Below the pieces are notes generated by a model. The model did not search any database. It was not told where the DNA came from and worked only from the letters and a program-made list of their open reading frames with translations. Positions 1 to 64,000 of a stretch of DNA of 64,000 nucleotides are shown here, in pieces. The DNA comes from Clostridia bacterium (GTDB lineage Bacteria; Bacillota; Clostridia; Oscillospirales; Acutalibacteraceae): positions 22,492 to 86,491 of the forward strand of contig JAFQCT010000020.1 of the NCBI GenBank assembly GCA_017399405.1, read 5' to 3'. How positions within the stretch are numbered: position 1 is the first letter of the stretch; each line of letters opens with the position of its first letter. Position numbers and translations under genes: made by a program.

Positions 1-1671
1 GAAGAACAATTCAAAGATGTGTTTTTTGAAAATTCCTTGTCGTCAAAAATCTATTTTACATTTTTTGAAGGTGAGAATACATTTTTAGATAAAACAGGCG
101 ATATAAATAACTTTTATAAAGGATTGGGTGAAATCAAAAATTGGTTTACAGATATTATTGATACATATATCCCCGGCGAAAGCGGAGCAATAGCTAAGGC
201 TATGACAATCGGCGATAAATCCGAAATTCCAGACACTACAATTGATTGCTTTAATTATGCAGGCACTTCTCATTTGCTTGTTATATCAGGACTTCACCTT
301 ACCTTGTGGTCAATGGGAATAATGAGGTTTATTGAGAAATCTTCTAAACTTCGTAAATATACAGTAATCATCGGTCTTGCGTGCTTGTTGGGGTATTCTG
401 CACTTACAGGTTTCAGCGTGTCAGTTATCCGTGCAGGTGCTATGATTGGTGCAGTGTTAGTAGGCAAAGCCTTGCACCGTGACGCAGATAGCATTAACTC
501 AATAGGGTTGGCATTGGCTTTTATTCTTACAATAAATCCTTACGCAACCTTGTCTTCGGCGTTGTGGTTTACAACTCTTTCAACACTTGGGATACTCACA
601 CTTGCCAACAATGTAATATTCAAGTTGATAATAAATCCTAAATATGAAAAAGTTATGCAGAATTCAATCCTTTATTTTCTTGTAACAACTGCCATAATAA
701 GTATTTCAACAACAATTTTTACACTACCTGTTTTTGTGACAAAAGTTGGTATTCTGCCAATAGGGTCTTTTATATCAAATATTGTGATGATTGATTCGGC
801 ACTTGCCTTGATGGTGCTTACCGTTATGGGTGCAATTTTGCACTCAACAGGACTAAAATTTATAGCAGAAATATTCTTTATTGTAACGGGGACAATCAGT
901 AGTTTTCTTAAAACTTTTGCAGAGAAAATCGGCCTTGCAGAATGGTCAACCTTATCGGTAACTCATAGGTATTACATTTATTTTGTAATTTTTGTACTTG
1001 TTAGCATTTTAATAGCATTAGCATTCAAAAAATACAGAAAAAGATTATTGAAAACTGTATCCGTAGTCTTGTCAATTGTGTTTATTCTGTTGGCAACTTA
1101 TTGCACAACTTACGATTACAACACACCATCAGTTGATGTTATTTGCAGAGATTCATCACCTGTGCTGATAGTTAACTCAAAAGGGGAAAGTTTGGTAATA
1201 AATCCGCCTACAACCATATATGAAACTGATGTAATAAAAGTGCTTAATTCTCATAATGAGAAAACTGTTGACAATGTACTTATCACAGAAAAAACCGAGT
1301 TTACACCGTCATACCTTATGGATTTGTACGGTGCGATTAGTGTTGAAAATACATATTTCTGCTATGACTCTCCACAGATTTTTGAAAATCGTTCAATCAG
1401 TAAAGTGAAAACGCTTACAATAGGCGGGAATGTAAAAATCAACGCAGAAAACTATAAATCATACATTGAAATTTTTGCAAATGAGAAAAAACTTATTTTG
1501 ATTGATAGTCAAAATGCAGAAAATCTCTTTGAAAAAATCAAAGACTATGATATAATCATTCTATATGGTAAAAATGCATTTGAAATCAAAGAATGCATTG
1601 AATTAGAAAATCTTGACGCAAGAATTGTTGTGTCAGCAGATGGCGAAAAATATTCATTTTATTTTGAATGA
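1..1671 (+). CDS. comEC: ComEC/Rec2 family competence membrane protein, 5'-truncated by the window edge
   Basis: The frame is open from nt 1; the track start at 19 is GTG. It is a multi-pass membrane protein with the competence-domain signature AGTSHLLVISGLHL. holA follows, as in many Firmicutes. The C-terminal ~170 aa look like a metallo-beta-lactamase fold without the His ligands. Confidence 0.8.
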   Translation, partial: EEQFKDVFFENSLSSKIYFTFFEGENTFLDKTGDINNFYKGLGEIKNWFTDIIDTYIPGESGAIAKAMTIGDKSEIPDTTIDCFNYAGTSHLLVISGLHLTLWSMGIMRFIEKSSKLRKYTVIIGLACLLGYSALTGFSVSVIRAGAMIGAVLVGKALHRDADSINSIGLALAFILTINPYATLSSALWFTTLSTLGILTLANNVIFKLIINPKYEKVMQNSILYFLVTTAIISISTTIFTLPVFVTKVGILPIGSFISNIVMIDSALALMVLTVMGAILHSTGLKFIAEIFFIVTGTISSFLKTFAEKIGLAEWSTLSVTHRYYIYFVIFVLVSILIALAFKKYRKRLLKTVSVVLSIVFILLATYCTTYDYNTPSVDVICRDSSPVLIVNSKGESLVINPPTTIYETDVIKVLNSHNEKTVDNVLITEKTEFTPSYLMDLYGAISVENTYFCYDSPQIFENRSISKVKTLTIGGNVKINAENYKSYIEIFANEKKLILIDSQNAENLFEKIKDYDIIILYGKNAFEIKECIELENLDARIVVSADGEKYSFYFE

Positions 1672-1684
1672 CAGGAAGAAACTT

Positions 1685-2725
1685 ATGGCATTGATTTATG
1701 AAGCCGACCTTAAAAGGCAAATAAGAGAAAAGAATATGTCAAACTGTTATCTTTTCTACGGTAGTGAAGATTATCTTAAGCAGTTTTATACTAATAAAAT
1801 CTGCACAAAATTTGTAACTCCCGGTAGTGAAACATTCAGTTTGCGTAAATATGACGGTAAAGAAAACACTCTCGACGAAGTTTTTGAGGGTGCTGAGTCT
1901 ATGCCATTTATGAGTGAATACTGTGTTGTTGTGGCTCATGATTTTTCTCTTGATACCCTTACAAATGACCAGAAAGAACAACTTGTAGCGTTTCTTCAGA
2001 ATATTCCTGACACATCAATTACAATCTTCTGGATGGATGGTATTGAAGCTTCACCTAAAAACTCAAAATGGAAATGGGTAATTGATAATTTCACAAAATA
2101 TGCAACTGCAGTAAATTTTGCAAAGGCAGAGGGTAGGGAACTTCGCAAAATCCTTTGTGCCTATGCGTCAAAAAATGGTTGCACAATGAATGATAGCACT
2201 GCATCATATTTAGTGGAACTTTCAGGCGATAGTCTTAATGTGCTTTTCAATGAAATTCAAAAAGCCTGTAACTTTGCAGGACAAGGGCAGGAGATTACCC
2301 GCGAGCATATTGATAGCGTAGCGGTGCGAAGCCTTGAAGCAAAAGTTTTTGACCTGTCAAAACTTATACTTAACCATAACGCACAAGGGGCACTTGAACT
2401 TTTGCACACTCTTATGTTGCAAAAAGCCGAGCCTATTGATATTTTTGGTGTAATACTTACAGCGTTTGTTGATATTTATAGGGTAAAAACATCTGTAACC
2501 GCAGGTGAAACTGTTATGTATCCTGCAAAAATTTTTGATTATAAAAACAAGGATTTCAGACTTACAAACAGTAATCGTTTTGCTAAAAATCTTACTGATG
2601 AGCAAATTCGTGAATGTTTTGACTGTTTTGCAGAAGCTGATAAAGCACTTAAAAGTTCCGCACAGTCAGGTGAGTTGATTCTTGAAAAACTTATAGTGCG
2701 TATTTCACTTATAATAGCAAGGTAA
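1685..2725 (+). CDS. holA: DNA polymerase III delta subunit
   Basis: ATG at 1685 is preceded by AGGAAG. The N-terminus ...CYLFYGSEDYLKQ is typical of HolA, and the gene sits directly after comEC. The track ORF start at 1613 overlaps the comEC 3' end and is less likely. Confidence 0.8.
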   Translation: MALIYEADLKRQIREKNMSNCYLFYGSEDYLKQFYTNKICTKFVTPGSETFSLRKYDGKENTLDEVFEGAESMPFMSEYCVVVAHDFSLDTLTNDQKEQLVAFLQNIPDTSITIFWMDGIEASPKNSKWKWVIDNFTKYATAVNFAKAEGRELRKILCAYASKNGCTMNDSTASYLVELSGDSLNVLFNEIQKACNFAGQGQEITREHIDSVAVRSLEAKVFDLSKLILNHNAQGALELLHTLMLQKAEPIDIFGVILTAFVDIYRVKTSVTAGETVMYPAKIFDYKNKDFRLTNSNRFAKNLTDEQIRECFDCFAEADKALKSSAQSGELILEKLIVRISLIIAR

Positions 2726-2731
2726 TTTAAT

Positions 2732-3328
2732 ATGATTAAAATTAAAGAAGCAGTTATAGTTGAGGGTAAATACGATAAAATAAAACTGTCGGCAATCATT
2801 GATACGGTAATCATTGAAACTGACGGTTTTGCTGTGTTCAAAGATAAAGAAAAACAAAAACTTATTCGTTTTCTTGCTGAAAAGCGTGGAATTATAATAA
2901 TGACCGATTCTGATTCTGCAGGTTTCAAAATCCGTAATTTCATAAATGGTATTACAAAAAGTGAAAATATTAAAAATGTTTATATTCCCGATGTTTACGG
3001 TAAAGAAAAACGCAAAACCGAAATGTCAAAAGAGGGCAAATTGGGCGTTGAGGGTATGAAACCCGAAATCATTATGTCAGCACTTAAAAAAGCAGGTGTT
3101 TTATGTGACGAAAATGAAAAAACAGAGTGTCACAAGATTACCCACACCGATTTTTTTGAAGATGGCATTGCAGGTGGAGAAAATAGTAGTGAAATTCGTA
3201 AAGCGTTAGCAAAACAATTGGATTTACCCGAAAGAATAAGTTCATCTGCATTGCTTAAAATAATCAATGTTTATATGACATATGATGAATATAAAGAAGC
3301 AGTAAAGACTGTAAAAAATAAATTGTAA
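2732..3328 (+). CDS. Toprim-domain protein, RNase M5-like
   Basis: Toprim signatures are present: VEGKYD (catalytic Glu) and IIMTDSDSAG (DxD). The size is ~200 aa. Confidence 0.65.
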   Translation: MIKIKEAVIVEGKYDKIKLSAIIDTVIIETDGFAVFKDKEKQKLIRFLAEKRGIIIMTDSDSAGFKIRNFINGITKSENIKNVYIPDVYGKEKRKTEMSKEGKLGVEGMKPEIIMSALKKAGVLCDENEKTECHKITHTDFFEDGIAGGENSSEIRKALAKQLDLPERISSSALLKIINVYMTYDEYKEAVKTVKNKL

Positions 3329-3365
3329 TAATTTATGTATAATGTGTAAATTTTAATTAATTTCT

Positions 3366-3393
3366 TTGAATTTTTGAATTTGTATGGTATAAT
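3366..3393 (+). promoter_or_regulatory. Candidate sigma-A promoter (TTGAAT, 16-nt spacer, TATAAT with upstream TG)
   Basis: TTGAAT lies at 3366-3371 and TGGTATAAT ends at 3393, about 45 nt upstream of the ATG at 3437. Confidence 0.45.
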
Positions 3394-3436
3394 GAATTAA
3401 ATATGTTTATCAAAATTAAAGATTGAGGTAAATAAA

Positions 3437-5206
3437 ATGAGTCATCAAAGCCGATTTCCAATAAATGAACCATTTTACGAGGTTCGCCAGATTAAAGATT
3501 TTAAGGATTTAATCGACCAGAGTGAAAAACTTTTTTCAGAGCGTCCTGCATATAAACTTAAGAATAAAGACGGTGTTTATTATGAGGTAACTTATAAGAA
3601 TTTCCGTCACGCTATCTATTATCTTGCAAATAGTCTTATTACAGATGGTTATTCAAGACAACATATTGCAGTTGTTGGTGCAAACTCATATAAATGGGCA
3701 GTAACATACCTTGCTGTTACTTGTAGTAATAATGTTATTGTGCCCGTTGATAAAGAGCTTACAATTGATAATATTATTGATGTTCTTAAAGACTCAGACT
3801 CAACAATGATTTTTGGCGATAAGAAATATATCAAAGCCTTGGTTGAAAGAAAAGATGAACTTCCTGAAGGCTTTAAGTTCGTATGTTTTGATGAAGTGGA
3901 AATCGACGGTGCAACTGATTACGAAGAATATGTTGATATTGGTCGCAAACTTTATAGAAGTGGCAAAAAACTTCTTAATGATATTATAATCGACCCTGAC
4001 GCTATGACAGCACTACTTTTTACATCAGGTACAACAGGTGTTTCAAAAGGTGTTTGTTTAAGTCAAAAGAATATCTGTGCAGTTGTTCTTGGTGCGGCAG
4101 GTTGCATTAAGGTTACTGAAGAAGACCAACTTCTTTCAATATTGCCAATCCACCACACTTACGAATGCACAATCGGTTTCCTTTACATTATTTATTGTGG
4201 TGCTTGTATTGCATTTTGTGACGGTCTTCGTTATATTACAAAGAATTTTAAGGAAGTAAAGCCTACTGCATTTATTACTGTTCCGCTTCTTATTGAAAAA
4301 GTTCACGGAAAAATTATGAAGAAGATGGAAGAAAAAACTGCAGGTAAACTTATCTTCAAAGTTGGTAAATACGCCTCAATTTTCAGTAAAGCAATTGGCA
4401 TTAAAGACCTTGACCGTAAACTTTTTGCAGAAGTTATTGAAACATTTGGCGGCAGACTCCGTCTTATTGTAACTGGTGCTGCAGCCCTTGACCCTCGTGT
4501 TGCAGAAGATATTATGCATATGGGTATTGACCTTTATATCGGTTATGGCCTTACAGAATGTGCACCACTTGTTATGTGTAATAATGACCGTCTTATGCTT
4601 CCTGACTCAATTGGTACACCAATCCCAAGTGTTGAGGCATTTATTCACGACCCTGACGATTTAGGTGTTGGCGAAATCTGGGTGCGTGGTCCAATGGTTA
4701 TGAAAGGCTATTACAAAAATCCTGAAGCAACTGCACAAGTTATTACAGAAGATGGTTGGTTTAGAACAGGTGACCTTGGTACATGCGACCGTCATAACTG
4801 TTATAAAATTACAGGCAGAAGTAAAAATGTTATCGTTACAAAAAACGGTAAAAATATCTTCCCTGAAGAAGTTGAGCATTATCTCAATACAAATCCCGTT
4901 ATTGAAGAAAGTCTTGTTTTTGGTGATGATATTGATGATGAAACTTATGTAAGTGCATCAATTTACCCTAACTATGAGCAGATTAAGAATAACTTAAAGC
5001 GTCAGGATATTACAAAAGAAGATGTTCAAAAATCTGTTGAAGAAGCAGTTAAGGATGTAAACAAAAAACTTCCCAAATACAAGAAAATCAGAAATATTGA
5101 AATCCGTGACGAAGAGTTTGAAAAGACTACAACAAAGAAAATCAAGCGTCACGCAAATATGAAGAAAAAGAATAATACAGAAACAGAAGAAAAAACAGAG
5201 GAATAA
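3437..5206 (+). CDS. AMP-dependent synthetase/ligase (long-chain fatty acid-CoA ligase-like)
   Basis: Adenylate-forming enzyme core motifs are present: LFTSGTTGVSKGV, GYGLTE, FRTGDLG and GRSKNVIVTKNGKNI. Confidence 0.85.
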   Translation: MSHQSRFPINEPFYEVRQIKDFKDLIDQSEKLFSERPAYKLKNKDGVYYEVTYKNFRHAIYYLANSLITDGYSRQHIAVVGANSYKWAVTYLAVTCSNNVIVPVDKELTIDNIIDVLKDSDSTMIFGDKKYIKALVERKDELPEGFKFVCFDEVEIDGATDYEEYVDIGRKLYRSGKKLLNDIIIDPDAMTALLFTSGTTGVSKGVCLSQKNICAVVLGAAGCIKVTEEDQLLSILPIHHTYECTIGFLYIIYCGACIAFCDGLRYITKNFKEVKPTAFITVPLLIEKVHGKIMKKMEEKTAGKLIFKVGKYASIFSKAIGIKDLDRKLFAEVIETFGGRLRLIVTGAAALDPRVAEDIMHMGIDLYIGYGLTECAPLVMCNNDRLMLPDSIGTPIPSVEAFIHDPDDLGVGEIWVRGPMVMKGYYKNPEATAQVITEDGWFRTGDLGTCDRHNCYKITGRSKNVIVTKNGKNIFPEEVEHYLNTNPVIEESLVFGDDIDDETYVSASIYPNYEQIKNNLKRQDITKEDVQKSVEEAVKDVNKKLPKYKKIRNIEIRDEEFEKTTTKKIKRHANMKKKNNTETEEKTEE

Positions 5207-5210
5207 TACA

Positions 5211-5801
5211 ATGATTTTAGGTTACGGTAATACCGAAGAATTTTCTAACGGTACAAAAGTGTTAGCCCTTATGGCGTCGCCAAGAAAAACCGGATATACA
5301 GCAAAACTTTTGGGAACACTTCTTCGTGAATTTCCAAAAGGTACAAATATTGAAATTGTAAATCTTTATGAGTTAAATCCAACCCCTTGTAACGCTTGCG
5401 GTTACTGTAAAGCAGGTAACGGATGCTCTAAAAAAGATTTAGAAGATTTCTTCAAAAAGTTTGAAACAGCTGATGTAATTGTGTTTGCAACGCCAATATA
5501 TTTTATGGGTGTTCCTGCTCCCTTCAAAGCACTTATTGACCGTTTTCAGCGTTATTACGAGGCTCGTTTTCGTCGTAATATGAAACACCCAATTGAAAAG
5601 CCACGCAAAGCAGTACTTATTGTTACAAGTGGTAGCGATGGTGAAGTTGGTTTTGAAGTTATTAAACATCAGCTTTTACAAGCGTTCACAGTACTTAACA
5701 TTGAACTTAAAGGCTCAATGCTTGCTCGTAATACAGATAAATGCGGTGTTGACAAAACAGATGTTGACAGAGCCGCAGCATTATATAGGAGTGTTAGATA
5801 A
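5211..5801 (+). CDS. Iron-sulfur flavoprotein / NADPH-dependent FMN reductase family
   Basis: The N-terminus is flavodoxin-like (KVLALMASPRK.GYT). It carries the compact Cys motif CNACGYCKAGNGC (CX2CX2CX5C) typical of the Isf family. Confidence 0.7.
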   Translation: MILGYGNTEEFSNGTKVLALMASPRKTGYTAKLLGTLLREFPKGTNIEIVNLYELNPTPCNACGYCKAGNGCSKKDLEDFFKKFETADVIVFATPIYFMGVPAPFKALIDRFQRYYEARFRRNMKHPIEKPRKAVLIVTSGSDGEVGFEVIKHQLLQAFTVLNIELKGSMLARNTDKCGVDKTDVDRAAALYRSVR

Positions 5802-6112
5802 TGGCAGTAATTAAAGTTAATCTTGATAATTTTGCAGAAGAAGTTTTGCGTTCAGAAAAGCCTGTGCTTCTTGATATGTATGCTGATTGGTGTGGACCAT
5901 GTATGATGATGGCACCTGAACTTGAGGCATTTGCAGAAGAAACCGATAAAGTAAAGGTTTGCAAACTCAATGTTGATGAGGCAACCGATTTAGCACTTAC
6001 ATTTGGTGTTATGAGTATTCCAACAGTACTTCTTTTCAAAAACGGACAAGAAGAAAAACGCTTTGTTGGTGCAAAAGAAAAGCACCAAATCGCAGAATTT
6101 GTAGAAGAATAA
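5801..6112 (+). CDS. trxA: Thioredoxin
   Basis: 103 aa with the WCGPC active site. Its start overlaps the previous stop (ATAATG). Confidence 0.93.
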   Translation: MAVIKVNLDNFAEEVLRSEKPVLLDMYADWCGPCMMMAPELEAFAEETDKVKVCKLNVDEATDLALTFGVMSIPTVLLFKNGQEEKRFVGAKEKHQIAEFVEE

Positions 6113-6116
6113 GAAA

Positions 6117-6146
6117 AAGGACTGATTTTTCAATCAGTCCTTTTTT
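6117..6146 (+). terminator. Rho-independent terminator after trxA
   Basis: Stem AAGGACTGATT / AATCAGTCCTT followed by a T-run. Confidence 0.8.
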
Positions 6147-6156
6147 GTTAGTTAAA

Positions 6157-6323
6157 ACAATTCAACAAATTTGAGTTTGTCGGGGTGTTCGCGTAGTGGC
6201 AGGCTTCCACGCCTGCGTTGTAGGGGCGATTCGTGAATCGCCCTACAACAATTGCAACGCAGTTCCGATTTTATTCTTTATTCACTATTCTTTATTCTTT
6301 AACATCCCGACAAACTCCAATTT
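6157..6323. repeat. MITE-like modular repeat, copy A (TIR + cassettes m1, m2, m3)
   Basis: The ends GAGTTTGTCGGG (6163-6174) and CCCGACAAACTC (6306-6317) are perfect 12-bp inverted repeats, and they extend imperfectly into AAATT flanks. The interior holds the hairpin GCAGGCTTCCACGCCTGC, the hairpin GTAGGGGCGATTC-GTG-AATCGCCCTAC and an AT-rich TTCTTTATT tract. Related copies lie at 46978, 51880, 58042, 31681 and 59776. Confidence 0.8.
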
Positions 6324-6329
6324 ATCTAA

Positions 6330-6980
6330 CTAACTTATCAATTTCTCTCTCATTTGTGAAAGTATTATTTTCTCGCGTCGTGATACCTGAACCTGTGAAA
6401 TGCCAAGTATTTGTGCGGTTTTTGATTGGGTGAGTTCATCATAAAAACGCAGTTTTATTAAAGCACGGTCATTTTCGGGCAACTCCTCAATAATTTTAGT
6501 GATTGCAAGACGGTCATCAATAGGCGAATATTCGTCAGCTCCCGCTATTTCAATCTGTTTTTCGCTGTCATCATCACTTGTAAGGGACATAACAGGTTGC
6601 ATAATACAGAAAAGTTGTGCAGTTTCTTCAATGCTCATATTCATTTTTTCGGCTAATTCTGAAACGGTTGGCTCAACACCGTTTTCATATTTCAACTGTT
6701 CTGCAACCGATAAAAGCACTCGCCCTTTTTCTTTTAGTGAACGACTTACTTTTATTGTGCCTCCGTCACGGAATAACCGTCTTATTTCACCCAAGACCGA
6801 TGGCACAGCATAGGTAGAAAAAGCAAATCCAAGACTTTCATCAAAACGGTCAACTGCTTTAATAAGTCCAATGCAACCTGCAGAATATAAGTCCTCATAA
6901 TCAATACCCTTGCCAATAAATCGTGATGCACAACTGCCCACAAGACCAAGGTTATTAAGTATTATTTCATCTCTTGTCAT
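6330..6980 (-). CDS. sigF: Sporulation sigma factor SigF
   Basis: Sigma-70 regions 2-4 are present (GLIKAVDRFD, FSTYAVP.I.GEI.R, ISQVQVSR). It is the third gene after spoIIAA-spoIIAB. The ATG at 6980 overlaps the spoIIAB stop (ATGA), so it is preferred over the track start at 7007. Confidence 0.9.
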   Translation of the reverse strand: MTRDEIILNNLGLVGSCASRFIGKGIDYEDLYSAGCIGLIKAVDRFDESLGFAFSTYAVPSVLGEIRRLFRDGGTIKVSRSLKEKGRVLLSVAEQLKYENGVEPTVSELAEKMNMSIEETAQLFCIMQPVMSLTSDDDSEKQIEIAGADEYSPIDDRLAITKIIEELPENDRALIKLRFYDELTQSKTAQILGISQVQVSRREKIILSQMREKLIS

Positions 6981-7408
6981 TTTGTGCGACCATGAATTTT
7001 CTTGCAAAGGGTAACGGTAGTGCCAACACCTATTTTTGAACGGACTAAAAGCTTGTCCGTAAAACTTTCCATAACTGAAAATCCAAGTCCCGCACGGTCA
7101 CCACCAAGAGTGGTAAAAAGTGGTTCGCGGGCTTTTTTTATGTCACTTATTCCGCAACCCTTATCACGAATTGTGATAATAACCCGATTGTCGTTGTGGA
7201 TTTTTACTGTTATGTAGATTTTGCCTACCTCGTTTTTATACCCGTGCACAATACAGTTTGTAACTGCCTCGCTTACAGCGGTTTTAATATCGTTGATTTC
7301 TTCTAAAGTAGGGTCAAGTTGAGCCGCAAAAGCCGCAACGGTAGCCCTACTGAAACTCTCATTTACTGAACGACTGTCAACAGTCATTCTAAACTCATTT
7401 ATAATCAT
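6977..7408 (-). CDS. spoIIAB: Anti-sigma F factor (serine protein kinase)
   Basis: HATPase motifs are present: EAVTNCIVHGY, DKGCGI and GLGFSVM. The size is 143 aa and the operon context fits. Confidence 0.9.
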   Translation of the reverse strand: MIINEFRMTVDSRSVNESFSRATVAAFAAQLDPTLEEINDIKTAVSEAVTNCIVHGYKNEVGKIYITVKIHNDNRVIITIRDKGCGISDIKKAREPLFTTLGGDRAGLGFSVMESFTDKLLVRSKIGVGTTVTLCKKIHGRTK

Positions 7409-7728
7409 TACTTTTTCACTCCTTTTGTGATTGTGGCAATTCTGTCAAGCCCTGCAAGACGCATAACTTTGTATGCATTATTTGAAAGTCCCGTAACCTC
7501 AAGTGTTCCGTTAAATTCTGATAACAACTTGTATCTGCCCATAACAAGACCAATGCCTGAACTATCCATAAAAGTTACATCAGTAAAATCAAGAATAGTA
7601 TTTTTAGGGCGACAGTTTTCAATTTTGTCGTCAACTTCTAAACGGATAGGCAGTGCTGTGTGGTGGTCGATTTCACCACTTAAACGACAGTAAAGGATTT
7701 CACCGTCAAAATCTGTTTTAACGCTCAT
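7408..7728 (-). CDS. spoIIAA: Anti-sigma F factor antagonist (STAS domain)
   Basis: 106 aa STAS protein with the phosphorylatable-Ser motif FMDSSGIG. Its stop overlaps the spoIIAB start by one nt (7408). Confidence 0.9.
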   Translation of the reverse strand: MSVKTDFDGEILYCRLSGEIDHHTALPIRLEVDDKIENCRPKNTILDFTDVTFMDSSGIGLVMGRYKLLSEFNGTLEVTGLSNNAYKVMRLAGLDRIATITKGVKK

Positions 7729-7839
7729 ATATTTTTCTCTCCTTTTTGCTTTATTCTAACTCGCAGAAACTAAAAAATTTGTCATAATGTTGCATTCATC
7801 ATATTTTGTTATTTTATTAACAATTTTTGCGTTATATTC

Positions 7840-7868
7840 TTGACATAAACTGCTAATTTTTATATACT
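7840..7868 (+). promoter_or_regulatory. Candidate sigma-A promoter (TTGACA, 17-nt spacer, TATACT)
   Basis: TTGACA at 7840-7845 and TATACT at 7863-7868, upstream of the ATG at 7911. Confidence 0.55.
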
Positions 7869-7910
7869 TATTATGTATGAAAAATCTTAAATGAAAGAGG
7901 ATGTTTTTTA

Positions 7911-9974
7911 ATGGACCAAAAGTATGAAGCATTATTTACACCTTGGAAAATCGGTAATGTTGAGATTAAAAACAGAATAGTTATGTGCCCAATGGGTGGT
8001 ACATCACTTTTTGGCTGGTTTGAACTTGGCGGTTGCCATTTTGACAAGGAAGCAGCAAAGCTCTTTATTGAGCGAGCAAACAACAATGTTGGTCTTATTA
8101 TCCCCGGTATTGCACCACTTCGTGATACATTCTGGGGCAAATGGCTTTGGCAAAATCCAAAAATGTTTGAAGAACTTAAAGAGTTTATGGACGAAATCCA
8201 TAAAACAGGTGCAAAGTTGTTCATTCAGTTGACTGCAGGTATGGGCAGAAGCTGGGCAATTACAGAACTTGTAGCACCACTTCATAGAAACAAATTTACT
8301 CGTGCTCTTGTTAAGCCTATTCTTGATACATCTCACGAATTAGCTTCACCTAGCCCACAACCATCTCGTTGGGCTCCCGATATTATCTGTCCTGAAATGA
8401 CAAAAGAGCAGATTCACGAAATTATTGAAGCATTTGCTAAAACTGCAAAACTCTGCCGTGATGCAGGTGTTGACGGTGTTGAAGTTCACGCAGTTCACGA
8501 AGGTTATCTTCTTGACCAGTTTGCTATTGAATTTTTCAATAAGCGTACTGACGAATACGGCGGAAACTTCGAAAACAGATATCGTTTCGCAGTTGAAGTT
8601 GTTAAGGCTATTAAAGAATCTTGCGGTGACGACTATCCTGTTTCACTTCGTTACTCAGTTGAGTCAAAGATGAAAGGCTTCTGCGAGGGTGCTATGCCTG
8701 GCGAAGATTATACAGAAGTTGGTCGTAATATGGAAGAGTCAGAAAAAGCAGCAAAATACTTGCAGGATGCAGGTTATGATATGCTTAATGCTGACAATGG
8801 TACATATGACTCTTGGTACTGGGCACATCCACCAATGTATATGCCACAGAACTGTAACCTTGATGACGTAGCACATATTAAAAAGTTTGTTGATATTCCT
8901 GTTGTTTGTGCAGGTAGAATGGAACCTGATGTTGGTGCTAAAGCCGTTGCAGATGGCAAAATCGACGGTGTTGGTGTTGCTCGTCAGTTCCTTACTGACC
9001 CTGAATGGATTACAAAGATTATTGAAGACAGAATTGAAGATATCAAACCTTGTATCTGCTGTCACGCAGGTTGCTTCAACTTCTCATCATCAAAGGGACA
9101 CGCAAATACTCAGGACCTTCTTGATACAATGGGACTTTCTCGTTGTGCTCTTAATCCAAAGACAATGCAGTCAAAGAAATACAAAATCGAGCCTGCTAAG
9201 AAACAGAAGAAAATTGCTGTTATCGGTGGCGGTATCGGTGGTATGGAAGCTGCTATGGTTTGTGCAAAGCGTGGCCATAAGGTTGACCTTTATGAAAAGA
9301 GCGACAAACTCGGCGGTGTATTTATTGCTGCTGCAGCTCCATCATACAAAGAAAAAGACCGTGACCTTATTGCTTGGTATAACCGCGAAATTCAGCGTTA
9401 CGAGGCAATCACAATTCATATGAATACAGAAGTTAAAGACCTTGCTTCACTTGGTGCTGACGAAGTAATCGTTGCAACTGGTTCAGTTGCAAATAAGATT
9501 CCTGTAAAGGGTGCTGACAAGGCAATTGAAGCAATCGACTTCCTTTTAGGCAACAAGACAGTTGGTGAAAATGTTGTAGTTGTAGGTGGTGGTCTTACAG
9601 GTTGCGAAATCGCTTATGAACTCTACCTTCAGGGCAAGAAACCTGTAATCGTTGAAATGCAGGATGACCTTGTTACAACTCCTGGCGTTGCTCTTGCTAA
9701 CACAAGTTATCTTCGTGATTTCTTCAAGACAAACAAAGTTCCTGTTTATCTTGAAAGCAGAACAACAGAAATCCGTGATGATGGCGTTACAATCGCAACT
9801 AAAGACGGTAACACAATCGACATTCCTGCTGATACAGTTATTCTTTCAGTCGGTTACAAACCAGCACCAATCGCAGAAAAGAGCAAGAAAGTACATATTA
9901 TCGGTGACGCTAACAAAGTCGGTAATCTTCGTACAGTTATCTGGGGTGCTTGGGATGTTGCAATGAAGTTATAA
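7911..9974 (+). CDS. Old-yellow-enzyme-family FMN/FAD/[4Fe-4S] oxidoreductase (2-enoate reductase / 2,4-dienoyl-CoA reductase-like)
   Basis: The N-terminus is an OYE TIM barrel (RIVMCPMGG, VEVHAVHEGYLLDQF). It has the Cys cluster CICCHAGC. The C-terminus has two Rossmann dinucleotide motifs (VIGGGIGG, VVGGGLTG). Confidence 0.85.
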   Translation: MDQKYEALFTPWKIGNVEIKNRIVMCPMGGTSLFGWFELGGCHFDKEAAKLFIERANNNVGLIIPGIAPLRDTFWGKWLWQNPKMFEELKEFMDEIHKTGAKLFIQLTAGMGRSWAITELVAPLHRNKFTRALVKPILDTSHELASPSPQPSRWAPDIICPEMTKEQIHEIIEAFAKTAKLCRDAGVDGVEVHAVHEGYLLDQFAIEFFNKRTDEYGGNFENRYRFAVEVVKAIKESCGDDYPVSLRYSVESKMKGFCEGAMPGEDYTEVGRNMEESEKAAKYLQDAGYDMLNADNGTYDSWYWAHPPMYMPQNCNLDDVAHIKKFVDIPVVCAGRMEPDVGAKAVADGKIDGVGVARQFLTDPEWITKIIEDRIEDIKPCICCHAGCFNFSSSKGHANTQDLLDTMGLSRCALNPKTMQSKKYKIEPAKKQKKIAVIGGGIGGMEAAMVCAKRGHKVDLYEKSDKLGGVFIAAAAPSYKEKDRDLIAWYNREIQRYEAITIHMNTEVKDLASLGADEVIVATGSVANKIPVKGADKAIEAIDFLLGNKTVGENVVVVGGGLTGCEIAYELYLQGKKPVIVEMQDDLVTTPGVALANTSYLRDFFKTNKVPVYLESRTTEIRDDGVTIATKDGNTIDIPADTVILSVGYKPAPIAEKSKKVHIIGDANKVGNLRTVIWGAWDVAMKL

Positions 9975-9995
9975 TTTCATAAACACATAAATTTA

Positions 9996-10022
9996 GAGGA
10001 GAGTGCAAACTCTCCTTTTTTT
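9996..10022 (+). terminator. Rho-independent terminator
   Basis: AGGAGAG-TGCAAAC-TCTCCT followed by a T-run. Confidence 0.8.
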
Positions 10023-10075
10023 ATTATTTCACCTTAAAATCCAATATGTCATATATTGTAATGGGGGTGAATAAT

Positions 10076-10471
10076 ATGTGTAATTGCAGAAATAATTGTA
10101 CAAGTATCGCAGTTGTAGTAAGTATAATCATAGGTATTATCACTGCTTTTCTTCGTATAACTGGTGTTATAACCGTAACACCTGCATTTTTATGGGTGGT
10201 TTTCGGTATAGCAGTGGTTTATCTTGCAGTAGTTCTTGCAACAACTGCAGTAATAGAAAGAGAATGTACAAATGATTGTGTTTGTCCTACGCTTTCAGTT
10301 TTACTGATAGGTATTCTCGGCACAATACTTTTATCAGTAGTTCTTTTGGCAATAACTTTTGTTACAACAAGTATTGTGGGGGCAATAGTAACTGGTTTGT
10401 TACTTCTTTTCTTCTCTCTTACCATTTCGACAACTGCTTGTCTTGCAAGATGCCTCGCAAAGTGTAACTAA
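10076..10471 (+). CDS. Small Cys-rich multi-pass membrane protein, function unknown
   Basis: ATG at 10076 is preceded by GGGGGTGA. Four predicted hydrophobic helices are bracketed by Cys-rich termini (MCNCRNNC..., ...CLARCLAKCN). Confidence 0.5.
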   Translation: MCNCRNNCTSIAVVVSIIIGIITAFLRITGVITVTPAFLWVVFGIAVVYLAVVLATTAVIERECTNDCVCPTLSVLLIGILGTILLSVVLLAITFVTTSIVGAIVTGLLLLFFSLTISTTACLARCLAKCN

Positions 10472-10568
10472 ATAATAACGAAAACGGTTTGGATTTAATT
10501 CTAAGCCGTTTTTGTTGTATAAATGTAAAAAGTGTTGTATAATACTTAAAAATCTTTGGAGGTGCTTT

Positions 10569-12224
10569 ATGAAAGTTTTAATTTGTTGCTTAAATTCAAA
10601 ATATATTCATGCTTCATTAGCACCTTGGTGTCTCTTATCGGGTGTAAAAGCATTTGCGAAGAATGATTATGATATTAAAGTACTTGAAAGTACTATAAAT
10701 GGTAATCTTCACGATTTTGCAAAGAAAATAATCCTTGAAAAACCTCAAGCGGTTTCTTTTTCTTGTTATATATGGAACATCACACAAACCCTTGAAATCT
10801 GCAAAGAAATTAAAGAAAAACTTAATTGCAAAATCATTCTTGGTGGCCCTGAAGTTGCATACAGACCAAAAGATGTTTTAGAAAAATATGATTTTATAGA
10901 TTTTGTGTTGTCAGGGGAGGGTGAGTGGAATTTTCCTCTTTTACTTGATAATATAAATGGCGATTTGAATACCGTTGACGGACTTACATATCGCAAAAAG
11001 AATGAGATTATTACAATTTCCGAAAAAGAATACACGGACACCCCGCCATCGCCTTATAGTGAGGATTTTTACAACAACTTAAAGGGTAGAATTGCTTATA
11101 TTGAAACAAGTAGAGGTTGTCCTTACCGTTGTGCTTTCTGTCTTTCGGGCAGATGCTCAAAACTACGCTTTTTTGATATGACCCAAGTTAAAAAAGATAT
11201 AATAAACCTTGCAAATAGTGGTACACAAACACTTAAATTTGTTGACCGCACATTTAATGCAAACTCAAAAAGAGCAAACGAGATTTTAACATTTATTAAA
11301 GATAATTATGGTACAAAAATTCCCGAAAATATATGTTTTCACTTTGAAATAGCGGGGGATATACTCACAAATGATACCCTTGAAATACTTTCACAAATGC
11401 CTATGGGTGCTGTGCAACTTGAAATTGGTATGCAGTCTTTTAATGAAGACACACTCAAAGTAATCAACCGTAAAACCAATACAGAAAAACTTATTAAAAA
11501 TATAAAAAGACTACTGGAAATGGGTAATATGCACATTCATATTGACCTTATTGCAGGTCTTACGGGTGAAGATTTAGAAAGTTTCAAAAACAGTTTTAAT
11601 ATTGGCTATTCACTTAAAGCACATATGTTGCAAATGGGATTTCTTAAACTCCTTTATGGTGCTGATATGCGAGAAAATCCACAAGATTTTCCTTGCGAAT
11701 ACACGGAAAATCCACCTTATGAGGTAATTTCAACCCCTTGGATTTCTGCCCAAGAAATGAGAATGCTTAAAAACTGTGAAGACGCAGTTGACCGTCTTTA
11801 TAATAGTGGCAGATTTTTGTTTACTCTTAATTACTTAATAGACGAAATGGGTATTTCACCATTTGACTTGTTTAATGACTTTGGAAATAGCGTTGATGGT
11901 ACAAATATGAAGCTTTCCGACTACGCTGTAAAAGTGTATGAATACTTCAAAAATAGGTGTGATGAGCAGATTTTACGGGAGAAAATCCTTTGCGATTTGC
12001 TTTCTTGCTCGTCATCTGTGCAAATTCCCGAAATATTCAAAATCCGTGACCCTTTATATAAAAAAGTAAAGAAACATTTTATAGAAAATGTTAATCAAAA
12101 TATGAAAATCGCAATCCTTTACAGTACAAACGAAGTATTTGCAGTAAATCAAAGTGGCAAAAAAGACTTTCACGGTAGATATAAGGGCGAATTTTATAAA
12201 AATTCCTTTATTTCAATGGAATAA
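10569..12224 (+). CDS. B12-binding-domain radical SAM protein
   Basis: ATG at 10569 is preceded by GGAGGTG. The N-terminal MKVLICCLNSKYIH is typical of the cobalamin-binding-like domain. The radical SAM motif is CPYRCAFC. Confidence 0.8.
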   Translation: MKVLICCLNSKYIHASLAPWCLLSGVKAFAKNDYDIKVLESTINGNLHDFAKKIILEKPQAVSFSCYIWNITQTLEICKEIKEKLNCKIILGGPEVAYRPKDVLEKYDFIDFVLSGEGEWNFPLLLDNINGDLNTVDGLTYRKKNEIITISEKEYTDTPPSPYSEDFYNNLKGRIAYIETSRGCPYRCAFCLSGRCSKLRFFDMTQVKKDIINLANSGTQTLKFVDRTFNANSKRANEILTFIKDNYGTKIPENICFHFEIAGDILTNDTLEILSQMPMGAVQLEIGMQSFNEDTLKVINRKTNTEKLIKNIKRLLEMGNMHIHIDLIAGLTGEDLESFKNSFNIGYSLKAHMLQMGFLKLLYGADMRENPQDFPCEYTENPPYEVISTPWISAQEMRMLKNCEDAVDRLYNSGRFLFTLNYLIDEMGISPFDLFNDFGNSVDGTNMKLSDYAVKVYEYFKNRCDEQILREKILCDLLSCSSSVQIPEIFKIRDPLYKKVKKHFIENVNQNMKIAILYSTNEVFAVNQSGKKDFHGRYKGEFYKNSFISME

Positions 12225-12264
12225 TATGGTATAATATTTTCATTATTTTTTAGGAGATGTAAAT

Positions 12265-13587
12265 ATGGGCGACAATCGTGCTATTGTGTACGCTGAAAGA
12301 CTTTCAAAAATGATTCAGGTTGAAACAATTTCAGTACGCGGACAAACAGATATTTCTAAATTCTTAAAACTTCACGAACTTATGAAAGAGGAGTTTTCAG
12401 CACTTTTTAGCGTTGTTGAATGTGAAGTAATCAACGGTAGCCTTTTGCTTAAATGGAAAGGGACAGACGATAGTTTAGAACCTGTACTTTTAATGAATCA
12501 CCACGATGTTGTTGAGGCAAGTGGTGAGTGGAAATACCCTGCATTTTCAGGTGCGATAGCAGAAGACAGAGTTTGGGGCAGAGGTACACTTGATACTAAA
12601 GGTGGACTTTGCACAATGCTTACAGCAGCTGACGAATTGGCTCGTGAGGGCTTTACTCCTCGTCGTGATACATATTTTGTTTCAACTTGCACAGAAGAAA
12701 CAGGTGGCGAGGGTGGTAACGCTATCTCAAATCTCCTTAAAGAACGCGGAATCCACTTCTATATGGTACTTGATGAGGGCGGTATGATTCTTTATGACCC
12801 AATCGGTGGTGCTGACGGTACTTTTGCTATGATTGGTGTTGGCGAAAAAGGTTATGTTGACCTTAAATTTGTTGCAAAATCAAATGGTGGTCACGCATCT
12901 GCACCGGGCAAGAATACTCCTATTGCTCGTCTTGCACAGTTTATCTGTGAAGCAGAAAAAGCACAGATTTTTGATATTCAGATGTCAGATACAGTTAAAG
13001 AAATGCTTTCTCGTTTTGCACCTACAATGAAAGGCGTTATGAAAACTGCTTGTGGTAATGTTAAAGCATTCAAGCCTGTACTCGAAAAGGTTATGCCAAT
13101 GATTTCACCATCTGCAGCAGCACTTCTTCGCACTACTCTTGCTTTTACTCAAAGCAAGGGTTCAGACGGTTCAAATGTTATTCCGCAAGAAGCTTATGTG
13201 GTTGGCAATATGCGTTATTCTCACCATCAGGGTAGAGATGCAAGTGTAAACGCAGTTACAGAACTTGCAAAGAAATATGATATTGAAACAATCGTTCTTG
13301 ATGATGGCAGTGAGTCAAAAATTACTGACTTTAACGGTGAACAGTTCAAGTTCCTTGAAAAAGCAGTTAATACTGTATTCCCACAGTATAAACCTGTTCC
13401 ATATATTATGAACGGTGCAAGTGACTCAAGATACTTTAATCGTGTTTGCGAAAACTGTTTAAGATTTGTTCCGTTTAACATTGATAATCAGCAGTATGGT
13501 AGCGTTCACGGTATTGATGAAAATGTATTTATTAAGTGCTTACCTGAAGCAGTTGATTTTTACAGATATGTAATTAAAGAGGTATAA
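12265..13587 (+). CDS. M20/M25/M40 family metallopeptidase
   Basis: Motifs NHHDVV, GRGTLDTKGG, CTEETGGEGG and LDEGG are present. Confidence 0.8.
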   Translation: MGDNRAIVYAERLSKMIQVETISVRGQTDISKFLKLHELMKEEFSALFSVVECEVINGSLLLKWKGTDDSLEPVLLMNHHDVVEASGEWKYPAFSGAIAEDRVWGRGTLDTKGGLCTMLTAADELAREGFTPRRDTYFVSTCTEETGGEGGNAISNLLKERGIHFYMVLDEGGMILYDPIGGADGTFAMIGVGEKGYVDLKFVAKSNGGHASAPGKNTPIARLAQFICEAEKAQIFDIQMSDTVKEMLSRFAPTMKGVMKTACGNVKAFKPVLEKVMPMISPSAAALLRTTLAFTQSKGSDGSNVIPQEAYVVGNMRYSHHQGRDASVNAVTELAKKYDIETIVLDDGSESKITDFNGEQFKFLEKAVNTVFPQYKPVPYIMNGASDSRYFNRVCENCLRFVPFNIDNQQYGSVHGIDENVFIKCLPEAVDFYRYVIKEV

Positions 13588-13588
13588 A

Positions 13589-14995
13589 ATGAACGAAAAA
13601 TCCGAAAAAAACGGACTTGGTATAAGTGCCAAATCCTTTATAGGTGCAATAGTTATAATATTTATACTTATGTGCCTTACCTTTGCACTCACTTTTATTA
13701 TTCCCGGTGGCGAATATGCAAGAGTAACTGACAGTAATGGTGTAGAAACAATAGTAACTGACAGTTTTCAGTATGTTGAGGGCGGTCTGCCTTTTTGGAA
13801 ATGGCTACTTTCACCTTTTTTAGTACTGGGTGCTGACGGTGGCGGTGCTATAATTGCAGTTATAATATTTCTTATAGTCATTGGCGGTATTTTCACTACT
13901 CTTGATAAAAGCGGACTTATGCATTATATGCTTAAAAAGATTGTTCATAAGTTTGGCAATAAGCGTTACACATTATTGTCACTTATTGTACTTTTCTTTA
14001 TGGCTATGGGTAGTTTTATAGGCTCCTTTGAAGAGTGTGTACCATTAGTGCCTATTGTTGTAGGACTTTCAGTAGCATTAGGCTTTGACGAACTTACAGG
14101 TTTAGGGATTTCAATACTCGCAGCAGGTTGCGGATTTGCAGCAGGTGTGTGTAATCCATTTACCGTAGGTGTAGCGCAAGAACTTGCAGGGCTTCCAATG
14201 TTTTCAGGAATGTGGTTGCGTCTAATTTCTTTTGTGGTTATTTATGCAGTTCTCTTATTCTTTATAAAGCGTTACGCAAAGAAAATTGAAAAGCCGATAG
14301 GCAACATAAATGCACAGTCCGATTTCCAAGAAGACCCTAAAATGAATAAAGCACTTATACTTTTTGTAAGTATTTTAGGTGCAGGAATTTTAATAGTATT
14401 AAGTTCTGTTTTCTTAACATTTTTACAGGACTACACAATGATTATAGTAGCTCTTATGTTCCTTGTTGCAGGTATTGTTTCAATAGTCGTAACGGGTATG
14501 AGTGGTAAAGAAATCCTTAAAAACTTCGCAAATGGTATTGTTACAATTCTTCCTGCGGTGTTTATGATTTTAATGGCAAGTTCAATTAAATATACATTAA
14601 CTGAGGGCAAAGTGCTTGATACAATCCTTAACGCAGCAGTGGGAATAGCAAATGAGTTGCCACAAGGTGCAGTTATTTTATTCGTGTATTTAATAGTGCT
14701 TGTAATGAATTTCTTTATAAGTTCAGGCTCGGCAAAAGCATTTTTGCTTATGCCACTTATAGTTCCTATTTGTCAAGTGTTCAACATTTCGTCACAACTT
14801 TCAGTTATGGCATTTGCCTTTGGTGACGGATTTTCAAATGTGCTTTACCCAACAAACCCTGTGCTTCTTATAAGCCTTGGTGTAGCAGGGGTAAGTTACA
14901 CAAAATGGTTTAAGTGGTCAGGCAAAATCCAACTTGCAATTCTTGTAGTTACAAGTGCACTACTCCTTTTTGGGTTAAGTATTGGTTATAATTAA
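13589..14995 (+). CDS. YfcC / DcuC-like anaerobic carrier family membrane transporter
   Basis: About 12 TM segments in 468 aa, tightly coupled to the M20 peptidase gene. The family call comes from overall sequence resemblance only. Confidence 0.6.
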   Translation: MNEKSEKNGLGISAKSFIGAIVIIFILMCLTFALTFIIPGGEYARVTDSNGVETIVTDSFQYVEGGLPFWKWLLSPFLVLGADGGGAIIAVIIFLIVIGGIFTTLDKSGLMHYMLKKIVHKFGNKRYTLLSLIVLFFMAMGSFIGSFEECVPLVPIVVGLSVALGFDELTGLGISILAAGCGFAAGVCNPFTVGVAQELAGLPMFSGMWLRLISFVVIYAVLLFFIKRYAKKIEKPIGNINAQSDFQEDPKMNKALILFVSILGAGILIVLSSVFLTFLQDYTMIIVALMFLVAGIVSIVVTGMSGKEILKNFANGIVTILPAVFMILMASSIKYTLTEGKVLDTILNAAVGIANELPQGAVILFVYLIVLVMNFFISSGSAKAFLLMPLIVPICQVFNISSQLSVMAFAFGDGFSNVLYPTNPVLLISLGVAGVSYTKWFKWSGKIQLAILVVTSALLLFGLSIGYN

Positions 14996-15004
14996 ATAAT
15001 TTAT

Positions 15005-15032
15005 AAGGGTGATTTTTCACCCTTATTTTTTT
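15005..15032 (+). terminator. Rho-independent terminator
   Basis: AAGGGTG-ATTTTT-CACCCTT followed by a T-run. Confidence 0.8.
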
Positions 15033-15130
15033 GGATTTTTTATTGTATTTGTTATTCAAAAATGTTATTCTATACCTATAAAACACCATATTAAACAAAA
15101 AAATATTGTAACAGTTGTTGGGGATTTTTT

Positions 15131-16888
15131 ATGAAAAATGTTACACTTTTAGATTCTTACGAGCAAAACGCTTTTAACCTTGAAAAAAAGTACCTTAAAT
15201 CACTCGAATCCGATAAACTCTTAAAAGGATTTTGCGAAATTGCAGGGATAGAACTTAATGCCGAAAAATACGGTGGTTGGGAAACCTCTGCAATTCAAGG
15301 GCATACTTTAGGGCATTATTTAACTGCTGTTGCTCAAGCCTATGCCTCATCAAGTGATGAAGATTTTAAGAAAATCACAGATTATATGATATCTGTCCTT
15401 GCAAAGTGTCAGGCAGAAAACGGTTATCTTGCAGCAATCCCTGAAAGTCATTATACTCAACTTGAAACGGGCGATACAAAAGGCACTTGGGTGCCTTGGT
15501 ATTCAATGCACAAAATCCTTGCGGGACTTGTAAGTGTATATGAATTCACCGAAAACAAACAAGCATTAGAAGTTGCATCAAAATTAGGGGATTGGGTTTA
15601 TAGTCACACTTCAAAGTGGACTGCAGAAACACAAAAAACCGTACTCAATATTGAATACGGTGGAATGAATGACGCACTTTATGACCTTTATAAATATACA
15701 AAGAGTGAAAATCACTTGTCAGCGGCTCATAGTTTTGATGAAATGACACTTTTCGAGCCGCTTTATAATGGTGAGGATATTCTTAACGGAAAACACGCAA
15801 ATACTACAATTCCTAAAATCAAAGGTGCTCTTAACCGTTATTTAGTGACGGGTGAAGATTATTATTTGCAGGTTGCCAAGAATTTTTGGGATATTGTAAT
15901 CAATAATCATACTTATATTACAGGTGGTAACAGCGAATGGGAACATTTTGGTGAGCCGAAAATCCTTGACGGTGAGCGTACAAACTGTAACTGCGAAACT
16001 TGTAATACATACAATATGTTAAAACTTACCCGTGATTTGTTTAAGATTACAGGTGACACGAAATATACCGATTATTATGAAAACACTTTTATAAATGCAA
16101 TACTCTCGTCGCAAAATCCCGAAACGGGAATGACAACATATTTTCAGCCTATGGCAACGGGATATTTTAAGGTTTACAGTTCACCGTACGACCATTTTTG
16201 GTGTTGTACCGGTTCGGGTATGGAGAATTTTTCAAAACTTTCAGATAGTATTTATTCCCATAATTCCACAAGCCTTTATGTAAACCGATTTACTTCTTCA
16301 ACTGTAACTTGGGAAGAAAAAGGACTAAAAATCACGCAAAATGCTGATTTACCAACTGTTAAATTTACTATAAACGGCTCTGCAACGGCTCAAATTGTGC
16401 TTCGTGTTCCTGATTGGACAAATAACCCAACAGTTAAAATGAACGGTGAAGAAATTAAAATAAAGGTCAAAAACGGACTTGTTATTCTTGACCGTGAATG
16501 GCAAAATGGTGACACAATCGAATATAATTTGCCAATGAAAATAACAGTACACCCGTTACACGATAATAAAAACGCAGTTGCATTCAAATATGGACCTTGG
16601 GTGTTAAGTGCCGATATGGGTACAAATAAAATGGAAACAGGTGTGACAGGTGTAAATGTTACAACACCAATGGAAGATGAAACAATTTCAGATGTGCTTG
16701 TAATCGAAAATGATTCAATTGAAAATTGGGTTAAAAATATTAACGAAAATCTTGTACAAGAGGATAATATATTAAAATTCACCCTTAAAGGCACAAACCA
16801 AAAACTAACATTTTTACCACATTATAAGCAACACACAAACCGTTATGGAATATATTTTCATCTTGAAGAAAAGGGGAGTGCAAAATGA
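15131..16888 (+). CDS. Glycoside hydrolase family 127 (beta-L-arabinofuranosidase-like, DUF1680)
   Basis: Family-typical blocks are present: GHTLGHYL, ITGGNSEWEHFG, CETCNTYNMLKL and FWCCTGSGMENF (Cys-rich Zn/catalytic site). Confidence 0.8.
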   Translation: MKNVTLLDSYEQNAFNLEKKYLKSLESDKLLKGFCEIAGIELNAEKYGGWETSAIQGHTLGHYLTAVAQAYASSSDEDFKKITDYMISVLAKCQAENGYLAAIPESHYTQLETGDTKGTWVPWYSMHKILAGLVSVYEFTENKQALEVASKLGDWVYSHTSKWTAETQKTVLNIEYGGMNDALYDLYKYTKSENHLSAAHSFDEMTLFEPLYNGEDILNGKHANTTIPKIKGALNRYLVTGEDYYLQVAKNFWDIVINNHTYITGGNSEWEHFGEPKILDGERTNCNCETCNTYNMLKLTRDLFKITGDTKYTDYYENTFINAILSSQNPETGMTTYFQPMATGYFKVYSSPYDHFWCCTGSGMENFSKLSDSIYSHNSTSLYVNRFTSSTVTWEEKGLKITQNADLPTVKFTINGSATAQIVLRVPDWTNNPTVKMNGEEIKIKVKNGLVILDREWQNGDTIEYNLPMKITVHPLHDNKNAVAFKYGPWVLSADMGTNKMETGVTGVNVTTPMEDETISDVLVIENDSIENWVKNINENLVQEDNILKFTLKGTNQKLTFLPHYKQHTNRYGIYFHLEEKGSAK

Positions 16889-18279
16889 AAACAACTGAAA
16901 AAATCACAGCAAAAGAAAATCGTGAGATTTCAAGACTTAAAAAAATGCAAAACCGCAATAGCAGTAGCAAATATTTTTTAATCTTGTTAATGCTTATTGC
17001 AATCGTCAACATTCTGGACGAAGTTACAAGCAACTTGACCGTTACGGTGCAATCTTCATTTGTTACAGAGTTTTTTGTAAACAACCCGTTTATGGGTAAG
17101 TTTTATACTTATGAAGACGGACTTGCACTTCATTCAAGCGTTGGTGTATTTACCTATGTTTTAGGACTTTTCACACCATTCTATAAAGCCCTTGCAGATA
17201 AGTGGGGACGCAAACCGCTTTTTGCAATTTCAACACTTGGTATGGCAATAGGACTTTTAGTAATTCACTTGTCGTCAAGTTACATAATGTTCCTTGTGGG
17301 CTTTGCAATTATCAGTTTCTTTATGGGGCACGATATCCAGATTATTTATGTGCTTGAAGAAGCACCCGACCGTCACCGTGCAAAGATTTACAGTTTTCTT
17401 AAAAGTTTTGGTATTTTAGGTGTTATTTTAATCCCTGCACTTCGCGATGCTTTAATGGGTGATGACGCTACAAAATGGCGAGATATTTTCTTAGTACCGT
17501 CTTTAATCGGCTTTGTTGCAGTGGCATTAGTACTTCTTCTTGCAAAAGATACAAAAGTGTTTATAAACGAAAGAATTGCATATCTTTCTCGTCCTTATGA
17601 AGAACGCGAAAAAGAAAAAGCACTTAAAAAGCAACAAAAAGAAGCACAACGAAATCAGTCAGGTGTGTTTAACGGTGTTAAGTATATCTTCGCAAATAAA
17701 GATACAAAAATGCTTATTATCTCACATATTATTTTTGATACCGCAATGCCTGCAATCGCACTTTATTTTGAATCTTCAATGCACCGTGCAGGAATGAGCA
17801 CAAGTGAAATTACAAAAGCACTTTTTATGGTACCTGTAATTTACGCCACAATCACATTCCTTTCAGGCTTTATTGCAGATAAGTTTGGCAGAAAAGCAAC
17901 TGTTACAGGATTTTCAATTACTTGCGTTGTAGGATATATTCTTTTCGTAGTTGGTATTCTTAACGGTTGGGAACCATATTTAATTGGCTCTTTTGCAGGA
18001 CTTTACCAAGGTTCATATTGGATTGGTCGCGATTATATGAATGTTATGATGACCGAAAAAGTGCCGACAGATATTCGGGCATCAGTTGTTGGTGCTGAAG
18101 GACTTTTAGTAATTATCGGCCTTGTAGTTGGTTATGCACTTGCAATTGTGGGAATGCTCTTTATGGATATTTGGTGGGCTTGTCTTGCTATTGCAATTCC
18201 AACAGTATCAATCGCAGCAATAATGTTTACCCTTAAAGTCAAAGAAACAAAAGGTGCAAATTTAGATGAAATAAAATAA
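16885..18279 (+). CDS. MFS transporter
   Basis: 12-TM architecture with a central charged loop and the motif ADKWGRKP. The start overlaps the GH127 stop (ATGA). Confidence 0.75.
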   Translation: MKTTEKITAKENREISRLKKMQNRNSSSKYFLILLMLIAIVNILDEVTSNLTVTVQSSFVTEFFVNNPFMGKFYTYEDGLALHSSVGVFTYVLGLFTPFYKALADKWGRKPLFAISTLGMAIGLLVIHLSSSYIMFLVGFAIISFFMGHDIQIIYVLEEAPDRHRAKIYSFLKSFGILGVILIPALRDALMGDDATKWRDIFLVPSLIGFVAVALVLLLAKDTKVFINERIAYLSRPYEEREKEKALKKQQKEAQRNQSGVFNGVKYIFANKDTKMLIISHIIFDTAMPAIALYFESSMHRAGMSTSEITKALFMVPVIYATITFLSGFIADKFGRKATVTGFSITCVVGYILFVVGILNGWEPYLIGSFAGLYQGSYWIGRDYMNVMMTEKVPTDIRASVVGAEGLLVIIGLVVGYALAIVGMLFMDIWWACLAIAIPTVSIAAIMFTLKVKETKGANLDEIK

Positions 18280-18285
18280 AAAATA

Positions 18286-18309
18286 GGGGATGATGCTCGC
18301 ATCATCCCC
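18286..18309 (+). terminator. Terminator hairpin after the MFS gene
   Basis: GGGGATGATG-CTCG-CATCATCCCC. The T-run is weak. Confidence 0.55.
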
Positions 18310-18311
18310 TT

Positions 18312-18343
18312 AATTCTGCACTTTGCACTCTGCATTCTGCATT
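18312..18343. repeat. TGCA heptad repeat (AATTC + 4 x TGCAYTY), copy 1
   Basis: The sequence is AATTCTGCACTTTGCACTCTGCATTCTGCATT. A near-identical block lies at 43062-43093. Both are fused to an A-run + hairpin + T-run. Confidence 0.7.
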
Positions 18344-18370
18344 AAAAAACTCCCTTTCGGGAGTTTTTTT
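18344..18370 (-). terminator. Rho-independent terminator of nanA (bidirectional shape)
   Basis: AAAAAACTCCC-TTTC-GGGAGTTTTTTT lies directly after the nanA stop. Confidence 0.8.
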
Positions 18371-19295
18371 ATTTAACCCATTTTGCAACAGCAGTTTCAA
18401 CAAGTTCTACAACCTTGTCAACAATTACCTCGTCACCGTCTTGAAGGTTAAGAAGTGGTTCTCTTACACCGCCAAGCTCAAGTCCTGCTCTCTTTTTAAG
18501 AGCTGCTTTTGCAGTAGCATACATATTACCTTTTGTACTGCACATTGTGTAAATAACTTCGTTAATGTCGTCTTGTAAGGCTTCGGCATTAGCAACATCG
18601 TTATTCTTAATCATATTGTTAAGTGTAACGAAAAGTTCAGGCATAACACCGTATGTACCACCAATACCGCCATCAGCACCAATCATACGACCACCAACGA
18701 ACTGTTCATCAGGACCGTTGAAGATAACAACTTCGCGGTTATTAAGTTTTGCCTGACGCTTAAACATCTGAATATCTTGAATTGGCATTGATGAGTTCTT
18801 AACACCAATAACCTTTGGATTTTTAAGCATTTCATCAAACAAACTCATTGTAAGTGAAACACCTGCAAGTTGAGGAATGTTGTAAATAACATAATCTGTA
18901 TTTGGTGCTGCTGCTGAAATATCGTTCCAATACTTTGCAATTGCTGTTTCGTTGAGTTTGAAATAAATTGGTGGAATTGTAGCAATAGCGTCAACTCCTA
19001 AACTTTCAGCGTGACGAGCAAGTTCGCAACTGTCTTTTGTATTGTTGCAAGCTACATGAGCAATAATTGTAATTCTGCCCTTGTTTGCTTCCATAACTGC
19101 CTCAAGTGTCTTTTTACGGTCCTCAACGCTGTGGTAAATACATTCGCCTGATGAACCACCAACATAAAGTCCGTCAACACCCTTTTCAATAAGAAATTCA
19201 ACTAATGACTTTACACCATCAACTGAAATTTCACCATTTTCATCATAACAAGCATAGAATGCGGGTATAACACCCTTGTATTTTTCAAGACTCAT
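18369..19295 (-). CDS. nanA: N-acetylneuraminate lyase (DapA/NanA family)
   Basis: DHDPS-family fold in 308 aa with LYVGGSSGE. It is adjacent to an AGE-family epimerase. Confidence 0.8.
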   Translation of the reverse strand: MSLEKYKGVIPAFYACYDENGEISVDGVKSLVEFLIEKGVDGLYVGGSSGECIYHSVEDRKKTLEAVMEANKGRITIIAHVACNNTKDSCELARHAESLGVDAIATIPPIYFKLNETAIAKYWNDISAAAPNTDYVIYNIPQLAGVSLTMSLFDEMLKNPKVIGVKNSSMPIQDIQMFKRQAKLNNREVVIFNGPDEQFVGGRMIGADGGIGGTYGVMPELFVTLNNMIKNNDVANAEALQDDINEVIYTMCSTKGNMYATAKAALKKRAGLELGGVREPLLNLQDGDEVIVDKVVELVETAVAKWVK

Positions 19296-19300
19296 TTTAA

Positions 19301-20506
19301 TTAACCTCTTTCTTCAATTTCTTTCATCATTTGGTCAAGCATAATAAGACATCTTGGCACATGGAATGGTCCTTTGAATGTTGAACCAATACAAGCAGGG
19401 AGTGTAGGATTACCGTCACGGCGAAGATAACCATACCATTCACCACAAGGAGCCACTGCGAAATGGTCTTTTGTATAGTCGAACAACTGATTAAAGATTT
19501 TAAGATATTTTTCGTCTTTTGTATCTCTGTAAATCATCAAAGATGCAATAAGTGCCTCATTGTGTGGCCACCAGAGTTTCATATCGTGTTCATAAGCCTC
19601 AGGTGGATTGCCAAGACAGTCAAAGAAGTAAAGAATACCGCCGAACTCATTGTCCCAGCCCTTTTCAAATGCCATATCAAAAATTTCAATAGCCTTTGCG
19701 TGAAGTTCTTTGTCGCCAGTTTCGTTTGCTCTTTCCATAAGGAACCAGCTACACTCAATATCGTGACCAGGGTTTACAACTCTGCCTTCAGTAATGTTAA
19801 GGCGAGGTGTTCCGTCAAGAGAAACGCTTTCAAGTGTGCAACCTAAATCTTTCTTAACATGATATTTGAAAATATCAGCAACACATTCGTCTGCACGCTT
19901 GTTATAAAGGTCTGCATTTTCAGGGTCAACACGAAGCATAACTGATGTAACATTAAGAATAATCATTGGAATACCAAGTGCACGACCTGTTCGTGTTTCA
20001 GGCTCTGTTTTTGGGCCAAGTCCTGTTGGGTCAGGCATACCGTGGTTAAGATTCCAATACATATCGTAAGCTTTTCTTGCTCTTTCTAAATGCTCTTTTT
20101 CGCCTGTAATACCGTAATATTCAGCGTTTGCAATACAATAAAATGCTTCTGAATAGCAATATCTTCTCTGGCGAAGTGGCTTACCGTCTTCAGTTACTGT
20201 AAAGTAAAGTCTGCCATCTGCATTTTTGTTTACGCAGTAGTTTTCAAGAAAGTCGATACAACTTTTACTTGCTTCAAGCCATTCCTTTTTTACACCGTAA
20301 ATATGGCAAAGATAAGCAAAAGTCCAACCGCATCGGCCTTGCATCCAAACGCTTTTGTCAGTTGAATAAACTTTACCGTCCTTGTCAAGACAAGTGTAAA
20401 CGCCGCCGTGAACTTTATCCATACCGTTTTGAAGCCAGAAATCAGCAACGCTTGAAAGTTCATCGAGTACCCATTGTCTTTGTTCTTTAAGGTTCATATT
20501 TTTCAC
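19301..20506 (-). CDS. N-acylglucosamine 2-epimerase (AGE family)
   Basis: The family blocks of an (alpha/alpha)6-barrel are present: WMQGRCGWTF and KLWWPHNEALIA. It is co-oriented and 5 nt from nanA. Confidence 0.8.
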   Translation of the reverse strand: MKNMNLKEQRQWVLDELSSVADFWLQNGMDKVHGGVYTCLDKDGKVYSTDKSVWMQGRCGWTFAYLCHIYGVKKEWLEASKSCIDFLENYCVNKNADGRLYFTVTEDGKPLRQRRYCYSEAFYCIANAEYYGITGEKEHLERARKAYDMYWNLNHGMPDPTGLGPKTEPETRTGRALGIPMIILNVTSVMLRVDPENADLYNKRADECVADIFKYHVKKDLGCTLESVSLDGTPRLNITEGRVVNPGHDIECSWFLMERANETGDKELHAKAIEIFDMAFEKGWDNEFGGILYFFDCLGNPPEAYEHDMKLWWPHNEALIASLMIYRDTKDEKYLKIFNQLFDYTKDHFAVAPCGEWYGYLRRDGNPTLPACIGSTFKGPFHVPRCLIMLDQMMKEIEERG

Positions 20507-20562
20507 CCCATAAATTGAATAATATACAAGAAAATTTTAGCACACAAAATTTGCTTTGTAAA

Positions 20563-20590
20563 GTTAAAAAACTTCCATAAAAGGAGGTTT
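20563..20590 (-). terminator. Candidate terminator downstream of the LtaS paralogue
   Basis: AACTTCC-ATAAAA-GGAGGTT (one G.T pair) with flanking A/T runs. Confidence 0.45.
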
Positions 20591-20643
20591 TTCTAATAAT
20601 TTTTATGCTTTAATTCGTTTCTTGAAAATAACTTTATCAAGTC

Positions 20644-22461
20644 TTAACTAAAAAGGAAGTTTTTGTTATAAAAATTACTGCGATTTTCTAATTCTTTATT
20701 AACTTCTGCAACGCCATCACGTTCAAAGAGTGTTTGCTCATCAGAAAAGAGATTTGTGCCAATTCCAAGACGGTTGCCGTCAAATTCAACACCAAGACAA
20801 GCAACAAGAGTTGGGAACATATCAAATACAGCCCAATCACGATTCTGAAGTCTGCCGTCGTCAATGTTACATAATTCCTGAGGTGGATTAATGAAAAGAT
20901 TAAAGCATGTGCGCTTGTAGTTTTTCACATCATCAAAGAATGATTTTGCCATACTTAAATGGTCACCTATAAGGACAATTGTAGTATTTTCATAGAAAGG
21001 TTGTGCCTGAATCCAACGGACAAATTTAACTGCCTCTGCCTGACTGTAATAAATGCAGTTAGCATATTGGTTGTCAAATTTCTTTTTAGCATTTTTGCTT
21101 AAATATCCGTTAGGACCGTGGGTGTCGGCAGTTTCCATAACAAAGTGGAAAGGTTTGCCTGTTTCATAAAGTCGTGTAAGTTCGTTTTTAGCATATTCAT
21201 AAAGTTTGTCGTCTTCATAACCCCAAAAAACTTTGTAGTCTTCAGGTATCCAACCTAATTCTTTAGCAGCTTTGTGGTCATAAATGTTGAAATTACCGTG
21301 AGATTCAAAATAGAAATTCAAACCACCAAAAGCGGCTTCTGCACCGAACATAACAGATTGTTCATAGCCTTGTTCTTCCAAAATATCGCCTAATGTTGTA
21401 GCACCAGGTAAGAAATTATCTTTTGTACCATAAGCATTATGGTCAAATGGAACTTTCATAGGAAGACCTGTATTCATATTCACCATTGATGCAATTGACC
21501 AGTTACCACCTGTTGATGTAGGAGGGCCACCAAAACCTTTATCTAAGTGTGAAAAACTGTATCCTTCTTTACAAAGTTCAGCAAGGTCTGGCATAAGATT
21601 TTCATCAAAATATCCACCTAAATCTTTTGAAAAATATGTATTTTCCATTGACTCGAGATAAATATGAATAAGATTTCGTTTATGTTCAGGAAATTTAAGA
21701 TTTGCTTTGTTAGGGTCAACAAAGTTCTCCTCAATATATGGTGAGTCATTGAAATATGCAGAGAAAAGTGTCATAAGCTGGAATCTTTCAATACCAAAAG
21801 CACAACCACCAACAAGAATGGTAATTGCAAGTAAGAAACATAAAACTCTGATTGCAACTGCAGAAAGAATGGTTGATTTTTTCTCATTTTTCTGATATGT
21901 AAGTTTGTATTTAGAAAATACAATAATGCAGAATAAAGCAGTAAGAAGTGCTGTTGTAAGTACAGGACCTTCAAAAAGAGAAATATAAACACCTGGGTCA
22001 GTGCCTTCGGTAGGTGAGTTAAGGTTAATAAGAATCTGGTCAGGAGAAAGGTCACCAAAAGCCTCTTTACCCCATATTGTGCCTGTAAATGCAGCAACAC
22101 CAAGTGCGAAGAAAACGGTAGAAATAATTTTTACCGCCATAGCACCTTTTTTGCGTTTAGGCTCTTCATATTCAAACTGAAGAATATTTTTGATAAATCC
22201 GAGTACACATAAAAATACAATACCAACAGCAACTGATAATACGGCATATTTTACGATATACCAAGGACCGTGAGTAGATGCGTTAAAAATATTTTCCACA
22301 TTAAAAATGTGTTTCATAAGGAAAAATGAAAGAAGATTTACAGTAACAGCATCACGGAAAAAAGCGTGAACACAAGTAGCAACACGCTTATCCTTTGCAA
22401 ACAGAAAAACATCTGCAACGGTTTCTAAAACCCCAACTAAAATAACACATAACCAAAGCAT
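20644..22461 (-). CDS. LTA synthase family protein (sulfatase-domain phosphoglycerol transferase), paralogue 1
   Basis: Five N-terminal TM helices plus an extracellular sulfatase domain (FHFVMETADTHGPNGY, IGDHLSM). Confidence 0.85.
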   Translation of the reverse strand: MLWLCVILVGVLETVADVFLFAKDKRVATCVHAFFRDAVTVNLLSFFLMKHIFNVENIFNASTHGPWYIVKYAVLSVAVGIVFLCVLGFIKNILQFEYEEPKRKKGAMAVKIISTVFFALGVAAFTGTIWGKEAFGDLSPDQILINLNSPTEGTDPGVYISLFEGPVLTTALLTALFCIIVFSKYKLTYQKNEKKSTILSAVAIRVLCFLLAITILVGGCAFGIERFQLMTLFSAYFNDSPYIEENFVDPNKANLKFPEHKRNLIHIYLESMENTYFSKDLGGYFDENLMPDLAELCKEGYSFSHLDKGFGGPPTSTGGNWSIASMVNMNTGLPMKVPFDHNAYGTKDNFLPGATTLGDILEEQGYEQSVMFGAEAAFGGLNFYFESHGNFNIYDHKAAKELGWIPEDYKVFWGYEDDKLYEYAKNELTRLYETGKPFHFVMETADTHGPNGYLSKNAKKKFDNQYANCIYYSQAEAVKFVRWIQAQPFYENTTIVLIGDHLSMAKSFFDDVKNYKRTCFNLFINPPQELCNIDDGRLQNRDWAVFDMFPTLVACLGVEFDGNRLGIGTNLFSDEQTLFERDGVAEVNKELENRSNFYNKNFLFS

Positions 22462-22557
22462 AATAAAACCCCTTTTTTAGACTTGCTTATTTAATAAAAT
22501 AATATCACAATTATACTAATGACACAACCTATAAAATTATAAAACAAACACTTGTTA

Positions 22558-24390
22558 TTAACTAACAGTTTCTGTGTCAACAAGAATATTATTGTTATAG
22601 AAAATACTGCGATTTTTCAGTTCTTCGTTAACTTTTTTTAATCCATCTCTTTCAATAAGTGTTTGTTGACCGGAGAACAGATTTGTACCAATTCCAAGAC
22701 GATTTTCCGAGATTTCAACACCGATACTTGCAAGTGTTGTTGGGAACATATCAAACGCAGCCCATTTTCTGTTAAAGGTGCGTTCTGTTGGAATGCTTTG
22801 AAGACTTTCAGGCGGATTTAAGAATAGATTATATGTTGTACGAGTATAATTTGTAATATCCCCGACAAATGAATCTGCCATACTTAAATGGTCGCCAATA
22901 ATAACAATAGTAGTGTACTCGTAAAATGGTTGTTGTTGAATCCAACGAACAAACTTAACTGCTTCTGCCTGACTGTAATAAATGCAGTTAGCATATTGTG
23001 ATTTGTATTTCTTTTCCGCATTAGGACTTAAATATCCGTTAGGAGCGTGAGTGTCAGCAGTTTCCATAACAAAATGGAAAGGTTTGTTTGAAGATGCAAG
23101 TCGTGTAAGTTCAGTTTTTGCAAACTCATAAAGTTTGTCATCTTCATAGCCCCACCAGACATTATAGTGTTCGGATAACCAACCTTGTTCAATTACGCCT
23201 TTGTGGTCAAGAATATTGTAGTTTCCGTGAGACTCAAAGAAGAAATTAAGTCCACCAAAAGCCGCGTCAGCACCAAACATAACAGATTGTTCGTAACCTT
23301 GTTCGTGAAGTATATCGCCTAATGTTATAGCACCGGGCAAGAAATTATCAGGTGCACCGTAAGAGTTGCCGTCAACAGGCACTTTCATAGGAAGACCTGT
23401 ATTCATATTTACCATTGCTGCAACTGACCACCCTGAACCAAATGTGCTGAATGGTCCACCAAAACCACTTTCTTTATGTGAAAAACTTATACCTTCTTTT
23501 GAGAGTTCAGCCAAGTCAGGCATATAGTTCTCTTCAAAATATCCACCAAGGTCTTTTGAGAAGAATGTATTTTCAATTGATTCAAGGTAGATAAAAATAA
23601 GATTTCGTTTTTCTTCAGGGAACTTAATTTCAGTAGTTTCAGGGTCCGCAAAATTATCTTCAATGTATGTTGAGTCGTTCAAATATGAATCAAAAAGTTC
23701 TGTAAGTTGGAATCTTTCAATACCAAAAGCACAACCACTAATAAGCATTGCAACAGCAAGTACAACAGAAATTATTTTGATAACAATTTCAGGAAGAAAA
23801 ACGGTTTTCTTTTCATTCTTGTTATATACAAGTTTGTATCTCGGAAAAGCAAAAGTGCAGTAAAGAACGATAAACAAAACTGTTTTAAGCACCGGACCTG
23901 AAAAGAGTGAAATGTAAACGCCAACATCCGTACCCTCAATAGGCGAGTTAAGATTGATAATAATCTGGTCAGGGGAGAGGTCACCAAACGCCTCTTTACC
24001 CCAAAGTGTACCTGTGTATGCTGCAACACCAAGTGCAAAGAGGATAGTTGAAATGATTTTAAGTACAAAAGAACCTCTTTTTTGCTTTATAGGGTTGAAT
24101 TCAAACACAAATACGCGTTTTATAAAGCCTGAAACTATAAGGAATATAATACCGATTGCGAGAATAAGTCCCAAAAACTTCCAACTGTAAGAAATTCGTT
24201 GTGAAGATATTGCAAAAACATTTTTCACACCAAGAATTTTGTCGGCAAGTGCCATAGCAGTAAGTATAGAAATTAGGCTATCACGAAGTATGACAGTAAT
24301 CCATTTACCCACACTTTTTTTATTTGCTAAAAGGAACATATCGGCAATACCAATAAGAATTCCTACAGTAATTGCTCCAACCCAAACCAT
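22558..24390 (-). CDS. LTA synthase family protein, paralogue 2
   Basis: Same architecture as paralogue 1. Long identical blocks are shared, for example QYANCIYYSQAEAVKFVRWIQ and GKEAFGDLSPDQI. Confidence 0.85.
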   Translation of the reverse strand: MVWVGAITVGILIGIADMFLLANKKSVGKWITVILRDSLISILTAMALADKILGVKNVFAISSQRISYSWKFLGLILAIGIIFLIVSGFIKRVFVFEFNPIKQKRGSFVLKIISTILFALGVAAYTGTLWGKEAFGDLSPDQIIINLNSPIEGTDVGVYISLFSGPVLKTVLFIVLYCTFAFPRYKLVYNKNEKKTVFLPEIVIKIISVVLAVAMLISGCAFGIERFQLTELFDSYLNDSTYIEDNFADPETTEIKFPEEKRNLIFIYLESIENTFFSKDLGGYFEENYMPDLAELSKEGISFSHKESGFGGPFSTFGSGWSVAAMVNMNTGLPMKVPVDGNSYGAPDNFLPGAITLGDILHEQGYEQSVMFGADAAFGGLNFFFESHGNYNILDHKGVIEQGWLSEHYNVWWGYEDDKLYEFAKTELTRLASSNKPFHFVMETADTHAPNGYLSPNAEKKYKSQYANCIYYSQAEAVKFVRWIQQQPFYEYTTIVIIGDHLSMADSFVGDITNYTRTTYNLFLNPPESLQSIPTERTFNRKWAAFDMFPTTLASIGVEISENRLGIGTNLFSGQQTLIERDGLKKVNEELKNRSIFYNNNILVDTETVS

Positions 24391-24411
24391 AATGCTTTCC
24401 CTTTCTAAACA

Positions 24412-25107
24412 CTAAATCAATGATACAACCCACAAAATTATAAACCACACGGGTGGGATAATGAGTGCAGGTAACATATTAAGTGTTTTAAGATTTTTAA
24501 TTTCAAGGATTGCAAGTCCTGATGATGCAATTAAAAATCCGCCAACAACACTAATTTCACACATAAGTTCAGGGCTCATAAATTCACCTAAAAATGTTGC
24601 AAGTAAATAAATCGAGCCCTGCCAGCAAAAAAGCACGGGGGCTGCTAAGGCAATACCGATACCATAAGTAGATGCAAGTACCATACTTGTCACAAAATCG
24701 AGAGTAGCATTTGTGAACAGATATGTATGGTCATTGTAAAGTGCAGAGTTAATAGGGCCTAAAATCGAAAGACTGCCAATGCAGAATAAAAGAATTGCAG
24801 TTGAAAGCCCTTTGCCTAACTCACTTTTACCTTTTTTCTCGGTAAGTGCATTAAACCGTTTGTCCAAATCGATTATATTGCCAAGAAGTGAGCCAAGAGC
24901 AAGTGAAACAATGAAAAGTACGGGGTATTTACTATTTGGCATATTCTGAACAACTGAATTTATACCAATACCTGCTGCTGCAAGTCCCATAGCATTCATA
25001 AGACATTTTGTGTATTTTTCTTTTATTCCTTTTTTAAGTAAACTGCCTATAATACTACCCGTCAGAATGGTGGCAGTATTAACTATTGTACCTATCATTT
25101 TCTGCAA
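24412..25107 (-). CDS. DUF554 family membrane protein (YdfK/YqgA-like)
   Basis: The N-terminus GTIVNTATILTGSIIGSLLKKGI is typical of DUF554. It is a 231 aa multi-pass protein. Confidence 0.75.
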   Translation of the reverse strand: MQKMIGTIVNTATILTGSIIGSLLKKGIKEKYTKCLMNAMGLAAAGIGINSVVQNMPNSKYPVLFIVSLALGSLLGNIIDLDKRFNALTEKKGKSELGKGLSTAILLFCIGSLSILGPINSALYNDHTYLFTNATLDFVTSMVLASTYGIGIALAAPVLFCWQGSIYLLATFLGEFMSPELMCEISVVGGFLIASSGLAILEIKNLKTLNMLPALIIPPVWFIILWVVSLI

Positions 25108-28100
25108 GCCTCCACAACTTCAAATATTTCTTTAAGTGTATCAAGAGATGTTTGCTCTTGTAACTTTTTAACATTTATACTCTTTTTGCCTGATGATGTT
25201 ACACTTACACGCTTGCGAAGTACTGACGAAATATCAAGCACTAATGATGCGTCAATTTCATCACAGTAAAGGCAGAGTGTATCACCACGCTGACCGATTT
25301 CATAAAATCCCATTGAAGATGCCTTGTTTCTGCATAATGACACCTCAATAAGCCCCTCAACTGATGGGGGGATATCACCAAAACGGTCACGCAGTTCGTC
25401 ACGAACATCTTCTGCATCTTGAAATGTGCGTATATCTGCAATTCGTCTATAAACCATAAGTCTTTGCGACAATGCAGTAATATATTTGTCAGGAATATGA
25501 GCGTTAATTTGTAAGTCGATAAGACATTCTTTTGTATTTTTAGGTGCTTCACCTTTTTCGTCAGAAATGGCTTCACCTAAAAGTTTCATATACATATCAT
25601 AACCAACTGCCGCCAAATGACCGTGCTGTTGTGCACCTAAAAGATTACCTGCACCGCGGATTTCAAGGTCACGCATAGCAATCTTAAAGCCTGAACCAAA
25701 TTCGGTGTATTCGCGGATTGCCTGCAATCGTTTGTATGCAATTTCACTTAACTCTCGGTCTCGTTTATAGGTGAGGTATGCACTGGCTCTTCTTGCACTT
25801 CTGCCAACACGACCACGCAACTGATGAAGTTGAGCAAGACCAAGTTTATCAGCATCTTCAATGATAAGAGTGTTAGCATTAGGCACATCAACACCTGTTT
25901 CAATAATGGTGGTACAAACAAGAATGTCAATTTCACCGTTCATTAAATCTCGCCAGATGTCACTTAACTGTTCTTCGTTCATTTTACCGTGAGCAGTTGC
26001 AATTCGTGCGTCAGGCAGATATTCTTTGATTGAAAGTGCAACACCGTCAATGGTTTCAACACGGTTGTGCAAGAAATACACCTGACCGCCACGGCGAAGC
26101 TCTTTTTCCATAGCCTCGCAAAGTAGAGGAAGATTATGCTCAACAACATAAGTCTGCACAGGAAAACGGTCAGACGGTGCTTCCTCAATAACTGACATAT
26201 CGCGTATTCCCGACATAGCCATATTAAGTGTTCGTGGAATTGGAGTAGCCGAAAGTGTAAGCACATCAACACCGGGGAACTTTTCTTTGATTTTCTCTTT
26301 CTGAGCAACACCAAATCGCTGTTCTTCGTCAACAATTAAAAGTCCTAAATCTTTGAATTTTACATTTTTCGCAATAAGCGAGTGAGTACCCACAATAATG
26401 TCAATGAATCCTGAATTTACACTTTTAATGATTTTTGTCCGTTGTGTAGGAGTACGGAAGCGTGACAACATTTCAATTTCAACGGGGAAACCGTCAAATC
26501 GTTTCATAAGTGTTTGATAATGCTGAAGTGCAAGAATAGTGGTAGGCACTAAAATTGCACATTGTTTACCGTCTGCAACACATTTGAATACCGCACGCAG
26601 AGCAACTTCAGTTTTACCAAAACCAACATCGCCACAAAGAAGACGGTCCATTGGGTATGGTTTTTCCATATCGTTTTTGATTTCGTCAATACTGCGTAAT
26701 TGGTCGCAGGTTTCTTCAAACTCAAATTTTCGTTCAAAGTCTGCCTGCATATCAATATCAGGGGAGAAAGCAAAGCCTTGTGTGTGCATTCTTTCTGAAT
26801 AAAGTTTAATAAGTTGGTCTGCCATATCTTTAACAGCACTGCGGACTTTACTTTTTGATTTTTCCCAATCAGTACCGCCAAGACGGTTAAGCTTTAATGC
26901 TTTTCCGTCATCTTCGTGAGGACCAATATATTTTGAAACTAAATCAAGCTGAGTAACAGGTACATAAAGCACATCACTTTTTGCGTACTTGATTTTAATG
27001 TAGTCTTTAATAATCTTATTTGCTTCAAGTTGAGTAATACCGTCAAAAATACCTATACCGTGAATTGAGTGAACAATATAGTCACCTTTGCGTAATTCGT
27101 CAAGGGAATGTATGGTATCTTTTGCCTTAAAGCCCGAATTTCTGCGACGAGTTTTTGATTGATACACTTTTGAGTATGTGAATACATAAAACTTGTCGCG
27201 AGGGTATGAAAATCCCGAAGTAAGTGAGCCAGGAAGTACCGATACTGCTCCTTTTGGAAAATCCGCAGGGATTACAGGAAAATAAACAGATACAATATTT
27301 TCGTCATTAAGTGTTTCACTAAGATTTTTTGCACTCTTTTCAGTACCCGCAAAAACTACAATGCGAGTGTCTTTTTTAAGAATTGGCTCAATGTCCTCTA
27401 TAAGTACATCAAGTTTACCATTCCATATAGGTAAAGTATTACCGTTAAATGTGGTAAGGGACTTAACGGGAGTGTCAAAACTACCACGGGCAAAGTTGTC
27501 AATATAAGTAGCACCCAAATCGGTGTATTTTTCTACTAATTCGTTAAATGTAAGGGTGAATTTATCAAGCCCTTTGCAAAGAATACCGTCTTCAACTGAA
27601 GCCTTAATATCTTCAAGCAGAAGCTTTTGTGATGCATTTATTTTTTCTTTAATTCCACCTGTCTCAAATGCAAACAATAAATAGTTATCTGCATAATCAA
27701 AAATTGTAGCAGGGGAGTAAATAAGTGGCAAATATTTGTCAGCCGAGCCTACTTTAAGTCCGTCACGAAGACGGTCAATGTCTGCATATAACTTTTCGCG
27801 GATAATATCAGTTTTTTTACCACGGATTGACAATGCAAACTTTTCAATTTTTTCAATTAAAGCATTAGGCTCGTCAATAATGATTTCTTTTGACGGTGCA
27901 ATTAAAATTTCATCAATGTTCATTGTGCGTCTTTGACTTTGAACATCAAAACGACACATAGTGTCAACTGTGTCACCCCAAAGTTCAATACGGACAGGCT
28001 CGTCATCGTCAGGTGAGAAGAAATCAACAATACCACCGCGACAAGAAAACTGACCAACACCCTCAACTGCATCAACACGGGTGTACCCTGCACAGTTAAG

Positions 28101-28562
28101 TGAAATTAAGATGTTCTCAAGTGTTGTTTCTTCACCTTTTTTTAGAAGAACAGATTTTTGTCTTAATGTTTCAGGTGGAATAGTATATGAAATTACCGCT
28201 TCGGCAGAAGCCACTACAACATCACATTTACCGTCGAGCATTCTGCGTAAAACTTTAATACGCTTTTGCTCATATTCGTAGCTTTGACTATCGTTTGAAT
28301 AGAATGAAAAACTGCGAGCAGGGTAGTGGAGTGCTGAAACACCAAGAGCCGATAAATCTTCACAAGTTTTTACCGCAGTAGCATCATCAGGCACGACAAT
28401 AAGGGCCTTTTTTTCAAGACCCCCCACTAAAGCAGAAACAATGTGTGATTTTTGTACGGGCATTAACCCTAAAACACCTTGAGGAAGAAAACCTTTTTTA
28501 ATACTGTTAAGTACTCCCTCAAATTCTGCTGAATGTTCAATTGCATGCGTAAATGCGGACAT
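25095..28562 (-). CDS. mfd: Transcription-repair coupling factor
   Basis: 1155 aa with the superfamily-2 helicase motifs GDVGFGKTEVA, DEEQRFG and TATPIPRT. It also has a UvrB-like N-terminus and a TRCF C-terminus. Confidence 0.95.
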   Translation of the reverse strand: MSAFTHAIEHSAEFEGVLNSIKKGFLPQGVLGLMPVQKSHIVSALVGGLEKKALIVVPDDATAVKTCEDLSALGVSALHYPARSFSFYSNDSQSYEYEQKRIKVLRRMLDGKCDVVVASAEAVISYTIPPETLRQKSVLLKKGEETTLENILISLNCAGYTRVDAVEGVGQFSCRGGIVDFFSPDDDEPVRIELWGDTVDTMCRFDVQSQRRTMNIDEILIAPSKEIIIDEPNALIEKIEKFALSIRGKKTDIIREKLYADIDRLRDGLKVGSADKYLPLIYSPATIFDYADNYLLFAFETGGIKEKINASQKLLLEDIKASVEDGILCKGLDKFTLTFNELVEKYTDLGATYIDNFARGSFDTPVKSLTTFNGNTLPIWNGKLDVLIEDIEPILKKDTRIVVFAGTEKSAKNLSETLNDENIVSVYFPVIPADFPKGAVSVLPGSLTSGFSYPRDKFYVFTYSKVYQSKTRRRNSGFKAKDTIHSLDELRKGDYIVHSIHGIGIFDGITQLEANKIIKDYIKIKYAKSDVLYVPVTQLDLVSKYIGPHEDDGKALKLNRLGGTDWEKSKSKVRSAVKDMADQLIKLYSERMHTQGFAFSPDIDMQADFERKFEFEETCDQLRSIDEIKNDMEKPYPMDRLLCGDVGFGKTEVALRAVFKCVADGKQCAILVPTTILALQHYQTLMKRFDGFPVEIEMLSRFRTPTQRTKIIKSVNSGFIDIIVGTHSLIAKNVKFKDLGLLIVDEEQRFGVAQKEKIKEKFPGVDVLTLSATPIPRTLNMAMSGIRDMSVIEEAPSDRFPVQTYVVEHNLPLLCEAMEKELRRGGQVYFLHNRVETIDGVALSIKEYLPDARIATAHGKMNEEQLSDIWRDLMNGEIDILVCTTIIETGVDVPNANTLIIEDADKLGLAQLHQLRGRVGRSARRASAYLTYKRDRELSEIAYKRLQAIREYTEFGSGFKIAMRDLEIRGAGNLLGAQQHGHLAAVGYDMYMKLLGEAISDEKGEAPKNTKECLIDLQINAHIPDKYITALSQRLMVYRRIADIRTFQDAEDVRDELRDRFGDIPPSVEGLIEVSLCRNKASSMGFYEIGQRGDTLCLYCDEIDASLVLDISSVLRKRVSVTSSGKKSINVKKLQEQTSLDTLKEIFEVVEACRK

Positions 28563-28571
28563 AGTTTTTAC

Positions 28572-29183
28572 CTAACTGTTATATAAATTCATTGCCTTGT
28601 CTATTTGATTATCAAGCATAAGCTCAAGAGCCTTGCAAGCATTTTCAAGTACAGGCTCAAGCACTTTTTGCTCATCCTTTTTGAATTCAGAAAGCACCCA
28701 ATCAGCCATATCATAATCGGGGTGTGGCTTTTTACCAACACCGATTTTAACTCTTGGGAAATTGTCGCTATTCATATGATAAATAATACTGCGAAGACCC
28801 TTTTGGCCACCGTCACTGCCTTTTCTCTTGATTCGCATTTTTCCAATGTCAAGAGATGTGTCATCACTAATAACAATAATTCTTTCAGGTGGAATTTTAT
28901 AAAACGACGCGCATTCTCTTACTGCTTCACCGCTGTTGTTCATATAAGTCTGCGGTTTCATAACAATACAGCGATGACCGTTTATGGTAGTATCTGCAAT
29001 CAGGGACTTGAACTTTAATTTATCAACCCTGAAATTAAGTTTTTCTGAAAGCATATCTACGCACAAAAACCCCGAATTATGTCGGGTGAGGGTGTACTTT
29101 CTGTCAGGATTTCCAAGCCCCACCACAATAAATTCAGGTGTGCCTACAGATGCATAAGTCTTCTTTCTGAATCTGTTGAACAT
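28572..29183 (-). CDS. pth: Peptidyl-tRNA hydrolase
   Basis: The motifs VGLGNPDRKYTLTRHN and MNNSG are present. It lies upstream of mfd, as in Bacillus. Confidence 0.93.
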   Translation of the reverse strand: MFNRFRKKTYASVGTPEFIVVGLGNPDRKYTLTRHNSGFLCVDMLSEKLNFRVDKLKFKSLIADTTINGHRCIVMKPQTYMNNSGEAVRECASFYKIPPERIIVISDDTSLDIGKMRIKRKGSDGGQKGLRSIIYHMNSDNFPRVKIGVGKKPHPDYDMADWVLSEFKKDEQKVLEPVLENACKALELMLDNQIDKAMNLYNS

Positions 29184-29201
29184 ATTGTATTTCCTTTTTA
29201 T

Positions 29202-30584
29202 TTATTTAAGTTTCCAGTCAATTTTGTTGACCTGTCTTGCTCTTGCAATACCAAGTGCATCAGCAGGAACATCTTCTGTAATTGTTGAACCTGCAGCGGT
29301 GTAAGCACCTTGCCCAACTTTAACAGGGGCAACAAGGTTTGTGTTACAGCCTATAAATGCGTCGTCACCTATAACTGTACGGTATTTTGCCTTGCCCGTA
29401 TAGTTAACTGTAACTGTACCACAACCAAAGTTTACTCGTTTACCAACATCAGAGTCACCAACATAAGTAAGGTGAGAAACTTTAGTGCCAGTATCAATAT
29501 TTGAGTTTTTAACCTCAACAAAGTTACCAAGATGCACTTTTTCACCGATAACGGAGTTAGGTCTTATATGCACAAATGGGCCAATATTGGCATCAGCAAG
29601 TACTCTTGACTGATAGCACTGAACATTGTTAAGTTTAGCACCATCTTCAATAATACTGTCACTGATTATTGAGTTAGGGCCAATTCTGCAACCTTTACCG
29701 ATTTTTGTGTTACCCTGAATAATTGTGTTAGGTAAAATTTGTGTATCTGCACCAATTTCAACGCCAGGTTCAATAATAACACCGTCAGAAAATGGAATAT
29801 CAACACCGTTTGCAAGGTGATATTCAATCTGTTGCATTTTACCGTGCTGATTTAACTCCATTAACTGAAGTCTTGAGTTAGCACCAAGAATAATATCAGA
29901 ACTTGGGGCAAAATAAGTGTCAGTCTTTAGTCCGTCTTCAATAAACATTGAAACAAGGTCAACAAGATTATAATGACCATTTTGTCTTGGTTGCAACTTG
30001 TTAAGACCTGCAAGTAATTTCTCGGCATTTATCCAGAATGTGCCTGAAGAAATCTCATTTATACGCTTAATAACGCTGTCAGCGTCTTGCTCCTCAATAA
30101 TTCCCATAAACTGACGGGCAGGGTTTCTAACAATTCTGCCATAACCGAAAGGTTTGTCAAGAATTGCAGTAATAACTGTAAGGTCATTACCTGCATTTAT
30201 GTGGTGAGCATAAGATGAGCAGATTGTATTAGCATCCATAAAAGGAGTGTCACCATTAAGAATAAGAACATTACCACCGTGTTCGGCACAAGAACGGATA
30301 AAGCGTTCAGCTTGCATAACCGCGTGTGCAGTACCAAGTGGTTTTTCCTGTTCAACTGCTGAAATGAAGTTGCCCGGATGCTCTTTCATAAGATATTCTT
30401 TAATAGTTGTATCATTATCAGGAACAACTGCAATAATATGAAGAAGTTTAGCCGCAACAGCAGCGTCAGTAACTCTGCCAATCATAGGTTTACCCATAAC
30501 TGAAGCCATAACGCGTGGTGTTGTGGAATTAGGGTTAATTGTTGTTCCGCCTGCCATAATAATTGCAATATCAAAGTTTGTCAT
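29202..30584 (-). CDS. glmU: Bifunctional UDP-N-acetylglucosamine pyrophosphorylase / GlcN-1-P N-acetyltransferase
   Basis: The N-terminus is a nucleotidyltransferase domain (IIMAGG). The C-terminal left-handed beta-helix shows hexapeptide repeats. Confidence 0.9.
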   Translation of the reverse strand: MTNFDIAIIMAGGTTINPNSTTPRVMASVMGKPMIGRVTDAAVAAKLLHIIAVVPDNDTTIKEYLMKEHPGNFISAVEQEKPLGTAHAVMQAERFIRSCAEHGGNVLILNGDTPFMDANTICSSYAHHINAGNDLTVITAILDKPFGYGRIVRNPARQFMGIIEEQDADSVIKRINEISSGTFWINAEKLLAGLNKLQPRQNGHYNLVDLVSMFIEDGLKTDTYFAPSSDIILGANSRLQLMELNQHGKMQQIEYHLANGVDIPFSDGVIIEPGVEIGADTQILPNTIIQGNTKIGKGCRIGPNSIISDSIIEDGAKLNNVQCYQSRVLADANIGPFVHIRPNSVIGEKVHLGNFVEVKNSNIDTGTKVSHLTYVGDSDVGKRVNFGCGTVTVNYTGKAKYRTVIGDDAFIGCNTNLVAPVKVGQGAYTAAGSTITEDVPADALGIARARQVNKIDWKLK

Positions 30585-30667
30585 TCTAATCGCTCCTTTT
30601 TTGTGAGATTAACACCAATTTTCCAATTAAATTTTACCATAAACCTATAGAGTTTTCAATACTTTAT

Positions 30668-30696
30668 TTGACAAAGTAATACTTAAATGATATATT
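30668..30696 (+). promoter_or_regulatory. Candidate sigma-A promoter (TTGACA, 17-nt spacer, TATATT)
   Basis: TTGACA at 30668-30673 and TATATT at 30691-30696, upstream of the GTG at 30727. Confidence 0.5.
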
Positions 30697-30726
30697 TATA
30701 ATATTAAATATTACGGGGGAAAAAGC

Positions 30727-31644
30727 GTGCTTTCTGTAATTATTCCATCTTATAACGAAGAACTTAATATCGAGAATACTGCAAAGGTATTATCTGCAAT
30801 ATTTAGAGAAAATAATATAGAAACTGAACTCATTTTTGTTGATGACGGTTCAAAAGATAAAACTTATGAAAAGATTTGCGAATGTGCCCTGCAATATGAA
30901 AATGTAAAAGGCATTAGTTTCAGCCGTAATTTTGGCAAAGAAGCAGCAATTTATGCAGGTCTTGAAAACTCAAAAGGGGATTGTGCAGTAATTCTTGATT
31001 GCGATTTGCAATTTCCACCGGTCAAAGCAGTTGAAATGTATAGACTTTGGGAACAAGGCTATGAAGTAATTGAGGGTATAAAAGTTGACCGCGGCGGTGA
31101 AAGTCTTTTCTATAAACTTTTCGCAAAGAGTTTTTATAAGATTATCAGCGGATTTGTAGGCGTTGATATGCAGTCAACATCCGACTTCAAACTTATTGAC
31201 CGTAAAGTAATTGATGCACTTTTGTCCCTCCCTGAAAGAAACACATTTTTCCGAGCACTCTCATTCTGGTCAGGATTTAAGTCAACAGAAGTTGAGTTCA
31301 AGGTGCAAGAGCGTCAGAATGGCACTTCAAAATGGAACTTCCGTAAACTCGTAAAATACGCAGTTTCAAATATAACATCATTCACAACTGCACCGTTACA
31401 GATTATTACGGGACTCGGTTGCGTGCTTTTGGTGTTTATGTTTGGTATGGCAATACAAACCCTTGTAAGATTTATGCTTGGTCAGTCTGCCGAGGGCTTT
31501 ACAACGGTAATTTTACTGTTGCTTTTAATTGGTGGCAGTATTATGTTAGCGTTAGGAATTATCGGCTATTACATCGCCCGAATTTATGAAGAAGTCAAAG
31601 GTAGACCACGATATATAATTTCAAAGAAAACAGATGATAAATAA
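30727..31644 (+). CDS. Family 2 glycosyltransferase, GtrB/bactoprenol-sugar synthase-like
   Basis: The GTG start is preceded by GGGGGA. The motifs SVIIPSYNEE, VDDGSKD and DCDLQ are present, plus two C-terminal TM helices. Confidence 0.8.
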   Translation: MLSVIIPSYNEELNIENTAKVLSAIFRENNIETELIFVDDGSKDKTYEKICECALQYENVKGISFSRNFGKEAAIYAGLENSKGDCAVILDCDLQFPPVKAVEMYRLWEQGYEVIEGIKVDRGGESLFYKLFAKSFYKIISGFVGVDMQSTSDFKLIDRKVIDALLSLPERNTFFRALSFWSGFKSTEVEFKVQERQNGTSKWNFRKLVKYAVSNITSFTTAPLQIITGLGCVLLVFMFGMAIQTLVRFMLGQSAEGFTTVILLLLLIGGSIMLALGIIGYYIARIYEEVKGRPRYIISKKTDDK

Positions 31645-31651
31645 TTTCTCT

Positions 31652-31680
31652 CACCTCACAATTTTGTGGGGTGTTTTTTT
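31652..31680 (+). terminator. Rho-independent terminator
   Basis: CACCTCACA-ATTTT-GTGGGGTG followed by T7. Confidence 0.75.
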
Positions 31681-31885
31681 ATCCAATCATGGATTGGATT
31701 TCATCTTTTAATTTATTAAAAGACTTCATCGAATTTATTCGAAGGATGATTTCATTTATAAACACAGCTATTAAATGAAATTTGTCTTCGACAGATGAAA
31801 TCACTTCGTGATGAAATCCTCGTTTTACTCGGGTGAAATCTGCCATTAGTAGATGAAAAATATGCTCAAACCCTTGAAATATAGC
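31681..31885. repeat. Modular repeat, copy E (GATGAAATC hairpin-array cassette, degenerate ends)
   Basis: It aligns over ~150 nt with 59800-59945, including ...ATTTCATTTATAAACACAG.TATTAAATGAAAT.TGTCTTCGACAGATGAAATCACTTCGTGATGAAATCCTCGTTTTACTCGG.TGAAATCTGCC... The left TIR is missing and the right end is diverged. Confidence 0.75.
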
Positions 31886-31941
31886 CAAGTTAATGATATA
31901 ATACTAATTTAGAAAATTATTGCTTAAAGGGGGTATAGACT

Positions 31942-33978
31942 ATGAGCCGAAAAAAGTGGATAACTGCACATATTGACAAAGAAATAGCAGCACAAGTGGC
32001 TGAAAATCATAGCCTTGACCCTTTTACTGCTTTGATTGTAGTTTCTCGCGGAATTACTGAATATGAAGATGTTGAAGAGTTTTTTGAAACCGATTTCAGT
32101 TTTTGCGACCCATATTTAATTGTTGATATGGAAAAGTGTGTTGACCGTATAAACCTTGCCCTCGAAAAAGGCGAGAGAATATGCGTTTTTGGTGACTATG
32201 ATGCAGACGGTGTTACTGCAACTGCACTTATGTATTCTTACCTTTCAAATAAAGGTGCAGATGTAATGTATTATATTCCCGACCGTGTTACTGAAGGTTA
32301 CGGAATGAACTGCTCTGCAATCGACAAACTTAACGAGCAGGGTGTTAAACTCATTGTAACTGTTGATAACGGTATTTCTGCAATTGAAGAAATTGATTAC
32401 GCTAATAGTTTGGGCATTGAAACTGTTGTAACTGACCATCACCAAGTTGGTGAAACTTTGCCAAACGCAGTTGCGGTTATTGACCCACACCGTGAAGATT
32501 GTAATGTTCATTTTAAGGAATGGGCAGGTGTTGGTGTCGCTTTCAAGGTTGTATGTGCATTAGAAAAAGGCGATTATTCTGAAATCTTAAATGAGTATGC
32601 TGATATTATTGCAGTTGGTACAGTTGCCGATGTGGTAGATTTGAAAGACGAAAACCGTGCAATCGTAAAATATGGTGTTGCAAAGATTAACAGCAATCCT
32701 TGTAACGGTATCAACGCACTTCGTCAGGTGGCAGGTGTAGGGGAGCGTACTCTTAACGCAGTAGGTGTTACTTATTCGTTAGCACCTCGCATTAACGCAG
32801 CAGGCAGAATGGAATCTGCAACAACTGCATTAAAACTTTTACTTTGTGATAATCTTGTTGATGCCCTTGATATTGCTGAAAAGGTTGATTTGTGCAATCG
32901 TCAGCGTCATACATCAGAAAACGAGATTATGGAAGCGGCAATAAAGCACATTGAGTCAAACGAAAAACTCAAATATTCAAAAGTGATTGTTGTATGTGGT
33001 GAGCATTGGCATCACGGTGTAATTGGCATTGTTGCCGCCCGAATTACAGAAAAATATGGTAAACCGTCAATTGTAATCACTTTTGATGGTGATGAGGGTA
33101 CAGGCTCGGCACGAAGCATTGACTCATTTTCAGTTTATGATGCAATTAAATACGCAAGTGAATATTTAACCCATTTTGGCGGTCATACTATGGCAGCAGG
33201 GCTTGGAATAAAGCGTGAAAATGTAACCGCATTTTTTGAGAAAATCAATGAGTATGCCGGTTCTTTGCCTGATGCAGTACCAACACTTACACTTGACTGC
33301 AAATTAAACCCTGCATATATAAATGCGTCACTTGTTGAGTCTTTAGAAAATCTTGAGCCTTATGGTGCAGGTAATCCACAACCGCTTTTTGGCATTTTTG
33401 GTGTGCGACTTTCACAAATAAGACCTGTGGGTGAGGGTAATCGTCATTTGCGATTAGGGTTTAACAAGGGCAACACACAATTTAGTGCTATGAAGTTTTC
33501 AACAACTCTTGAGGAATTTCCATTCCGTGAGGGTGATATTGTTGATTTGGCAGTAAGAATTGAAAAAAATGAATATAAGGGCGAAGTTAAAGCGTCAGTT
33601 CAGATAAGAGATGTGAGATTTGGGAATGTAGATGAGGATAAACTTTTCAAATCTCAATCACTTTATGAAAAATACAAGAGAGGTGATGTTCTCACTTCTC
33701 ACGAGGCAAGATTTTTAACACCATCAAGGGAATTTTTGCTTGGTGCGTTCAATATAATTAAGTCGTATATGACTTGGGAATTTGATATTGAAACATTACT
33801 TGTCAGGGCTTCTTGTCCTATTGAGCGTTATTGCACAATGGCGGTATCTCTTGATGTGCTTTGCGAATTAGGACTTATTAAGCGTGAAAATGGGCAAATT
33901 CAATTTGACGGTGACGGTAAAAAAGCGGATTTGTCACAGTCAAAAATTCTTAAAAATTTAAGTAGTAGAGGGGAGTGA
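31942..33978 (+). CDS. recJ: Single-stranded-DNA-specific exonuclease RecJ
   Basis: DHH motifs are present (GDYDADGVT, VTVDNG, VVTDHH), together with a DHHA1 domain (GGHTMAAG). Confidence 0.93.
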   Translation: MSRKKWITAHIDKEIAAQVAENHSLDPFTALIVVSRGITEYEDVEEFFETDFSFCDPYLIVDMEKCVDRINLALEKGERICVFGDYDADGVTATALMYSYLSNKGADVMYYIPDRVTEGYGMNCSAIDKLNEQGVKLIVTVDNGISAIEEIDYANSLGIETVVTDHHQVGETLPNAVAVIDPHREDCNVHFKEWAGVGVAFKVVCALEKGDYSEILNEYADIIAVGTVADVVDLKDENRAIVKYGVAKINSNPCNGINALRQVAGVGERTLNAVGVTYSLAPRINAAGRMESATTALKLLLCDNLVDALDIAEKVDLCNRQRHTSENEIMEAAIKHIESNEKLKYSKVIVVCGEHWHHGVIGIVAARITEKYGKPSIVITFDGDEGTGSARSIDSFSVYDAIKYASEYLTHFGGHTMAAGLGIKRENVTAFFEKINEYAGSLPDAVPTLTLDCKLNPAYINASLVESLENLEPYGAGNPQPLFGIFGVRLSQIRPVGEGNRHLRLGFNKGNTQFSAMKFSTTLEEFPFREGDIVDLAVRIEKNEYKGEVKASVQIRDVRFGNVDEDKLFKSQSLYEKYKRGDVLTSHEARFLTPSREFLLGAFNIIKSYMTWEFDIETLLVRASCPIERYCTMAVSLDVLCELGLIKRENGQIQFDGDGKKADLSQSKILKNLSSRGE

Positions 33979-33985
33979 ACGAGGA

Positions 33986-36175
33986 ATGATGACTACAGAT
34001 GTAAATAAACTTTATAGCGATTTGCGTAAAAAAATCGAGGCTATTCATAATAAAGATGAACTTATAATCATTGATAAGGCTTTTGAAACTGCAAATTCAT
34101 TCCATCAGGGTCAACTTCGTCGTTCAGGTGAACCTTATATTATCCACCCAATAGCAGTTGCAAACATTCTTGTAGATTTGGGTATGGATTATCAGTCAAT
34201 TGTGGCAGCACTTCTTCACGATGTTGTTGAAGATACTGACTATACACTCCAACAGCTTACAGAAGAGTTTGGCGAAGATGTTGCAATACTTGTTGACGGT
34301 GTTACAAAACTCGGTAAAGTGCAACTTAATTCTCGCGAAACTAAAGAAGAACAGCAAGCAGAGAATGTAAGAAAAATGCTTCTTGCAATGTCAAAAGATA
34401 TTCGTGTTATTATCGTAAAACTTGCTGACCGTCTTCACAATATGCGAACACTCGAATTCGTTGACCCTCAAAAGCAACGGGATAAAGCACTTGAAACTCT
34501 TGAGATTTTTGCACCTATTTCTCACCGTCTCGGTATCCGTTCTGTTAAAGAAGAACTTGAAGATAGGGCTATTCGTTTTCTTGACCCTGTGGCTTATGCG
34601 GGTATTGAAGAAAACCTTAAAAATTCAAGCCGTTCAGGTAATGATTTTCTTGAACATACCAAAGAAAAAATTCTTGAGCGTGTGCATCAGTTTGTGCCTA
34701 ACGCACAGATTAGTGGTCGTATTAAATCTGTTCACGGTATATACAGAAAAATGTATATGCAAGGAAAAGATTTTGACCAGATTTTTGACATTTACGCAGT
34801 TCGTATTATCGTTGATAGCGTTGTTGATTGCTATAACTGTCTCGGTATTATTCACGATATGTATAATCCGTTACCTAATCGTTTTAAGGATTATATTTCA
34901 ACGCCAAAACCTAATATGTATCAGTCGCTTCACACCACCGTTATCGGGAAAGAGGGTGTGCCTTTTGAAGTGCAGATAAGAACTTGGGATATGCACCGTA
35001 CTGCTGAATTCGGTATCGCAGCCCATTGGAAATACAAGAGCGGTGTTACAACCACTAAACAAAGTTTTGATGACCGACTTCAGTGGATTCGTGAAATGCT
35101 TGAAGCACAACAAGAGTCAGGAGACGCACGCGAACTTGTGTCATCAATCAAAACTGACCTTATTACTGACGAAGTTTTTGTTTATACACCAAAAGGTGAT
35201 GTTGTCAATGTGCCACAAGGCTCAACTGTAATTGACTTTGCTTATGCAATTCACTCTGCTGTTGGTAACAGAATGACAGGTGCTAAAGTTGACGGTCGCA
35301 TTGTGCCTATTGACTATGTAATCAAAACAGGTCAGATTGTAGAAATTCTTACATCTTCACAACAAGGTAAAGGACCTTCTCGTGATTGGCTTAATATCGT
35401 AAAAACAAGTCAGGCAAAGAGTAAAATCCGAAATTGGTTCAAAAAAGAAAAACGCGAAGAAAATATTGTTCAGGGTAAAGAAGAAGTTGAGCGTGAGTTT
35501 AGACGCAACTATATCCGTCTTTCTGATGAAGATTATGAAAAGTTTATAAAACGACTCGCTGAGCGTCAGCGTATGGAAACTGTTGACGATTTCTATGCTG
35601 CAATCGGTTATGGCGGTGTTTCAATAATCCGTCTTATGCCTTATATTAAAGAGGAATATCAAAAGAATTACGATAAGAGCCGATTTGAAGTTAAAACAAT
35701 CCCTGTTCGTGACAATTCAAAGAAAAATAAAGATGGCGTTACTGTTGAGGGTATTGATAACTGTCTTATCAAGTTCTCACAATGTTGTAATCCATTGCCG
35801 GGCGATAATATTATCGGTTTTATTACTCGCGGTCACGGTGTTTCAATTCATAAGCGTGATTGTACTAATGTGCCAAAAGACCTTGTAAATTGTGCCGAGC
35901 CTGCCCGTTGGGTAAATGCATATTGGAACGGTAATGTTAAAGAGGAATACAAGGCAACACTTCAACTTACTTGCCTTTCCCGTGTGGGACTTATGGCAGA
36001 GATTGCAACACAAGTTGCAAATATGCGAGTAAATATTACAAGTATCAGTACTCACGATATGAAAGATGGCAGAACAATTGTTGAACTTACAGTTAATGTT
36101 AGTGGTGTAGACCATTTGAAGAATCTTATATCAAGAATTGAAAAAATAGATGGTATTTTGTTGGTAGAAAGATAA
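33986..36175 (+). CDS. relA: Bifunctional (p)ppGpp synthetase/hydrolase (RelA/SpoT homologue)
   Basis: It has an HD hydrolase domain (HPIAVA, HDVVEDT) and a synthetase domain (YQSLHTTV). TGS and ACT domains follow. The size is 729 aa. Confidence 0.95.
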   Translation: MMTTDVNKLYSDLRKKIEAIHNKDELIIIDKAFETANSFHQGQLRRSGEPYIIHPIAVANILVDLGMDYQSIVAALLHDVVEDTDYTLQQLTEEFGEDVAILVDGVTKLGKVQLNSRETKEEQQAENVRKMLLAMSKDIRVIIVKLADRLHNMRTLEFVDPQKQRDKALETLEIFAPISHRLGIRSVKEELEDRAIRFLDPVAYAGIEENLKNSSRSGNDFLEHTKEKILERVHQFVPNAQISGRIKSVHGIYRKMYMQGKDFDQIFDIYAVRIIVDSVVDCYNCLGIIHDMYNPLPNRFKDYISTPKPNMYQSLHTTVIGKEGVPFEVQIRTWDMHRTAEFGIAAHWKYKSGVTTTKQSFDDRLQWIREMLEAQQESGDARELVSSIKTDLITDEVFVYTPKGDVVNVPQGSTVIDFAYAIHSAVGNRMTGAKVDGRIVPIDYVIKTGQIVEILTSSQQGKGPSRDWLNIVKTSQAKSKIRNWFKKEKREENIVQGKEEVEREFRRNYIRLSDEDYEKFIKRLAERQRMETVDDFYAAIGYGGVSIIRLMPYIKEEYQKNYDKSRFEVKTIPVRDNSKKNKDGVTVEGIDNCLIKFSQCCNPLPGDNIIGFITRGHGVSIHKRDCTNVPKDLVNCAEPARWVNAYWNGNVKEEYKATLQLTCLSRVGLMAEIATQVANMRVNITSISTHDMKDGRTIVELTVNVSGVDHLKNLISRIEKIDGILLVER

Positions 36176-36193
36176 GAAAAGAGAAAGTTTTAT

Positions 36194-36652
36194 ATGAAAG
36201 CAGTAATTCAAAGAGTTAGTAAAGCAAGTGTAACCGTTGACGGTGAACTTATTTCAAAAATCAATAAAGGTTATCTTATTTTGCTTGGTGTTATGGATGA
36301 TGACACAGAAGAAGATGCAGAAATATTGGCACGAAAAGCCTCAACTCTTCGCGTTTTTGAAGATGATGAGGGTAAAATGAACCTTGATATTCAAAGCGTT
36401 GACGGTGAAATTCTTGCAGTTTCACAGTTTACCCTTTGTGCTGATTTGAAAAAGGGCAACCGTCCGTCATTTATAAGGTCTGCACACCCGGACAGAGCAA
36501 ATGAACTCTATGAGTATTTCTGCAAAAAACTTTTAGAAAATGGCGTTAAGAATGTAGAGAAAGGCGTTTTCGGTGCCGATATGAAAGTAGAACTTCTTAA
36601 TGATGGTCCCGTAACTATATTGTACGATTCAGAACTTTGGAGAAAGAAGTAA
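36194..36652 (+). CDS. dtd: D-aminoacyl-tRNA deacylase
   Basis: The motifs MKAVIQRV, SQFTL and NDGPVT are present. It follows relA, as in many bacteria. Confidence 0.93.
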   Translation: MKAVIQRVSKASVTVDGELISKINKGYLILLGVMDDDTEEDAEILARKASTLRVFEDDEGKMNLDIQSVDGEILAVSQFTLCADLKKGNRPSFIRSAHPDRANELYEYFCKKLLENGVKNVEKGVFGADMKVELLNDGPVTILYDSELWRKK

Positions 36653-36658
36653 AATAAA

Positions 36659-37294
36659 ATGATTACTGTAAAAACACATTTAGCAATAGCAGATGATGGC
36701 TTTGAAACAAACACATATATTGTAACTTGTGAAGAAACAGGCGAAACTTTGGTTGTTGACCCATCTTTACCTGAAGAAAGTCTTATTGAAAAACTTAAAG
36801 ATAAAAATGTAAGATACATTCTTTTAACTCACGGTCATTTTGACCATATTGGCGGAGTAAATCTTGTTAAAGAAAAAACAGGTGCAACGGTTGTAATTCA
36901 TAAAGAAGACGAAGAAATGCTTTGCGATAAAAATAAGAATTACGGAACTGATAGCACATCAATATATGCAGATACTTTAGTTGAAGACGGTAGTGAGTTA
37001 CCTTTTGGTAATACTAAAATTATAGTTTTGCATACACCGGGGCATACAAAAGGTGGAGTCTGCTATCTTTTCAATGATGATAGAGTAATGTTCTCGGGTG
37101 ACACATTATTCCGACTTACCGCAGGCAGAACAGACCTTTACGGTGGTGACGCAAGAACTGAACTTTTGTCACTTACAAAAATTGCTGATTTAGAGGGTGA
37201 CTATAAAGTTTACCCAGGTCACGACGCTTCGACAACTCTTGATTTTGAAAGACAGTATAATCGCTATATGCGAACAAGATTTAGAAGAAAATGA
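36659..37294 (+). CDS. MBL-fold metallo-hydrolase
   Basis: The HxHxDH motif LLTHGHFDHIGG and HTPGHT are present. Confidence 0.85.
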   Translation: MITVKTHLAIADDGFETNTYIVTCEETGETLVVDPSLPEESLIEKLKDKNVRYILLTHGHFDHIGGVNLVKEKTGATVVIHKEDEEMLCDKNKNYGTDSTSIYADTLVEDGSELPFGNTKIIVLHTPGHTKGGVCYLFNDDRVMFSGDTLFRLTAGRTDLYGGDARTELLSLTKIADLEGDYKVYPGHDASTTLDFERQYNRYMRTRFRRK

Positions 37295-38730
37295 TTAAAT
37301 TACTTGTTATAAACCATAAATTTCATTATGAAATGGAAAAACTTGTGCGTATTTTTATGCCTGATACAAAAATTCAGGTAATTTATGATGAAAATGAAGA
37401 ATATAATCTTCTCACATCAGTAAAAACAGAAATATGCGTAATTGCCAATTTTGAAAAATTCAATAAAACTCTTACAGCCCCACTTTGTGATGATAATGAA
37501 ATGCAAATGGGTAGAATGGTATATGTACTGCTCAGTGAATATATGGGCTTTTCGCCAAAATGGGGTGTGCTTACAGGTGTTCGTCCCTCAAAACTTCTTA
37601 TAAATACAGAAAAACAAATGGGCAGAGAAAAAACAGAGGAATATTTCAAAAACGATTTGCTTGTAACAGACGAAAAATACAGCCTTGCAAGAACAGTTGC
37701 CGATTATGAAGAAAAAATAATCGCAACAAGCAAGCCACAATCATTTAGTCTTTATGTTTCAATACCTTTTTGCCCCTCAAGGTGCAGTTATTGTTCGTTT
37801 GTATCTCATTCCGTGCAGAATGAAAAAGCAAAATCACTTTTGCCCGTATATGTTGATTTGCTTACAAAAGAACTTATAGAAACTGCACAGATTGCTAAAA
37901 ATATAGGGGTAAATCTTGAAAGTATTTATATCGGTGGTGGAACACCAACAACTTTAAGTGCAGAGCAACTTGAAACAGTTATAAGTACAATCGAAAACAA
38001 CTTTAATATGACTACTTGTCGTGAATTTACAATTGAGGCAGGTCGTCCCGATACAATTACAGAAGAAAAATTACGCGTTATCAAAAATTCATCAGTTGAC
38101 AGAATTAGTATAAATCCGCAAACATTTAACAATAGTGTGTTAGAGGCAGTTGGCAGAAAGCACACAGCCCAAGATACAATAAATATTTTTGAGTTAGCCC
38201 GTAAAATAGGATTTGACAATATAAATATGGATTTGATTGCAGGACTTCCAACCGATACAGTTGAGGGTTTCAAGTATTCCCTTGATACTGCAATTAACCT
38301 TGACCCTGAAAATATAACCGTTCATACTCTTGCAGTAAAGCGTGCTTCGGGAATAGGGCAGAATACACCTGAACTTGCGGTGCAAAGTGCAAAGAATGCG
38401 TCACAAATGCTTGACTATACTTATAATAGATTAAGTGAAAAATATCACCCATATTATATGTACCGTCAGTCAAAATCTGCAGGAGCTCTTGAAAATGTTG
38501 GCTGGGCAAAACAGGGTACAGAGTGTATTTACAACATTTTTATGATGGAAGAATGTCATACAATTCTTTCTTGTGGTGGCGGTGCAGTAACAAAACTTAA
38601 AGCACCAAAAGGTGATGAAATTGAGCGTATTTTCAATTTCAAATATCCTTTTGAATATATCAACGACTATGAAATACTTCAAAACCGCAAAAAGCGAATA
38701 ACTGAATTTTATAATACATATTCATACTAA
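37291..38730 (+). CDS. HemN-family radical SAM protein (HemZ-like, oxygen-independent coproporphyrinogen oxidase-like)
   Basis: The radical SAM motif is CPSRCSYCSF, followed by YIGGGTPT. The N-terminal extension is typical of HemZ-type proteins. Confidence 0.75.
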   Translation: MIKLLVINHKFHYEMEKLVRIFMPDTKIQVIYDENEEYNLLTSVKTEICVIANFEKFNKTLTAPLCDDNEMQMGRMVYVLLSEYMGFSPKWGVLTGVRPSKLLINTEKQMGREKTEEYFKNDLLVTDEKYSLARTVADYEEKIIATSKPQSFSLYVSIPFCPSRCSYCSFVSHSVQNEKAKSLLPVYVDLLTKELIETAQIAKNIGVNLESIYIGGGTPTTLSAEQLETVISTIENNFNMTTCREFTIEAGRPDTITEEKLRVIKNSSVDRISINPQTFNNSVLEAVGRKHTAQDTINIFELARKIGFDNINMDLIAGLPTDTVEGFKYSLDTAINLDPENITVHTLAVKRASGIGQNTPELAVQSAKNASQMLDYTYNRLSEKYHPYYMYRQSKSAGALENVGWAKQGTECIYNIFMMEECHTILSCGGGAVTKLKAPKGDEIERIFNFKYPFEYINDYEILQNRKKRITEFYNTYSY

Positions 38731-38744
38731 ATGAGGTGTATTGA

Positions 38745-39677
38745 ATGTCAAATATAAATAACTATATCGAATATATCAACGAAAAGGCAGTGTCTTCGCC
38801 TGAAGATTTTATTAAAAAATGTGAAGCAAGATACGAAAATATCATAGGTGATATTGCTGAGAAAATCGTTACAGATGAAGGCAGAGAAATTGTAATGCTT
38901 GCAGGACCATCTTCCGCAGGCAAAACCACAACTGCCCGAAAGTTATGTGAAAAACTCAACGCAAGCGGTGTAAAAACCTATGTTTTAAGTCTTGATGATT
39001 TTTATCTTAACCGTGATGATATTCCGTATCTTCCTGACGGTACTCAAGATTTTGAAACAGTTTATGCACTTGATTTACCTTGTTTTGAAGAAAAAGTCAA
39101 TGCACTTTTGCGTGGTGAAACTGTTAAAAATCCTATATTCGATTTTCATACAGGTAAGCGTAGCAGTACACAGTTTAATGAAATCACATTAGGTGAAAAA
39201 GATGTTGTAATTATTGAGGGGCTTCACGCACTTAACCCTGTAATTACTGAAAAAATTCAAGGTAAACTCTTGAAAATCTATATAAATGTATCTTCTCGTA
39301 TTTATGACGAAAAAGGCAACATAATCTTAAATAAAAGAAATATGCGTTTTATTCGCCGAATGGTGCGTGACTATAAATTCCGTAGCAGTACAGTCGAAAA
39401 TACCTGTAAACTATGGAAAAATGTAACCGCGGGTGAAGATAAATACTTGTTCCCATATCGTCATTTAGCCGATATTAAAGTAAATACAATTCATCTTTAC
39501 GAAAGTTGCGTGTTAAAGCATCAGGCTATGGGTTTAATTGAAAATAGCGAAGTTTCAGATGAATATAAAAATGATATTAAAAAAATCTATAATGCGTTAA
39601 AACGATTTGAAAGTATTGAACAATCTCTTGTACCAAGTGACTCATTGTTGCGAGAATTTTTAGGTGCAGAGAAATAA
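38745..39677 (+). CDS. Uridine kinase/phosphoribulokinase-family P-loop nucleoside kinase-like protein
   Basis: Walker A GPSSAGKTT and Walker-B-like VVIIEGLHAL are present. Confidence 0.6.
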   Translation: MSNINNYIEYINEKAVSSPEDFIKKCEARYENIIGDIAEKIVTDEGREIVMLAGPSSAGKTTTARKLCEKLNASGVKTYVLSLDDFYLNRDDIPYLPDGTQDFETVYALDLPCFEEKVNALLRGETVKNPIFDFHTGKRSSTQFNEITLGEKDVVIIEGLHALNPVITEKIQGKLLKIYINVSSRIYDEKGNIILNKRNMRFIRRMVRDYKFRSSTVENTCKLWKNVTAGEDKYLFPYRHLADIKVNTIHLYESCVLKHQAMGLIENSEVSDEYKNDIKKIYNALKRFESIEQSLVPSDSLLREFLGAEK

Positions 39678-39689
39678 TCACAAAAGGGT

Positions 39690-41477
39690 GTGACAGTTTT
39701 GGCAGAAAAGCAAAGAAAAAGTCAAACGCTACTTAATGGTGCGTTAGTTTTAAGCCTTGCAACAGTAATAATTAAGGTTATCGGCGTTATTTATAAAATA
39801 CCGCTTTCAAATATGATTGGTACGGTTGGTCGCGGTCTTTTTGACTCTGCATACAGCCTTTATGTGCCTGTTTATACAGTTGCTATGGCAGGACTTCCCG
39901 TTGCAATCTCAAATATGGTGTCAAAGGCTATGGCTTTGGGCAGATACCGCGATGTTAAGGTAATCCATAAGGTTGCAAAACGACTTTTCTTGATTGTTGG
40001 TATTATCGGCACACTTGCAATGTTTATTCTCACATATCCTTATGCACTTTCTGCAAAGAATATGGATATTATCCCTGCTGTGCTTGTAATTACACCATCA
40101 ATTTTCTTCTGTTGTGTAATGTCAAGTTACCGTGGTTATTACAACGGTCTTTCAAATATGACACCTACTGCAATTTCACAGGTCCTTGAAGCAGGTGGCA
40201 AACTTATTTTCGGTCTTGTGTGTGCAAAATGGGCAATCAGTTATGGTCTTTCCCGATTTGAGCAAGGCTTAACAGTTTTCGGACAAACAGTAACAACTGA
40301 AAGTGAAGCATTAAGTGCAATTTATCCTTATGCTGCAGCGGGTGCTACAGCCGGTGTTACTTTGGGTACGGTTATCGGTGTAATTTATCTTCTTATTATG
40401 CATAAGGTAAGCGGTGACCGAATTACAAAAACAGAACTTGCATCTGCACCAAAACCTGAAAAATCAGGGGTTATTGCAAAGAAAATGTTCCAGTTTGCAA
40501 TCCCTGTAGCACTAAGTTCTCTTGTGTTCAGTATTACAAATCTTATTGACGCAATTACTGTGCAAAATCGTCTTGAAACAGTAGTGCTTAATAATATGGA
40601 TTTAATAAGAAATATGTATTCAGAGCAACTTGTGGGCGTTCTTGATGCTGATGTTAAGAATTTCCTCTATGGTGCATATTCCTTGTCTCTCGATTTCCGT
40701 AACCTTATTCCGTCAATTACAATGACTTTGGGTATAAGTGCAATTCCTGCACTTTCTGCTGCTTGGGCAGTTAAAAATAAAAAAGCAATTAAAGTTTCAA
40801 TTGAATCCGTTATGCGTGTTACAATGCTTGTTGCAATGCCTTGCGGTATTGGTATGGGCGTACTCGCACAACCAATTCTTGCAGCGTTTTATGGTAGTGG
40901 TGCTTCTGCAAGTGGTGTTTCAATTGCTGCCCCTGTACTTATGGTTTACGGTTTTACAATTTTCTTAATTGCTTTGTCACAACCAATGACAAATATGCTT
41001 CAGGCTCTTGACAAAACTAAAATCCCACTTGTTTCTATGACTGTGGGTGCAATTGTAAAATTTGTATCAAACCTTATATTCGTTTCAATCCCAAGTCTTA
41101 ATGTTAACGGTGCGGTAATCGGTACTGTAAGTTGTTATGCGGTAATTACAATTATCAACCTTTTTGCAATTATCAAAACAACAAGAATAAGAATAAACTT
41201 TATTTCAGTATTCTTAAAACCTATTATCTGCGGTGTGCTTTGCGGTATAGGTGCATATACATCTTTTGGGCTTTCAAATCGCTTTATCCCCGATTTTTCA
41301 CTTGCAGGTCACAATGTTAAAAACATACTTTGTCTTGGTATTGCAATCGGTTTTGGTGGCTTGATTTATGTAATTTCTATGCTTTTTGTCAAAGGAATTT
41401 CAAAAGATGATGTAAATATGCTCCCAAAAGGAGAAAAAATTGCAAAAATACTTGCAAAATATGGATTTATAGAGTAA
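39690..41477 (+). CDS. MOP-superfamily polysaccharide/lipid II flippase (SpoVB/YabM/MurJ-like)
   Basis: About 14 TM segments in 595 aa. Its position upstream of mazG mirrors the Bacillus yabM-yabN arrangement. The GTG start is as in the ORF track. Confidence 0.75.
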   Translation: MTVLAEKQRKSQTLLNGALVLSLATVIIKVIGVIYKIPLSNMIGTVGRGLFDSAYSLYVPVYTVAMAGLPVAISNMVSKAMALGRYRDVKVIHKVAKRLFLIVGIIGTLAMFILTYPYALSAKNMDIIPAVLVITPSIFFCCVMSSYRGYYNGLSNMTPTAISQVLEAGGKLIFGLVCAKWAISYGLSRFEQGLTVFGQTVTTESEALSAIYPYAAAGATAGVTLGTVIGVIYLLIMHKVSGDRITKTELASAPKPEKSGVIAKKMFQFAIPVALSSLVFSITNLIDAITVQNRLETVVLNNMDLIRNMYSEQLVGVLDADVKNFLYGAYSLSLDFRNLIPSITMTLGISAIPALSAAWAVKNKKAIKVSIESVMRVTMLVAMPCGIGMGVLAQPILAAFYGSGASASGVSIAAPVLMVYGFTIFLIALSQPMTNMLQALDKTKIPLVSMTVGAIVKFVSNLIFVSIPSLNVNGAVIGTVSCYAVITIINLFAIIKTTRIRINFISVFLKPIICGVLCGIGAYTSFGLSNRFIPDFSLAGHNVKNILCLGIAIGFGGLIYVISMLFVKGISKDDVNMLPKGEKIAKILAKYGFIE

Positions 41478-41505
41478 AATATAGGTATGTTTAGAAGGTG
41501 ACGGA

Positions 41506-42315
41506 ATGATTGAAAATTTCAATTTCAAAGAGCGTTATGATGTTAATGACTTAATTGATATTGTTGAGATTCTTCGTTCACCAAACGGTTGCCCTTGGGA
41601 TAGGGAGCAAGACCACAAGTCAATCCGTCGTGATTTTCTTGAAGAAACTTACGAAGTGATTGAAGCCATCAATAAAGAGGACCGTGACGGTCTTTTAGAA
41701 GAACTTGGCGATGTTTTGTTGCAGGTTGTTTTCCACGCACAAATTGAGCGTGAGAAAAATTCATTTGACTTAAATGATGTGGCTGACGGTGTCTGCAAAA
41801 AAATGATTGAGCGTCACCCTCATGTTTTTGGCGATGTAAATGCCACTACAAGTGAACAGGTGCTTGATAATTGGGATGTTATTAAAAAACAGACTAAACA
41901 GCAGAAAAGTCAGACCGAGTCAATGCTTTCAATCCCTCGCGAATTTCCTGCACTAATGCGTGCAGATAAAGTTCAGAAAAAAGCTGCAAAAGTTGGCTTT
42001 GATTGGGCTTCAGTTGACGGTGCATTAGATAAAGTCAGTGAAGAACTGGGCGAACTTAAAGAAGCAATTACAATGGGCGTTGTTGATAATGCTAATGAGG
42101 AGCTTGGCGACTTGCTTTTCTCAGTTGTAAATGTTTCAAGATTTATTAGCGTTGATAGTGAAGAAGCACTCACAAACGCAACTGACAAGTTCATTGACCG
42201 TTTTTCTAAAGTTGAAAAAATGGCCGAAGAAAAAGGCTTAAATATGAAAGAAACAGACCTCAGAGAGTTGGACAAGCTCTGGGACGAAGCAAAAAAAGTA
42301 TCAAAAAAGGATTAA
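41506..42315 (+). CDS. mazG: Nucleoside triphosphate pyrophosphohydrolase MazG
   Basis: Two MazG domains carry the EExxE..E..D motifs EETYEVIEAI...EELGDVLLQV and EELGELKEAI...EELGDLLFSV. Confidence 0.9.
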   Translation: MIENFNFKERYDVNDLIDIVEILRSPNGCPWDREQDHKSIRRDFLEETYEVIEAINKEDRDGLLEELGDVLLQVVFHAQIEREKNSFDLNDVADGVCKKMIERHPHVFGDVNATTSEQVLDNWDVIKKQTKQQKSQTESMLSIPREFPALMRADKVQKKAAKVGFDWASVDGALDKVSEELGELKEAITMGVVDNANEELGDLLFSVVNVSRFISVDSEEALTNATDKFIDRFSKVEKMAEEKGLNMKETDLRELDKLWDEAKKVSKKD

Positions 42316-42366
42316 GTCCTTTTAGGATAAATTAAAAAAGAGAAAAATTTATTGGAGGAAATCACA

Positions 42367-42639
42367 ATGAATAAGACAGAACTCGTAGCAGCAGTAGCTG
42401 CAAAAACAGGCCTTTCAAAGAAAGACGCAGACGCAGCAGTAGCAGCAGTTTTCGCATCAGTTACAGACGCAATGGCAAAAGGCGACAAAGTTCAGCTCAT
42501 CGGTTTCGGTACATTCGAAGTTAGAGCAAGAAACGCTAAGACAGCTCGCAACCCAAGAACAGGCGAAACAATGACAGTTCCAGCAACAAAAGTTCCAGCT
42601 TTCAAAGCAGGCGCAGCTCTTAAAGCAGCAGTTAAATAA
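42367..42639 (+). CDS. hup: HU family DNA-binding protein
   Basis: ATG at 42367 is preceded by GGAGG. The sequence MNKTELV...GFGTFEVR.R.AR.ARNPRTGE is diagnostic. Confidence 0.95.
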   Translation: MNKTELVAAVAAKTGLSKKDADAAVAAVFASVTDAMAKGDKVQLIGFGTFEVRARNAKTARNPRTGETMTVPATKVPAFKAGAALKAAVK

Positions 42640-42655
42640 TTAAACTTTTGTAAAA

Positions 42656-42688
42656 AAGGGGAGTCGGTTTCGACTCCCTTGTTTTTTT
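42656..42688 (+). terminator. Rho-independent terminator after hup
   Basis: AAGGGGAGTCG-GTTT-CGACTCCCTT followed by T7. Confidence 0.85.
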
Positions 42689-42698
42689 GGTGAATAAA

Positions 42699-42941
42699 AT
42701 GAGATTAGACAAATACTTAAAAGTATCAAGAATAATTAAAAGAAGAACAATCGCAAATGAGGTTTGCGACGCAGGTAAAGTAAGTGTAGGCGGTCGTGTA
42801 GTCAAAGCATCTTATGATGTTAAAGAGGGCGATATTCTTGAAATCACTTTCGGCGAAAAGACTACAAAATATAAAGTCCTCACAGTAACTGAACACGCAA
42901 CAAAGCAGTCTGCACAAGATATGTATCAGGAAATCAAATAG
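42699..42941 (+). CDS. S4-domain RNA-binding protein (YabO/Hsp15-like)
   Basis: ATG at 42699. MRLDKYLKVSRIIKRR is the S4 motif. The size is ~80 aa. Confidence 0.85.
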   Translation: MRLDKYLKVSRIIKRRTIANEVCDAGKVSVGGRVVKASYDVKEGDILEITFGEKTTKYKVLTVTEHATKQSAQDMYQEIK

Positions 42942-43061
42942 TTTCTTTTTCCGCAATACTTCGCGTCTTTCGGCTCGCGGTATCAACATACAGCTTCGCC
43001 TTAGCCACATTGTCTTGCGAAAAAATAAATCTATTTTATATAAGATGCGTTTATATTAAAG

Positions 43062-43093
43062 AATTCTGCATTTTGCATTTTGCACTCTGCACT
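43062..43093. repeat. TGCA heptad repeat, copy 2
   Basis: AATTCTGCATTTTGCATTTTGCACTCTGCACT has the same organisation as 18312-18343. It is likewise followed by an A-run, a hairpin and a T-run. Confidence 0.7.
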
Positions 43094-43120
43094 AAAAAAG
43101 GGCTCATTGAGCCCTTTTTT
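43094..43120 (-). terminator. Rho-independent terminator (bidirectional shape)
   Basis: AAAAAAGGGCTC-ATT-GAGCCCTTTTTT lies immediately after the stop of the 43119 gene. Confidence 0.8.
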
Positions 43121-44357
43121 ATCTGTATTCTAATGTATCTAAAATCTCTATAGCCTCTGTGCCGTGTTCATTCCACCAATTGTCAGCACCAAAATTAAGT
43201 ATTACATAATCTTGGTCAAATACTATAAAACTGAACATAGAGTCATTGTCATAAGTCCCCATACTGCCTATATGCCCACCAAAGATTACTTCTTCACTTG
43301 TAAGTCCTGTGCCACAAACGCCAAAATTTTCATCATACGCAAACAATAGGCTACCTTGCGTTTTACCCTCAGGCCAGAATTCAATAAAAAATGTGTATGC
43401 TAAATCTGAAAGTTCCTTGTGTTCAAGAGTTTCATAAGTTGCATATTCCCAACCATCAGGAACAATAAGTGACAACATTCTGTTATCTTTTTCAACCTTT
43501 ACAAGCTCACCAGTGCCTAATTCAACCCAATTGAAAACAAGTTCTATATCAAGCCATGTAATATCTGTAGGGTCATCAGTACAAACGGTAGGGTCATCGA
43601 TATAGTCTATTATTCTGTTTTCGAGTTCAATGAATATATGCCAATAAGCCATATCAGAATCGCCGGTTTCGGGAAGATTAACATCAATATAGGCGTAAAG
43701 CTTTCCACTATCAGCTCTTTTAAGTGCTGTAACAGTATGCGTAATTGAACTACTGCCTTCTTCTAAAATAACAACAATCAAAGGCTTGCCCTTAAAGTAT
43801 TCTTCGTCATACTTTTTGCACTCTTCTGAAAATTCATTGTTAAATTCTTTCACATATTCATTCAAATCTTCAACAGACTTAATTACTCTTATTTGTGGGA
43901 ACTTTATACCACTTGGCGTGTTATGACTTCTGTAAGATGTGGCAGAAAAAGTCATATCAGTTTGTGTAGCAGGGGGAGTATCAATGTAACCTAACTCAAT
44001 AAGCGAAACTATCACTTGTTCAGGTAAATCCTTGTATTCACCGTCAGCGAGTTTTTTGCAGTAATAAACTCCCGTGCCGGCAGGGAAACTTTCTTGTATT
44101 CCGTCGTGGACAATCAGTATTTTGTCACCGCTTGTAAGTCCTTTGAAGATTTCTTCGTTTTCACTTTGATTTGACATTTCAATAGGGCTGTTATCATCAT
44201 CAATAATCATATAACCCGTATTGGTGACAAGAACTTTGCCCTCCATAACACCATAACCTTTGAATGACGCAATACCGAATACCACAAAGCAAATGGCAAA
44301 CAGTAATAAAAGTATTGCAACAATGGTAGCGAGTATTACAAGTATTTTTCTTTTCAT
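43119..44357 (-). CDS. Membrane-anchored extracytoplasmic protein, function unknown
   Basis: ATG at 44357 is preceded by GGAGGG and lies 2 nt after the serpin stop. It has one N-terminal TM helix (ILVILATIVAILLLLFAICFVVFGI). I recognise no family motif. Confidence 0.6.
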   Translation of the reverse strand: MKRKILVILATIVAILLLLFAICFVVFGIASFKGYGVMEGKVLVTNTGYMIIDDDNSPIEMSNQSENEEIFKGLTSGDKILIVHDGIQESFPAGTGVYYCKKLADGEYKDLPEQVIVSLIELGYIDTPPATQTDMTFSATSYRSHNTPSGIKFPQIRVIKSVEDLNEYVKEFNNEFSEECKKYDEEYFKGKPLIVVILEEGSSSITHTVTALKRADSGKLYAYIDVNLPETGDSDMAYWHIFIELENRIIDYIDDPTVCTDDPTDITWLDIELVFNWVELGTGELVKVEKDNRMLSLIVPDGWEYATYETLEHKELSDLAYTFFIEFWPEGKTQGSLLFAYDENFGVCGTGLTSEEVIFGGHIGSMGTYDNDSMFSFIVFDQDYVILNFGADNWWNEHGTEAIEILDTLEYR

Positions 44358-44359
44358 AA

Positions 44360-45628
44360 TCAACCCTCCACACTTGTAACTGTGCCAATAAAGAATGGTA
44401 TATTGTTTTCGCAGTCAATTATCATATACATAAACGGACGGTCAAGATAAACTTCGTGTGGCTTTTCAGGCATAGCAGTTGCACCGTTAAGGATTTCAGC
44501 GGTAACCGCACCTGCTTTTGTGCCTTTTTCTGCAACAGAAATATATGTTTTGTGAAGAACCTTGCCAATGTACAGATTACCATTTTCCCAAGTGCCAATG
44601 CCTGTTAACTCTGCATTATTACTGTCAAATGCAGTTTTAATGCCCATATTTTGTAACATTTCTGTAATATCAGCGGTGTAGTCATACTCGAATTTCGGAA
44701 TACTTGTTATTACCTTTTCGCTTTTTACACTATTAAGAAGCTTTGCGATTTTGTCACCTGTAAGATTTTTAATATAATCTTCTAATTTAATGTTTTCGTT
44801 AGGAAGTACCGCCGCAAAAGCGTATTTTGCACCTGCATAATACTTAAGAAAACCTGTTGAATCACTATCGCACAAGTAGTTGTATTCTTCACCATACATA
44901 AAATCAACATTCTGACTTTCACCGTTACGGGCATAGAAAGTATCTTTATGTACTGCATATTCTTCATAAACATTTGCCCATTCAGCCTCAAATGCCAATG
45001 CGTTCATAAGGCACATAAGAGTATAGTCAGGGAGTGGCTCGTCAATAATACTTGGTATCATACCGTCAGTATTCTTTTTAACCCAGTTATTCATATCTTT
45101 AACGGTGTCTGCACTGTTAAAATCAACTGAATACATTTGTGGGCTGTGATAATCTGCATTGATTTGCAAAAAGTCGTTGTTTACTTTGAATGCTTCATCA
45201 TTTGTAATCCAAAGTGAGTTTGCAAGTTTAAGTGAGAACTTTTCACCTTGTTCTAATGAGCTTATATAACTGTATAAATATTTGTTCATTTCACTTGCAG
45301 AAAGTCCAAAAGTTTCTTCCATTTCTTTAAGTGTGTCATTTTCAGCACCATTTGCGGTCATTGAAAGTGCACAAAGAACTGAAAGGGGAGAGATAAGAAC
45401 ATTATCACCATTTACTTGATTTTCTTTGAAAAATGATACTGTAAAATCGTAAAAAGCATTGTTGCCTTCTATTAAATCATCAGATTTTTCAACGGATTTT
45501 GGTGAAATATCACTCATAAGATTTTTCGCATTTACTTTTGACGGAGTAGGTGATGGATTTTCACCACACGCACTAAATGAAACAAGAATAAGAGTTATGC
45601 ACAATAAAACTGAAATAATCTTTTTCAT
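44360..45628 (-). CDS. Serpin family lipoprotein
   Basis: The signal peptide has a lipobox-like VSFSAC. The body is a serpin (SPLSVLCALSM..., LANSLW). The hinge and reactive-centre region is AEKGTKAGAVTAEILNGATAMP, followed by DRPFMYMI. Confidence 0.85.
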   Translation of the reverse strand: MKKIISVLLCITLILVSFSACGENPSPTPSKVNAKNLMSDISPKSVEKSDDLIEGNNAFYDFTVSFFKENQVNGDNVLISPLSVLCALSMTANGAENDTLKEMEETFGLSASEMNKYLYSYISSLEQGEKFSLKLANSLWITNDEAFKVNNDFLQINADYHSPQMYSVDFNSADTVKDMNNWVKKNTDGMIPSIIDEPLPDYTLMCLMNALAFEAEWANVYEEYAVHKDTFYARNGESQNVDFMYGEEYNYLCDSDSTGFLKYYAGAKYAFAAVLPNENIKLEDYIKNLTGDKIAKLLNSVKSEKVITSIPKFEYDYTADITEMLQNMGIKTAFDSNNAELTGIGTWENGNLYIGKVLHKTYISVAEKGTKAGAVTAEILNGATAMPEKPHEVYLDRPFMYMIIDCENNIPFFIGTVTSVEG

Positions 45629-45653
45629 ATTGAGGACCTCCTTTACAAATCAA

Positions 45654-46295
45654 TTAAAACTTCTCATATTGAATACGCGATGTATAAATAGCTCCAGATT
45701 CTATTTTGCCATAGAATACATACACCTTTTCACCAACGCTTAAATCCTTAATAAGTAAGGTGTCAAGTTTTTCATTTGTGCTTTCACTATAAATTACGGT
45801 CACAATTTGATTTTCTTCAAAATGTGTTGAATTACCAACTACAGCCTTTTTAAGCACCTTGCCTTTGAAACTGTTGTCACTAATTTCTGTGATTTCAATA
45901 TAAACTGAAGCGGCAAAGCAAATATCTTCTGTTGAACTGCCCGCGTTTTCGGTACTGCCTGTACTTCCCGCGAACTCATCACGAAAACTACTATTATCAT
46001 CTTGTGTAATTTGGTCAGCACTTTCGATTTTATTTTCGTCACCGCCAACCGTATCAGCAGTACCACTCATTTGATTTGTACTGCCATTATTAACAGAAGA
46101 ATGGTTTTCTGTAGATACATTGTTGCCTAAATACTTAAATCCGCCAAAAATCGCAAGCATAATGCAAGCCGCAACCGCTACATAATTAAGCCATAAATGT
46201 TTGTGGCGTTCAGGGTATTTTCTTAAAACATTGACGCTTTCAATCATATCGTCATCAATAAATTCGAGTGCGTCAATAATTTGTTCCTGACTCAT
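45654..46295 (-). CDS. Putative anti-sigma factor (single-pass membrane protein)
   Basis: It overlaps the upstream ECF sigma gene by 4 nt. It has a short cytoplasmic N-terminus, one TM helix (LNYVAVAACIMLAIFGGF) and a low-complexity extracellular region. The call rests on context only. Confidence 0.5.
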   Translation of the reverse strand: MSQEQIIDALEFIDDDMIESVNVLRKYPERHKHLWLNYVAVAACIMLAIFGGFKYLGNNVSTENHSSVNNGSTNQMSGTADTVGGDENKIESADQITQDDNSSFRDEFAGSTGSTENAGSSTEDICFAASVYIEITEISDNSFKGKVLKKAVVGNSTHFEENQIVTVIYSESTNEKLDTLLIKDLSVGEKVYVFYGKIESGAIYTSRIQYEKF

Positions 46296-46852
46296 AAATC
46301 AAAGCCCTCCTTTTTAAGATATTCCCTTAAACTGTTGCGGGTACGGAATAACAAGGTTTTAGCCTTTGATTCACTAATACCGCAGTATTTTGCAACATCT
46401 TTAACAGAATCAAGAAAATAATATCTGCCAATGAATACATTTCGTGCGTCAATTGAGAGTGTGCGTAAAAATGTGTTAATTGCCTCACCTAAAATTTGAG
46501 CCTCATAATCTTTTTCAGGGGAGTTGTTACCTGAAATGCAATCTTCCAATTCAGTAAGAGATAAGGCATATTCACTCCCTTGACGCTTTATTCTGTTGCG
46601 TTTACGGAAAATATCTATAGAAATTCTGCGAGTAAGTTTACCTAAATATGTAGATAAAACATTGGGTTTGTGAGGTGGCATAGAATTCCATGCAGCAAGA
46701 TAGGTGTCATTAACGCTCTCATTACTATCTTCTTTGTCTGACAGAATGTTGTAAGCAATCTTATAAAGATAGTTTTCGTACTTTTCCTGTGTCTCGCGGA
46801 TTGCAGATTCATCACGATTCCAGTAAAGTTCAACAATTTTCTCGTCTTGCAT
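46292..46852 (-). CDS. ECF-type RNA polymerase sigma-70 family factor
   Basis: 186 aa with region 2 (DTYLAAW) and a region 4 HTH (VKDVAKYCGISESKAKTLLFRTR). Confidence 0.85.
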   Translation of the reverse strand: MQDEKIVELYWNRDESAIRETQEKYENYLYKIAYNILSDKEDSNESVNDTYLAAWNSMPPHKPNVLSTYLGKLTRRISIDIFRKRNRIKRQGSEYALSLTELEDCISGNNSPEKDYEAQILGEAINTFLRTLSIDARNVFIGRYYFLDSVKDVAKYCGISESKAKTLLFRTRNSLREYLKKEGFDL

Positions 46853-46977
46853 ATCTTTTCCCCCTCACAAAAATATTTCAGGTACCTTTCAACTATCATC
46901 TCGTCAAAATTTCCAAAAGGTTACAACTTTTATAATTTTATTATAACAATTGCAAAAATAAATTGCAATCACTCAAC

Positions 46978-47088
46978 AAATTATAGTTTGTCGGGCTTTT
47001 TAATCGCCCCTACTATAATCGCAACGCAGTTCCGATTATTCTTTATTCATTATTATTTATTCTTTAACATCCCTACAACCCCCAATTT
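46978..47088. repeat. MITE-like modular repeat, copy B (shortened, right end degenerate)
   Basis: The left end is AAATTATAGTTTGTCGGG. The interior AATCGCCCCTAC...ATCGCAACGCAGTTCCGATTATTCTTTATTCA...TTCTTTAACAT matches cassettes m2 (half) and m3 of copy A. The right end is CCCTACAACCCCCAATTT. Confidence 0.7.
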
Positions 47089-47171
47089 GCACTTACATTT
47101 ATTCCCACTTGACTAAAATCATAAATATCTGTTATACTGAAAATGAAATAAAAACAAAAGGGTAAAAAGCT

Positions 47172-47708
47172 ATGACTTATAAAAATGTTTATATACTTAT
47201 GACTCAATACCCGGGATTTGATGCGAAAATACTTAGGTGGTATTCAAGATTTCCATATACACATACCTCAATAGGCTTTGAAGAGGATATGGATACTTTT
47301 TATACCTTTGTAAGCAAAGGTTTTTTCGTTGAAAGCATTACAAGATACGAAAAACCTGACAGACCATCATTCCCTTGTGCCTTGTTTGAGGTAAAAGTTT
47401 CAGAAAATGTTTATAACAAGATTAAAGAAGAAGTTTTACACTATAAAGAGAATAAAGGCGACTTCAAATATTCAACTTTAGGGCTTATTCTTTGCTTTTT
47501 GAAAATACCATATAAAAGAAAAAACCGTTATTTCTGCTCACAGTTTGTAGCAGAAGTATTACACCGTTGTGAAGTGGTAAAACTTAAAAAGAGGAGTTCT
47601 TTGTATTTCCCAAAAGATTTTTTGAAACATAAAGAGTTAAAACTTGTTTTTCAAGGTAATCATTTATCATTTGTTGAAAAATATGTAAGAAAACCAAACA
47701 AAATATAA
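47172..47708 (+). CDS. Hypothetical protein, possibly a permuted papain-like (YiiX/NlpC-P60-like) hydrolase
   Basis: The motifs YTHTSIGF and YFCSQFVAEVL resemble the His/Cys arrangement of YiiX-type permuted papain-fold proteins. The assignment is weak. Confidence 0.35.
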   Translation: MTYKNVYILMTQYPGFDAKILRWYSRFPYTHTSIGFEEDMDTFYTFVSKGFFVESITRYEKPDRPSFPCALFEVKVSENVYNKIKEEVLHYKENKGDFKYSTLGLILCFLKIPYKRKNRYFCSQFVAEVLHRCEVVKLKKRSSLYFPKDFLKHKELKLVFQGNHLSFVEKYVRKPNKI

Positions 47709-47714
47709 AAACAC

Positions 47715-47750
47715 AAAAAAGCGAGAGAATTTTTCTCTCGCTTTCGTTTT
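47715..47750. terminator. Bidirectional rho-independent terminator between convergent genes
   Basis: AAAGCGAGAGAA-TTT-TTCTCTCGCTTT is flanked by A- and T-runs. Confidence 0.8.
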
Positions 47751-47761
47751 CCACTTTTCAT

Positions 47762-48202
47762 TTACTTTGTTCCTGTTGAGCCAAATCCACCTGCACCACG
47801 CTCTGTGTCGTCTAATTCTTGAACTTCAACGATTTCAGGTAATTCAACCGGTTTTATTACCATTTGTGCAATTCTTTCAAAAGGCTCAATTGTGTATTCA
47901 GGGTCAGTCTGCTTAATAACACCAACACAAATTTCACCACGGTAGTCGCTGTCAATAACACCAACTGAATTGAGAAGCCCGATACCGTGCTTTATTGCAA
48001 GACCACTTCGGGCATATATAAATGCTGCATAATGTGGGTCGTCAAGTCCTATTGCAATTCCTGTTGGTATAACTGCCTTGTCACCCTTTTTAAGAGTTAT
48101 AGGCTCGTCAATGCAAGCATATAAATCCATACCTGCACTGCCGGATGTTGCACGAGTAGGTATTTTTGCATTTTCGCGTACTTTCTTGATTTTAAGTTCC
48201 AT
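47762..48202 (-). CDS. dut: dUTP diphosphatase
   Basis: The motifs SAGMDL, ARSGLA, GVIDSDYRGE and a C-terminal RG.GGFGSTG are present. Confidence 0.93.
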   Translation of the reverse strand: MELKIKKVRENAKIPTRATSGSAGMDLYACIDEPITLKKGDKAVIPTGIAIGLDDPHYAAFIYARSGLAIKHGIGLLNSVGVIDSDYRGEICVGVIKQTDPEYTIEPFERIAQMVIKPVELPEIVEVQELDDTERGAGGFGSTGTK

Positions 48203-50232
48203 TATTCTACACCTCTGTATAATAAACCTCTTGTAAATTCACCTGTAGGCTTTTCTTTATTTTCATAAGCGGTTAAAACTCTTTCAACCTCTTTTGTGGA
48301 TTCAGTAGTGAAATTGAAAAACAGTATATCACATTCGTGGATTTCTTGCAATCTGTCACCCATATAAACAGGGCGAGAGTTAAGAATTTCAGAATACCCG
48401 AAACTGCATTTAACAGGGAATTTTATTCCCATACGGTCAGTAATTTCACTGTTTCGTCTGCAATCTGCACAACTTTTGCCATTCTTAACAGGGCAGTTGC
48501 GTGTAAGCATTAAAGGAATTCTGCCATAAACTGTAATGCCTTTTGGAACAGGGGACGAAATACGATTATACGCTTCAACGGTGCATTCGTTTGAGATAAT
48601 CACTTCGTCAATTCCCAAGTCTTTTGCCATATCCATAGAAAGTGAGTTGAAAATGTTCATTGATGGCGATGCCACAACAGTTTTACCGCATTTTTTCGCT
48701 ATTGCAACTGCATCAAGAGTGTGACAAAGACAAATGTCAGTAGATGAATTTTTAAGCATCTTTTCTACCTTGTCACCATTGCCGAACATTCCGTGTGGCA
48801 GTTCAATTCCGTAACAGAAATCTTTAACTATTTCGTCATCAGTGTTAAGGGGTACAAACACTAAATCTGCATCAATATTTTCAGGGATTTGCCCAATGTT
48901 GTCAAATCTGCAATATACTTTTCTCTCGTTTTTTGAACTGATTTCAGTAGGAATAGGGGAAGCATACAACTTTCTTTCGCTCGTTCCCAAAAACTCATTT
49001 TCAAGGATTTCTAAAGCACTTCTTCGCATATTATTAAGTGCAGAAATGGGTAACGAGTAGTCAACTTCACCTATAATATCAACTTTGCCTGCCTCAAATT
49101 GAGTGCCACCACATTTTTTTAAGGCATCCGCAATTCGTTCAATAGAAATCGGTCTGTTTATAGGTGCTTCGCAAAGATTTTCACTTTTAACTTGGGCGGT
49201 TTTACCGTTGCAACTTGCTTTAAGCACCGCATTTTCACCGATTGCACCACTGAATGTAAAATCAACAACAAATCGTGATTGCTCTTTTTCGTAAATAGAT
49301 GCGTATTTATGTAACAACTCTTTTGTGGCGGATTGCACATTCTCTTTTTCCCGATAACCAAACATATTGCGACCAAGTTTACTTTCAAAATAACCGTCAG
49401 TAAAGCCTGAACGGGAGAAAAGGTCGTGCAAATCTTTTTCGATGTCAAAATTGTACTCGTCATTAACCGCTTTTTTACAAGCAGTAACACAGGCACTTAC
49501 ATATTCAGGGCGTTTCATTCTGCCCTCAATCTTAAATGAGCAAATGCCCATTTCACTTAACTTTTTAATATGAGTGATAAGAGATAAATCTTTAAGACTT
49601 AAATCGTGGCCTGTGCCTTTTTCAACTTTGAATGGTAATCTGCAAGGTTGAGCACAAAGTCCACGGTTACCACTGCGTGAGCCTAACACAGCACTCATAA
49701 GACATTGACCTGAAACGCACATACATAAAGCACCGTGAATAAACATTTCAAGTTCAATGGGGGAGTGCTTGCATAAATACTCAATTTCACTAAAACTTAA
49801 CTCGCGAGGTAAAACTGCACGGGTAAAGCCCATTTCTTTTAATTCATAAAGACCTTGTAAAGTGCCAACGCTCATTTGTGTTGACGCGTGCATTGGTAGG
49901 GTAGGACATATTTCACGAACAGACTTTGCAACACCTAAATCTTGCACAATAACTGCATCTGCACCAAAGTTTGCGATTTTGCGAATTGAATTGTGCAAAG
50001 CATTTATTTCTTGGTCTTTAATAAGGGTGTTAAGCGTAATATGTACCTTAACACCCCTGCTATGACAATATTTAATTGCATTTTCAATTTGCTCGTCAGT
50101 AAAGTTTTGTGCATTTCTTCGTGCGTTGAATTGAGAGAGTCCAAAATACACAGCGTCAGCACCGCTAAGCACCGCTGCTTTTAAGTTTTCTTCACTACCA
50201 ACGGGAGCAAGAATTTCAATTTTATTCATCAT
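48202..50232 (-). CDS. Peptidase U32 family protein
   Basis: The U32 signature region is EMFIHGALCMCVSGQCLMSAVLGSRSGNRGLCAQPCR. The size is 676 aa. Confidence 0.88.
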   Translation of the reverse strand: MMNKIEILAPVGSEENLKAAVLSGADAVYFGLSQFNARRNAQNFTDEQIENAIKYCHSRGVKVHITLNTLIKDQEINALHNSIRKIANFGADAVIVQDLGVAKSVREICPTLPMHASTQMSVGTLQGLYELKEMGFTRAVLPRELSFSEIEYLCKHSPIELEMFIHGALCMCVSGQCLMSAVLGSRSGNRGLCAQPCRLPFKVEKGTGHDLSLKDLSLITHIKKLSEMGICSFKIEGRMKRPEYVSACVTACKKAVNDEYNFDIEKDLHDLFSRSGFTDGYFESKLGRNMFGYREKENVQSATKELLHKYASIYEKEQSRFVVDFTFSGAIGENAVLKASCNGKTAQVKSENLCEAPINRPISIERIADALKKCGGTQFEAGKVDIIGEVDYSLPISALNNMRRSALEILENEFLGTSERKLYASPIPTEISSKNERKVYCRFDNIGQIPENIDADLVFVPLNTDDEIVKDFCYGIELPHGMFGNGDKVEKMLKNSSTDICLCHTLDAVAIAKKCGKTVVASPSMNIFNSLSMDMAKDLGIDEVIISNECTVEAYNRISSPVPKGITVYGRIPLMLTRNCPVKNGKSCADCRRNSEITDRMGIKFPVKCSFGYSEILNSRPVYMGDRLQEIHECDILFFNFTTESTKEVERVLTAYENKEKPTGEFTRGLLYRGVE

Positions 50233-50596
50233 TTTCGTTCTTTACACCTGCAAAAAGGTTGATTTGGTCATTCTTGAATTTTGCTTCTGTCTTGTATCTT
50301 TCAAGTTCACGCTTATAGTAATCTCTTTCAGATTTTGCCTTTGCAGAGTCTTCAAGATAATCTTTCATCTGACCGCGAAGTGTAGCCACTTCTTCTTCAG
50401 CCTTATTAAGTTTGTCAGCATATTCAAGTGCAGTAAGCACTGCCGCCTGAGTTGAATTAAGAAGAAAACCGTGCTGAAGAATAGAAGACATTTTTTCTTG
50501 AATTTCATTTGCAAGTGCTTCTGTATATTCAACACTTTCATCAGTAGTAATGTGATAATTCATACCACAAACTGAAAAACTAACTTTATTATTCAT
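50222..50596 (-). CDS. zapA: Cell division protein ZapA
   Basis: ATG at 50596 is preceded by GGAG. The ZapA-like N-terminal block VSFSVCGMNYHITTDESVEYTEALA is followed by a coiled-coil tail. The track start at 50671 is probably too long. Confidence 0.75.
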   Translation of the reverse strand: MNNKVSFSVCGMNYHITTDESVEYTEALANEIQEKMSSILQHGFLLNSTQAAVLTALEYADKLNKAEEEVATLRGQMKDYLEDSAKAKSERDYYKRELERYKTEAKFKNDQINLFAGVKNENDE

Positions 50597-50671
50597 AACT
50601 TTTTCACACTCCACTATGGGATTATATTGTCCTATTTTTTTAATTGTATCACAAAAAATCAGTATTTTCAA

Positions 50672-50971
50672 CTACTTGTGACGGAACAAGGAGTCAAAAA
50701 CCCCTGTATTATTACATTTTTTGCACTCATTTGGGCAATCAAAATCTACAAGTATAGTATCGTCACCAATCACCTTAATATCATTCCAACAAATTTTTAT
50801 ATCTTCATATCTGCCTAAAAGTCCAAAACACTTTGACCTGCCATAAACGATAATTGAAACAATACACCCCGAACAAGTGTCAAATTCCACATCACAAACC
50901 GTACCAAAACGGCAACCGTCCTTTAGGTTTATAACTTCTTTTTCTCGCATATCTGTAACAAAACAATTCAT
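50672..50971 (-). CDS. YlmC/YmxH family sporulation protein (PRC-barrel)
   Basis: REKEVINLKDGCRFGTVCDVEFD...G.I.SIIV is typical of the family. It lies downstream of sigG. Confidence 0.85.
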   Translation of the reverse strand: MNCFVTDMREKEVINLKDGCRFGTVCDVEFDTCSGCIVSIIVYGRSKCFGLLGRYEDIKICWNDIKVIGDDTILVDFDCPNECKKCNNTGVFDSLFRHK

Positions 50972-51005
50972 AAAAACACCCCGTACTATAATATTTTACG
51001 GGGCG
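50972..51005 (-). terminator. Terminator-like hairpin after sigG that overlaps the ylmC ribosome-binding site
   Basis: On the minus strand the sequence reads CGCCCCGTA-AAATATTATAG-TACGGGGTG-TTTTT-ATG. The 3' arm GGGGTG doubles as the only SD-like sequence for ylmC. Confidence 0.6.
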
Positions 51006-51013
51006 TTTTAATA

Positions 51014-51784
51014 TTACGATTCTTTAATTTTCTTAATTGCACCTTTTTCAAGACGAGAAACCTGTGCCTGACTTATGCCTACTTCTTCTGCAACTTCCAT
51101 TTGAGTTTTACCTTGCATAAAGCGTAAGTTGAGTATCAGTTTTTCACGGTTGCCTAAATTTTTAATTGCCTCTTTTATTGATATTTCGTTAAGCCAGTCC
51201 TCGTCACTTTCGCTACTTCCCACTTGGTCCATAACATAAATTGTGTCACCCCCGTCAGAGTAAACAGGCTCATAAAGTGATATGGGCTCAACTATTGCCT
51301 CTAATGCTAAAACCACATCAACAGGCTCTATTTCCATTTCTTTTGCGATTTCTTCAATTGTGGCATCTCTGCCTGTGTCATTCTGTATTCGCTCTTTAAT
51401 CTGCATAGCGTGGTAGGCGGTATCACGAAGTGACCTGCTTACACGAATAGTGTTGTAATCTCGTAAATATCTACGGATTTCACCAATAATCATAGGCACA
51501 GCATAAGTTGAAAACCGTACATTCTGGGTAATGTCAAAATTGTCAATGGCTTTCATAAGACCAATACACCCCACCTGAAACAAATCGTCAGGATTTTCAC
51601 CGCGATTTGCAAATCTTTGTATTACTGAAAGTACAAGTCGCAAGTTACCCTCAATTAAATCGTGACGGGCTTTTCTGTCACCATCTTCTTTGATTTTTTT
51701 AAGAAGTTCCATTTTCTCCGCTTCTTTAAGCACCTTTAATTTTGTTGTATCAACCCCACAAATTTCAACTCTGCTGTAATGCAA
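51014..51784 (-). CDS. sigG: Sporulation sigma factor SigG
   Basis: There is near-colinear similarity to Bacillus SigG (VEICGVDT.KL.VLK, GNLRLVLSVIQRF.NRGE..DDLFQVGCIGLMK.IDNFD, FSTYAVPMIIGEIRRYLRD, GKTQMEVAEE.GISQAQVSRLEK). The proposed TTG start at 51784 is preceded by GGGAGTG. The track ATG at 51826 adds an implausible hydrophobic leader. Confidence 0.88.
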   Translation of the reverse strand: MHYSRVEICGVDTTKLKVLKEAEKMELLKKIKEDGDRKARHDLIEGNLRLVLSVIQRFANRGENPDDLFQVGCIGLMKAIDNFDITQNVRFSTYAVPMIIGEIRRYLRDYNTIRVSRSLRDTAYHAMQIKERIQNDTGRDATIEEIAKEMEIEPVDVVLALEAIVEPISLYEPVYSDGGDTIYVMDQVGSSESDEDWLNEISIKEAIKNLGNREKLILNLRFMQGKTQMEVAEEVGISQAQVSRLEKGAIKKIKES

Positions 51785-51815
51785 AAAAATCACTCCCGAA
51801 TAAAGTCTCAATAAA

Positions 51816-51843
51816 AGTATTACCAAATACTGAAACTCTAAAC
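51816..51843 (-). promoter_or_regulatory. Candidate forespore (sigma-F/G type) promoter of sigG
   Basis: The minus strand reads GTTTA, a 14-nt spacer, then GGTAATACT. This loosely fits the G(C/T)ATA ... GGnnAnAnT consensus. The match was made by eye only. Confidence 0.25.
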
Positions 51844-51879
51844 GAGAGAATTTATAAAATACAGAATCAAAATTTTGAT

Positions 51880-52060
51880 AAATTGGAGTTTGTCGGGCTC
51901 TTTAATTGCTTCGATTCAACAAACACACCTTGTAGGGGTCATTCACGAATGACCCGTTCCAAAGGTTACAATACAAGTCCAAACGGGCGATTCGTGAATC
52001 GCCCCTACAATGCAGGCGTGGAAGCCTGCCACTACGCGAACATCCCGACAAACTCAATTT
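51880..52060. repeat. MITE-like modular repeat, copy C (TIR + m2 variants + m1, inverted relative to copy A)
   Basis: The ends GAGTTTGTCGGG (51886-51897) and CCCGACAAACTC (52044-52055) are perfect inverted repeats. The right half is the reverse complement of the left half of copy A. It also carries an extra hairpin, GGGGTCATTCACGAATGACCC. Confidence 0.8.
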
Positions 52061-52064
52061 TATC

Positions 52065-53882
52065 TTACTCAACCGTAACACTCTTTGCGAGATTTCGCGG
52101 TTTGTCAACATCAAGTTTTCTTTCAACTGTTGTGTGGTAGGCAAGAAGTTGTAAAGGCACAACTGTAAGTGATGGTGTTAAATATCTTGACGCGTTAGGA
52201 ATATAGATTACTTCATCTGCAACTTGGTCTATACCTTTTGTACCTTCTTTAACAACTGCAATCACGAAAGCTCCGCGTGCGTGAACTTCTTTAATGTTAG
52301 ATACCATTTTACTATAAAGAGCGTCATCAGTAGCAATAGCCACAACAACTGTGCCTTCTTCAATAAGTGAGATTGTACCGTGTTTAAGTTCACCTGCACC
52401 GTAACCCTCACAATGAATGTATGAAATCTCTTTAAGTTTAAGTGACCCCTCAAGGCAAAGTGGGTAGTCAATTCCACGCCCAATAAAGAAAATATGCTCT
52501 TTTGTAGCAATAAGTTTTGCAAGTTTCTCGGTGATTTTATCTGTTTCAAGTGATTTTTTGATTTTTTTAGGAATACATAGAATTTCATCAGTAAATTTCT
52601 TTATATATTCCTCATCAATAAGCCCTTTTTTGTATGCTAAAAAAGATGCAAGAACATAAGAAACACCAAGTTGAGCCGAGAATGCCTTTGTTGTTGCAAC
52701 TGCAATTTCTGCCCCTGCGTTTGTGTAAATTACTCCATCACTTTCGCGGGCAATTGTACTGTAAAGCACATTTACTATTGAAAGTGTGAACGCACCACGC
52801 TTTTTTGCTTCTCGTAAAGATGCAAGTGTGTCAGCAGTTTCACCCGACTGACTTACAAAAATACATAAGTCACCCTTTTCAATAATTGGGTTGCGGTATC
52901 TGAATTCGCTTGCAATATCAACAGCTACGGGAATACGAGCTAAATCCTCAATAATGTATTTAGCAAGAACACCTACATGGTAAGCACTACCGCAAGCAAC
53001 AATATAAATACGCTTTAAGTCATTTATAAAGCTTTCGGGGAACGAGAATGGTAGTTCTATTTTACCGTTTTTTATAAGAGGGGAAACAGTATCGTGAACA
53101 GCTTTTGGTTGCTCGTAGATTTCTTTTGCCATAAAGTAGTCGTATCCGCCTTTTTCAGCAGACTCAATACTCATATTTATTGTTTTAATTTCGCAAGGCT
53201 TTTCACTACCGTTTTTATCATAAACCTTGATTTCATCTTTAGAAATCTCAATAATTTCATTGTCATTTACAATATAGCAATCTCTTGTGTAGGGTAGAAT
53301 GGCAGGAATATCAGATGCAAGATAGTTCTCGTTTTTACCTTTGCCCACGATTAAAGGACTATCCTTTTTCATGGCAAAAACTTTGTCCTCATAACCTTTT
53401 ACAAGCATAGCAACCGCATAAGAACCCTCTAATTTATGGGCAGTTTTAATGAGAGTGTTAATAGCGTCACCGTCAAAAAGACTGTCATATAACTGTGCAA
53501 TAACTTCCGTATCCGTTTGCGATTTGAATTCATAACCTTTACTAATCAAATCATTTTTCAAGTCAATATAGTTTTCAATAATACCGTTATGCACAAGGGT
53601 AACAACGCCATTCATAGATTTGTGTGGGTGAGCATTTGTTTTGTCAGGTACACCGTGGGTTGCCCAACGGGTGTGACCAATACCAACTGTGCCTTGCGGT
53701 TTTTCTTTCTCAACTTCTGTCTGCAAATTTTGTATTCTGCCTTTTTCTTTGATTACCGTAACATCATTGTCACTTACCGCAATACCTGCCGAGTCATATC
53801 CGCGGTATTCAAGTCTGCGTAACCCCTCAATAAGAATAGGTGCTGCTTTTTCTTCGCCTACAAAACCAACTATTCCGCACAT
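52065..53882 (-). CDS. glmS: Glutamine-fructose-6-phosphate aminotransferase
   Basis: The N-terminus is MCGIVGF (Ntn amidotransferase). Two SIS domains follow, and the C-terminus is ...LAKSVTVE. Confidence 0.95.
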   Translation of the reverse strand: MCGIVGFVGEEKAAPILIEGLRRLEYRGYDSAGIAVSDNDVTVIKEKGRIQNLQTEVEKEKPQGTVGIGHTRWATHGVPDKTNAHPHKSMNGVVTLVHNGIIENYIDLKNDLISKGYEFKSQTDTEVIAQLYDSLFDGDAINTLIKTAHKLEGSYAVAMLVKGYEDKVFAMKKDSPLIVGKGKNENYLASDIPAILPYTRDCYIVNDNEIIEISKDEIKVYDKNGSEKPCEIKTINMSIESAEKGGYDYFMAKEIYEQPKAVHDTVSPLIKNGKIELPFSFPESFINDLKRIYIVACGSAYHVGVLAKYIIEDLARIPVAVDIASEFRYRNPIIEKGDLCIFVSQSGETADTLASLREAKKRGAFTLSIVNVLYSTIARESDGVIYTNAGAEIAVATTKAFSAQLGVSYVLASFLAYKKGLIDEEYIKKFTDEILCIPKKIKKSLETDKITEKLAKLIATKEHIFFIGRGIDYPLCLEGSLKLKEISYIHCEGYGAGELKHGTISLIEEGTVVVAIATDDALYSKMVSNIKEVHARGAFVIAVVKEGTKGIDQVADEVIYIPNASRYLTPSLTVVPLQLLAYHTTVERKLDVDKPRNLAKSVTVE

Positions 53883-53949
53883 AAATCTGTCTCCTTTAAG
53901 TATTATTTCTTTTATTTATGTCAACAATAAATTAAAAGGAAGTGAAAAA

Positions 53950-54771
53950 ATGAAATATTCATACATTAAACTGAATGCACAGAGAAAACTACTACAAAAT
54001 CATTTCACTTGTTTTTGTGTTTCGGCTTTACCTTATGTAATTAGTGTTTTGCTGATAGTTTTGAATTATTATTTGTATATTTTTCTAAAAAATATAGATC
54101 TTGATTTTATCCCCTTTATTTCATCTTATGATGTGTTTGTGAAAGCGTCACTTTTCACTTTAAGTGTGTGCGTTTCTTTTGTTTTATGGAAAATATCGCA
54201 GATTTATTCCCATAAGTATTTCTTTTCGCAAATGAATAAAAAATATATAAAACTGTATTTTCGTCAATATATAACTGCAATTACAGTATCAATCCTCAAA
54301 TTTTTTCTGTCAGTTGCTTGGAGTTCATTTTATTTGTTACCCTGTGCAATAACTACTGCTACTCTTTATTACGCTATACATTCAGGTAACTACACATTTA
54401 GCGTGATGCTAACTCTTTTTGTAGCATCTTTAATACTTTTTATAATTGGAATAAGTTTTATTTATGTGACACTTAAAAGATATTCAATGTGCAACTTTGT
54501 GATTTTTACAGAAACTAATATTGATGCCATAAAAGTAATTGAAAAAAGCATAATCCTTATTGAAAACAATATGGTAAGATTTGCATTTTTCAACTTGTCT
54601 TTTGTTGGTTGGATTTTATCTTGTGTGCTTGTAATTCCCGTGTTTTATGTATTACCGTATATGAAAATGGCAAAATATAGTTTTTACAGGGCAATTACAA
54701 AACCGCAGGAAAAAGAAACTGAAACTCAAAAGCCAATTATTTTCTATTTTCCGCAAAAAGAAAAGGCCTAA
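53950..54771 (+). CDS. Multi-pass membrane protein, function unknown
   Basis: ATG at 53950 is preceded by AAGGAAG. The 5' part of the track ORF (53689-53949) lies antisense inside glmS and is rejected. Several hydrophobic helices are present. Confidence 0.55.
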   Translation: MKYSYIKLNAQRKLLQNHFTCFCVSALPYVISVLLIVLNYYLYIFLKNIDLDFIPFISSYDVFVKASLFTLSVCVSFVLWKISQIYSHKYFFSQMNKKYIKLYFRQYITAITVSILKFFLSVAWSSFYLLPCAITTATLYYAIHSGNYTFSVMLTLFVASLILFIIGISFIYVTLKRYSMCNFVIFTETNIDAIKVIEKSIILIENNMVRFAFFNLSFVGWILSCVLVIPVFYVLPYMKMAKYSFYRAITKPQEKETETQKPIIFYFPQKEKA

Positions 54772-54797
54772 CAGACTTAACTGTTAGACCTTATTTT
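54765..54797. terminator. Bidirectional terminator-like hairpin
   Basis: GGCCTAACAG-ACTTAA-CTGTTAGACC (9 of 10 bp) followed by TTATTTT. It lies between convergent genes. Confidence 0.55.
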
Positions 54798-54809
54798 GTT
54801 TATATTGGA

Positions 54810-55382
54810 TTAAAGAATTACACCCATTGTACCAGGTTTGCAAAGTGCTGCATTTGATTCGTCAGTATCAATGTGCATAGCAAGTGCAAAGTTAGGATTT
54901 ACTCTTACCACAACATCACCGAATGTAAGAGTTCTGTCGTCAGATGTAACTTTAACTTCAACAATCTGCTTGTCAACGAGACCATATTTTTCAGCATCGT
55001 CAGGAGTCATATGGATATGACGCTTTGCAACGATAACACCGTTTTCAATTTCAATTTCGCCTTTAGGACCAACGATTTTGCAACCAGGAGTGTTTGCAAT
55101 GTCGCCTGATTCTCTAACAACTGCCTGGACACCGATTGAACGAGCATCAGAAGCAGAAATTTCAACCTGAGTAGCAGGTCTTACAGGACCAAGAATTGAA
55201 ACGCCAGGGAACTGACCTTTAGGGCCAATAACTGCAATTCTTTCTTCACAAGCATACTGACCAGGCTGAGAAAGGTCCTTTTTCTTTGTAAGTTCATAAC
55301 CTTCGCCGAAAAGGATTTCAAGGTGTTCTTGTGAGATGTGAGCGTGTCTTGCACTTGTTTCAACTAAAACTGTTTTTTCCAT
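54810..55382 (-). CDS. pduL: Phosphate propanoyl/acetyl-transferase PduL
   Basis: It has the duplicated PduL fold with SARHAHIS...LGP.R...QVEIS.SDA and a second half with RHIHMTPDDA. Confidence 0.85.
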   Translation of the reverse strand: MEKTVLVETSARHAHISQEHLEILFGEGYELTKKKDLSQPGQYACEERIAVIGPKGQFPGVSILGPVRPATQVEISASDARSIGVQAVVRESGDIANTPGCKIVGPKGEIEIENGVIVAKRHIHMTPDDAEKYGLVDKQIVEVKVTSDDRTLTFGDVVVRVNPNFALAMHIDTDESNAALCKPGTMGVIL

Positions 55383-55474
55383 ATATCATTCTTCTTTCTA
55401 TAAAATTTTACAAATTTTGCTACTAATATAATAGTCCTTTTTAATTCATTTGTAAAGTGTAAAAGTGTATAAGT

Positions 55475-56140
55475 TTATAATAATTCTTCAAAAGATTTTA
55501 TGTAATAATCTGCAATTTTACGAATTTCATCTTCGTCTTTTGCAGAACTTTTGTCATATACTCCACAAGTTGTAAATCCGCCTTTTTTAGCACCGCGTAT
55601 TCCCTCAATAATATCTTCAAATACTATGCAATCGTGAGGCTCTACACCAATTCGTTCACTTGCAAGTAAATAAATATCAGGTTCAGTTTTGCCAATGTTG
55701 ATTTCACTTACATAAGCATAGCTTGAGAAAAAGTCGAAAATCCCTTGTTTTTTAAGAGTTTCTTCGCAAACTACTTTCTCACTTGCAGTTGCAAAAGCCA
55801 TTTTAATGCCTTTCTCGTGAAGCAATTTAAGATATTCATAAACCCCGTCTTTCAAATCTACATTGTTAAGGTATCCTTGTGCACAAAGGTCTAACCACTC
55901 GTCAACAATTTCATCTACACTTTCCTGAATGTTATATTTTTCTTTTGTGTAAACTGCCGCAGCAGGTAAGTGCATATTCTTGATTATATCAACATATTCT
56001 TTTGTTACTTTTAGATTTCTTCTTCTGAAAAACTCTTCGTCAACATCGTGCCAGATGTGCATTGAGTCAAGAAGTGTGCCATCTAAATCAAAAATCGCAC
56101 CTTTGAATTTTGTAATGTCCATTTTATTCACCAAATACAT
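55475..56140 (-). CDS. HAD-IA family hydrolase (beta-phosphoglucomutase/phosphatase-like)
   Basis: The HAD motifs are IFDLDGTLLDS, ATAS and FEDIIEGIRGAKKGG. The start may be the internal ATG at 56122. Confidence 0.8.
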   Translation of the reverse strand: MYLVNKMDITKFKGAIFDLDGTLLDSMHIWHDVDEEFFRRRNLKVTKEYVDIIKNMHLPAAAVYTKEKYNIQESVDEIVDEWLDLCAQGYLNNVDLKDGVYEYLKLLHEKGIKMAFATASEKVVCEETLKKQGIFDFFSSYAYVSEINIGKTEPDIYLLASERIGVEPHDCIVFEDIIEGIRGAKKGGFTTCGVYDKSSAKDEDEIRKIADYYIKSFEELL

Positions 56141-56984
56141 ATTTGTTTATTGCTTTTGCAACACCAAAGTTATCATTTGTGTCAGTTACATATTTTGCAG
56201 TGCTTTTGGCAAGGTCGTTACCGTTTGCCATTGCGAATGAGTAATCAGCATACATAAGCATTGAGCAGTCATTTTCGCCGTCACCAAAACACATAATATT
56301 TTCTTTGCCAATACCGAGAGCGTCTGCCAAACCTTTAATTGCAAATCCTTTTGTAGCGTTTCTGTCAGTCATTTCAAGATTACCGTTTACGCCTTTAACA
56401 ATAGGGAATGAAGATGCAAATGCAACATCACAAATCTTACTAACTTTATCTTCAATTTCAAGTCTTTCTTCTCCTGATAGTGACAGAATGTTAAGTTTTT
56501 CAATACCTTGTCCGTCAATAAGAGTTTCAAGTGAAGAAACAGGTTTTATAAAATCTTTAAGTAAAGCGTGAATGTGAGGGGATACATGTTCTGTGTCAAA
56601 CATAGCGTAACTTCTATCATTCATATAACAGTCACCGTTATAATAGATTTCATAAATTAAGTTGTAATCTTTCAAAATATTAAAAATCTCAACAGATTGA
56701 GTATTGCTCATAAGGGTTGAACAAACAACTTTTCCCGTATGTAAATCATAAGTAACAGCACCGTTAGAGGTAATAAGATAATCTAAAAAGGGGAGTTGCT
56801 CTACAAGGTAATCTGTAAGGATTTTTGTTCTGCCACTTGCAATTGCAACTTTTATGCCCATTTCGTGTGCACGCTTGAATGCCTCAATATTTTCTTTAGG
56901 AATTGTTATGTGATTTGTGTTAAGAAAAGTACCGTCAAGGTCAGTAACAATAAGTTTAATAGCCATAAATTCACCTATATACAA
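56124..56984 (-). CDS. Cof-type HAD-IIB hydrolase
   Basis: The motifs are LIVTDLDGTFL, ASGR and FGDGENDCSML. The start may be the internal ATG at 56966. Confidence 0.85.
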   Translation of the reverse strand: MYIGEFMAIKLIVTDLDGTFLNTNHITIPKENIEAFKRAHEMGIKVAIASGRTKILTDYLVEQLPFLDYLITSNGAVTYDLHTGKVVCSTLMSNTQSVEIFNILKDYNLIYEIYYNGDCYMNDRSYAMFDTEHVSPHIHALLKDFIKPVSSLETLIDGQGIEKLNILSLSGEERLEIEDKVSKICDVAFASSFPIVKGVNGNLEMTDRNATKGFAIKGLADALGIGKENIMCFGDGENDCSMLMYADYSFAMANGNDLAKSTAKYVTDTNDNFGVAKAINKYVFGE

Positions 56985-58027
56985 TAAATGTTTGTGTCCC
57001 AGAATGAAATGTGCTTGTGATGACGAAGATAAATCTTGTAGTCACTATTTATTTCTTTGATTTTATTTACAAGTGCAAAAATATCTTCGCTTTTGTGGTA
57101 AACCGCCATACAGATTTTTGGTCGATTTGCAAGTGTTAGGCAGGCACCCTTAAGCATTTCACTTTCTGCACCCTCAATATCAATATTTAGGTATGAAAAA
57201 CCCCCAAACTTTTCAGTAATGTAATCAATGCAGATTGCATTTTTTTCTTCACCTTGTGATTTTGCAGATGCCCCACGACCTTTGTTGCCGTCAAAAGTCA
57301 AAACGCAATTTTTAGACCAAATCGCATTATTAAGAGTAATACAGTTTTCAAGGTATTCACAGTTGAGTTGTAGTTTTTTGAATGTTCTTGTATCCGGCTC
57401 AACCGCAACAATTTTCTTGTAAGATTTTGTATATTTCAAAAACTCGTCAACTGTGTCACCGCGATAAGCACCAAGGTCAAGAAAACTCTCATTATCGCCT
57501 AAATTTAAGATTTCAAAAGCCTCGTCTTTTTCGCTTTCACAATCAAAACAGTAATTCAAATCGCCTGTAATCTGAAAACGGATTATATTCTCAAACACCT
57601 TTCTTGATTGCTCGTCTGCAAGGTGAGAGTAAGAAAGTTCAATTTCATCAATATGCTTTTTAAGAAAATCCTTATTGAAAATATCACTTTCATAAACGGG
57701 TACAGATGGCATAATTACCTTGTGTCGCAATGATAATGATTTAATATTTTCAATAACTTCTGTGAGGGGACTCGCAAAAGCCAAAGCAATAACAAAATCT
57801 CCGATTTCATTTTCAAGTTGAGAAACACTTTTCACCTCGAATCCGCGGAATGTTCGTTTTCGTACAAATCCATCACTTGCAACTACTGCGGAAATGGTAA
57901 TGCCAAGATGTTCGAATTCGTGGAATACTCGGTCAGCACCGTTACCTGTGCCATAAACCGCAATAGGCAGGGGAGTATTCTTCAAAAATTCCCAACTTGA
58001 TTCAGTTGTCAATAAATCTTCAAACAT
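56975..58027 (-). CDS. FkbM family methyltransferase
   Basis: The SAM motif is FLDLGAYRGDT, with the FkbM block LNIDIEGAE. ATG at 58027 is preferred because the longer track ORF runs through a repeat element and a terminator. Confidence 0.78.
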   Translation of the reverse strand: MFEDLLTTESSWEFLKNTPLPIAVYGTGNGADRVFHEFEHLGITISAVVASDGFVRKRTFRGFEVKSVSQLENEIGDFVIALAFASPLTEVIENIKSLSLRHKVIMPSVPVYESDIFNKDFLKKHIDEIELSYSHLADEQSRKVFENIIRFQITGDLNYCFDCESEKDEAFEILNLGDNESFLDLGAYRGDTVDEFLKYTKSYKKIVAVEPDTRTFKKLQLNCEYLENCITLNNAIWSKNCVLTFDGNKGRGASAKSQGEEKNAICIDYITEKFGGFSYLNIDIEGAESEMLKGACLTLANRPKICMAVYHKSEDIFALVNKIKEINSDYKIYLRHHKHISFWDTNIYCI

Positions 58028-58041
58028 ATTGTGACCACCTA

Positions 58042-58100
58042 CGCGTAGTGGCAGGCTTTCACGCCTGCAATGTAGGGGCGATTCACTAATCGCCCGTCTA
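58042..58100. repeat. Partial modular repeat, copy D (cassettes m1 + m2 only, no TIRs)
   Basis: CGCGTAGTGGCAGGCTTTCACGCCTGCAATGTAGGGGCGATTCACTAATCGCCCGTCTA matches the left interior of copy A. Confidence 0.7.
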
Positions 58101-58121
58101 TAATAAATAATACCACAAACA

Positions 58122-58165
58122 ACAAAAAAATAAAAGCACTTGCTATAAAATAACAAGTGCTTTTT
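58122..58165 (-). terminator. Rho-independent terminator of the permease gene
   Basis: The minus strand reads AAAAGCACTTG-TTATTTTATAG-CAAGTGCTTTT followed by a T-run. Confidence 0.8.
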
Positions 58166-58185
58166 GAATTTAAGTGTTAAATCAA

Positions 58186-59619
58186 TTATGCCTTTTTCTT
58201 TGGCTTCATCACAAGAGCGCCGATAGCCATAATTACTACGAATACGATAAGGTAGAAAAGAACTGGGCAGCTGAAACCTGCACCTGCTTCTTTAGCAGCA
58301 ATATATGGTGCATAACCGTGTGAGTAGATAGCAGCAATAACCATAAAGCCAGAACCAATAATACCAAGTGCTGGAAGAACAAATCTCTTAACCGCTGAAA
58401 GTCCTTTTTCTTTAATCATGAACTTGATGAACATTGGAATGTAAAGTCCATAAATTGTAATGATTGGAAGTTCTGATGAGTCAAAGCTGAACTTGCCGAA
58501 CCAAGGAGTTGCAGTAAGGTTTGCACCGTAGAAGTAAACAAGCCATGCAGCAACGATTACAAGACCAACAATACATGAGTTTGAAGGCATACCAGATGCT
58601 GGGTCAACCTGTTTCATAAGGTTAACTTTAGGACCCATATCACGAACTGAAAGTGAGTACATACCACGAATTGTACCGATAAGAAGACCGTTAAGAGTAC
58701 CAAGACAAGAAACTGCAACGAAGAGGTTAAGAATGTTACCAAGAACATTACCAAATACTGTTGTGAAAGCAGAAGCAGTACCTTCGTCCATAAGAGTCTT
58801 AACAGGAGCACCACCTGCAACACCAATGTAATAGAAAAGGTAAATTGCAATAATGATGATACCACCAACTACAAGAGCGATAGGAAGATTCTTTTTAGAA
58901 TCTTTGATTTCTGAGTTGATTGATGTAGCAAGAATCCAACCTTCATAAGCGAAAGCAGTAGCAACAACAGCACCGAAAAGAGGTGACATATCGCCAGCAC
59001 TTGTAGCAAAGTTAGAAGTAAGGATTGATGTTGGTTCACCAGCAAGGTTGTGTGTAAGACCATAGATTGTACCAACAATTGCCATCAAAAGAAGTGGAAT
59101 AAACTTAATGAATGTAGCACTAATCTGGAGTTTACCAGCAAGTTTTGAAGAAAGTGTGTTAACTGCGAATACGCAAATAAGAATGAAACCTGCAAGTAAG
59201 AATGTTTCACTACCTGTTACAGGGTCACCTGCAAGCTGTAAATCAGGGTTTACAGATACTAAGAAAGTAAGGAAGTATCTTGCAGTAAGCCAAGCAAGAA
59301 CAGATGTCATTGCAGGCATATAGATTGTTGTTGCAAACCAACCCATCATATAACCGTATTTGCTACCAATTGTTGCTTCAGCATAGTCAACAAGACCGTT
59401 AACCTTTTCATAACGCTGAGCCATAACGCAGAATGCGAGAACACAGCAAATCATAATAACGCCACCGATAATCCATGCCAAAATACCAAGAGGCATGTCA
59501 CCGTTAGTCTTTTGAAGAATTGCTTGTGCTTTGAAGAAAACACCGGAACCAACAACAGTACCTACAACCATGCAGATAGCCATTAAGAGTCCGTATTGTT
59601 TCTTGAGACCGTTTTCCAT
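58186..59619 (-). CDS. APC superfamily amino acid permease
   Basis: 12-TM protein of ~477 aa. ATG at 59619 has an AAAGGA 8 nt upstream. The track start at 59628 abuts the SD. Confidence 0.8.
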   Translation of the reverse strand: MENGLKKQYGLLMAICMVVGTVVGSGVFFKAQAILQKTNGDMPLGILAWIIGGVIMICCVLAFCVMAQRYEKVNGLVDYAEATIGSKYGYMMGWFATTIYMPAMTSVLAWLTARYFLTFLVSVNPDLQLAGDPVTGSETFLLAGFILICVFAVNTLSSKLAGKLQISATFIKFIPLLLMAIVGTIYGLTHNLAGEPTSILTSNFATSAGDMSPLFGAVVATAFAYEGWILATSINSEIKDSKKNLPIALVVGGIIIIAIYLFYYIGVAGGAPVKTLMDEGTASAFTTVFGNVLGNILNLFVAVSCLGTLNGLLIGTIRGMYSLSVRDMGPKVNLMKQVDPASGMPSNSCIVGLVIVAAWLVYFYGANLTATPWFGKFSFDSSELPIITIYGLYIPMFIKFMIKEKGLSAVKRFVLPALGIIGSGFMVIAAIYSHGYAPYIAAKEAGAGFSCPVLFYLIVFVVIMAIGALVMKPKKKA

Positions 59620-59775
59620 AGAAACCATCCTTTAATAAAAATTTTTATGTTATTATACAACATAAAAATGCAAATGTAAACACTTTTTTGAAAAATATTT
59701 TAGCAAAGTAAAGCGTTAGCATGATAAATTAGGAAAAAGAGTAAAAATAAGGTAAAAAACAAAAAGAGTTTAATA

Positions 59776-59964
59776 AAATTGAGTTTGTCAACTCATCCAA
59801 TCGTAAATTGGATTTCATCATCCGTAGGATGATTTCATTTATAAACACAGTTATTAAATGAAATCTGTCTTCGACAGATGAAATCACTTCGTGATGAAAT
59901 CCTCGTTTTACTCGGATGAAATCTGCCTTTGGCAGATGATTAACATCCCGATAACCTCTAATTT
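59776..59964. repeat. Modular repeat, copy F (family TIR-like ends + GATGAAATC hairpin-array cassette)
   Basis: The left end AAATTGAGTTTGTCA and right end AACATCCCGATAACCTCTAATTT are diverged versions of the copy A/C termini. The interior is shared with copy E. Confidence 0.75.
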
Positions 59965-60053
59965 TCAACACAATACATATAATAATGACTTATAACAATC
60001 AGCTGAAAATGTAATAAATTTCAATAAGTCGCATATAATAGTAAAAAAAGTAC

Positions 60054-60082
60054 TTGACAAAATGATTTTAAGAGTGTATTAT
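60054..60082 (+). promoter_or_regulatory. Candidate sigma-A promoter of the tRNA gene (TTGACA, 17-nt spacer, TATTAT)
   Basis: TTGACA at 60054-60059 and TATTAT at 60077-60082, with TG immediately upstream. It lies ~30 nt before the tRNA 5' end. Confidence 0.6.
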
Positions 60083-60115
60083 TATAAGGCACTCGAGAGA
60101 GTAACAGTTAAATAT

Positions 60116-60191
<76 letters not shown>

Positions 60192-60193
60192 AT

Positions 60194-60237
60194 ATATAGT
60201 GGTTAATCGTTATATCAAACACAAGATATAGTGGTTA
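60194..60237 (+). repeat. Direct repeats ATATAGTGGTTA x2 next to the tRNA 3' end
   Basis: Copies lie at 60194-60205 and 60226-60237. The second is part of the small hairpin GTGG-TTAG-CCAC. Confidence 0.6.
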
Positions 60238-60257
60238 GCCACTTTTTCTTTGTTTTT

Positions 60258-60283
60258 AGGGTACACTTTTAGGGTACACTTTT
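60258..60283 (+). repeat. Tandem 13-mer AGGGTACACTTTT x2
   Basis: Perfect tandem duplication at 60258-60270 and 60271-60283. Confidence 0.75.
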
Positions 60284-60289
60284 AATTTT

Positions 60290-60313
60290 AGGGGCATTTT
60301 TGCCCCTTTTTTT
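60290..60313 (+). terminator. Rho-independent terminator (probably ends the tRNA transcript)
   Basis: AGGGGCA-TTTT-TGCCCCT followed by T7. Confidence 0.75.
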
Positions 60314-60354
60314 ATTTTTCAAAAAAATTAAAAAATTTTATAAAATATAGTCAT

Positions 60355-60391
60355 TTTTTCCTCGTTTTTTTAAGTCGCCTTACATACTTAA
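60355..60391 (+). repeat. Direct repeat box 1 (core CTTACATACTTAA)
   Basis: TTTTTCCTCGTTTTTTTAAGTCGCCTTACATACTTAA is repeated imperfectly at 60901-60938. The 13-nt core is identical in both. Confidence 0.7.
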
Positions 60392-60394
60392 TAT

Positions 60395-60898
60395 GAAAAC
60401 AAAATAAAACGGCTATAGTGTATTCGCTCACTATCTTGAGTTCAATAATAAAAAGCGTTGCGGTTAGAGTCCGACCGCCGAGGAGTTCGCTCGTATAAAG
60501 TGGAGTTAGTAAGGCTCATAACGATAATTAAACTTACCCGCTATATCTATTGTGTGCGGTTCTCAATATAGGTTATATTTTTGTCTGTTTTTTCTATTGC
60601 TAAACACTATAAAAGTTAAGAGATACCTTTTCAAGTGGGGGCTATAAGGCAATTACACTAATAACTAGTATAAAAATATTAACGCTTTCTAGTAGCGTAT
60701 AAAAGTTAGTGAAAAACAGAAGAGGGGCAACCCGTGAAGGAATATATATAAAACCCTGTGGAGCGGGACAAGGGTAATCTTAATAAAGTTGTATATTCTC
60801 GGACTTCATAAGGCGAACTATATCTTTTTGAAGATAACAAACGCAGTTAATTAGATTAGTTGATATAGTTCGTAAAAAATAATTTATTAAAATTGTTA
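60395..60898 (+). other. ORF-poor, hairpin-rich region: candidate phage origin/packaging region or large structured ncRNA
   Basis: No ORF of 60 aa or more on either strand. Several stems are visible: GCGGT-N9-ACCGC at 60460-60478, ACGCT-N7-AGCGT at 60682-60698, ACCCT-N13-AGGGT at 60753-60775, and the 11-bp CGAACTATATC (60814-60824) / GATATAGTTCG (60862-60872). The region is bracketed by the two repeat boxes. Confidence 0.35.
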
Positions 60899-60900
60899 AA

Positions 60901-60938
60901 GTTTTCTCCGTTTTTAAGTTATGTCTTACATACTTAAA
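60901..60938 (+). repeat. Direct repeat box 2 (core CTTACATACTTAA)
   Basis: GTTTTCTCCGTTTTTAAGTTATGTCTTACATACTTAAA. See box 1. Confidence 0.7.
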
Positions 60939-60986
60939 TTAAATAAATTAAGTTTATTAAATTAAATTAGAAAGGTTGTTAAAGTT

Positions 60987-61217
60987 ATGAATTTAATTGT
61001 TAAAGGTATTTACCTTAATAGAGTTAAGGGAACTAGTAAGAATGGCAATCCGTTCTATAACTGTTCTGTTTTTAGTGGTAGGGAGATTATTAAAATTTCT
61101 ATAAGTCCTGAACACTATGAAAAACTCGCACAGGTTAAAGAAGGTCAGTTTGTAGATATTGAGTGTTATACTCGTTGGTCTGCGGATAAAAAGTATTTGA
61201 ATTTCTATAGCAGATAA
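60987..61217 (+). CDS. Small OB-fold-like protein, candidate ssDNA-binding protein (gene V analogue)
   Basis: 76 aa with no TM segment. The segment VKGTSKNGNPFYNCSVF resembles the Ff gene V segment SGVSRQGKPYSL (recalled from memory). It is the first gene of the module. Confidence 0.45.
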   Translation: MNLIVKGIYLNRVKGTSKNGNPFYNCSVFSGREIIKISISPEHYEKLAQVKEGQFVDIECYTRWSADKKYLNFYSR

Positions 61218-61239
61218 TTGCAGAAAGTAGGTGTTTATT

Positions 61240-62106
61240 GTGATTTCTGTTAAATTAAGCAATAAGCACCTATTAACTGCGTTAGTGTCTTTGGTGCTTG
61301 TTTTAAGTCTTAATATAAATGTATTCGCTAGTGATTTGATTAGTTTCTATGATTATGATTTTAATGCCTATTATCAAACTGATAGCGGTTCAGTTAATTG
61401 TACTTCCACAACTGCTAAAAGTCGTCCAAGTTCCACCGCCGATAATGGGCGGTTATATACTCAATATGTTTTTACTTTAGGCGGATTAAATGACCGCGTT
61501 ATTATGACGGGTGCGGATTTGAATTTATACACTAATACGGAATATGAGTTTGATTTTCAGTTTTTTGTTAGTGGTTCTTCTTGTCCTACTGATGTATTAA
61601 TTACTTTGTGGGTATCTTCTCAAAATGACGAAGGAACTATAATAACTATTTACGATGCGGACGGGCTAGAGAGTAAAAAATGGATTAACTGTCAGGGTAC
61701 TTTCAAAACTCCCGATTTTTCGGGTAGTGTTCAATATGCTATGTTAGTTCAGTTAAGAGAAAACGAGAACTCTAACGGAACTACAGGGGCTAGATTTTGT
61801 ATATCTGATATGGCTTGTAATCCCGTTGGTCCGCTTTACGGGGAAGAAATAATGACACCTGATACGGGAGATTTAGACGATAATCTACAAAATTATGACG
61901 ACTTAATAGACTCTTTGCCTACTGTCGATAGCGGACAAATTAATGACTTAATGAATTTTGATTTTGGTTCTTTTGTCGATGGTATGAATTTCGTTCGCGA
62001 TATGTTCGACCGCACTTTAATGGCTTTTAATTTTAACTCTGTTCTTTTGTTCTCGTTGGTGTTTGGTTTGGCTTGTTTAATATTGGGAAGGAAGGCGAGT
62101 AAATAA
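61240..62106 (+). CDS. Secreted, C-terminally anchored protein; candidate adsorption/minor coat protein (g3p-like architecture)
   Basis: GTG at 61240 is preceded by AGGTG. The signal peptide is LLTALVSLVLVLSLNINVFA/SD. The middle is beta-rich, an acidic linker follows, and the C-terminal TM helix is VLLFSLVFGLACLILGRKASK. Confidence 0.55.
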   Translation: MISVKLSNKHLLTALVSLVLVLSLNINVFASDLISFYDYDFNAYYQTDSGSVNCTSTTAKSRPSSTADNGRLYTQYVFTLGGLNDRVIMTGADLNLYTNTEYEFDFQFFVSGSSCPTDVLITLWVSSQNDEGTIITIYDADGLESKKWINCQGTFKTPDFSGSVQYAMLVQLRENENSNGTTGARFCISDMACNPVGPLYGEEIMTPDTGDLDDNLQNYDDLIDSLPTVDSGQINDLMNFDFGSFVDGMNFVRDMFDRTLMAFNFNSVLLFSLVFGLACLILGRKASK

Positions 62107-62342
62107 TGCTTGAAGGCATTTTTGGATTTTTTGAATGGCTTTCTACTCTTTTTCAAATTGTTATAGATTTTATAGTTAATTTAATTGAAAATCTTATAGC
62201 ATTTTTTCAGTTAATTCCTTCCGTGCTTGTTTTTGTAGGTTCTGCGATTTCTTATTTACCTTCTTCTATTATGATTTTTGCAACAGTTGGTATTACAGTT
62301 TCTGTAATGTATTTAATACTTGGGAGGGACGATGGACAATGA
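62106..62342 (+). CDS. Small membrane protein (two hydrophobic helices), g6p-like position
   Basis: 78 aa. The start overlaps the preceding stop (TAATG). The N-terminus is GIFGFFEWLSTLFQIV. Confidence 0.55.
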   Translation: MLEGIFGFFEWLSTLFQIVIDFIVNLIENLIAFFQLIPSVLVFVGSAISYLPSSIMIFATVGITVSVMYLILGRDDGQ

Positions 62343-62572
62343 GTAATATTTTTGATTTGATTTTTAGTTTATTTGAATGGGTCATTTCTTCTCTCCGCTC
62401 AATTCCTTTAAGTGATAATGTTAGTTTATTCGATTTTTCTTTTGCTCTGCTTATTATGGGTATTACTCTCTCTGCGGTTGTAATTACCGCTAAAAGTTCC
62501 GCCCTTAATTCACAAAGTGCTAGATACAGAGAGAACAGGCAAAACGAAAGAAAGCAAAACAAAGGGGGTTAA
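62339..62572 (+). CDS. Small membrane protein with a basic C-terminal tail
   Basis: 77 aa with an ATGA overlap with the previous ORF. The N-terminus IFDLIFSLFEWVISSL is paralogous to the previous ORF. It has one TM helix and then the basic tail RYRENRQNERKQNKGG. Confidence 0.55.
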   Translation: MSNIFDLIFSLFEWVISSLRSIPLSDNVSLFDFSFALLIMGITLSAVVITAKSSALNSQSARYRENRQNERKQNKGG

Positions 62573-62575
62573 TTA

Positions 62576-62740
62576 ATGTATAACTATTATGAATTAGTTG
62601 CAGTATGTGAAACTATCGCAACTAAAATAGATACTGTTATATATTTATTAGAAACGAATTTAACCCCATTGTTATATATTATATCTTTTGCTGTTTTGCT
62701 TAAGATTGGATTTAGTTGTTTAAGGGGGTATCGCGTTTGA
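62576..62740 (+). CDS. Small hypothetical membrane protein (54 aa, below the ORF-track cutoff)
   Basis: ATG at 62576 lies 3 nt after the previous stop. I translated it by hand as MYNYYELVAVCETIATKIDTVIYLLETNLTPLLYIISFAVLLKIGFSCLRGYRV. Confidence 0.4.
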   Translation: MYNYYELVAVCETIATKIDTVIYLLETNLTPLLYIISFAVLLKIGFSCLRGYRV

Positions 62741-62880
62741 TTGATTGGCTTATCTCCGTTATCGGTACTGTTCCCGAACAGTACGAATTTTTAATAATTT
62801 CAACCGCTTGTGTTTTGGTTGTAATTTTAGTTGTTAATGTTATTAATCTATTTTTTAGCCCGTTTAGGACTTTCAAATAG
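62737..62880 (+). CDS. Small hypothetical single-TM protein (47 aa, TTG start)
   Basis: TTG at 62737 overlaps the previous TGA and is preceded by AAGGGGG at an 8-nt spacing. My hand translation is (M)IDWLISVIGTVPEQYEFLIISTACVLVVILVVNVINLFFSPFRTFK. Confidence 0.4.
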   Translation: MIDWLISVIGTVPEQYEFLIISTACVLVVILVVNVINLFFSPFRTFK

Positions 62881-62910
62881 TATTTAATAAAATTTTGTGG
62901 AAAGGAGAAA

Positions 62911-63363
62911 GTGCCTTTTATGGATGGTACAGTAGTGGCTACAGGTATGACAGGATTAACAGAAGTTGTGACTTGGCTCACAGGTCAATTCGGCGGTGTC
63001 ATCGACACTATCGTAGCAGAACCTATTCTATTGTTAAGCGTTGGCATCTTCGCTTGTGGTAGTGTTATCGGTATGTGGCAATGCCGATATAAAATCGGGG
63101 AATTAAGCGAGAAGGCTCTAAAAATGCTAACTCGAACCGAAGGCTTGACTAACAATCAAGTCAGGGGCAACGCGTAGGGAATGAAACTATTTTATAGAAT
63201 ATAATTTCCCCAAGAGTCTCCGACAATTCAAAGTGAATTGAAAAAGTACGCTAAACTAGGTTGGAATTGACCAACCGATGAAAATGGGCGAAAGTCCTAG
63301 AGTACAAGATAAAAAACTTGTAGTTAATAACAAATGCTTGCTCACAGACTTATTCGTGGTTAA
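62911..63363 (+). CDS. Coat-like small membrane protein A, apparently split: exon 1 62911 (or ATG 62920)..63072, exon 2 63337..63363
   Basis: The joined product ends ...AEPILLLSVGIFACGSVIG-LAHRLIRG*. This parallels paralogue B, ...GQPILLLVLGIFALGSIIGLVRRLMK*. The unspliced read-through (to 63177) has no such basic tail. Confidence 0.5.
63073..63336 (+). ncRNA. Candidate ORF-less group I self-splicing intron (264 nt)
   Basis: P1 is TATCGGT (63066-63072) paired with GCCGATA (63083-63089), with the splice-site U.G pair. P10 is GGCAA (63077-63081) paired with TTGCT (63338-63342). The 3'-terminal base is G at 63336. Interleaved pairings GGGGAA/TTCCCC and AACTAT/GTAGTT resemble P3/P7. A GAAA-tetraloop hairpin lies at 63286-63297. 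Confidence 0.5.
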
Positions 63364-63390
63364 TTTTTAACTAAGGCATAGTAAAATATT

Positions 63391-63651
63391 ATGTCTGCTT
63401 TAACTACGATTTTTAATTTTTTATATGTTTATCTTCGTTGTTTTGCTTGTTATATTTTCGGCGGTCGGTTAGATGTTAATTACTTTTCTAATCTCGAACA
63501 GATAGAATTTGTGCGAAATATTATAAAAACTGCTTCAGGTGGTATTTATGAAAATGGTTTATCTTTTCCGGGTCAGCCTATATTATTACTTGTTTTAGGT
63601 ATATTTGCTTTAGGCTCTATTATTGGTCTTGTTCGCAGATTAATGAAATAA
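63391..63651 (+). CDS. Coat-like small membrane protein B (uninterrupted paralogue)
   Basis: 86 aa with a hydrophobic N-terminal leader, then ...GQPILLLVLGIFALGSIIG followed by the basic tail LVRRLMK. A TM helix plus a basic C-terminus is the filamentous-phage major-coat pattern. Confidence 0.55.
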   Translation: MSALTTIFNFLYVYLRCFACYIFGGRLDVNYFSNLEQIEFVRNIIKTASGGIYENGLSFPGQPILLLVLGIFALGSIIGLVRRLMK

Positions 63652-63755
63652 ATATATAAAAGATTAAAAACTATTTAACTTGTACGCATAAGAAAGAACA
63701 CAAAAAAACTTGCGTTTTTTCCTATGCGTATAACTTTATAAGGTGGTTTTTAATT

Positions 63756-63881
63756 ATGGATTTTATATTAAATGTATTTCAAAATATACCCGATATGCCT
63801 TTAATTGAGTATATCGGCGGTGCTTTTGCTTTTGCTTTCTTATTCTTTTTATTTTACAAACTAACGGGGGTGCTAAAATGA
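63756..63881 (+). CDS. Small single-TM protein (41 aa)
   Basis: ATG at 63756 is preceded by AAGGTGG. My hand translation is MDFILNVFQNIPDMPLIEYIGGAFAFAFLFFLFYKLTGVLK. Its stop overlaps the next start (ATGA). Confidence 0.45.
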   Translation: MDFILNVFQNIPDMPLIEYIGGAFAFAFLFFLFYKLTGVLK

Positions 63882-64000
63882 TAACGGGTTATTTTGGCGT
63901 TCCGGGGTGCGGTAAAACCACACTAGCAACAATGAAAGCGAGAAAGTTAAATAAACAGATTAAAAGAGATATTAAACGCGTTGCAAAGGGTAAAAAAAAG
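63878..64000 (+). CDS. P-loop NTPase, 3'-truncated by the window; candidate Zot/pI-like assembly ATPase
   Basis: The N-terminus MITGYFGVPGCGKTTLA places Walker A right at the N-terminus, as in Ff gene I (VYFVTGKLGSGKT, recalled from memory). Only 41 codons are visible. Confidence 0.45.
   Translation, partial: MITGYFGVPGCGKTTLATMKARKLNKQIKRDIKRVAKGKKK

Follow-up and report, generated by a model that had tools for sequence, protein, structure and literature searches.

An inovirus-like element with a predicted group I intron in a coat gene at an initiator tRNA gene of a gut Clostridia bacterium

The locus and its boundaries

In this study we analyzed the right end of a 64,000-nt stretch of DNA from a Clostridia bacterium (the window), where a tRNA-Met(CAT) gene on the + strand (60116-60191; ARAGORN; Rfam tRNA 62 bits) is followed by a run of small genes. 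Inspection by eye showed features of an initiator tRNA, namely mismatched C1xA72 and an anticodon stem with GGG/CCC. The window matches a 156-kb metagenome contig (L001) at 100% over 13,014 nt, and this contig extends it by the rest of a zot gene, a tyrosine integrase gene and a repeat of the final 45 nt of tRNA-fMet. The integrase and the second tRNA copy behind zot define a 5.8-kb element, here called element A, which has the tRNA as its integration target and whose left 3.85 kb lie in the window from 60147 onward. Its attL (60147-60191, + strand) comprises the 3'-terminal 45 nt of the tRNA and runs from the anticodon loop through CCA. A repeat search of L001 found three copies of this att sequence (family D1), 93-100% identical and spaced by 5807 and 3565 nt: besides attL, one copy closes element A on the right (L001 14968-15012, corresponding to window 65954-65998) and another lies at the right end of a second element, B. 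The first-pass annotation had placed Rep, any integrase and the right end outside the window. This was correct for the integrase and the right end, whereas a Rep is absent from element A altogether. Extending the contig, as had been proposed, led to an integrase and an att repeat and not to genes of a tailed phage, a plasmid or an ICE.

Between the tRNA and the first gene lies a non-coding region of 795 nt (60192-60986) without any ORF of at least 45 aa. A switch to AT-rich DNA had been noted here; its direction is right but its size is small (GC 32.8% versus 36.5% in the rest of the window), and a shift to positive GC skew marks the change more clearly. Compared with a sister element on another contig (L009), the first 195 nt of the region are 95% identical and its middle 49-79%, while its fold z-score of -1.7 is unremarkable. 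A G+C-rich hairpin followed by a T run, found by a terminator scan at 60290-60307 (+ strand), resembles a terminator 3' of the tRNA. A tandem pair of TTTTAGGGTACAC at 60254-60279 (+ strand; repeat families D3 and D6) is found again directly upstream of the integrase gene at the opposite element end (L001 14837-14877). With such arm-like repeats at both ends of the element, we infer that the pair is a candidate arm-type binding site of the integrase. Searches with tblastn found no remnants of Rep or repressor genes in the region, which probably contains integrase arm sites and promoters and possibly origin or packaging signals.

A module of ten small genes

Downstream of this ORF-poor stretch ten genes follow, all on the + strand, and several overlap at their stop and start codons: TAATG (p288/p78), ATGA (p78/p77), TTGA (p54/p47) and ATGA (p41/zot). 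The ORF map thus bears out the ten co-oriented small ORFs with overlapping codons that had been described from the sequence. Clear purifying selection relative to L009 was found in eight of them (dN/dS 0 to 0.28 at dS 0.35-0.85), which marks them as true genes rather than chance ORFs; selection is less clear for p54 (0.48), whose start codon is missing in L009, and for the indel-rich coat gene 2 (0.42). Nine of the ten ORFs in the window have no Pfam or PHROG family assignment. Profile searches with both collections matched no capsid, portal, terminase or tail homologue either, in line with what had been claimed.

The first gene (60987-61217; dN/dS 0.18) encodes p76, a soluble protein of 76 aa without a TM segment. 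It had been described as a non-membrane protein with gene-V-like sequence; the former is true, and no sequence match to gene V was detected, nor any Pfam or PHROG match. In an AlphaFold2 (AF2) model of low confidence (pLDDT 60, topology b1-b3/helix/b4-b5) the top Foldseek matches are all OB folds of SSB, RPA or PriB, yet at E values of at least 0.02. On this model p76 is a candidate ssDNA-binding OB-fold protein and might be a functional analogue of gene V. The next protein, p288 (61240-62106; dN/dS 0.10), is a candidate adsorption protein according to hydropathy, AF2 and Foldseek, with an N-terminal signal-like helix, a beta-sandwich ectodomain, an acidic linker and a C-terminal membrane anchor. 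The g3p architecture proposed for this 289-aa protein therefore stands for signal and anchor and differs in the ectodomain: the beta-sandwich (residues 30-200, pLDDT 70-90) resembles carbohydrate-binding modules, with Foldseek matches to CBM22, CBM16 and CBM4 at E 1e-7 and a weak Pfam CBM_4_9 match.

Hydropathy agrees with the membrane pattern reported before, in which p78, p77, p54, p47 and p41 are membrane proteins and two coat-like proteins combine a TM helix with a basic tail. The polytopic p78 (62106-62342; dN/dS 0.06), a putative minor virion or assembly protein, has homologues in the same position in relatives. It is followed by p77 (62339-62572; dN/dS 0.28), with a single TM segment and a basic C-terminal tail, and by the single-TM p54 (62576-62740), the least certain of the genes. 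The sixth gene, for single-TM p47 (62737-62880; dN/dS 0.07), had been given a start at 62716. It begins instead at the TTG at 62737, which overlaps the p54 stop and is preceded by a stop codon in L009, and the product has 47 aa. ATG 62920 is the start of coat gene 1. Coat gene 2 (63391-63651) encodes an 86-aa paralogue of coat 1, as seen from the shared ...PILLL..GIFA.GS.IG in the translations. The protein's N-terminus is hydrophobic, and a TM helix and a basic tail (VRRLMK) are present; tandem coat paralogues occur in three related loci as well (L013, L039, L054).

The last ORF of the window, which starts with MITGYFGVPGCGKTT, contains the first 41 of the 216 codons of an assembly ATPase gene of the Zot/pI family (63878-64000) that ends on L001 at what would be window 64528. 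From the truncated ORF a Zot/pI protein had been suspected, and the full-length protein bears this out: it scores 20.9 bits against Pfam Zot, only just above the gathering score of 20.3, and matches the PHROG families Zot-like (1.8e-8) and M13 protein I (1e-3). Walker A and hhhhDE are invariant across the family alignment. There are 478 homologues of about 200-230 aa, and among the 120 listed most are annotated as Zot and lie on 4.5-7 kb contigs. Roux et al. (2019; PMC6813254) required a TM segment of pI-like proteins, which the ATPase of element A does not have. The single-TM p41 (63756-63881), whose stop overlaps the zot start, is likely its membrane partner; p41 is kept in relatives and shows nine synonymous and zero non-synonymous changes relative to L009. 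Taken together, the morphogenesis set of element A looks complete: besides the Zot/pI-family ATPase it includes two coat-type proteins that are paralogues, the secreted and anchored p288 with its carbohydrate-binding-type domain, the small soluble p76 and five small membrane proteins.

The insert in coat gene 1

A split coat gene had already been noted. The split is real; that it is due to a group I intron had been missed. Exon 1 (62920-63072, + strand) has 51 codons, ends in ...GSVIG and aligns up to 63072 with intron-less genes of L013 and L014. Exon 2 (63337-63363, + strand) encodes LAHRLIRG and the stop, and is contiguous with exon 1 in L013 and in protein P0135. In these intron-less alleles the junction is exactly as predicted, and the boundaries of the 264-nt, ORF-less insert (63073-63336, + strand) are unambiguous, with a T in front and G as last base (63336). 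The predicted spliced product has 59 aa and ends in ...VIG-LAHRLIRG, a basic tail resembling that of coat 2.

Judged by intron-less alleles, homology, a covariance model and covariation, the insert is a predicted group I intron of the self-splicing type. P1 pairs exon positions 63066-63072 with intron nt 11-17, with a U.G at the 5' splice site, and a free fold also pairs the exon end with this guide sequence; P10 pairs nt 2-6 of the 3' exon with intron nt 5-9. The remaining helices are (in intron numbering) P3 23-29/145-151, P4 36-39/59-62, P5 42-44/54-56, P6 70-76/84-90, P7 100-104/175-179 (a pseudoknot with P3), an extra hairpin 105-138, P8 152-157/163-168, P9 187-204, P9.1 214-225 with a GAAA loop and P9.2 231-250. 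The Rfam group I model does not match the insert; it also misses the homologous introns of tailed phages. The latter are the only blastn matches, all of them intervening sequences of split genes, among them those in the AR9 gyrA CDS, which is a join of three pieces, in split genes for a terminase and a major tail protein, and at a site next to a 'mobile intron protein'; the closest relative found has 73% identity. Twelve such introns score 88-296 bits with our covariance model. In an alignment of 14 sequences 95% of the cells pair, against 32-43% in slid controls, and 46 of 57 pairs show double-sided compensatory changes; none of 500 shuffles came as high. P7, which lies outside the model, is 93% paired with G-C/A-U covariation. 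The intron is identical at 263 of 264 positions in L009, whose genes differ at dS 0.35-0.85. A Zot gene was found on none of 120 IMG/VR contigs that bear this intron family.

It is improbable that coat gene 1 has been inactivated by the insert, as a dead intron or an inert insertion, with coat 2 left as the only functional coat. The missing homing endonuclease, the paralogous coat gene directly downstream, which could make coat 1 dispensable, and an unspliced frame that reads 34 codons into the insert before a stop would fit such a loss. However, all core helices are intact, P7 retains the two invariant base pairs at its foot, and the usual A-A is found on both strands of J4/5. Purifying selection on exon 1 is strong in both intron-bearing alleles (dN/dS 0.05), and exon 2 is still in frame with its stop.

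Relatives, replication and known systems

About 50 related loci are inovirus-type genomes or prophages of 4-9 kb with the gene order of element A, and in most of them a rolling-circle Rep of the RepB, G2P or HUH+SF3 type directly follows zot. Their hosts are Ca. Fimenecus, Acutalibacteraceae and other Clostridia MAGs, and ten of them are already IMG/VR viral contigs (4.4-8.1 kb). Unlike these relatives, the complete 5.8-kb element A has neither Rep nor repressor, and L009 shares its Rep-less architecture. With a probability of roughly 80%, judging from its sequence, element A is an inovirus-like prophage, filamentous and presumably of ssDNA type, that is integrated into the 3' half of an initiator tRNA-Met gene of a gut Clostridia bacterium. 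The inovirus-like module recognized in the first-pass annotation is thus supported by the Zot ATPase, the integrase with its att sites and relatives with the same gene order and a rolling-circle Rep. The phage itself is of a known kind; the novelty lies in the coat-gene intron and the Rep-less architecture.

We hypothesize that the operon gives one transcript in which the intron folds, P1 presents the U.G splice site to attack by an external guanosine and P10 aligns the 3' exon, so that self-removal of the intron would restore the 59-aa coat protein. The coat proteins would insert into the membrane, and the ATPase, anchored by p41, would extrude p76-coated ssDNA across the single membrane, where a secretin is not required; p288 might then bind cell-wall glycan of the next host. 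Replication would depend on supply in trans or on a co-integrate. The obvious candidate source is element B, tandem to A and 3.6 kb long, which could offer a HUH+SF3 Rep of the L039 type, a canonical TAGTATTAC hairpin origin (z-score -4.7; no other exact TAGTATTAC within 20 kb), an excisionase-like gene and a repressor, besides its integrase. The B Rep shares 50% identity with the intact one of inovirus contig L039. However, the rep gene is split by a 1-nt insertion in an A-run, and hence the sole Rep nearby may be dead as assembled.

It is possible, if rather doubtful, that A and B are one functional unit, a two-part prophage like CTXphi with RS1, in which B gives Rep, origin, repressor and excisionase and A the virion and assembly genes; the two would either be excised jointly as a 9.4-kb circle, by way of the outer att sites, or complement each other in trans. 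Together the two have the gene set of single relatives (a repressor divergent from the operon, Rep and morphogenesis genes), and the related inovirus L039 uses a B-type Rep. The att copies bounding B, at the right ends of A and B, are identical at 45 of 45 positions, and there are seven further places where most neighbouring genes are the same proteins. HUH+S3H Reps are also on record in inoviruses (Roux et al., PMC6813254). Against a unit speak the separate integrases, which are 29% identical to each other, the inversion of B relative to the L039 layout, the frameshifted rep and the fact that no B-type origin was found in A; L009 has element-type att on both sides and a neighbour not known to be B-like, and the co-occurrence could reflect one strain sampled repeatedly. 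That A is instead a defective or cryptic remnant, having lost Rep and regulation and moved by its integrase only or just inherited, seems unlikely to us. It has no Rep and repressor while relatives at 83% ATPase identity carry both, its roughly 800-nt non-coding stretch lies where relatives have genes, and p54 is weakly conserved. Yet the Rep-less architecture is kept in two variants at dS 0.35-0.85, and nearly all ORFs (except p54 in L009) as well as integrase and att sites are intact, with mostly low dN/dS, a pattern not expected of a decaying remnant. Very improbable is a non-viral origin, in which an island for membrane proteins or secretion, or a piece of a plasmid or ICE, has a Zot-like P-loop ATPase by chance. 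The many ORFs without a family and the marginal Zot score would allow it, but viral contigs of 4.4-8 kb and prophages with rolling-circle Reps share this gene order, coat-type proteins are present, and profile searches of the element found no conjugation or partition genes; nor were relaxase or type IV secretion genes seen in the roughly 50 related loci.

Inoviruses of Gram-positive hosts include Propionibacterium phage B5 and Clostridium phage CAK1. Element A, our preferred inovirus-like prophage, resembles metagenome-derived and Gram-positive inoviruses (Tubulavirales; PMC6813254) in its 5-6 kb genome, co-oriented small genes, Zot/pI-like ATPase signature, short single-TM coats, anchored adsorption protein and tRNA integration with direct repeats and an integrase. 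In that group replication and integration modules are swapped freely (PMC6813254). It differs from them by the missing Rep and repressor, a TM-less ATPase with a separate 41-aa TM protein overlapping the zot start, and the group I intron in its coat gene; the word 'intron' is absent from that study (PMC6813254). Its close relatives adjoin a host Xer-like recombinase gene, whereas element A has its own integrase at tRNA-fMet.

In Vibrio cholerae the CTXphi prophage stands in tandem with the RS1 satellite, a small element with Rep and repressor and no structural genes. A and B have the same arrangement; a functional link is putative. CTXphi has its own Rep and uses XerCD at dif, whereas the structural element A has no Rep, and A and B each bring a dedicated tyrosine integrase and integrate at a tRNA.

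Group I introns of tailed phages are classically known from T4 td and Twort. The predicted intron of element A resembles those of AR9/PBS1 gyrA, Yersinia phiR1-37 gyrA, the Clostridium phage vB_CpeS-1181 terminase and a Staphylococcus phage vB-SscS-F1 tail gene: they share a homologous core with blocks of 66-81% nucleotide identity, an identical set of helices with covariation, the U.G at the 5' splice site, the terminal G, P10 and insertion in a conserved protein-coding gene. They also share the extra hairpin between P7 and P3', which we take to be a trait of subgroup IA. In contrast to them, the intron lies in an inovirus-type element and not in a tailed dsDNA phage, and it has neither a homing endonuclease ORF nor P2. 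We found no published report of a group I intron in a coat gene of an ssDNA phage. A group II intron has been described in an inovirus contig with Zot and Rep (IMGVR_UViG_3300011577_000009; NAR 2025 gkaf761, PMC12350094), which its authors singled out as unusual, since such introns had not previously been described in any ssDNA genome. Both cases place a self-splicing intron within an inovirus genome; that one is a group II intron with a reverse transcriptase, whereas the one in element A would be a small, ORF-less group I ribozyme in a coat gene.

An inovirus-type prophage at an initiator tRNA gene

The gene for tRNA-Met(CAT) lies at window positions 60116-60191 (Rfam, 62 bits). Read by eye, its C1xA72 mismatch and the three G-C pairs closing the anticodon stem bear out the first-pass annotation, which had called it an initiator tRNA. 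It is followed by 795 nt without any ORF of 45 aa or more and then by ten genes on the + strand (p76, p288, p78, p77, p54, p47, coat 1, coat 2, p41 and zot), several of them with overlapping stop and start codons. GC skew is clearly positive in this region, but the AT-richness claimed for it is only slight (32.8% GC versus 36.5% elsewhere in the window). Copies of the 76-aa and 86-aa proteins are present on 12-15 public contigs. One contig, L001 (ENA ERZ28019142, 155.9 kb), agrees with the window at 100% identity over 13,014 nt and reaches 7.2 kb past its end, so that a window position equals the L001 position + 50986.

Completed on L001, the truncated last ORF encodes a 216-aa protein. This full-length ATPase matches Pfam Zot (PF05707) at 20.9 bits, barely above the gathering cut-off of 20.3, as well as PHROG 197 (Zot-like toxin, 1.8e-8), PHROG 1675 (M13 protein I, 1e-3) and the CTXphi Zot-like family; element A, the 5.8-kb prophage that starts at window position 60147, thus has the pI-like ATPase closest to the Zot domain by which Roux et al. 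(2019, PMC6813254) recognise inoviruses. The ORFs of the window gave nothing significant with Pfam and PHROGs for nine of the ten genes, and generic P-loop matches only for the 41-residue ATPase fragment. Nearly all 478 homologues of the ATPase are 200-230 aa long, the family alignment keeps Walker A and the hhhhDE Walker B without exception, and the majority of the best 120 of the 478 carry a precomputed PF05707 annotation and lie on contigs of 4.5-7 kb. The one or two TM segments that Roux et al. look for are absent from the ATPase, its highest 19-residue hydropathy being 1.25. The stop codon of the gene for p41, a TM protein (window 63756-63881), overlaps the start of zot (window 63878-64000), and p41 differs from its counterpart in L009, a sister of element A, by nine synonymous and zero non-synonymous changes. 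We infer that p41 is the likely membrane anchor of the ATPase, i.e. that the pI anchor is a separate polypeptide in this lineage. Short single-TM coat proteins are present as well: in coat 2 (86 aa), as in coat 1 (59 aa after splicing), there is a TM helix and a basic tail.

Relatives are encoded at 19 genome loci, in MAGs of Ca. Fimenecus, Acutalibacteraceae and other Clostridia, two uncultured Bacilli MAGs and one unclassified bacterium, and at ten more loci that are IMG/VR viral contigs of 4.4-8.1 kb. These loci and five further assemblies have a common gene order: a divergent HTH repressor, small ORFs, an OB-like 80-aa protein, an anchored protein of about 290 aa, small TM proteins, two coat paralogues, a 41-aa TM protein, zot and then Rep. 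The Rep is of the RepB/Rep_OBD or G2P type, or HUH+SF3 in the inovirus contig L039. In one relative (L054 4475-5443) the gene after zot encodes a 322-aa protein with no Pfam match where others have Rep, and it may be a further type of replication protein. The first-pass annotation had named a non-Zot ATPase, with downstream genes of a tailed phage, plasmid or ICE, as the finding that would overturn its inovirus reading; with the Zot and PHROG matches and the gene order and Reps of the relatives, that reading holds. Element A is an inovirus-type prophage. Since viral databases already contain its lineage, there is nothing new in the phage as such.

A tyrosine integrase of 414 aa is encoded at L001 13591-14835 on the strand opposite to zot (PF00589 68 bits, PHROG 1 2.7e-45); these matches place it among the phage tyrosine recombinases, in which a Phage_integrase catalytic domain goes with a SAM-like or arm-binding N-terminal region. 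Three copies of the final 45 nt of the tRNA are found, namely in the tRNA itself, 5807 nt further on and after another 3565 nt, and hence two elements are integrated in tandem. The first, element A (5.8 kb), comprises all that had been noted from the window and the integrase as well. Where Roux et al. take direct repeats of at least 10 bp with a tRNA or integrase as the mark of integration, element A has 45-bp repeats in tRNA-fMet and next to the integrase. Near both ends of element A, a doubled TTTTAGGGTACAC motif is placed as integrase arm sites would be, which makes its copies candidate arm sites. The host-type att copy (window 60147-60191) and the element-type copy (L001 14968-15012) differ at three positions, two of which are the paired T-stem positions 52 and 62 (A-T vs G-C); the element-borne copy therefore derives from a real tRNA variant. 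An exact 13-mer, CTTACATACTTAA, stands in the left part of the non-coding region (window 60379-60391) and again 50 nt upstream of the first gene (60925-60937), both times inside a repeat of about 30 nt (CGTTTTT..AAGT..), and might possibly be an operator or promoter element. To the left of the tRNA, the hairpin-rich spacer that follows an amino-acid permease gene holds two adjacent matches to Rfam Gut-1 on opposite strands (window 59793-59927; 43 and 31 bits, cut-off 50). Apart from these sub-threshold matches and the tRNA, Rfam found nothing in the element region.

A group I intron in coat gene 1

When element A was compared by blastn with the relatives' loci L013/L014, L001 11584-12086 and 12351-13539 proved to be contiguous in L013. 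The 264 extra bases correspond to window positions 63073-63336, within coat gene 1, and their excision joins ...GTTATCGGT to CTTGCTCAC... in frame. The spliced product is a 59-aa protein ending VIG-LAHRLIRG, whose basic tail resembles the coat 2 tail VRRLMK. The same junction between VIG and LAHRLIRG occurs naturally, without an intron, in L013/L014 and in the closely related protein P0135, a 58-aa product reading ...AVIGLAHRLIRG. The boundaries are fixed to the base, with no one-base shift possible. A split coat gene had been noted from the window alone; coat gene 1 is indeed split, and what splits it is a 264-nt insert with intron-less alleles that has the features of a group I intron. Simple duplication was rejected as an account of the split gene: the tandem coat paralogues are conserved in relatives, yet the interruption of coat 1 is separate from that. 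The intron is ORF-less, and gene callers give the intron-bearing coat gene as an 85-aa hypothetical protein.

The insert is preceded by U and its last base is G (intron end ...AAAUG). In P1, the exon end UAUCGGU pairs with the intron sequence GCCGAUA, the last exon U wobbling with G11 to give a U.G pair at the splice site, and this helix is recovered by an unconstrained fold. P10 pairs GGCAA, the five bases immediately 5' of the P1 guide, with UUGCU of the 3' exon. A blastn search of the intron against 50,697 phage records matched intervening sequences of split genes only: gyrA of AR9/PBS1 (annotated as a three-piece join), gyrA of phiR1-37 (68% identity over 90% of the query), a C. perfringens phage terminase and a staphylococcal phage major tail protein (each split around an ORF), a crAss-like phage site adjoining a 'mobile intron protein', and a jumbo-phage RNA polymerase.

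Compared with phiR1-37, compensatory changes are found in every helix drawn. From these two sequences we built a covariance model, leaving out P7 because it is pseudoknotted with P3, and this model found 12 tailed-phage introns at 88-296 bits. In the resulting 14-sequence alignment, fitted to the model except for P7, 95% of cells in the eleven helices are paired and 46 of the 57 pairs show double-sided changes; none of 500 shuffles scored as high or attained any of the five measures, and slid registers used as a control gave 32-43% pairing. P7 itself, which the model had not seen, is 93% paired; the two base pairs at its foot hardly vary, and the third covaries between G-C and A-U. The helices follow in the order P1, P3, P4-P5, P6, P7, an extra hairpin, P3', P8, P7' and three 3' hairpins, one of them capped by a GAAA loop, and J4/5 has A-A on both strands. 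Hence the group I core is present, with P3-P9, the P3/P7 pseudoknot and covariation. Rfam Intron_gpI (RF00028) gave no match at E <= 10 on the 331-nt stretch with the intron, but Rfam release 15 gave no group I match either for five homologous phage introns (AR9, phiR1-37, vB_CpeS-1181, cr6_1 and vB-SscS-F1), so that the miss is uninformative for this lineage, which appears to lie outside current Rfam family coverage. Such tailed-phage loci (L044, L045, L046, L049 and L050) contain split genes and score 88-296 bits with the new model, and Rfam release 15 finds no group I intron in them. That coat gene 1 carries a group I intron, with self-splicing predicted, is well supported.

Among about 50 inovirus-type loci the covariance model finds the intron only in the window (= L001) and in L009. 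The pattern of the intron family occurs on at least 120 IMG/VR contigs; among the matches listed, the closest intron has 73% identity, and no Zot gene lies near the family introns in the stretches fetched. An exact 28-mer of the intron is absent from IMG/VR and JGI metagenomes. In L009 the intron is identical at 263 of 264 positions, beside a flanking exon at dS 0.35, and a near-identical intron next to a diverged exon argues for recent lateral spread or very strong constraint. Its near-identity between elements whose genes lie at dS 0.35-0.85 points to recent transfer, and for an intron lacking an endonuclease this prompts one to ask by what route it spreads. Introns of the self-splicing kind are seen as characteristic of large dsDNA phages. 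Full-text literature searches turned up no account of a group I intron in an inovirus or filamentous phage, and a 2025 survey (PMC12350094) described one group II intron in an inovirus as without precedent among ssDNA genomes. Of the 5.8-kb genome here, the intron makes up 4.5%, and it stands within a structural gene. Even the smallest and most size-constrained phages can thus be colonised by introns.

Gene products and selection in element A

By hydropathy the gene products show the membrane pattern first described for them. The soluble one is p76; p288 begins with a signal-like stretch and ends in an anchor; five others, of 41-78 aa, belong to the membrane, and the two coat-type proteins each combine a TM helix with a basic tail. 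The sister element L009 has a 98% identical ATPase, the same Rep-less layout and the same integrase. Between the two elements, dS is 0.35-0.85 in the structural genes and dN/dS is 0 to 0.28 in eight of the ten genes, the others being p54 (0.48) and the indel-rich coat 2 (0.42); the eight are thus live genes under clear purifying selection. The integrase and att arms are 98% identical and the structural genes are diverged, so the elements are mosaics of a recently shared integration module and diverged structural modules.

For p76, in which a gene-V-like segment had been seen, there was no match in Pfam or PHROGs, to gene V or to other families, and a 10-sequence profile found no match among PDB sequences. 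An AF2 model from a 3-sequence alignment (pLDDT 60) has OB-fold topology. Its top 50 Foldseek matches are mostly cellular ssDNA-binding OB folds (SSB, RPA, PriB) at E >= 0.02, and no gene V entry is among them. The model is no more than suggestive of an OB-fold ssDNA-binding protein. The likeness of p288 to g3p extends to the architecture of signal, ectodomain and C-terminal anchor but not to the g3p family or its N1/N2 domains. Instead, residues 30-200 are modelled confidently as a beta-sandwich matching CBM22, CBM16 and CBM4 (E 1e-7), with a weak CBM_4_9 match in Pfam. For a host without pili, a glycan receptor would be the natural reading of this model.

Replication and the tandem neighbour

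The first-pass annotation had placed Rep, any integrase and the right end outside the window. The integrase and the att right end are indeed found on L001, but element A has no Rep between its att sites, the one mark of Roux et al. that it lacks besides the TM segment of the ATPase. It has no repressor gene either, tblastn detected no remnant of a Rep or repressor in its non-coding region, and the 64-kb window is otherwise free of Rep and integrase homologues. Directly to the right of element A, at L001 15013-18577, lies the 3.6-kb element B, which has this 45-nt tRNA repeat at its borders too. It encodes an integrase of 381 aa (29% identical to that of element A), an HTH_17 excisionase-like gene, an HTH_3 repressor and a circovirus-like HUH+SF3 Rep (Viral_Rep and RNA_helicase matches), which is 50% identical to the intact 335-aa Rep of L039. 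As assembled, this rep is in 62-aa and 282-aa pieces owing to one extra A in GAAGAAAAAAC (L001 ~17310-17320), which is either a real pseudogene mutation or an assembly error. Upstream of it a hairpin (L001 17545-17590, minus strand) has a perfect 10-bp stem and the loop TTAGTATTAC (fold z-score -4.7). The loop contains the sole exact copy in 20 kb of TAGTATTAC, the nonanucleotide of circovirus/nanovirus-type origins. The hairpin has the form of a canonical rolling-circle origin hairpin, and origin activity is predicted for it. Element A has no hairpin of the TAGTATTAC type, and its matches with one mismatch lie within genes and are no more frequent than chance. Its non-coding region has no meaningful similarity to element B or L039, and the fold of that region is not exceptional (z = -1.7).

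How a Rep-less element is maintained might be explained in several ways. Element A may possibly be complemented by element B, the two may possibly excise together as a 9.4-kb co-integrate, or another Rep may possibly serve element A. Circularity was examined on the 5.8-kb Logan contigs. The two ends of L003 do not overlap, and a k=31 break within the att repeat accounts for the right one; the ends of L009 (1-30 and 5859-5887) are both inside an element-type att and overlap by 14 nt, which fits an excised circle or a place inside a tandem array. It is also conceivable that a filamentous ssDNA phage has dispensed with a replication gene of its own and persists as half of a tandem pair, either as a two-part inovirus or as a helper-satellite pair in reverse, whose particle-maker depends on a small integrative, capsid-less partner bearing Rep and repressor; it would at the same time carry a self-splicing group I intron in its major coat gene, and splicing could then gate or tune virion production. 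We consider this combination rather unlikely, at roughly one chance in five. Element A has two unusual features, the well-supported intron and, less understood, an architecture that lacks Rep yet is under selection and stands in tandem with a mini-element bearing one. With an otherwise intact, selected inovirus without Rep beside a Rep mini-element, whether integrative ssDNA elements of gut Clostridia depend on one another can be tested directly.

A conserved host gene for an Xer-like recombinase of 329 aa adjoins the close relatives (L014 4794-5783, L054 6490-7479, L057 5861-6850, L058 10851-11840) and is followed in each by the same host genes, DUF3792, YajC, TGT and QueA. Unlike element A, these relatives probably integrate at a dif-like site of the Xer/dif type. 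Element A has thus exchanged one integration system for another and shed the genes for replication and control. In the inoviruses surveyed by Roux et al. (2019, PMC6813254), structural genes are conserved, replication and integration modules are exchanged freely, and one Rep family has an S3H domain. Element A and its relatives display exactly that pattern of conserved structure and swapped modules.

What the first reader, a model, noticed from the sequence alone, without database searches (positions are those of the whole stretch)
62911..63363. A coat-like gene is interrupted by a 264-nt ORF-less intervening sequence with group I intron boundary signatures
Read straight through, ORF 62911-63177 ends its TM helix (...EPILLLSVGIFACGSVIG) with a non-basic tail, unlike its neighbour paralogue (...QPILLLVLGIFALGSIIGLVRRLMK*). 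Deleting 63073-63336 joins codon GGT (63070-63072) in frame to CTT GCT CAC AGA CTT ATT CGT GGT TAA (63337-63363). The result is ...GSVIG-LAHRLIRG*, which aligns position for position with the paralogue tail G-LVRRLMK*.

The junctions look like a group I intron:
- Exon-1 end TATCGGT (63066-63072) pairs with GCCGATA (63083-63089), only 10 nt inside the insert. This places the splice-site U opposite G (the conserved U.G of P1).
- Loop bases GGCAA (63077-63081) can pair with exon-2 TTGCT (63338-63342), forming P10.
- The last base of the insert is G (63336, omega-G).

Inside, GGGGAA (63097-63102) / TTCCCC (63206-63211) and AACTAT (63185-63190) / GTAGTT (63320-63325) interleave like the P3/P7 pseudoknot. 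They resemble the GGGGA/UCCC and GACUA/UAGUC pairings of the T4 td intron as I recall it. Local hairpins include a 7-bp stem at 63142-63162, CAATTC/GAATTG at 63224-63240, and GGGC-GAAA-GTCC at 63286-63297.

There are caveats. The segment between the putative P7 and P3' strands is unusually long (~15 nt). I see no clear P9. I did not fold the sequence computationally.

Group I introns are known in tailed phages of Gram-positives. I know of none in a filamentous-phage structural gene.
Basis: partly seen in the sequence, partly recalled or inferred. Interest (0 to 1): 0.85.

Follow-up and report, generated by a model that had tools for sequence, protein, structure and literature searches.

The report
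Self-splicing intron inside inovirus coat gene
A 264-base group I-type (self-splicing) RNA intron interrupts a small coat-like gene of a filamentous prophage in a gut Clostridia genome; such introns are routine in tailed phages, but I found no report of one in a single-stranded-DNA filamentous phage.

Summary
The insert is exactly window 63073-63336. Fifteen related protein clusters encode the uninterrupted gene ending ...GS/AVIGLAHRLIRG. One (P0001) is 100% identical to the predicted spliced product, and DNA alignment to intron-less alleles fixes both boundaries without ambiguity.

[quoted passage not shown] It belongs to a large clade (96 matches in 80 viral loci) that splits gyrase A, terminase and tail genes of tailed phages. 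Across 77 members 95.9% of pair cells are paired, against 66% in shuffles and 33-42% for slid partners.

Its P3 and P7 are wrong, and P9 does exist.

A diverged copy sits at the same site in a complete circular 7.2-kb inovirus-like genome (Zot-like ATPase, G2P-type Rep) seen in two samples.

Rfam RF00028 scores below threshold for the whole clade. Splicing itself is inferred, not shown.

Verdict: a new member of a known kind in an unreported host class (ssDNA filamentous phage). Interest is moderate.

The parts
62920..63072 (+). Exon 1 of the coat-like gene. The ATG at 62920 is the start used by gene callers; an upstream GTG at 62911 is possible. It encodes MDGTVV...FACGSVIG.
   Evidence: Between window and L005 the last 99 nt differ at 24 nt but only 2 aa.
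63073..63336 (+). Group I-type intron, 264 nt, ORF-less.
   Evidence: Boundaries come from the intron-less alleles L001-L004. CM clade membership. Covariation. MFE z-score -3.79.
63337..63363 (+). Exon 2: LAHRLIRG plus the stop codon.
   Evidence: There is one synonymous difference in 27 nt between the two intron-bearing alleles. It aligns with the paralogue tail.
63066..63089 (+). P1: exon end UAUCGGU plus A63073, paired with the internal guide sequence 63082-63089. U63072.G63083 lies at the 5' splice site. Loop bases 63077-63081 can pair with exon 2 at 63338-63342 (P10).
   Evidence: Compensatory change 63066/63089 in L005. P1 is 91.4% paired in the family. The P10 pairing is an inference from complementarity only.
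63095..63101 (+). P3, 5' strand (UCGGGGA). It pairs with 63217-63223.
   Evidence: All 7 of 7 pairs show double changes in the family; 90.5% paired.
63108..63134 (+). P4 (63108-11/63131-34) and P5 (63114-16/63126-28), with conserved AA junctions.
   Evidence: 95.8% paired, and all 7 pairs covary. Junction conservation.
63142..63162 (+). P6 hairpin (63142-48/63156-62).
   Evidence: 98.9% paired. Five of 7 pairs change on both sides between window and L005.
63172..63176 (+). P7, 5' strand (GCGUA). It pairs with 63247-63251 (UACGC), forms a pseudoknot with P3, and is the presumed guanosine-binding helix.
   Evidence: P7 was not part of model R1, yet it is 98.1% paired, with GC/AU covariation at 63174/63249 (36 AU, 34 GC). 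It is 100% paired in the MAFFT alignment A8.
63177..63210 (+). Hairpin between P7 and P3' (P7.1/P7.2-like). The stem is 63177-81/63206-10, with a conserved loop UGAA...AAUAUAAU.
   Evidence: 99.7% paired, and 4 of 5 pairs change on both sides versus L005. Loop conservation.
63211..63223 (+). Conserved junction CAAGAG (63211-16) and the P3 3' strand UCUCCGA (63217-23).
   Evidence: C76, A76, G76, A76 and G73 of 77 sequences.
63224..63251 (+). P8 hairpin (63224-29/63235-40), J8/7 AAAAAG (63241-46), and the P7 3' strand (63247-51).
   Evidence: P8 is 95.7% paired. J8/7 conservation.
63256..63322 (+). P9 domain: P9 (63256-58/63298-300), P9a (63259-64/63271-76), P9.1 with a GAAA loop (63286-89/63294-97), and P9.2 (63303-08/63317-22).
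   Evidence: 99.3-100% paired; 98.6-100% in the structure-agnostic alignment.
63323..63336 (+). 3' tail GUUAAUAACAAAUG, ending in the terminal G (omega-G, 63336).
   Evidence: GUUAAUAAC is conserved family-wide. Relatives also end in G immediately before conserved GyrA codons.
63391..63651 (+). Uninterrupted paralogue (86 aa) with a homologous TM helix and basic tail.
   Evidence: BLASTP gives 16/25 identities across the splice junction, E 1e-9.
63878..64000 (+). Start of the Zot/pI-like assembly ATPase. It runs off the window; the protein is 216 aa in L007.
   Evidence: Pfam Zot 20.9 bits (cut-off 20.3). PHROG Zot-like 1.8e-8 and 'protein I of M13' 1.2e-3.
60116..60191 (+). tRNA-Met. Its 3' 46 nt (60146-60191) form the left attachment repeat of the prophage.
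   Evidence: The direct repeat L007 3227-3272 / 9034-9079 is 93% identical.

Best explanation
Window 63073-63336 is an ORF-less group I intron of IA2-like architecture. It lies inside a 59-codon coat-like gene of an inovirus-type (filamentous) prophage integrated at a tRNA-Met gene of a gut Clostridia bacterium.

**Proposed mechanism**
1. The gene is transcribed with the intron.
2. The intron's internal guide sequence (63082-63089) pairs with the last bases of exon 1 to form P1, placing U63072 opposite G63083.
3. The core folds as P3-P8, P4-P6 and the P7 pseudoknot, braced by the P7-P3' hairpin and a three-hairpin P9 domain.
4. A guanosine bound in P7 attacks after U63072.
5. The terminal G63336 then takes its place, and the freed exon-1 3'-OH attacks after G63336.
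6. GGU is thereby ligated to CUU. The mRNA now encodes ...GSVIG-LAHRLIRG*, a single-pass membrane protein with a basic tail like that of its neighbouring paralogue.

**What is shown**
- The exact insertion boundaries.
- The existence of uninterrupted alleles.
- The fold, by covariation.
- Clade membership with introns of tailed phages.
- Purifying selection on both exons in intron-bearing phages.
- A complete circular phage genome carrying the intron.

**What is inferred**
- The catalytic steps, from established group I chemistry.
- That the gene encodes a virion coat protein.
- How the intron arrived. There is no homing endonuclease. The nearest relatives sit in gyrA after ...CGGU, the same four bases that end exon 1 here.
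For: 1. **Intron-less alleles.** Fifteen protein clusters end G(S/A)(V/I)IGLAHRLIRG, and P0001 equals the spliced product at 100%. DNA alignment gives unambiguous boundaries.
2. **The read-through tail is not conserved.** P0007 has 34 extra residues and P0016 has 18, with a different end.
3. **Window versus L005 intron.**
   - 26 of 66 pairs changed; 25 are still paired and 22 changed on both sides.
   - There are 48 differences in 132 paired columns against 17 in 153 unpaired columns.
   - Exon 2 has 1 synonymous change in 27 nt.
4. **Family covariation.**
   - 77 sequences are 95.9% paired, against 66.1% in shuffles (0/500 reach the observed value) and 33-42% for slid partners. The covariation score is 0.600 against 0.166.
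   - P7 was left out of the model and is 98.1% paired.
   - The structure-agnostic MAFFT alignment is 97.8% paired against 75.1% in shuffles.
5. **Relatives lie in split genes of tailed phages.**
   - AR9 gyrA (CDS annotated as joined from 3 pieces), phiR1-37 gyrA, Clostridium phage terL and a Staphylococcus phage tail gene.
   - There are 96 CM matches in 80 viral loci.
6. **Splice sites check out in relatives.** In the nearest relative, L120, the same model positions as splice sites join ...GELHPHG to DSSIYLALV..., the conserved GyrA motif. AR9 and phiR1-37 introns also end in G right before conserved codons.
7. **Circular relative.** L174 has a 141-nt terminal overlap, and an independent contig is a 100% identical circular permutation. 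This gives a circular ~7.2-kb genome with a Zot-like ATPase, a G2P-type Rep and the intron.
8. **Weak Rfam signal.** RF00028 gives a sub-threshold hit on the right strand that places P3, P4, P5 and P3' as covariation does.
Against: - No RNA or biochemical evidence of splicing is available here.
- Rfam RF00028 scores 14.9 bits against a gathering threshold of 50. It fails on all clade members tested, so no curated model confirms 'group I'.
- Clade covariance models do not detect the experimentally studied T4 td intron. I found no clade member with published splicing data.
- The region between P7 and P3' is one composite hairpin rather than two separate hairpins.
- There is no P2.
- P10 has no covariation support.
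- The 'coat' identity rests on size, one TM helix, a basic tail and gene neighbourhood only. There are no Pfam, PHROG or PDB hits.
- The att-bounded prophage copy in the window's genome (5.8 kb in L007) has no recognisable Rep and may be defective.
- An uninterrupted paralogue could mask loss of function.
Confidence: 0.85

Rival explanations
1. The insert is a group I intron relic that no longer splices. The interrupted gene would then be inactivated or make only the 85-aa read-through product, and the uninterrupted paralogue (63391-63651) supplies the function.
For: - A paralogue with the same TM helix and tail lies 28 nt downstream.
- The window's prophage copy lacks a recognisable Rep and may be decaying.
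- The intron has no P2 and scores poorly with RF00028.
- There are no splicing data.
Against: - Between two diverged inovirus alleles, 25 of 26 changed pairs stay paired and junction nucleotides stay at the family consensus.
- Exon 2 keeps its frame and codons, with 1 synonymous change.
- The read-through tail is not conserved.
- The intron-bearing phage exists as a complete circular genome in two samples.
- The window allele is identical in 18 contigs.
Confidence: 0.08
2. The insert is a DNA-level mobile insertion (a miniature transposon or recombination scar) with no RNA role, and its resemblance to an intron is incidental.
For: - It is ORF-less, small and present or absent among alleles.
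- There is no curated Rfam match above threshold.
Against: - There is a single copy in the window.
- There are no terminal inverted or direct repeats at the ends.
- Massive compensatory base-pair covariation, including a pseudoknot, only makes sense for an RNA.
- Relatives precisely split essential genes in frame-restoring fashion.
Confidence: 0.02
3. The intron splices, but incompletely and by design. Intron retention would yield an alternative 85-aa coat isoform without the basic DNA-binding tail, or would throttle coat production. On this view the intron acts as a regulatory switch rather than a neutral passenger.
For: - The read-through frame stays open for 34 codons in the window allele and 18 in L005.
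- The gene sits in a dosage-sensitive structural module.
Against: - The read-through peptides differ in length and sequence between the two alleles.
- No ligand-sensing element adjoins the intron.
- Most related phages do without the intron.
Confidence: 0.05

Closest known systems
Group I introns in gyrase/topoisomerase A genes of jumbo and other tailed phages (Bacillus phages AR9/PBS1, Yersinia phage phiR1-37, uncultured viral contigs L120 and L115)
   Same: - They belong to the same sequence-and-structure clade: R1 scores are 149-195 bits.
- They share the same helices, the same conserved junctions (CANGAG, GAUGAAAAU, GUUAAUAAC) and a terminal G.
- One subclade shares the guide sequence UGCCG(U/A) and exon ends ...CGGU.
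   Different: - The hosts are dsDNA Caudoviricetes and the interrupted genes are DNA-metabolism genes.
- Several carry an ORF or extra 5' sequence.
- The window's intron is ORF-less, lacks P2, and sits in a 59-codon membrane-protein gene of an inovirus-like element.
Introns in structural or packaging genes of Gram-positive tailed phages (Clostridium phage vB_CpeS-1181 terminase large subunit; Staphylococcus phage vB-SscS-F1 major tail protein)
   Same: - They are in the same clade (127 and 120+70 bits).
- They lie in late or structural genes of Firmicutes phages.
   Different: - These are tailed dsDNA phages.
- Both loci have an ORF between the two gene halves.
T4 td intron and the IA2 subgroup as described in the literature (IA2 features quoted in PMC4227781)
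   Same: - The order of elements matches: P1, P3-P6, P7, extra hairpin(s) in domain 7, P3', P8, P7', then an extended P9 with P9.1 and P9.2.
- The short tail is similar: (G/U)AACA(A/U)..G.
- The td layout is my own reading of the td sequence (verified as T4), not a tool result.
   Different: - There is no detectable sequence homology: R1 and R2 give no significant hit on td.
- td has P2 and an endonuclease ORF.
- Here there is one composite hairpin rather than two hairpins.
IStrons (group IA2 intron fused to an IS200/IS605 or IS607 element; PMC4227781)
   Same: Both have an IA2-like ribozyme from Firmicutes, and both can sit in frame in protein-coding genes.
   Different: There is no IS part. 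Only 14 nt follow P9.2 and there is no transposase ORF. The smallest reported IStron copies are 482 nt.
Group II intron in an IMG/VR inovirus contig (Nucleic Acids Res 2025, PMC12350094)
   Same: It is also a self-splicing intron in an inovirus-type genome, recognised there by Zot and G2P domains. The authors flagged it as unprecedented for ssDNA phages.
   Different: It is a different intron class, with different chemistry and mobility (an RT-encoding group II intron). The case here is a small ORF-less group I intron in a coat-like gene.

Membership tests
Group I intron | The 5' splice site follows a U that forms a U.G wobble in P1 with an internal guide sequence. | tested here: met
   - U63072.G63083 lies within an 8-bp P1.
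- A compensatory change occurs at 63066/63089 in L005.
- P1 is 91.4% paired in the family.
- The relative L120 has its exon ending ...CGGU, which joins to restore HPHG|DS.
Group I intron | The last intron nucleotide is G (omega-G). | tested here: met
   - G63336, with the boundary fixed by intron-less alleles.
- The L120, AR9 and phiR1-37 relatives end in G directly before conserved GyrA codons.
Group I intron | A conserved core of P3-P8 and P4-P6 helices with a P3/P7 pseudoknot. | tested here: met
   - 62 of 66 pairs have double changes. Cells are 95.9% paired, against 66.1% in shuffles and 33-42% for slid partners.
- P7 was left out of the model and is 98.1% paired.
- This is confirmed on a MAFFT alignment.
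Group I intron | P10 pairing between the guide region and the start of exon 2. | tested here: inconclusive
   There are 5 complementary bases, 63077-81/63338-42, in the window and 4 in L005. There is no covariation to test it.
Group I intron | A guanosine-binding pocket in P7. | not testable with these tools
   P7 has a nearly invariant G63172-C63251 pair (73/75) and conserved flanking J6/7 A residues. This is consistent but not diagnostic.
Group I intron | Guanosine-dependent self-splicing that yields ligated exons. | not testable with these tools
   This needs RNA work. Indirect support comes from conserved exon 2 and uninterrupted alleles.
Group I intron | A match to the curated model Rfam RF00028 at its gathering score. 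| tested here: not met
   - The score is 14.9 bits against 50.
- The model also misses every clade member tested, while finding other introns in the same viral loci.
- The failure therefore reflects model coverage. It is not a defining biological feature.
Subgroup IA2 | Extra hairpins in domain 7 (P7.1, P7.2). | tested here: inconclusive
   There is one covarying hairpin, 63177-63210, between P7 and P3', with a conserved internal and apical loop. It is not two separate hairpins. The IA2 definition is taken from PMC4227781.
Subgroup IA2 | An extended P9 domain with three paired regions. | tested here: met
   P9/P9a, P9.1 and P9.2 are each at least 99% paired, with double changes.
Subgroup IA2 | Detectable homology to a reference IA2 intron (T4 td). 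| tested here: not met
   R1 and R2 give no significant hit on the td locus L173.
IStron | An IS element or transposase ORF inserted after P9.2. | tested here: not met
   Only 14 nt follow P9.2, and there is no ORF above 30 aa in the insert.
Inovirus-like filamentous phage (host element) | A Zot/pI-type assembly ATPase. | tested here: met
   Pfam PF05707 scores 20.9 bits (cut-off 20.3). PHROG Zot-like gives 1.8e-8 and protein I of M13 gives 1.2e-3. The match is weak but consistent.
Inovirus-like filamentous phage (host element) | A rolling-circle Rep of G2P type and a small circular genome. | tested here: inconclusive
   - This is met in the intron-bearing relative L174/L005: PF23343 at 4.6e-19 and a circular 7.2-kb genome.
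- No Rep was found in the 5.8-kb att-bounded copy matching the window.
Inovirus-like filamentous phage (host element) | The interrupted gene is a major coat protein. | tested here: inconclusive
   - The protein is 59 aa with an acidic N-terminal part, one hydrophobic helix and a basic tail. It sits in a run of small TM genes next to the Zot-like gene.
- There is no hit in Pfam, PHROGs or PDB sequences.

The most novel reading that the evidence does not exclude
The intron crossed from dsDNA tailed phages into an ssDNA filamentous phage without a homing endonuclease. It would have done so by reverse splicing into a coat-gene transcript (or single-stranded DNA) at a site that shares only ...CGGU with the gyrA homing site of its nearest relatives, followed by copying back into DNA. 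That would make it a natural, datable example of RNA-guided ectopic transposition of a group I intron.

**What the evidence allows**
- The intron is ORF-less.
- No endonuclease family was found in the 7.2-kb genome.
- The guide sequence UGCCGA differs by one base from the UGCCGU of gyrA relatives.

Ordinary recombination, or trans-acting endonucleases from a co-infecting phage, are at least as likely.
Probability: 0.15. Interest if true: 0.75.

Novelty: new member of a known kind. Interest (0 to 1): 0.55.

Why it matters
[quoted passage not shown] In the paper library searched I found no report of one in an inovirus or any ssDNA phage. A single group II intron in an inovirus was flagged as unprecedented in 2025.

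If splicing is confirmed, three things follow:
- Even 6-7-kb filamentous phages, under extreme pressure for compactness, tolerate a self-splicing intron in a small structural gene.
- Intron clades circulate between dsDNA and ssDNA phages of gut Clostridia.
- Gene callers mis-annotate such coat genes. The database protein P0007 is the read-through artefact.

The work also documents a large phage intron clade that Rfam RF00028 does not detect.

Tried and rejected
- **Rfam at gathering and permissive thresholds.** RF00028 is sub-threshold here and on clade members, so it is not usable as a membership test.
They are no better than shuffles.
- **My own extra 2-bp 'P6' (63137-38/63166-67).** It is only 60.7% paired and is rejected.
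- **Link to T4 td.** A single-sequence model (R1) and a 35-sequence 3'-domain model (R2) give no significant match.
- **BLAST of a second clade member against phages.** No classic, experimentally studied intron (Twort, SPO1) appeared.
- **The AR9 genome paper.** It could not be read.
- **Viral scans with short patterns.**
  - GAAAAAGTACGCTAAAC gave 4 loci, of which 2 were true relatives.
  - AGAATATAATN5CCANGAG gave mostly chance hits.
- **JGI metagenome scans.**
  - The exact spliced junction was not found.
  - The exon-intron 19-mer gave 7 loci, and none was the intron.
- **Genome collection scan with the coat alignment.** Only two MAGs matched (Acutalibacteraceae and Ca. Fimenecus). Neither matches intron model R1, and the L171 coat match is uninterrupted.
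- **Coat-like proteins against Pfam, PHROGs and PDB.** No hits.
- **Pfam on the other ORFs of the 7.2-kb genome.** No homing endonuclease or other family was found.
Full report
**What is in the sequence.** The window's last 4 kb carry a run of small genes on the + strand that looks like a filamentous-phage module.
- The genes are a 76-aa protein, a 291-aa protein with a signal-like N-terminus, five 54-78-aa hydrophobic proteins, ORF 62911-63177, an 86-aa ORF (63391-63651), a 41-aa ORF, and the start of a P-loop protein at 63878.
- In an identical contig (L007) the P-loop protein is 216 aa. It matches Pfam Zot (20.9 bits, cut-off 20.3), PHROG 'Zot-like' (1.8e-8) and 'protein I of M13' (1.2e-3).
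- The module lies next to tRNA-Met (window 60116-60191).
- In L007 the 3' 46 nt of that tRNA recur 5.8 kb downstream at 93% identity, just past a tyrosine integrase. This delimits an integrated element.

**The insert and its boundaries.**
- Fifteen are 57-65-aa proteins ending G(S/A)(V/I)IGLAHRLIRG. One of them, P0001, is 100% identical to the prediction from the ATG at 62920.
- Two clusters are read-through forms. P0007 equals the window (18 contigs, ten of them in the 50-200 kb class). P0016 is a diverged allele.
- DNA of the uninterrupted alleles comes from ENA metagenome assemblies (contigs L001-L004) and differs from the window at synonymous sites. These are therefore separate DNA alleles, not spliced cDNA.
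- They align so that ...GTTATCGGT is followed directly by CTTGCTCA....
- The insert is therefore exactly 63073-63336, and the flanking bases allow no other register.
- The read-through tails differ in length and sequence between the two intron-bearing alleles.
- The uninterrupted paralogue aligns across the junction at 16/25 identities.

**The fold.** The insert folds more stably than shuffles (z = -3.79).
- The diverged allele L005/L174 has a 258-nt intron at the same site, and it gave the first covariation.
  - After covariance-model alignment, 26 of 66 proposed pairs differ between the two alleles.
  - Of these, 25 remain paired and 22 changed on both sides.
  - Substitutions concentrate in paired columns: 48 of 132, against 17 of 153 in unpaired columns.
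- My structure, in window coordinates:
  - P1 63066-73/63082-89, with U63072.G63083
  - P3 63095-101/63217-23
  - P4 63108-11/63131-34
  - P5 63114-16/63126-28
  - P6 63142-48/63156-62
  - P7 63172-76/63247-51
  - a hairpin between P7 and P3', 63177-81/63206-10
  - P8 63224-29/63235-40
  - P9 63256-58/63298-300, enclosing P9a 63259-64/63271-76 and P9.1 63286-89/63294-97
  - P9.2 63303-08/63317-22
  - a 14-nt tail ending in G63336

**A large clade of phage introns.**
- BLASTN of the insert against GenBank phages hit 22 records at 68-81% identity. All inspected hits lie inside split genes:
  - AR9/PBS1 gyrase A (CDS annotated as a three-piece join);
  - phiR1-37 gyrase A;
  - Clostridium phage vB_CpeS-1181 terminase large subunit;
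  - Staphylococcus phage vB-SscS-F1 major tail protein.
- Covariance model R1 was built from the window sequence plus my structure, with P7 omitted as a pseudoknot. It scores these hits at 120-175 bits.
- A scan of IMG/VR with the conserved motif GATGAAAATGN3GNAAN3CNAGAG returned at least 120 loci. R1 found 96 matches in the 80 loci I searched.
- On 77 aligned members the structure is 95.9% paired, against 66.1% in column shuffles (0 of 500 as high) and 33-42% when partners are slid.
  - 62 of 66 pairs show changes on both sides, and the covariation score is 0.600 against 0.166.
- P7 was not in the model, so it is not favoured by the alignment. It is 98.1% paired, with 36 A-U and 34 G-C at 63174/63249.
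- A structure-agnostic MAFFT alignment of the 3' domain gives 97.8% paired, against 75.1% in shuffles and 31-44% for slid partners.
- Junction nucleotides are nearly invariant: CANGAG before P3', AAAA in J8/7, GAUGAAAAU, and GUUAAUAAC.
So does a 2-bp helix I had added (60.7%).

**Splice sites checked in an independent gene.** The nearest tailed-phage relative is L120 (195 bits).
- Taking the same model positions as splice sites removes 253 nt. This joins ...KCANVVGNVMGELHPHG to DSSIYLALVRLSQPWVMRYPLIDFHG..., the universally conserved GyrA motif.
- Its exon 1 ends ...CGGU and the intron ends in G.
- The AR9 and phiR1-37 introns likewise end in G immediately before (E/R)YHPHG or NFGS codons.
- The clade's elements are therefore removed at these positions in genes that cannot function when split.

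**Is it a group I intron?** The architecture is that of a group I intron:
- P1 with U.G at the splice site;
- P3-P9 with the P3/P7 pseudoknot;
- a terminal G;
- possible P10.

It is closest to IA2 as described in the literature, which has extra hairpins in domain 7 and an extended P9 (PMC4227781).

No curated model confirms this.
- RF00028 gives 14.9 bits here (E 0.31 for a 601-nt search), although it places P3, P4, P5 and P3' as covariation does.
- It misses the clade generally, while finding other introns in the same viral loci.
- Neither R1 nor a 35-sequence 3'-domain model (R2) detects T4 td.

The assignment therefore rests on structure and context, not on homology to an experimentally characterised ribozyme. 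Self-splicing is inferred.

**The host element.**
- The diverged intron-bearing phage is complete. Contig L174 (7352 nt, MEGAHIT k = 141) has an exact 141-nt terminal overlap.
- A contig from another sample is a 100% identical circular permutation that reads across the join.
- This ~7.2-kb circle encodes the Zot-like protein, a G2P-type rolling-circle Rep (PF23343, 4.6e-19), an HTH regulator and the run of small membrane proteins.
  - Zot plus G2P is the same pair of markers that a 2025 study used to call an inovirus.
- No homing endonuclease or other Pfam family was found in its remaining ORFs.
- Related coat genes occur in MAGs of Acutalibacteraceae and Ca. Fimenecus. NCBI labels the window's read-through protein as from a Clostridia MAG.
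- 'Coat' remains an inference from size, topology and position.

**Origin.**
- The subclade nearest the window shares the guide sequence UGCCG(U/A) and 5' exons ending ...CGGU.
- The coat gene offers AUCGGU.
- Together with the lack of an endonuclease, this leaves room for ectopic insertion by reverse splicing. Recombination with a co-infecting phage is equally possible. I could not discriminate between them.

**Novelty.** Full-text searches found no report of a group I intron in an ssDNA or filamentous phage.
- The terms paired 'group I intron' with filamentous phage, inovirus, ssDNA phage and major coat protein. One further search paired 'intron' alone with Inoviridae.
- The only related item is a single group II intron in an IMG/VR inovirus, noted as unprecedented (PMC12350094).
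- The library is incomplete, so this is absence of evidence.

I rate the finding a new member of a known kind in a new host class. It is solidly supported computationally, and of moderate interest.

Noticed in passing
window 60116-60191; L007 3227-3272 and 9034-9079: The prophage is integrated at tRNA-Met. A 46-nt copy of the tRNA 3' end (93% identical) lies 5.8 kb downstream, past a tyrosine integrase. A second integrase-bearing element follows in tandem at the same site. No Rep gene was recognised inside the 5.8-kb element.
   Followed up: partly
L007 3324-3364 and 8904-8944 (window about 60243-60283 for the first copy): A 41-nt repeat containing a tandem TTTTAGGGTACAC motif sits just inside both ends of the integrated element. 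It may be integrase arm sites or an origin.
   Followed up: no
L119 (3418 nt), L053, L083: The same viral loci carry several introns of two kinds side by side: RF00028-positive ones (73-117 bits) and members of the RF00028-negative clade described here. L119 has at least four introns in 3.4 kb.
   Followed up: partly
window 63337-63363 versus 62974-63072: Between the two intron-bearing alleles, exon 2 differs at 1 of 27 nt, while the last 99 nt of exon 1 differ at 24. The low divergence next to the 3' splice site could reflect co-conversion with the intron or a P10 constraint.
   Followed up: no
P0019 and P0017 (protein clusters): P0019 fuses the coat N-terminus to a short-chain dehydrogenase segment (PF13561), and P0017 duplicates the N-terminal segment. 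These are probably assembly chimeras or rearranged alleles.
   Followed up: no
L014 1241-1306 (AR9 gyrA intron 2): In AR9 the exon appears to end about 66 nt upstream of where model R1 starts. That intron therefore probably has extra 5' structure (P1/P2) that the window's intron lacks, and the hairpin that R1 aligned as P1 there may be P2.
   Followed up: partly
NCBI/ENA protein P0007 (window 62920-63177): Public annotation records the 85-aa read-through product as the gene product. This is an annotation error if the intron splices.
   Followed up: yes
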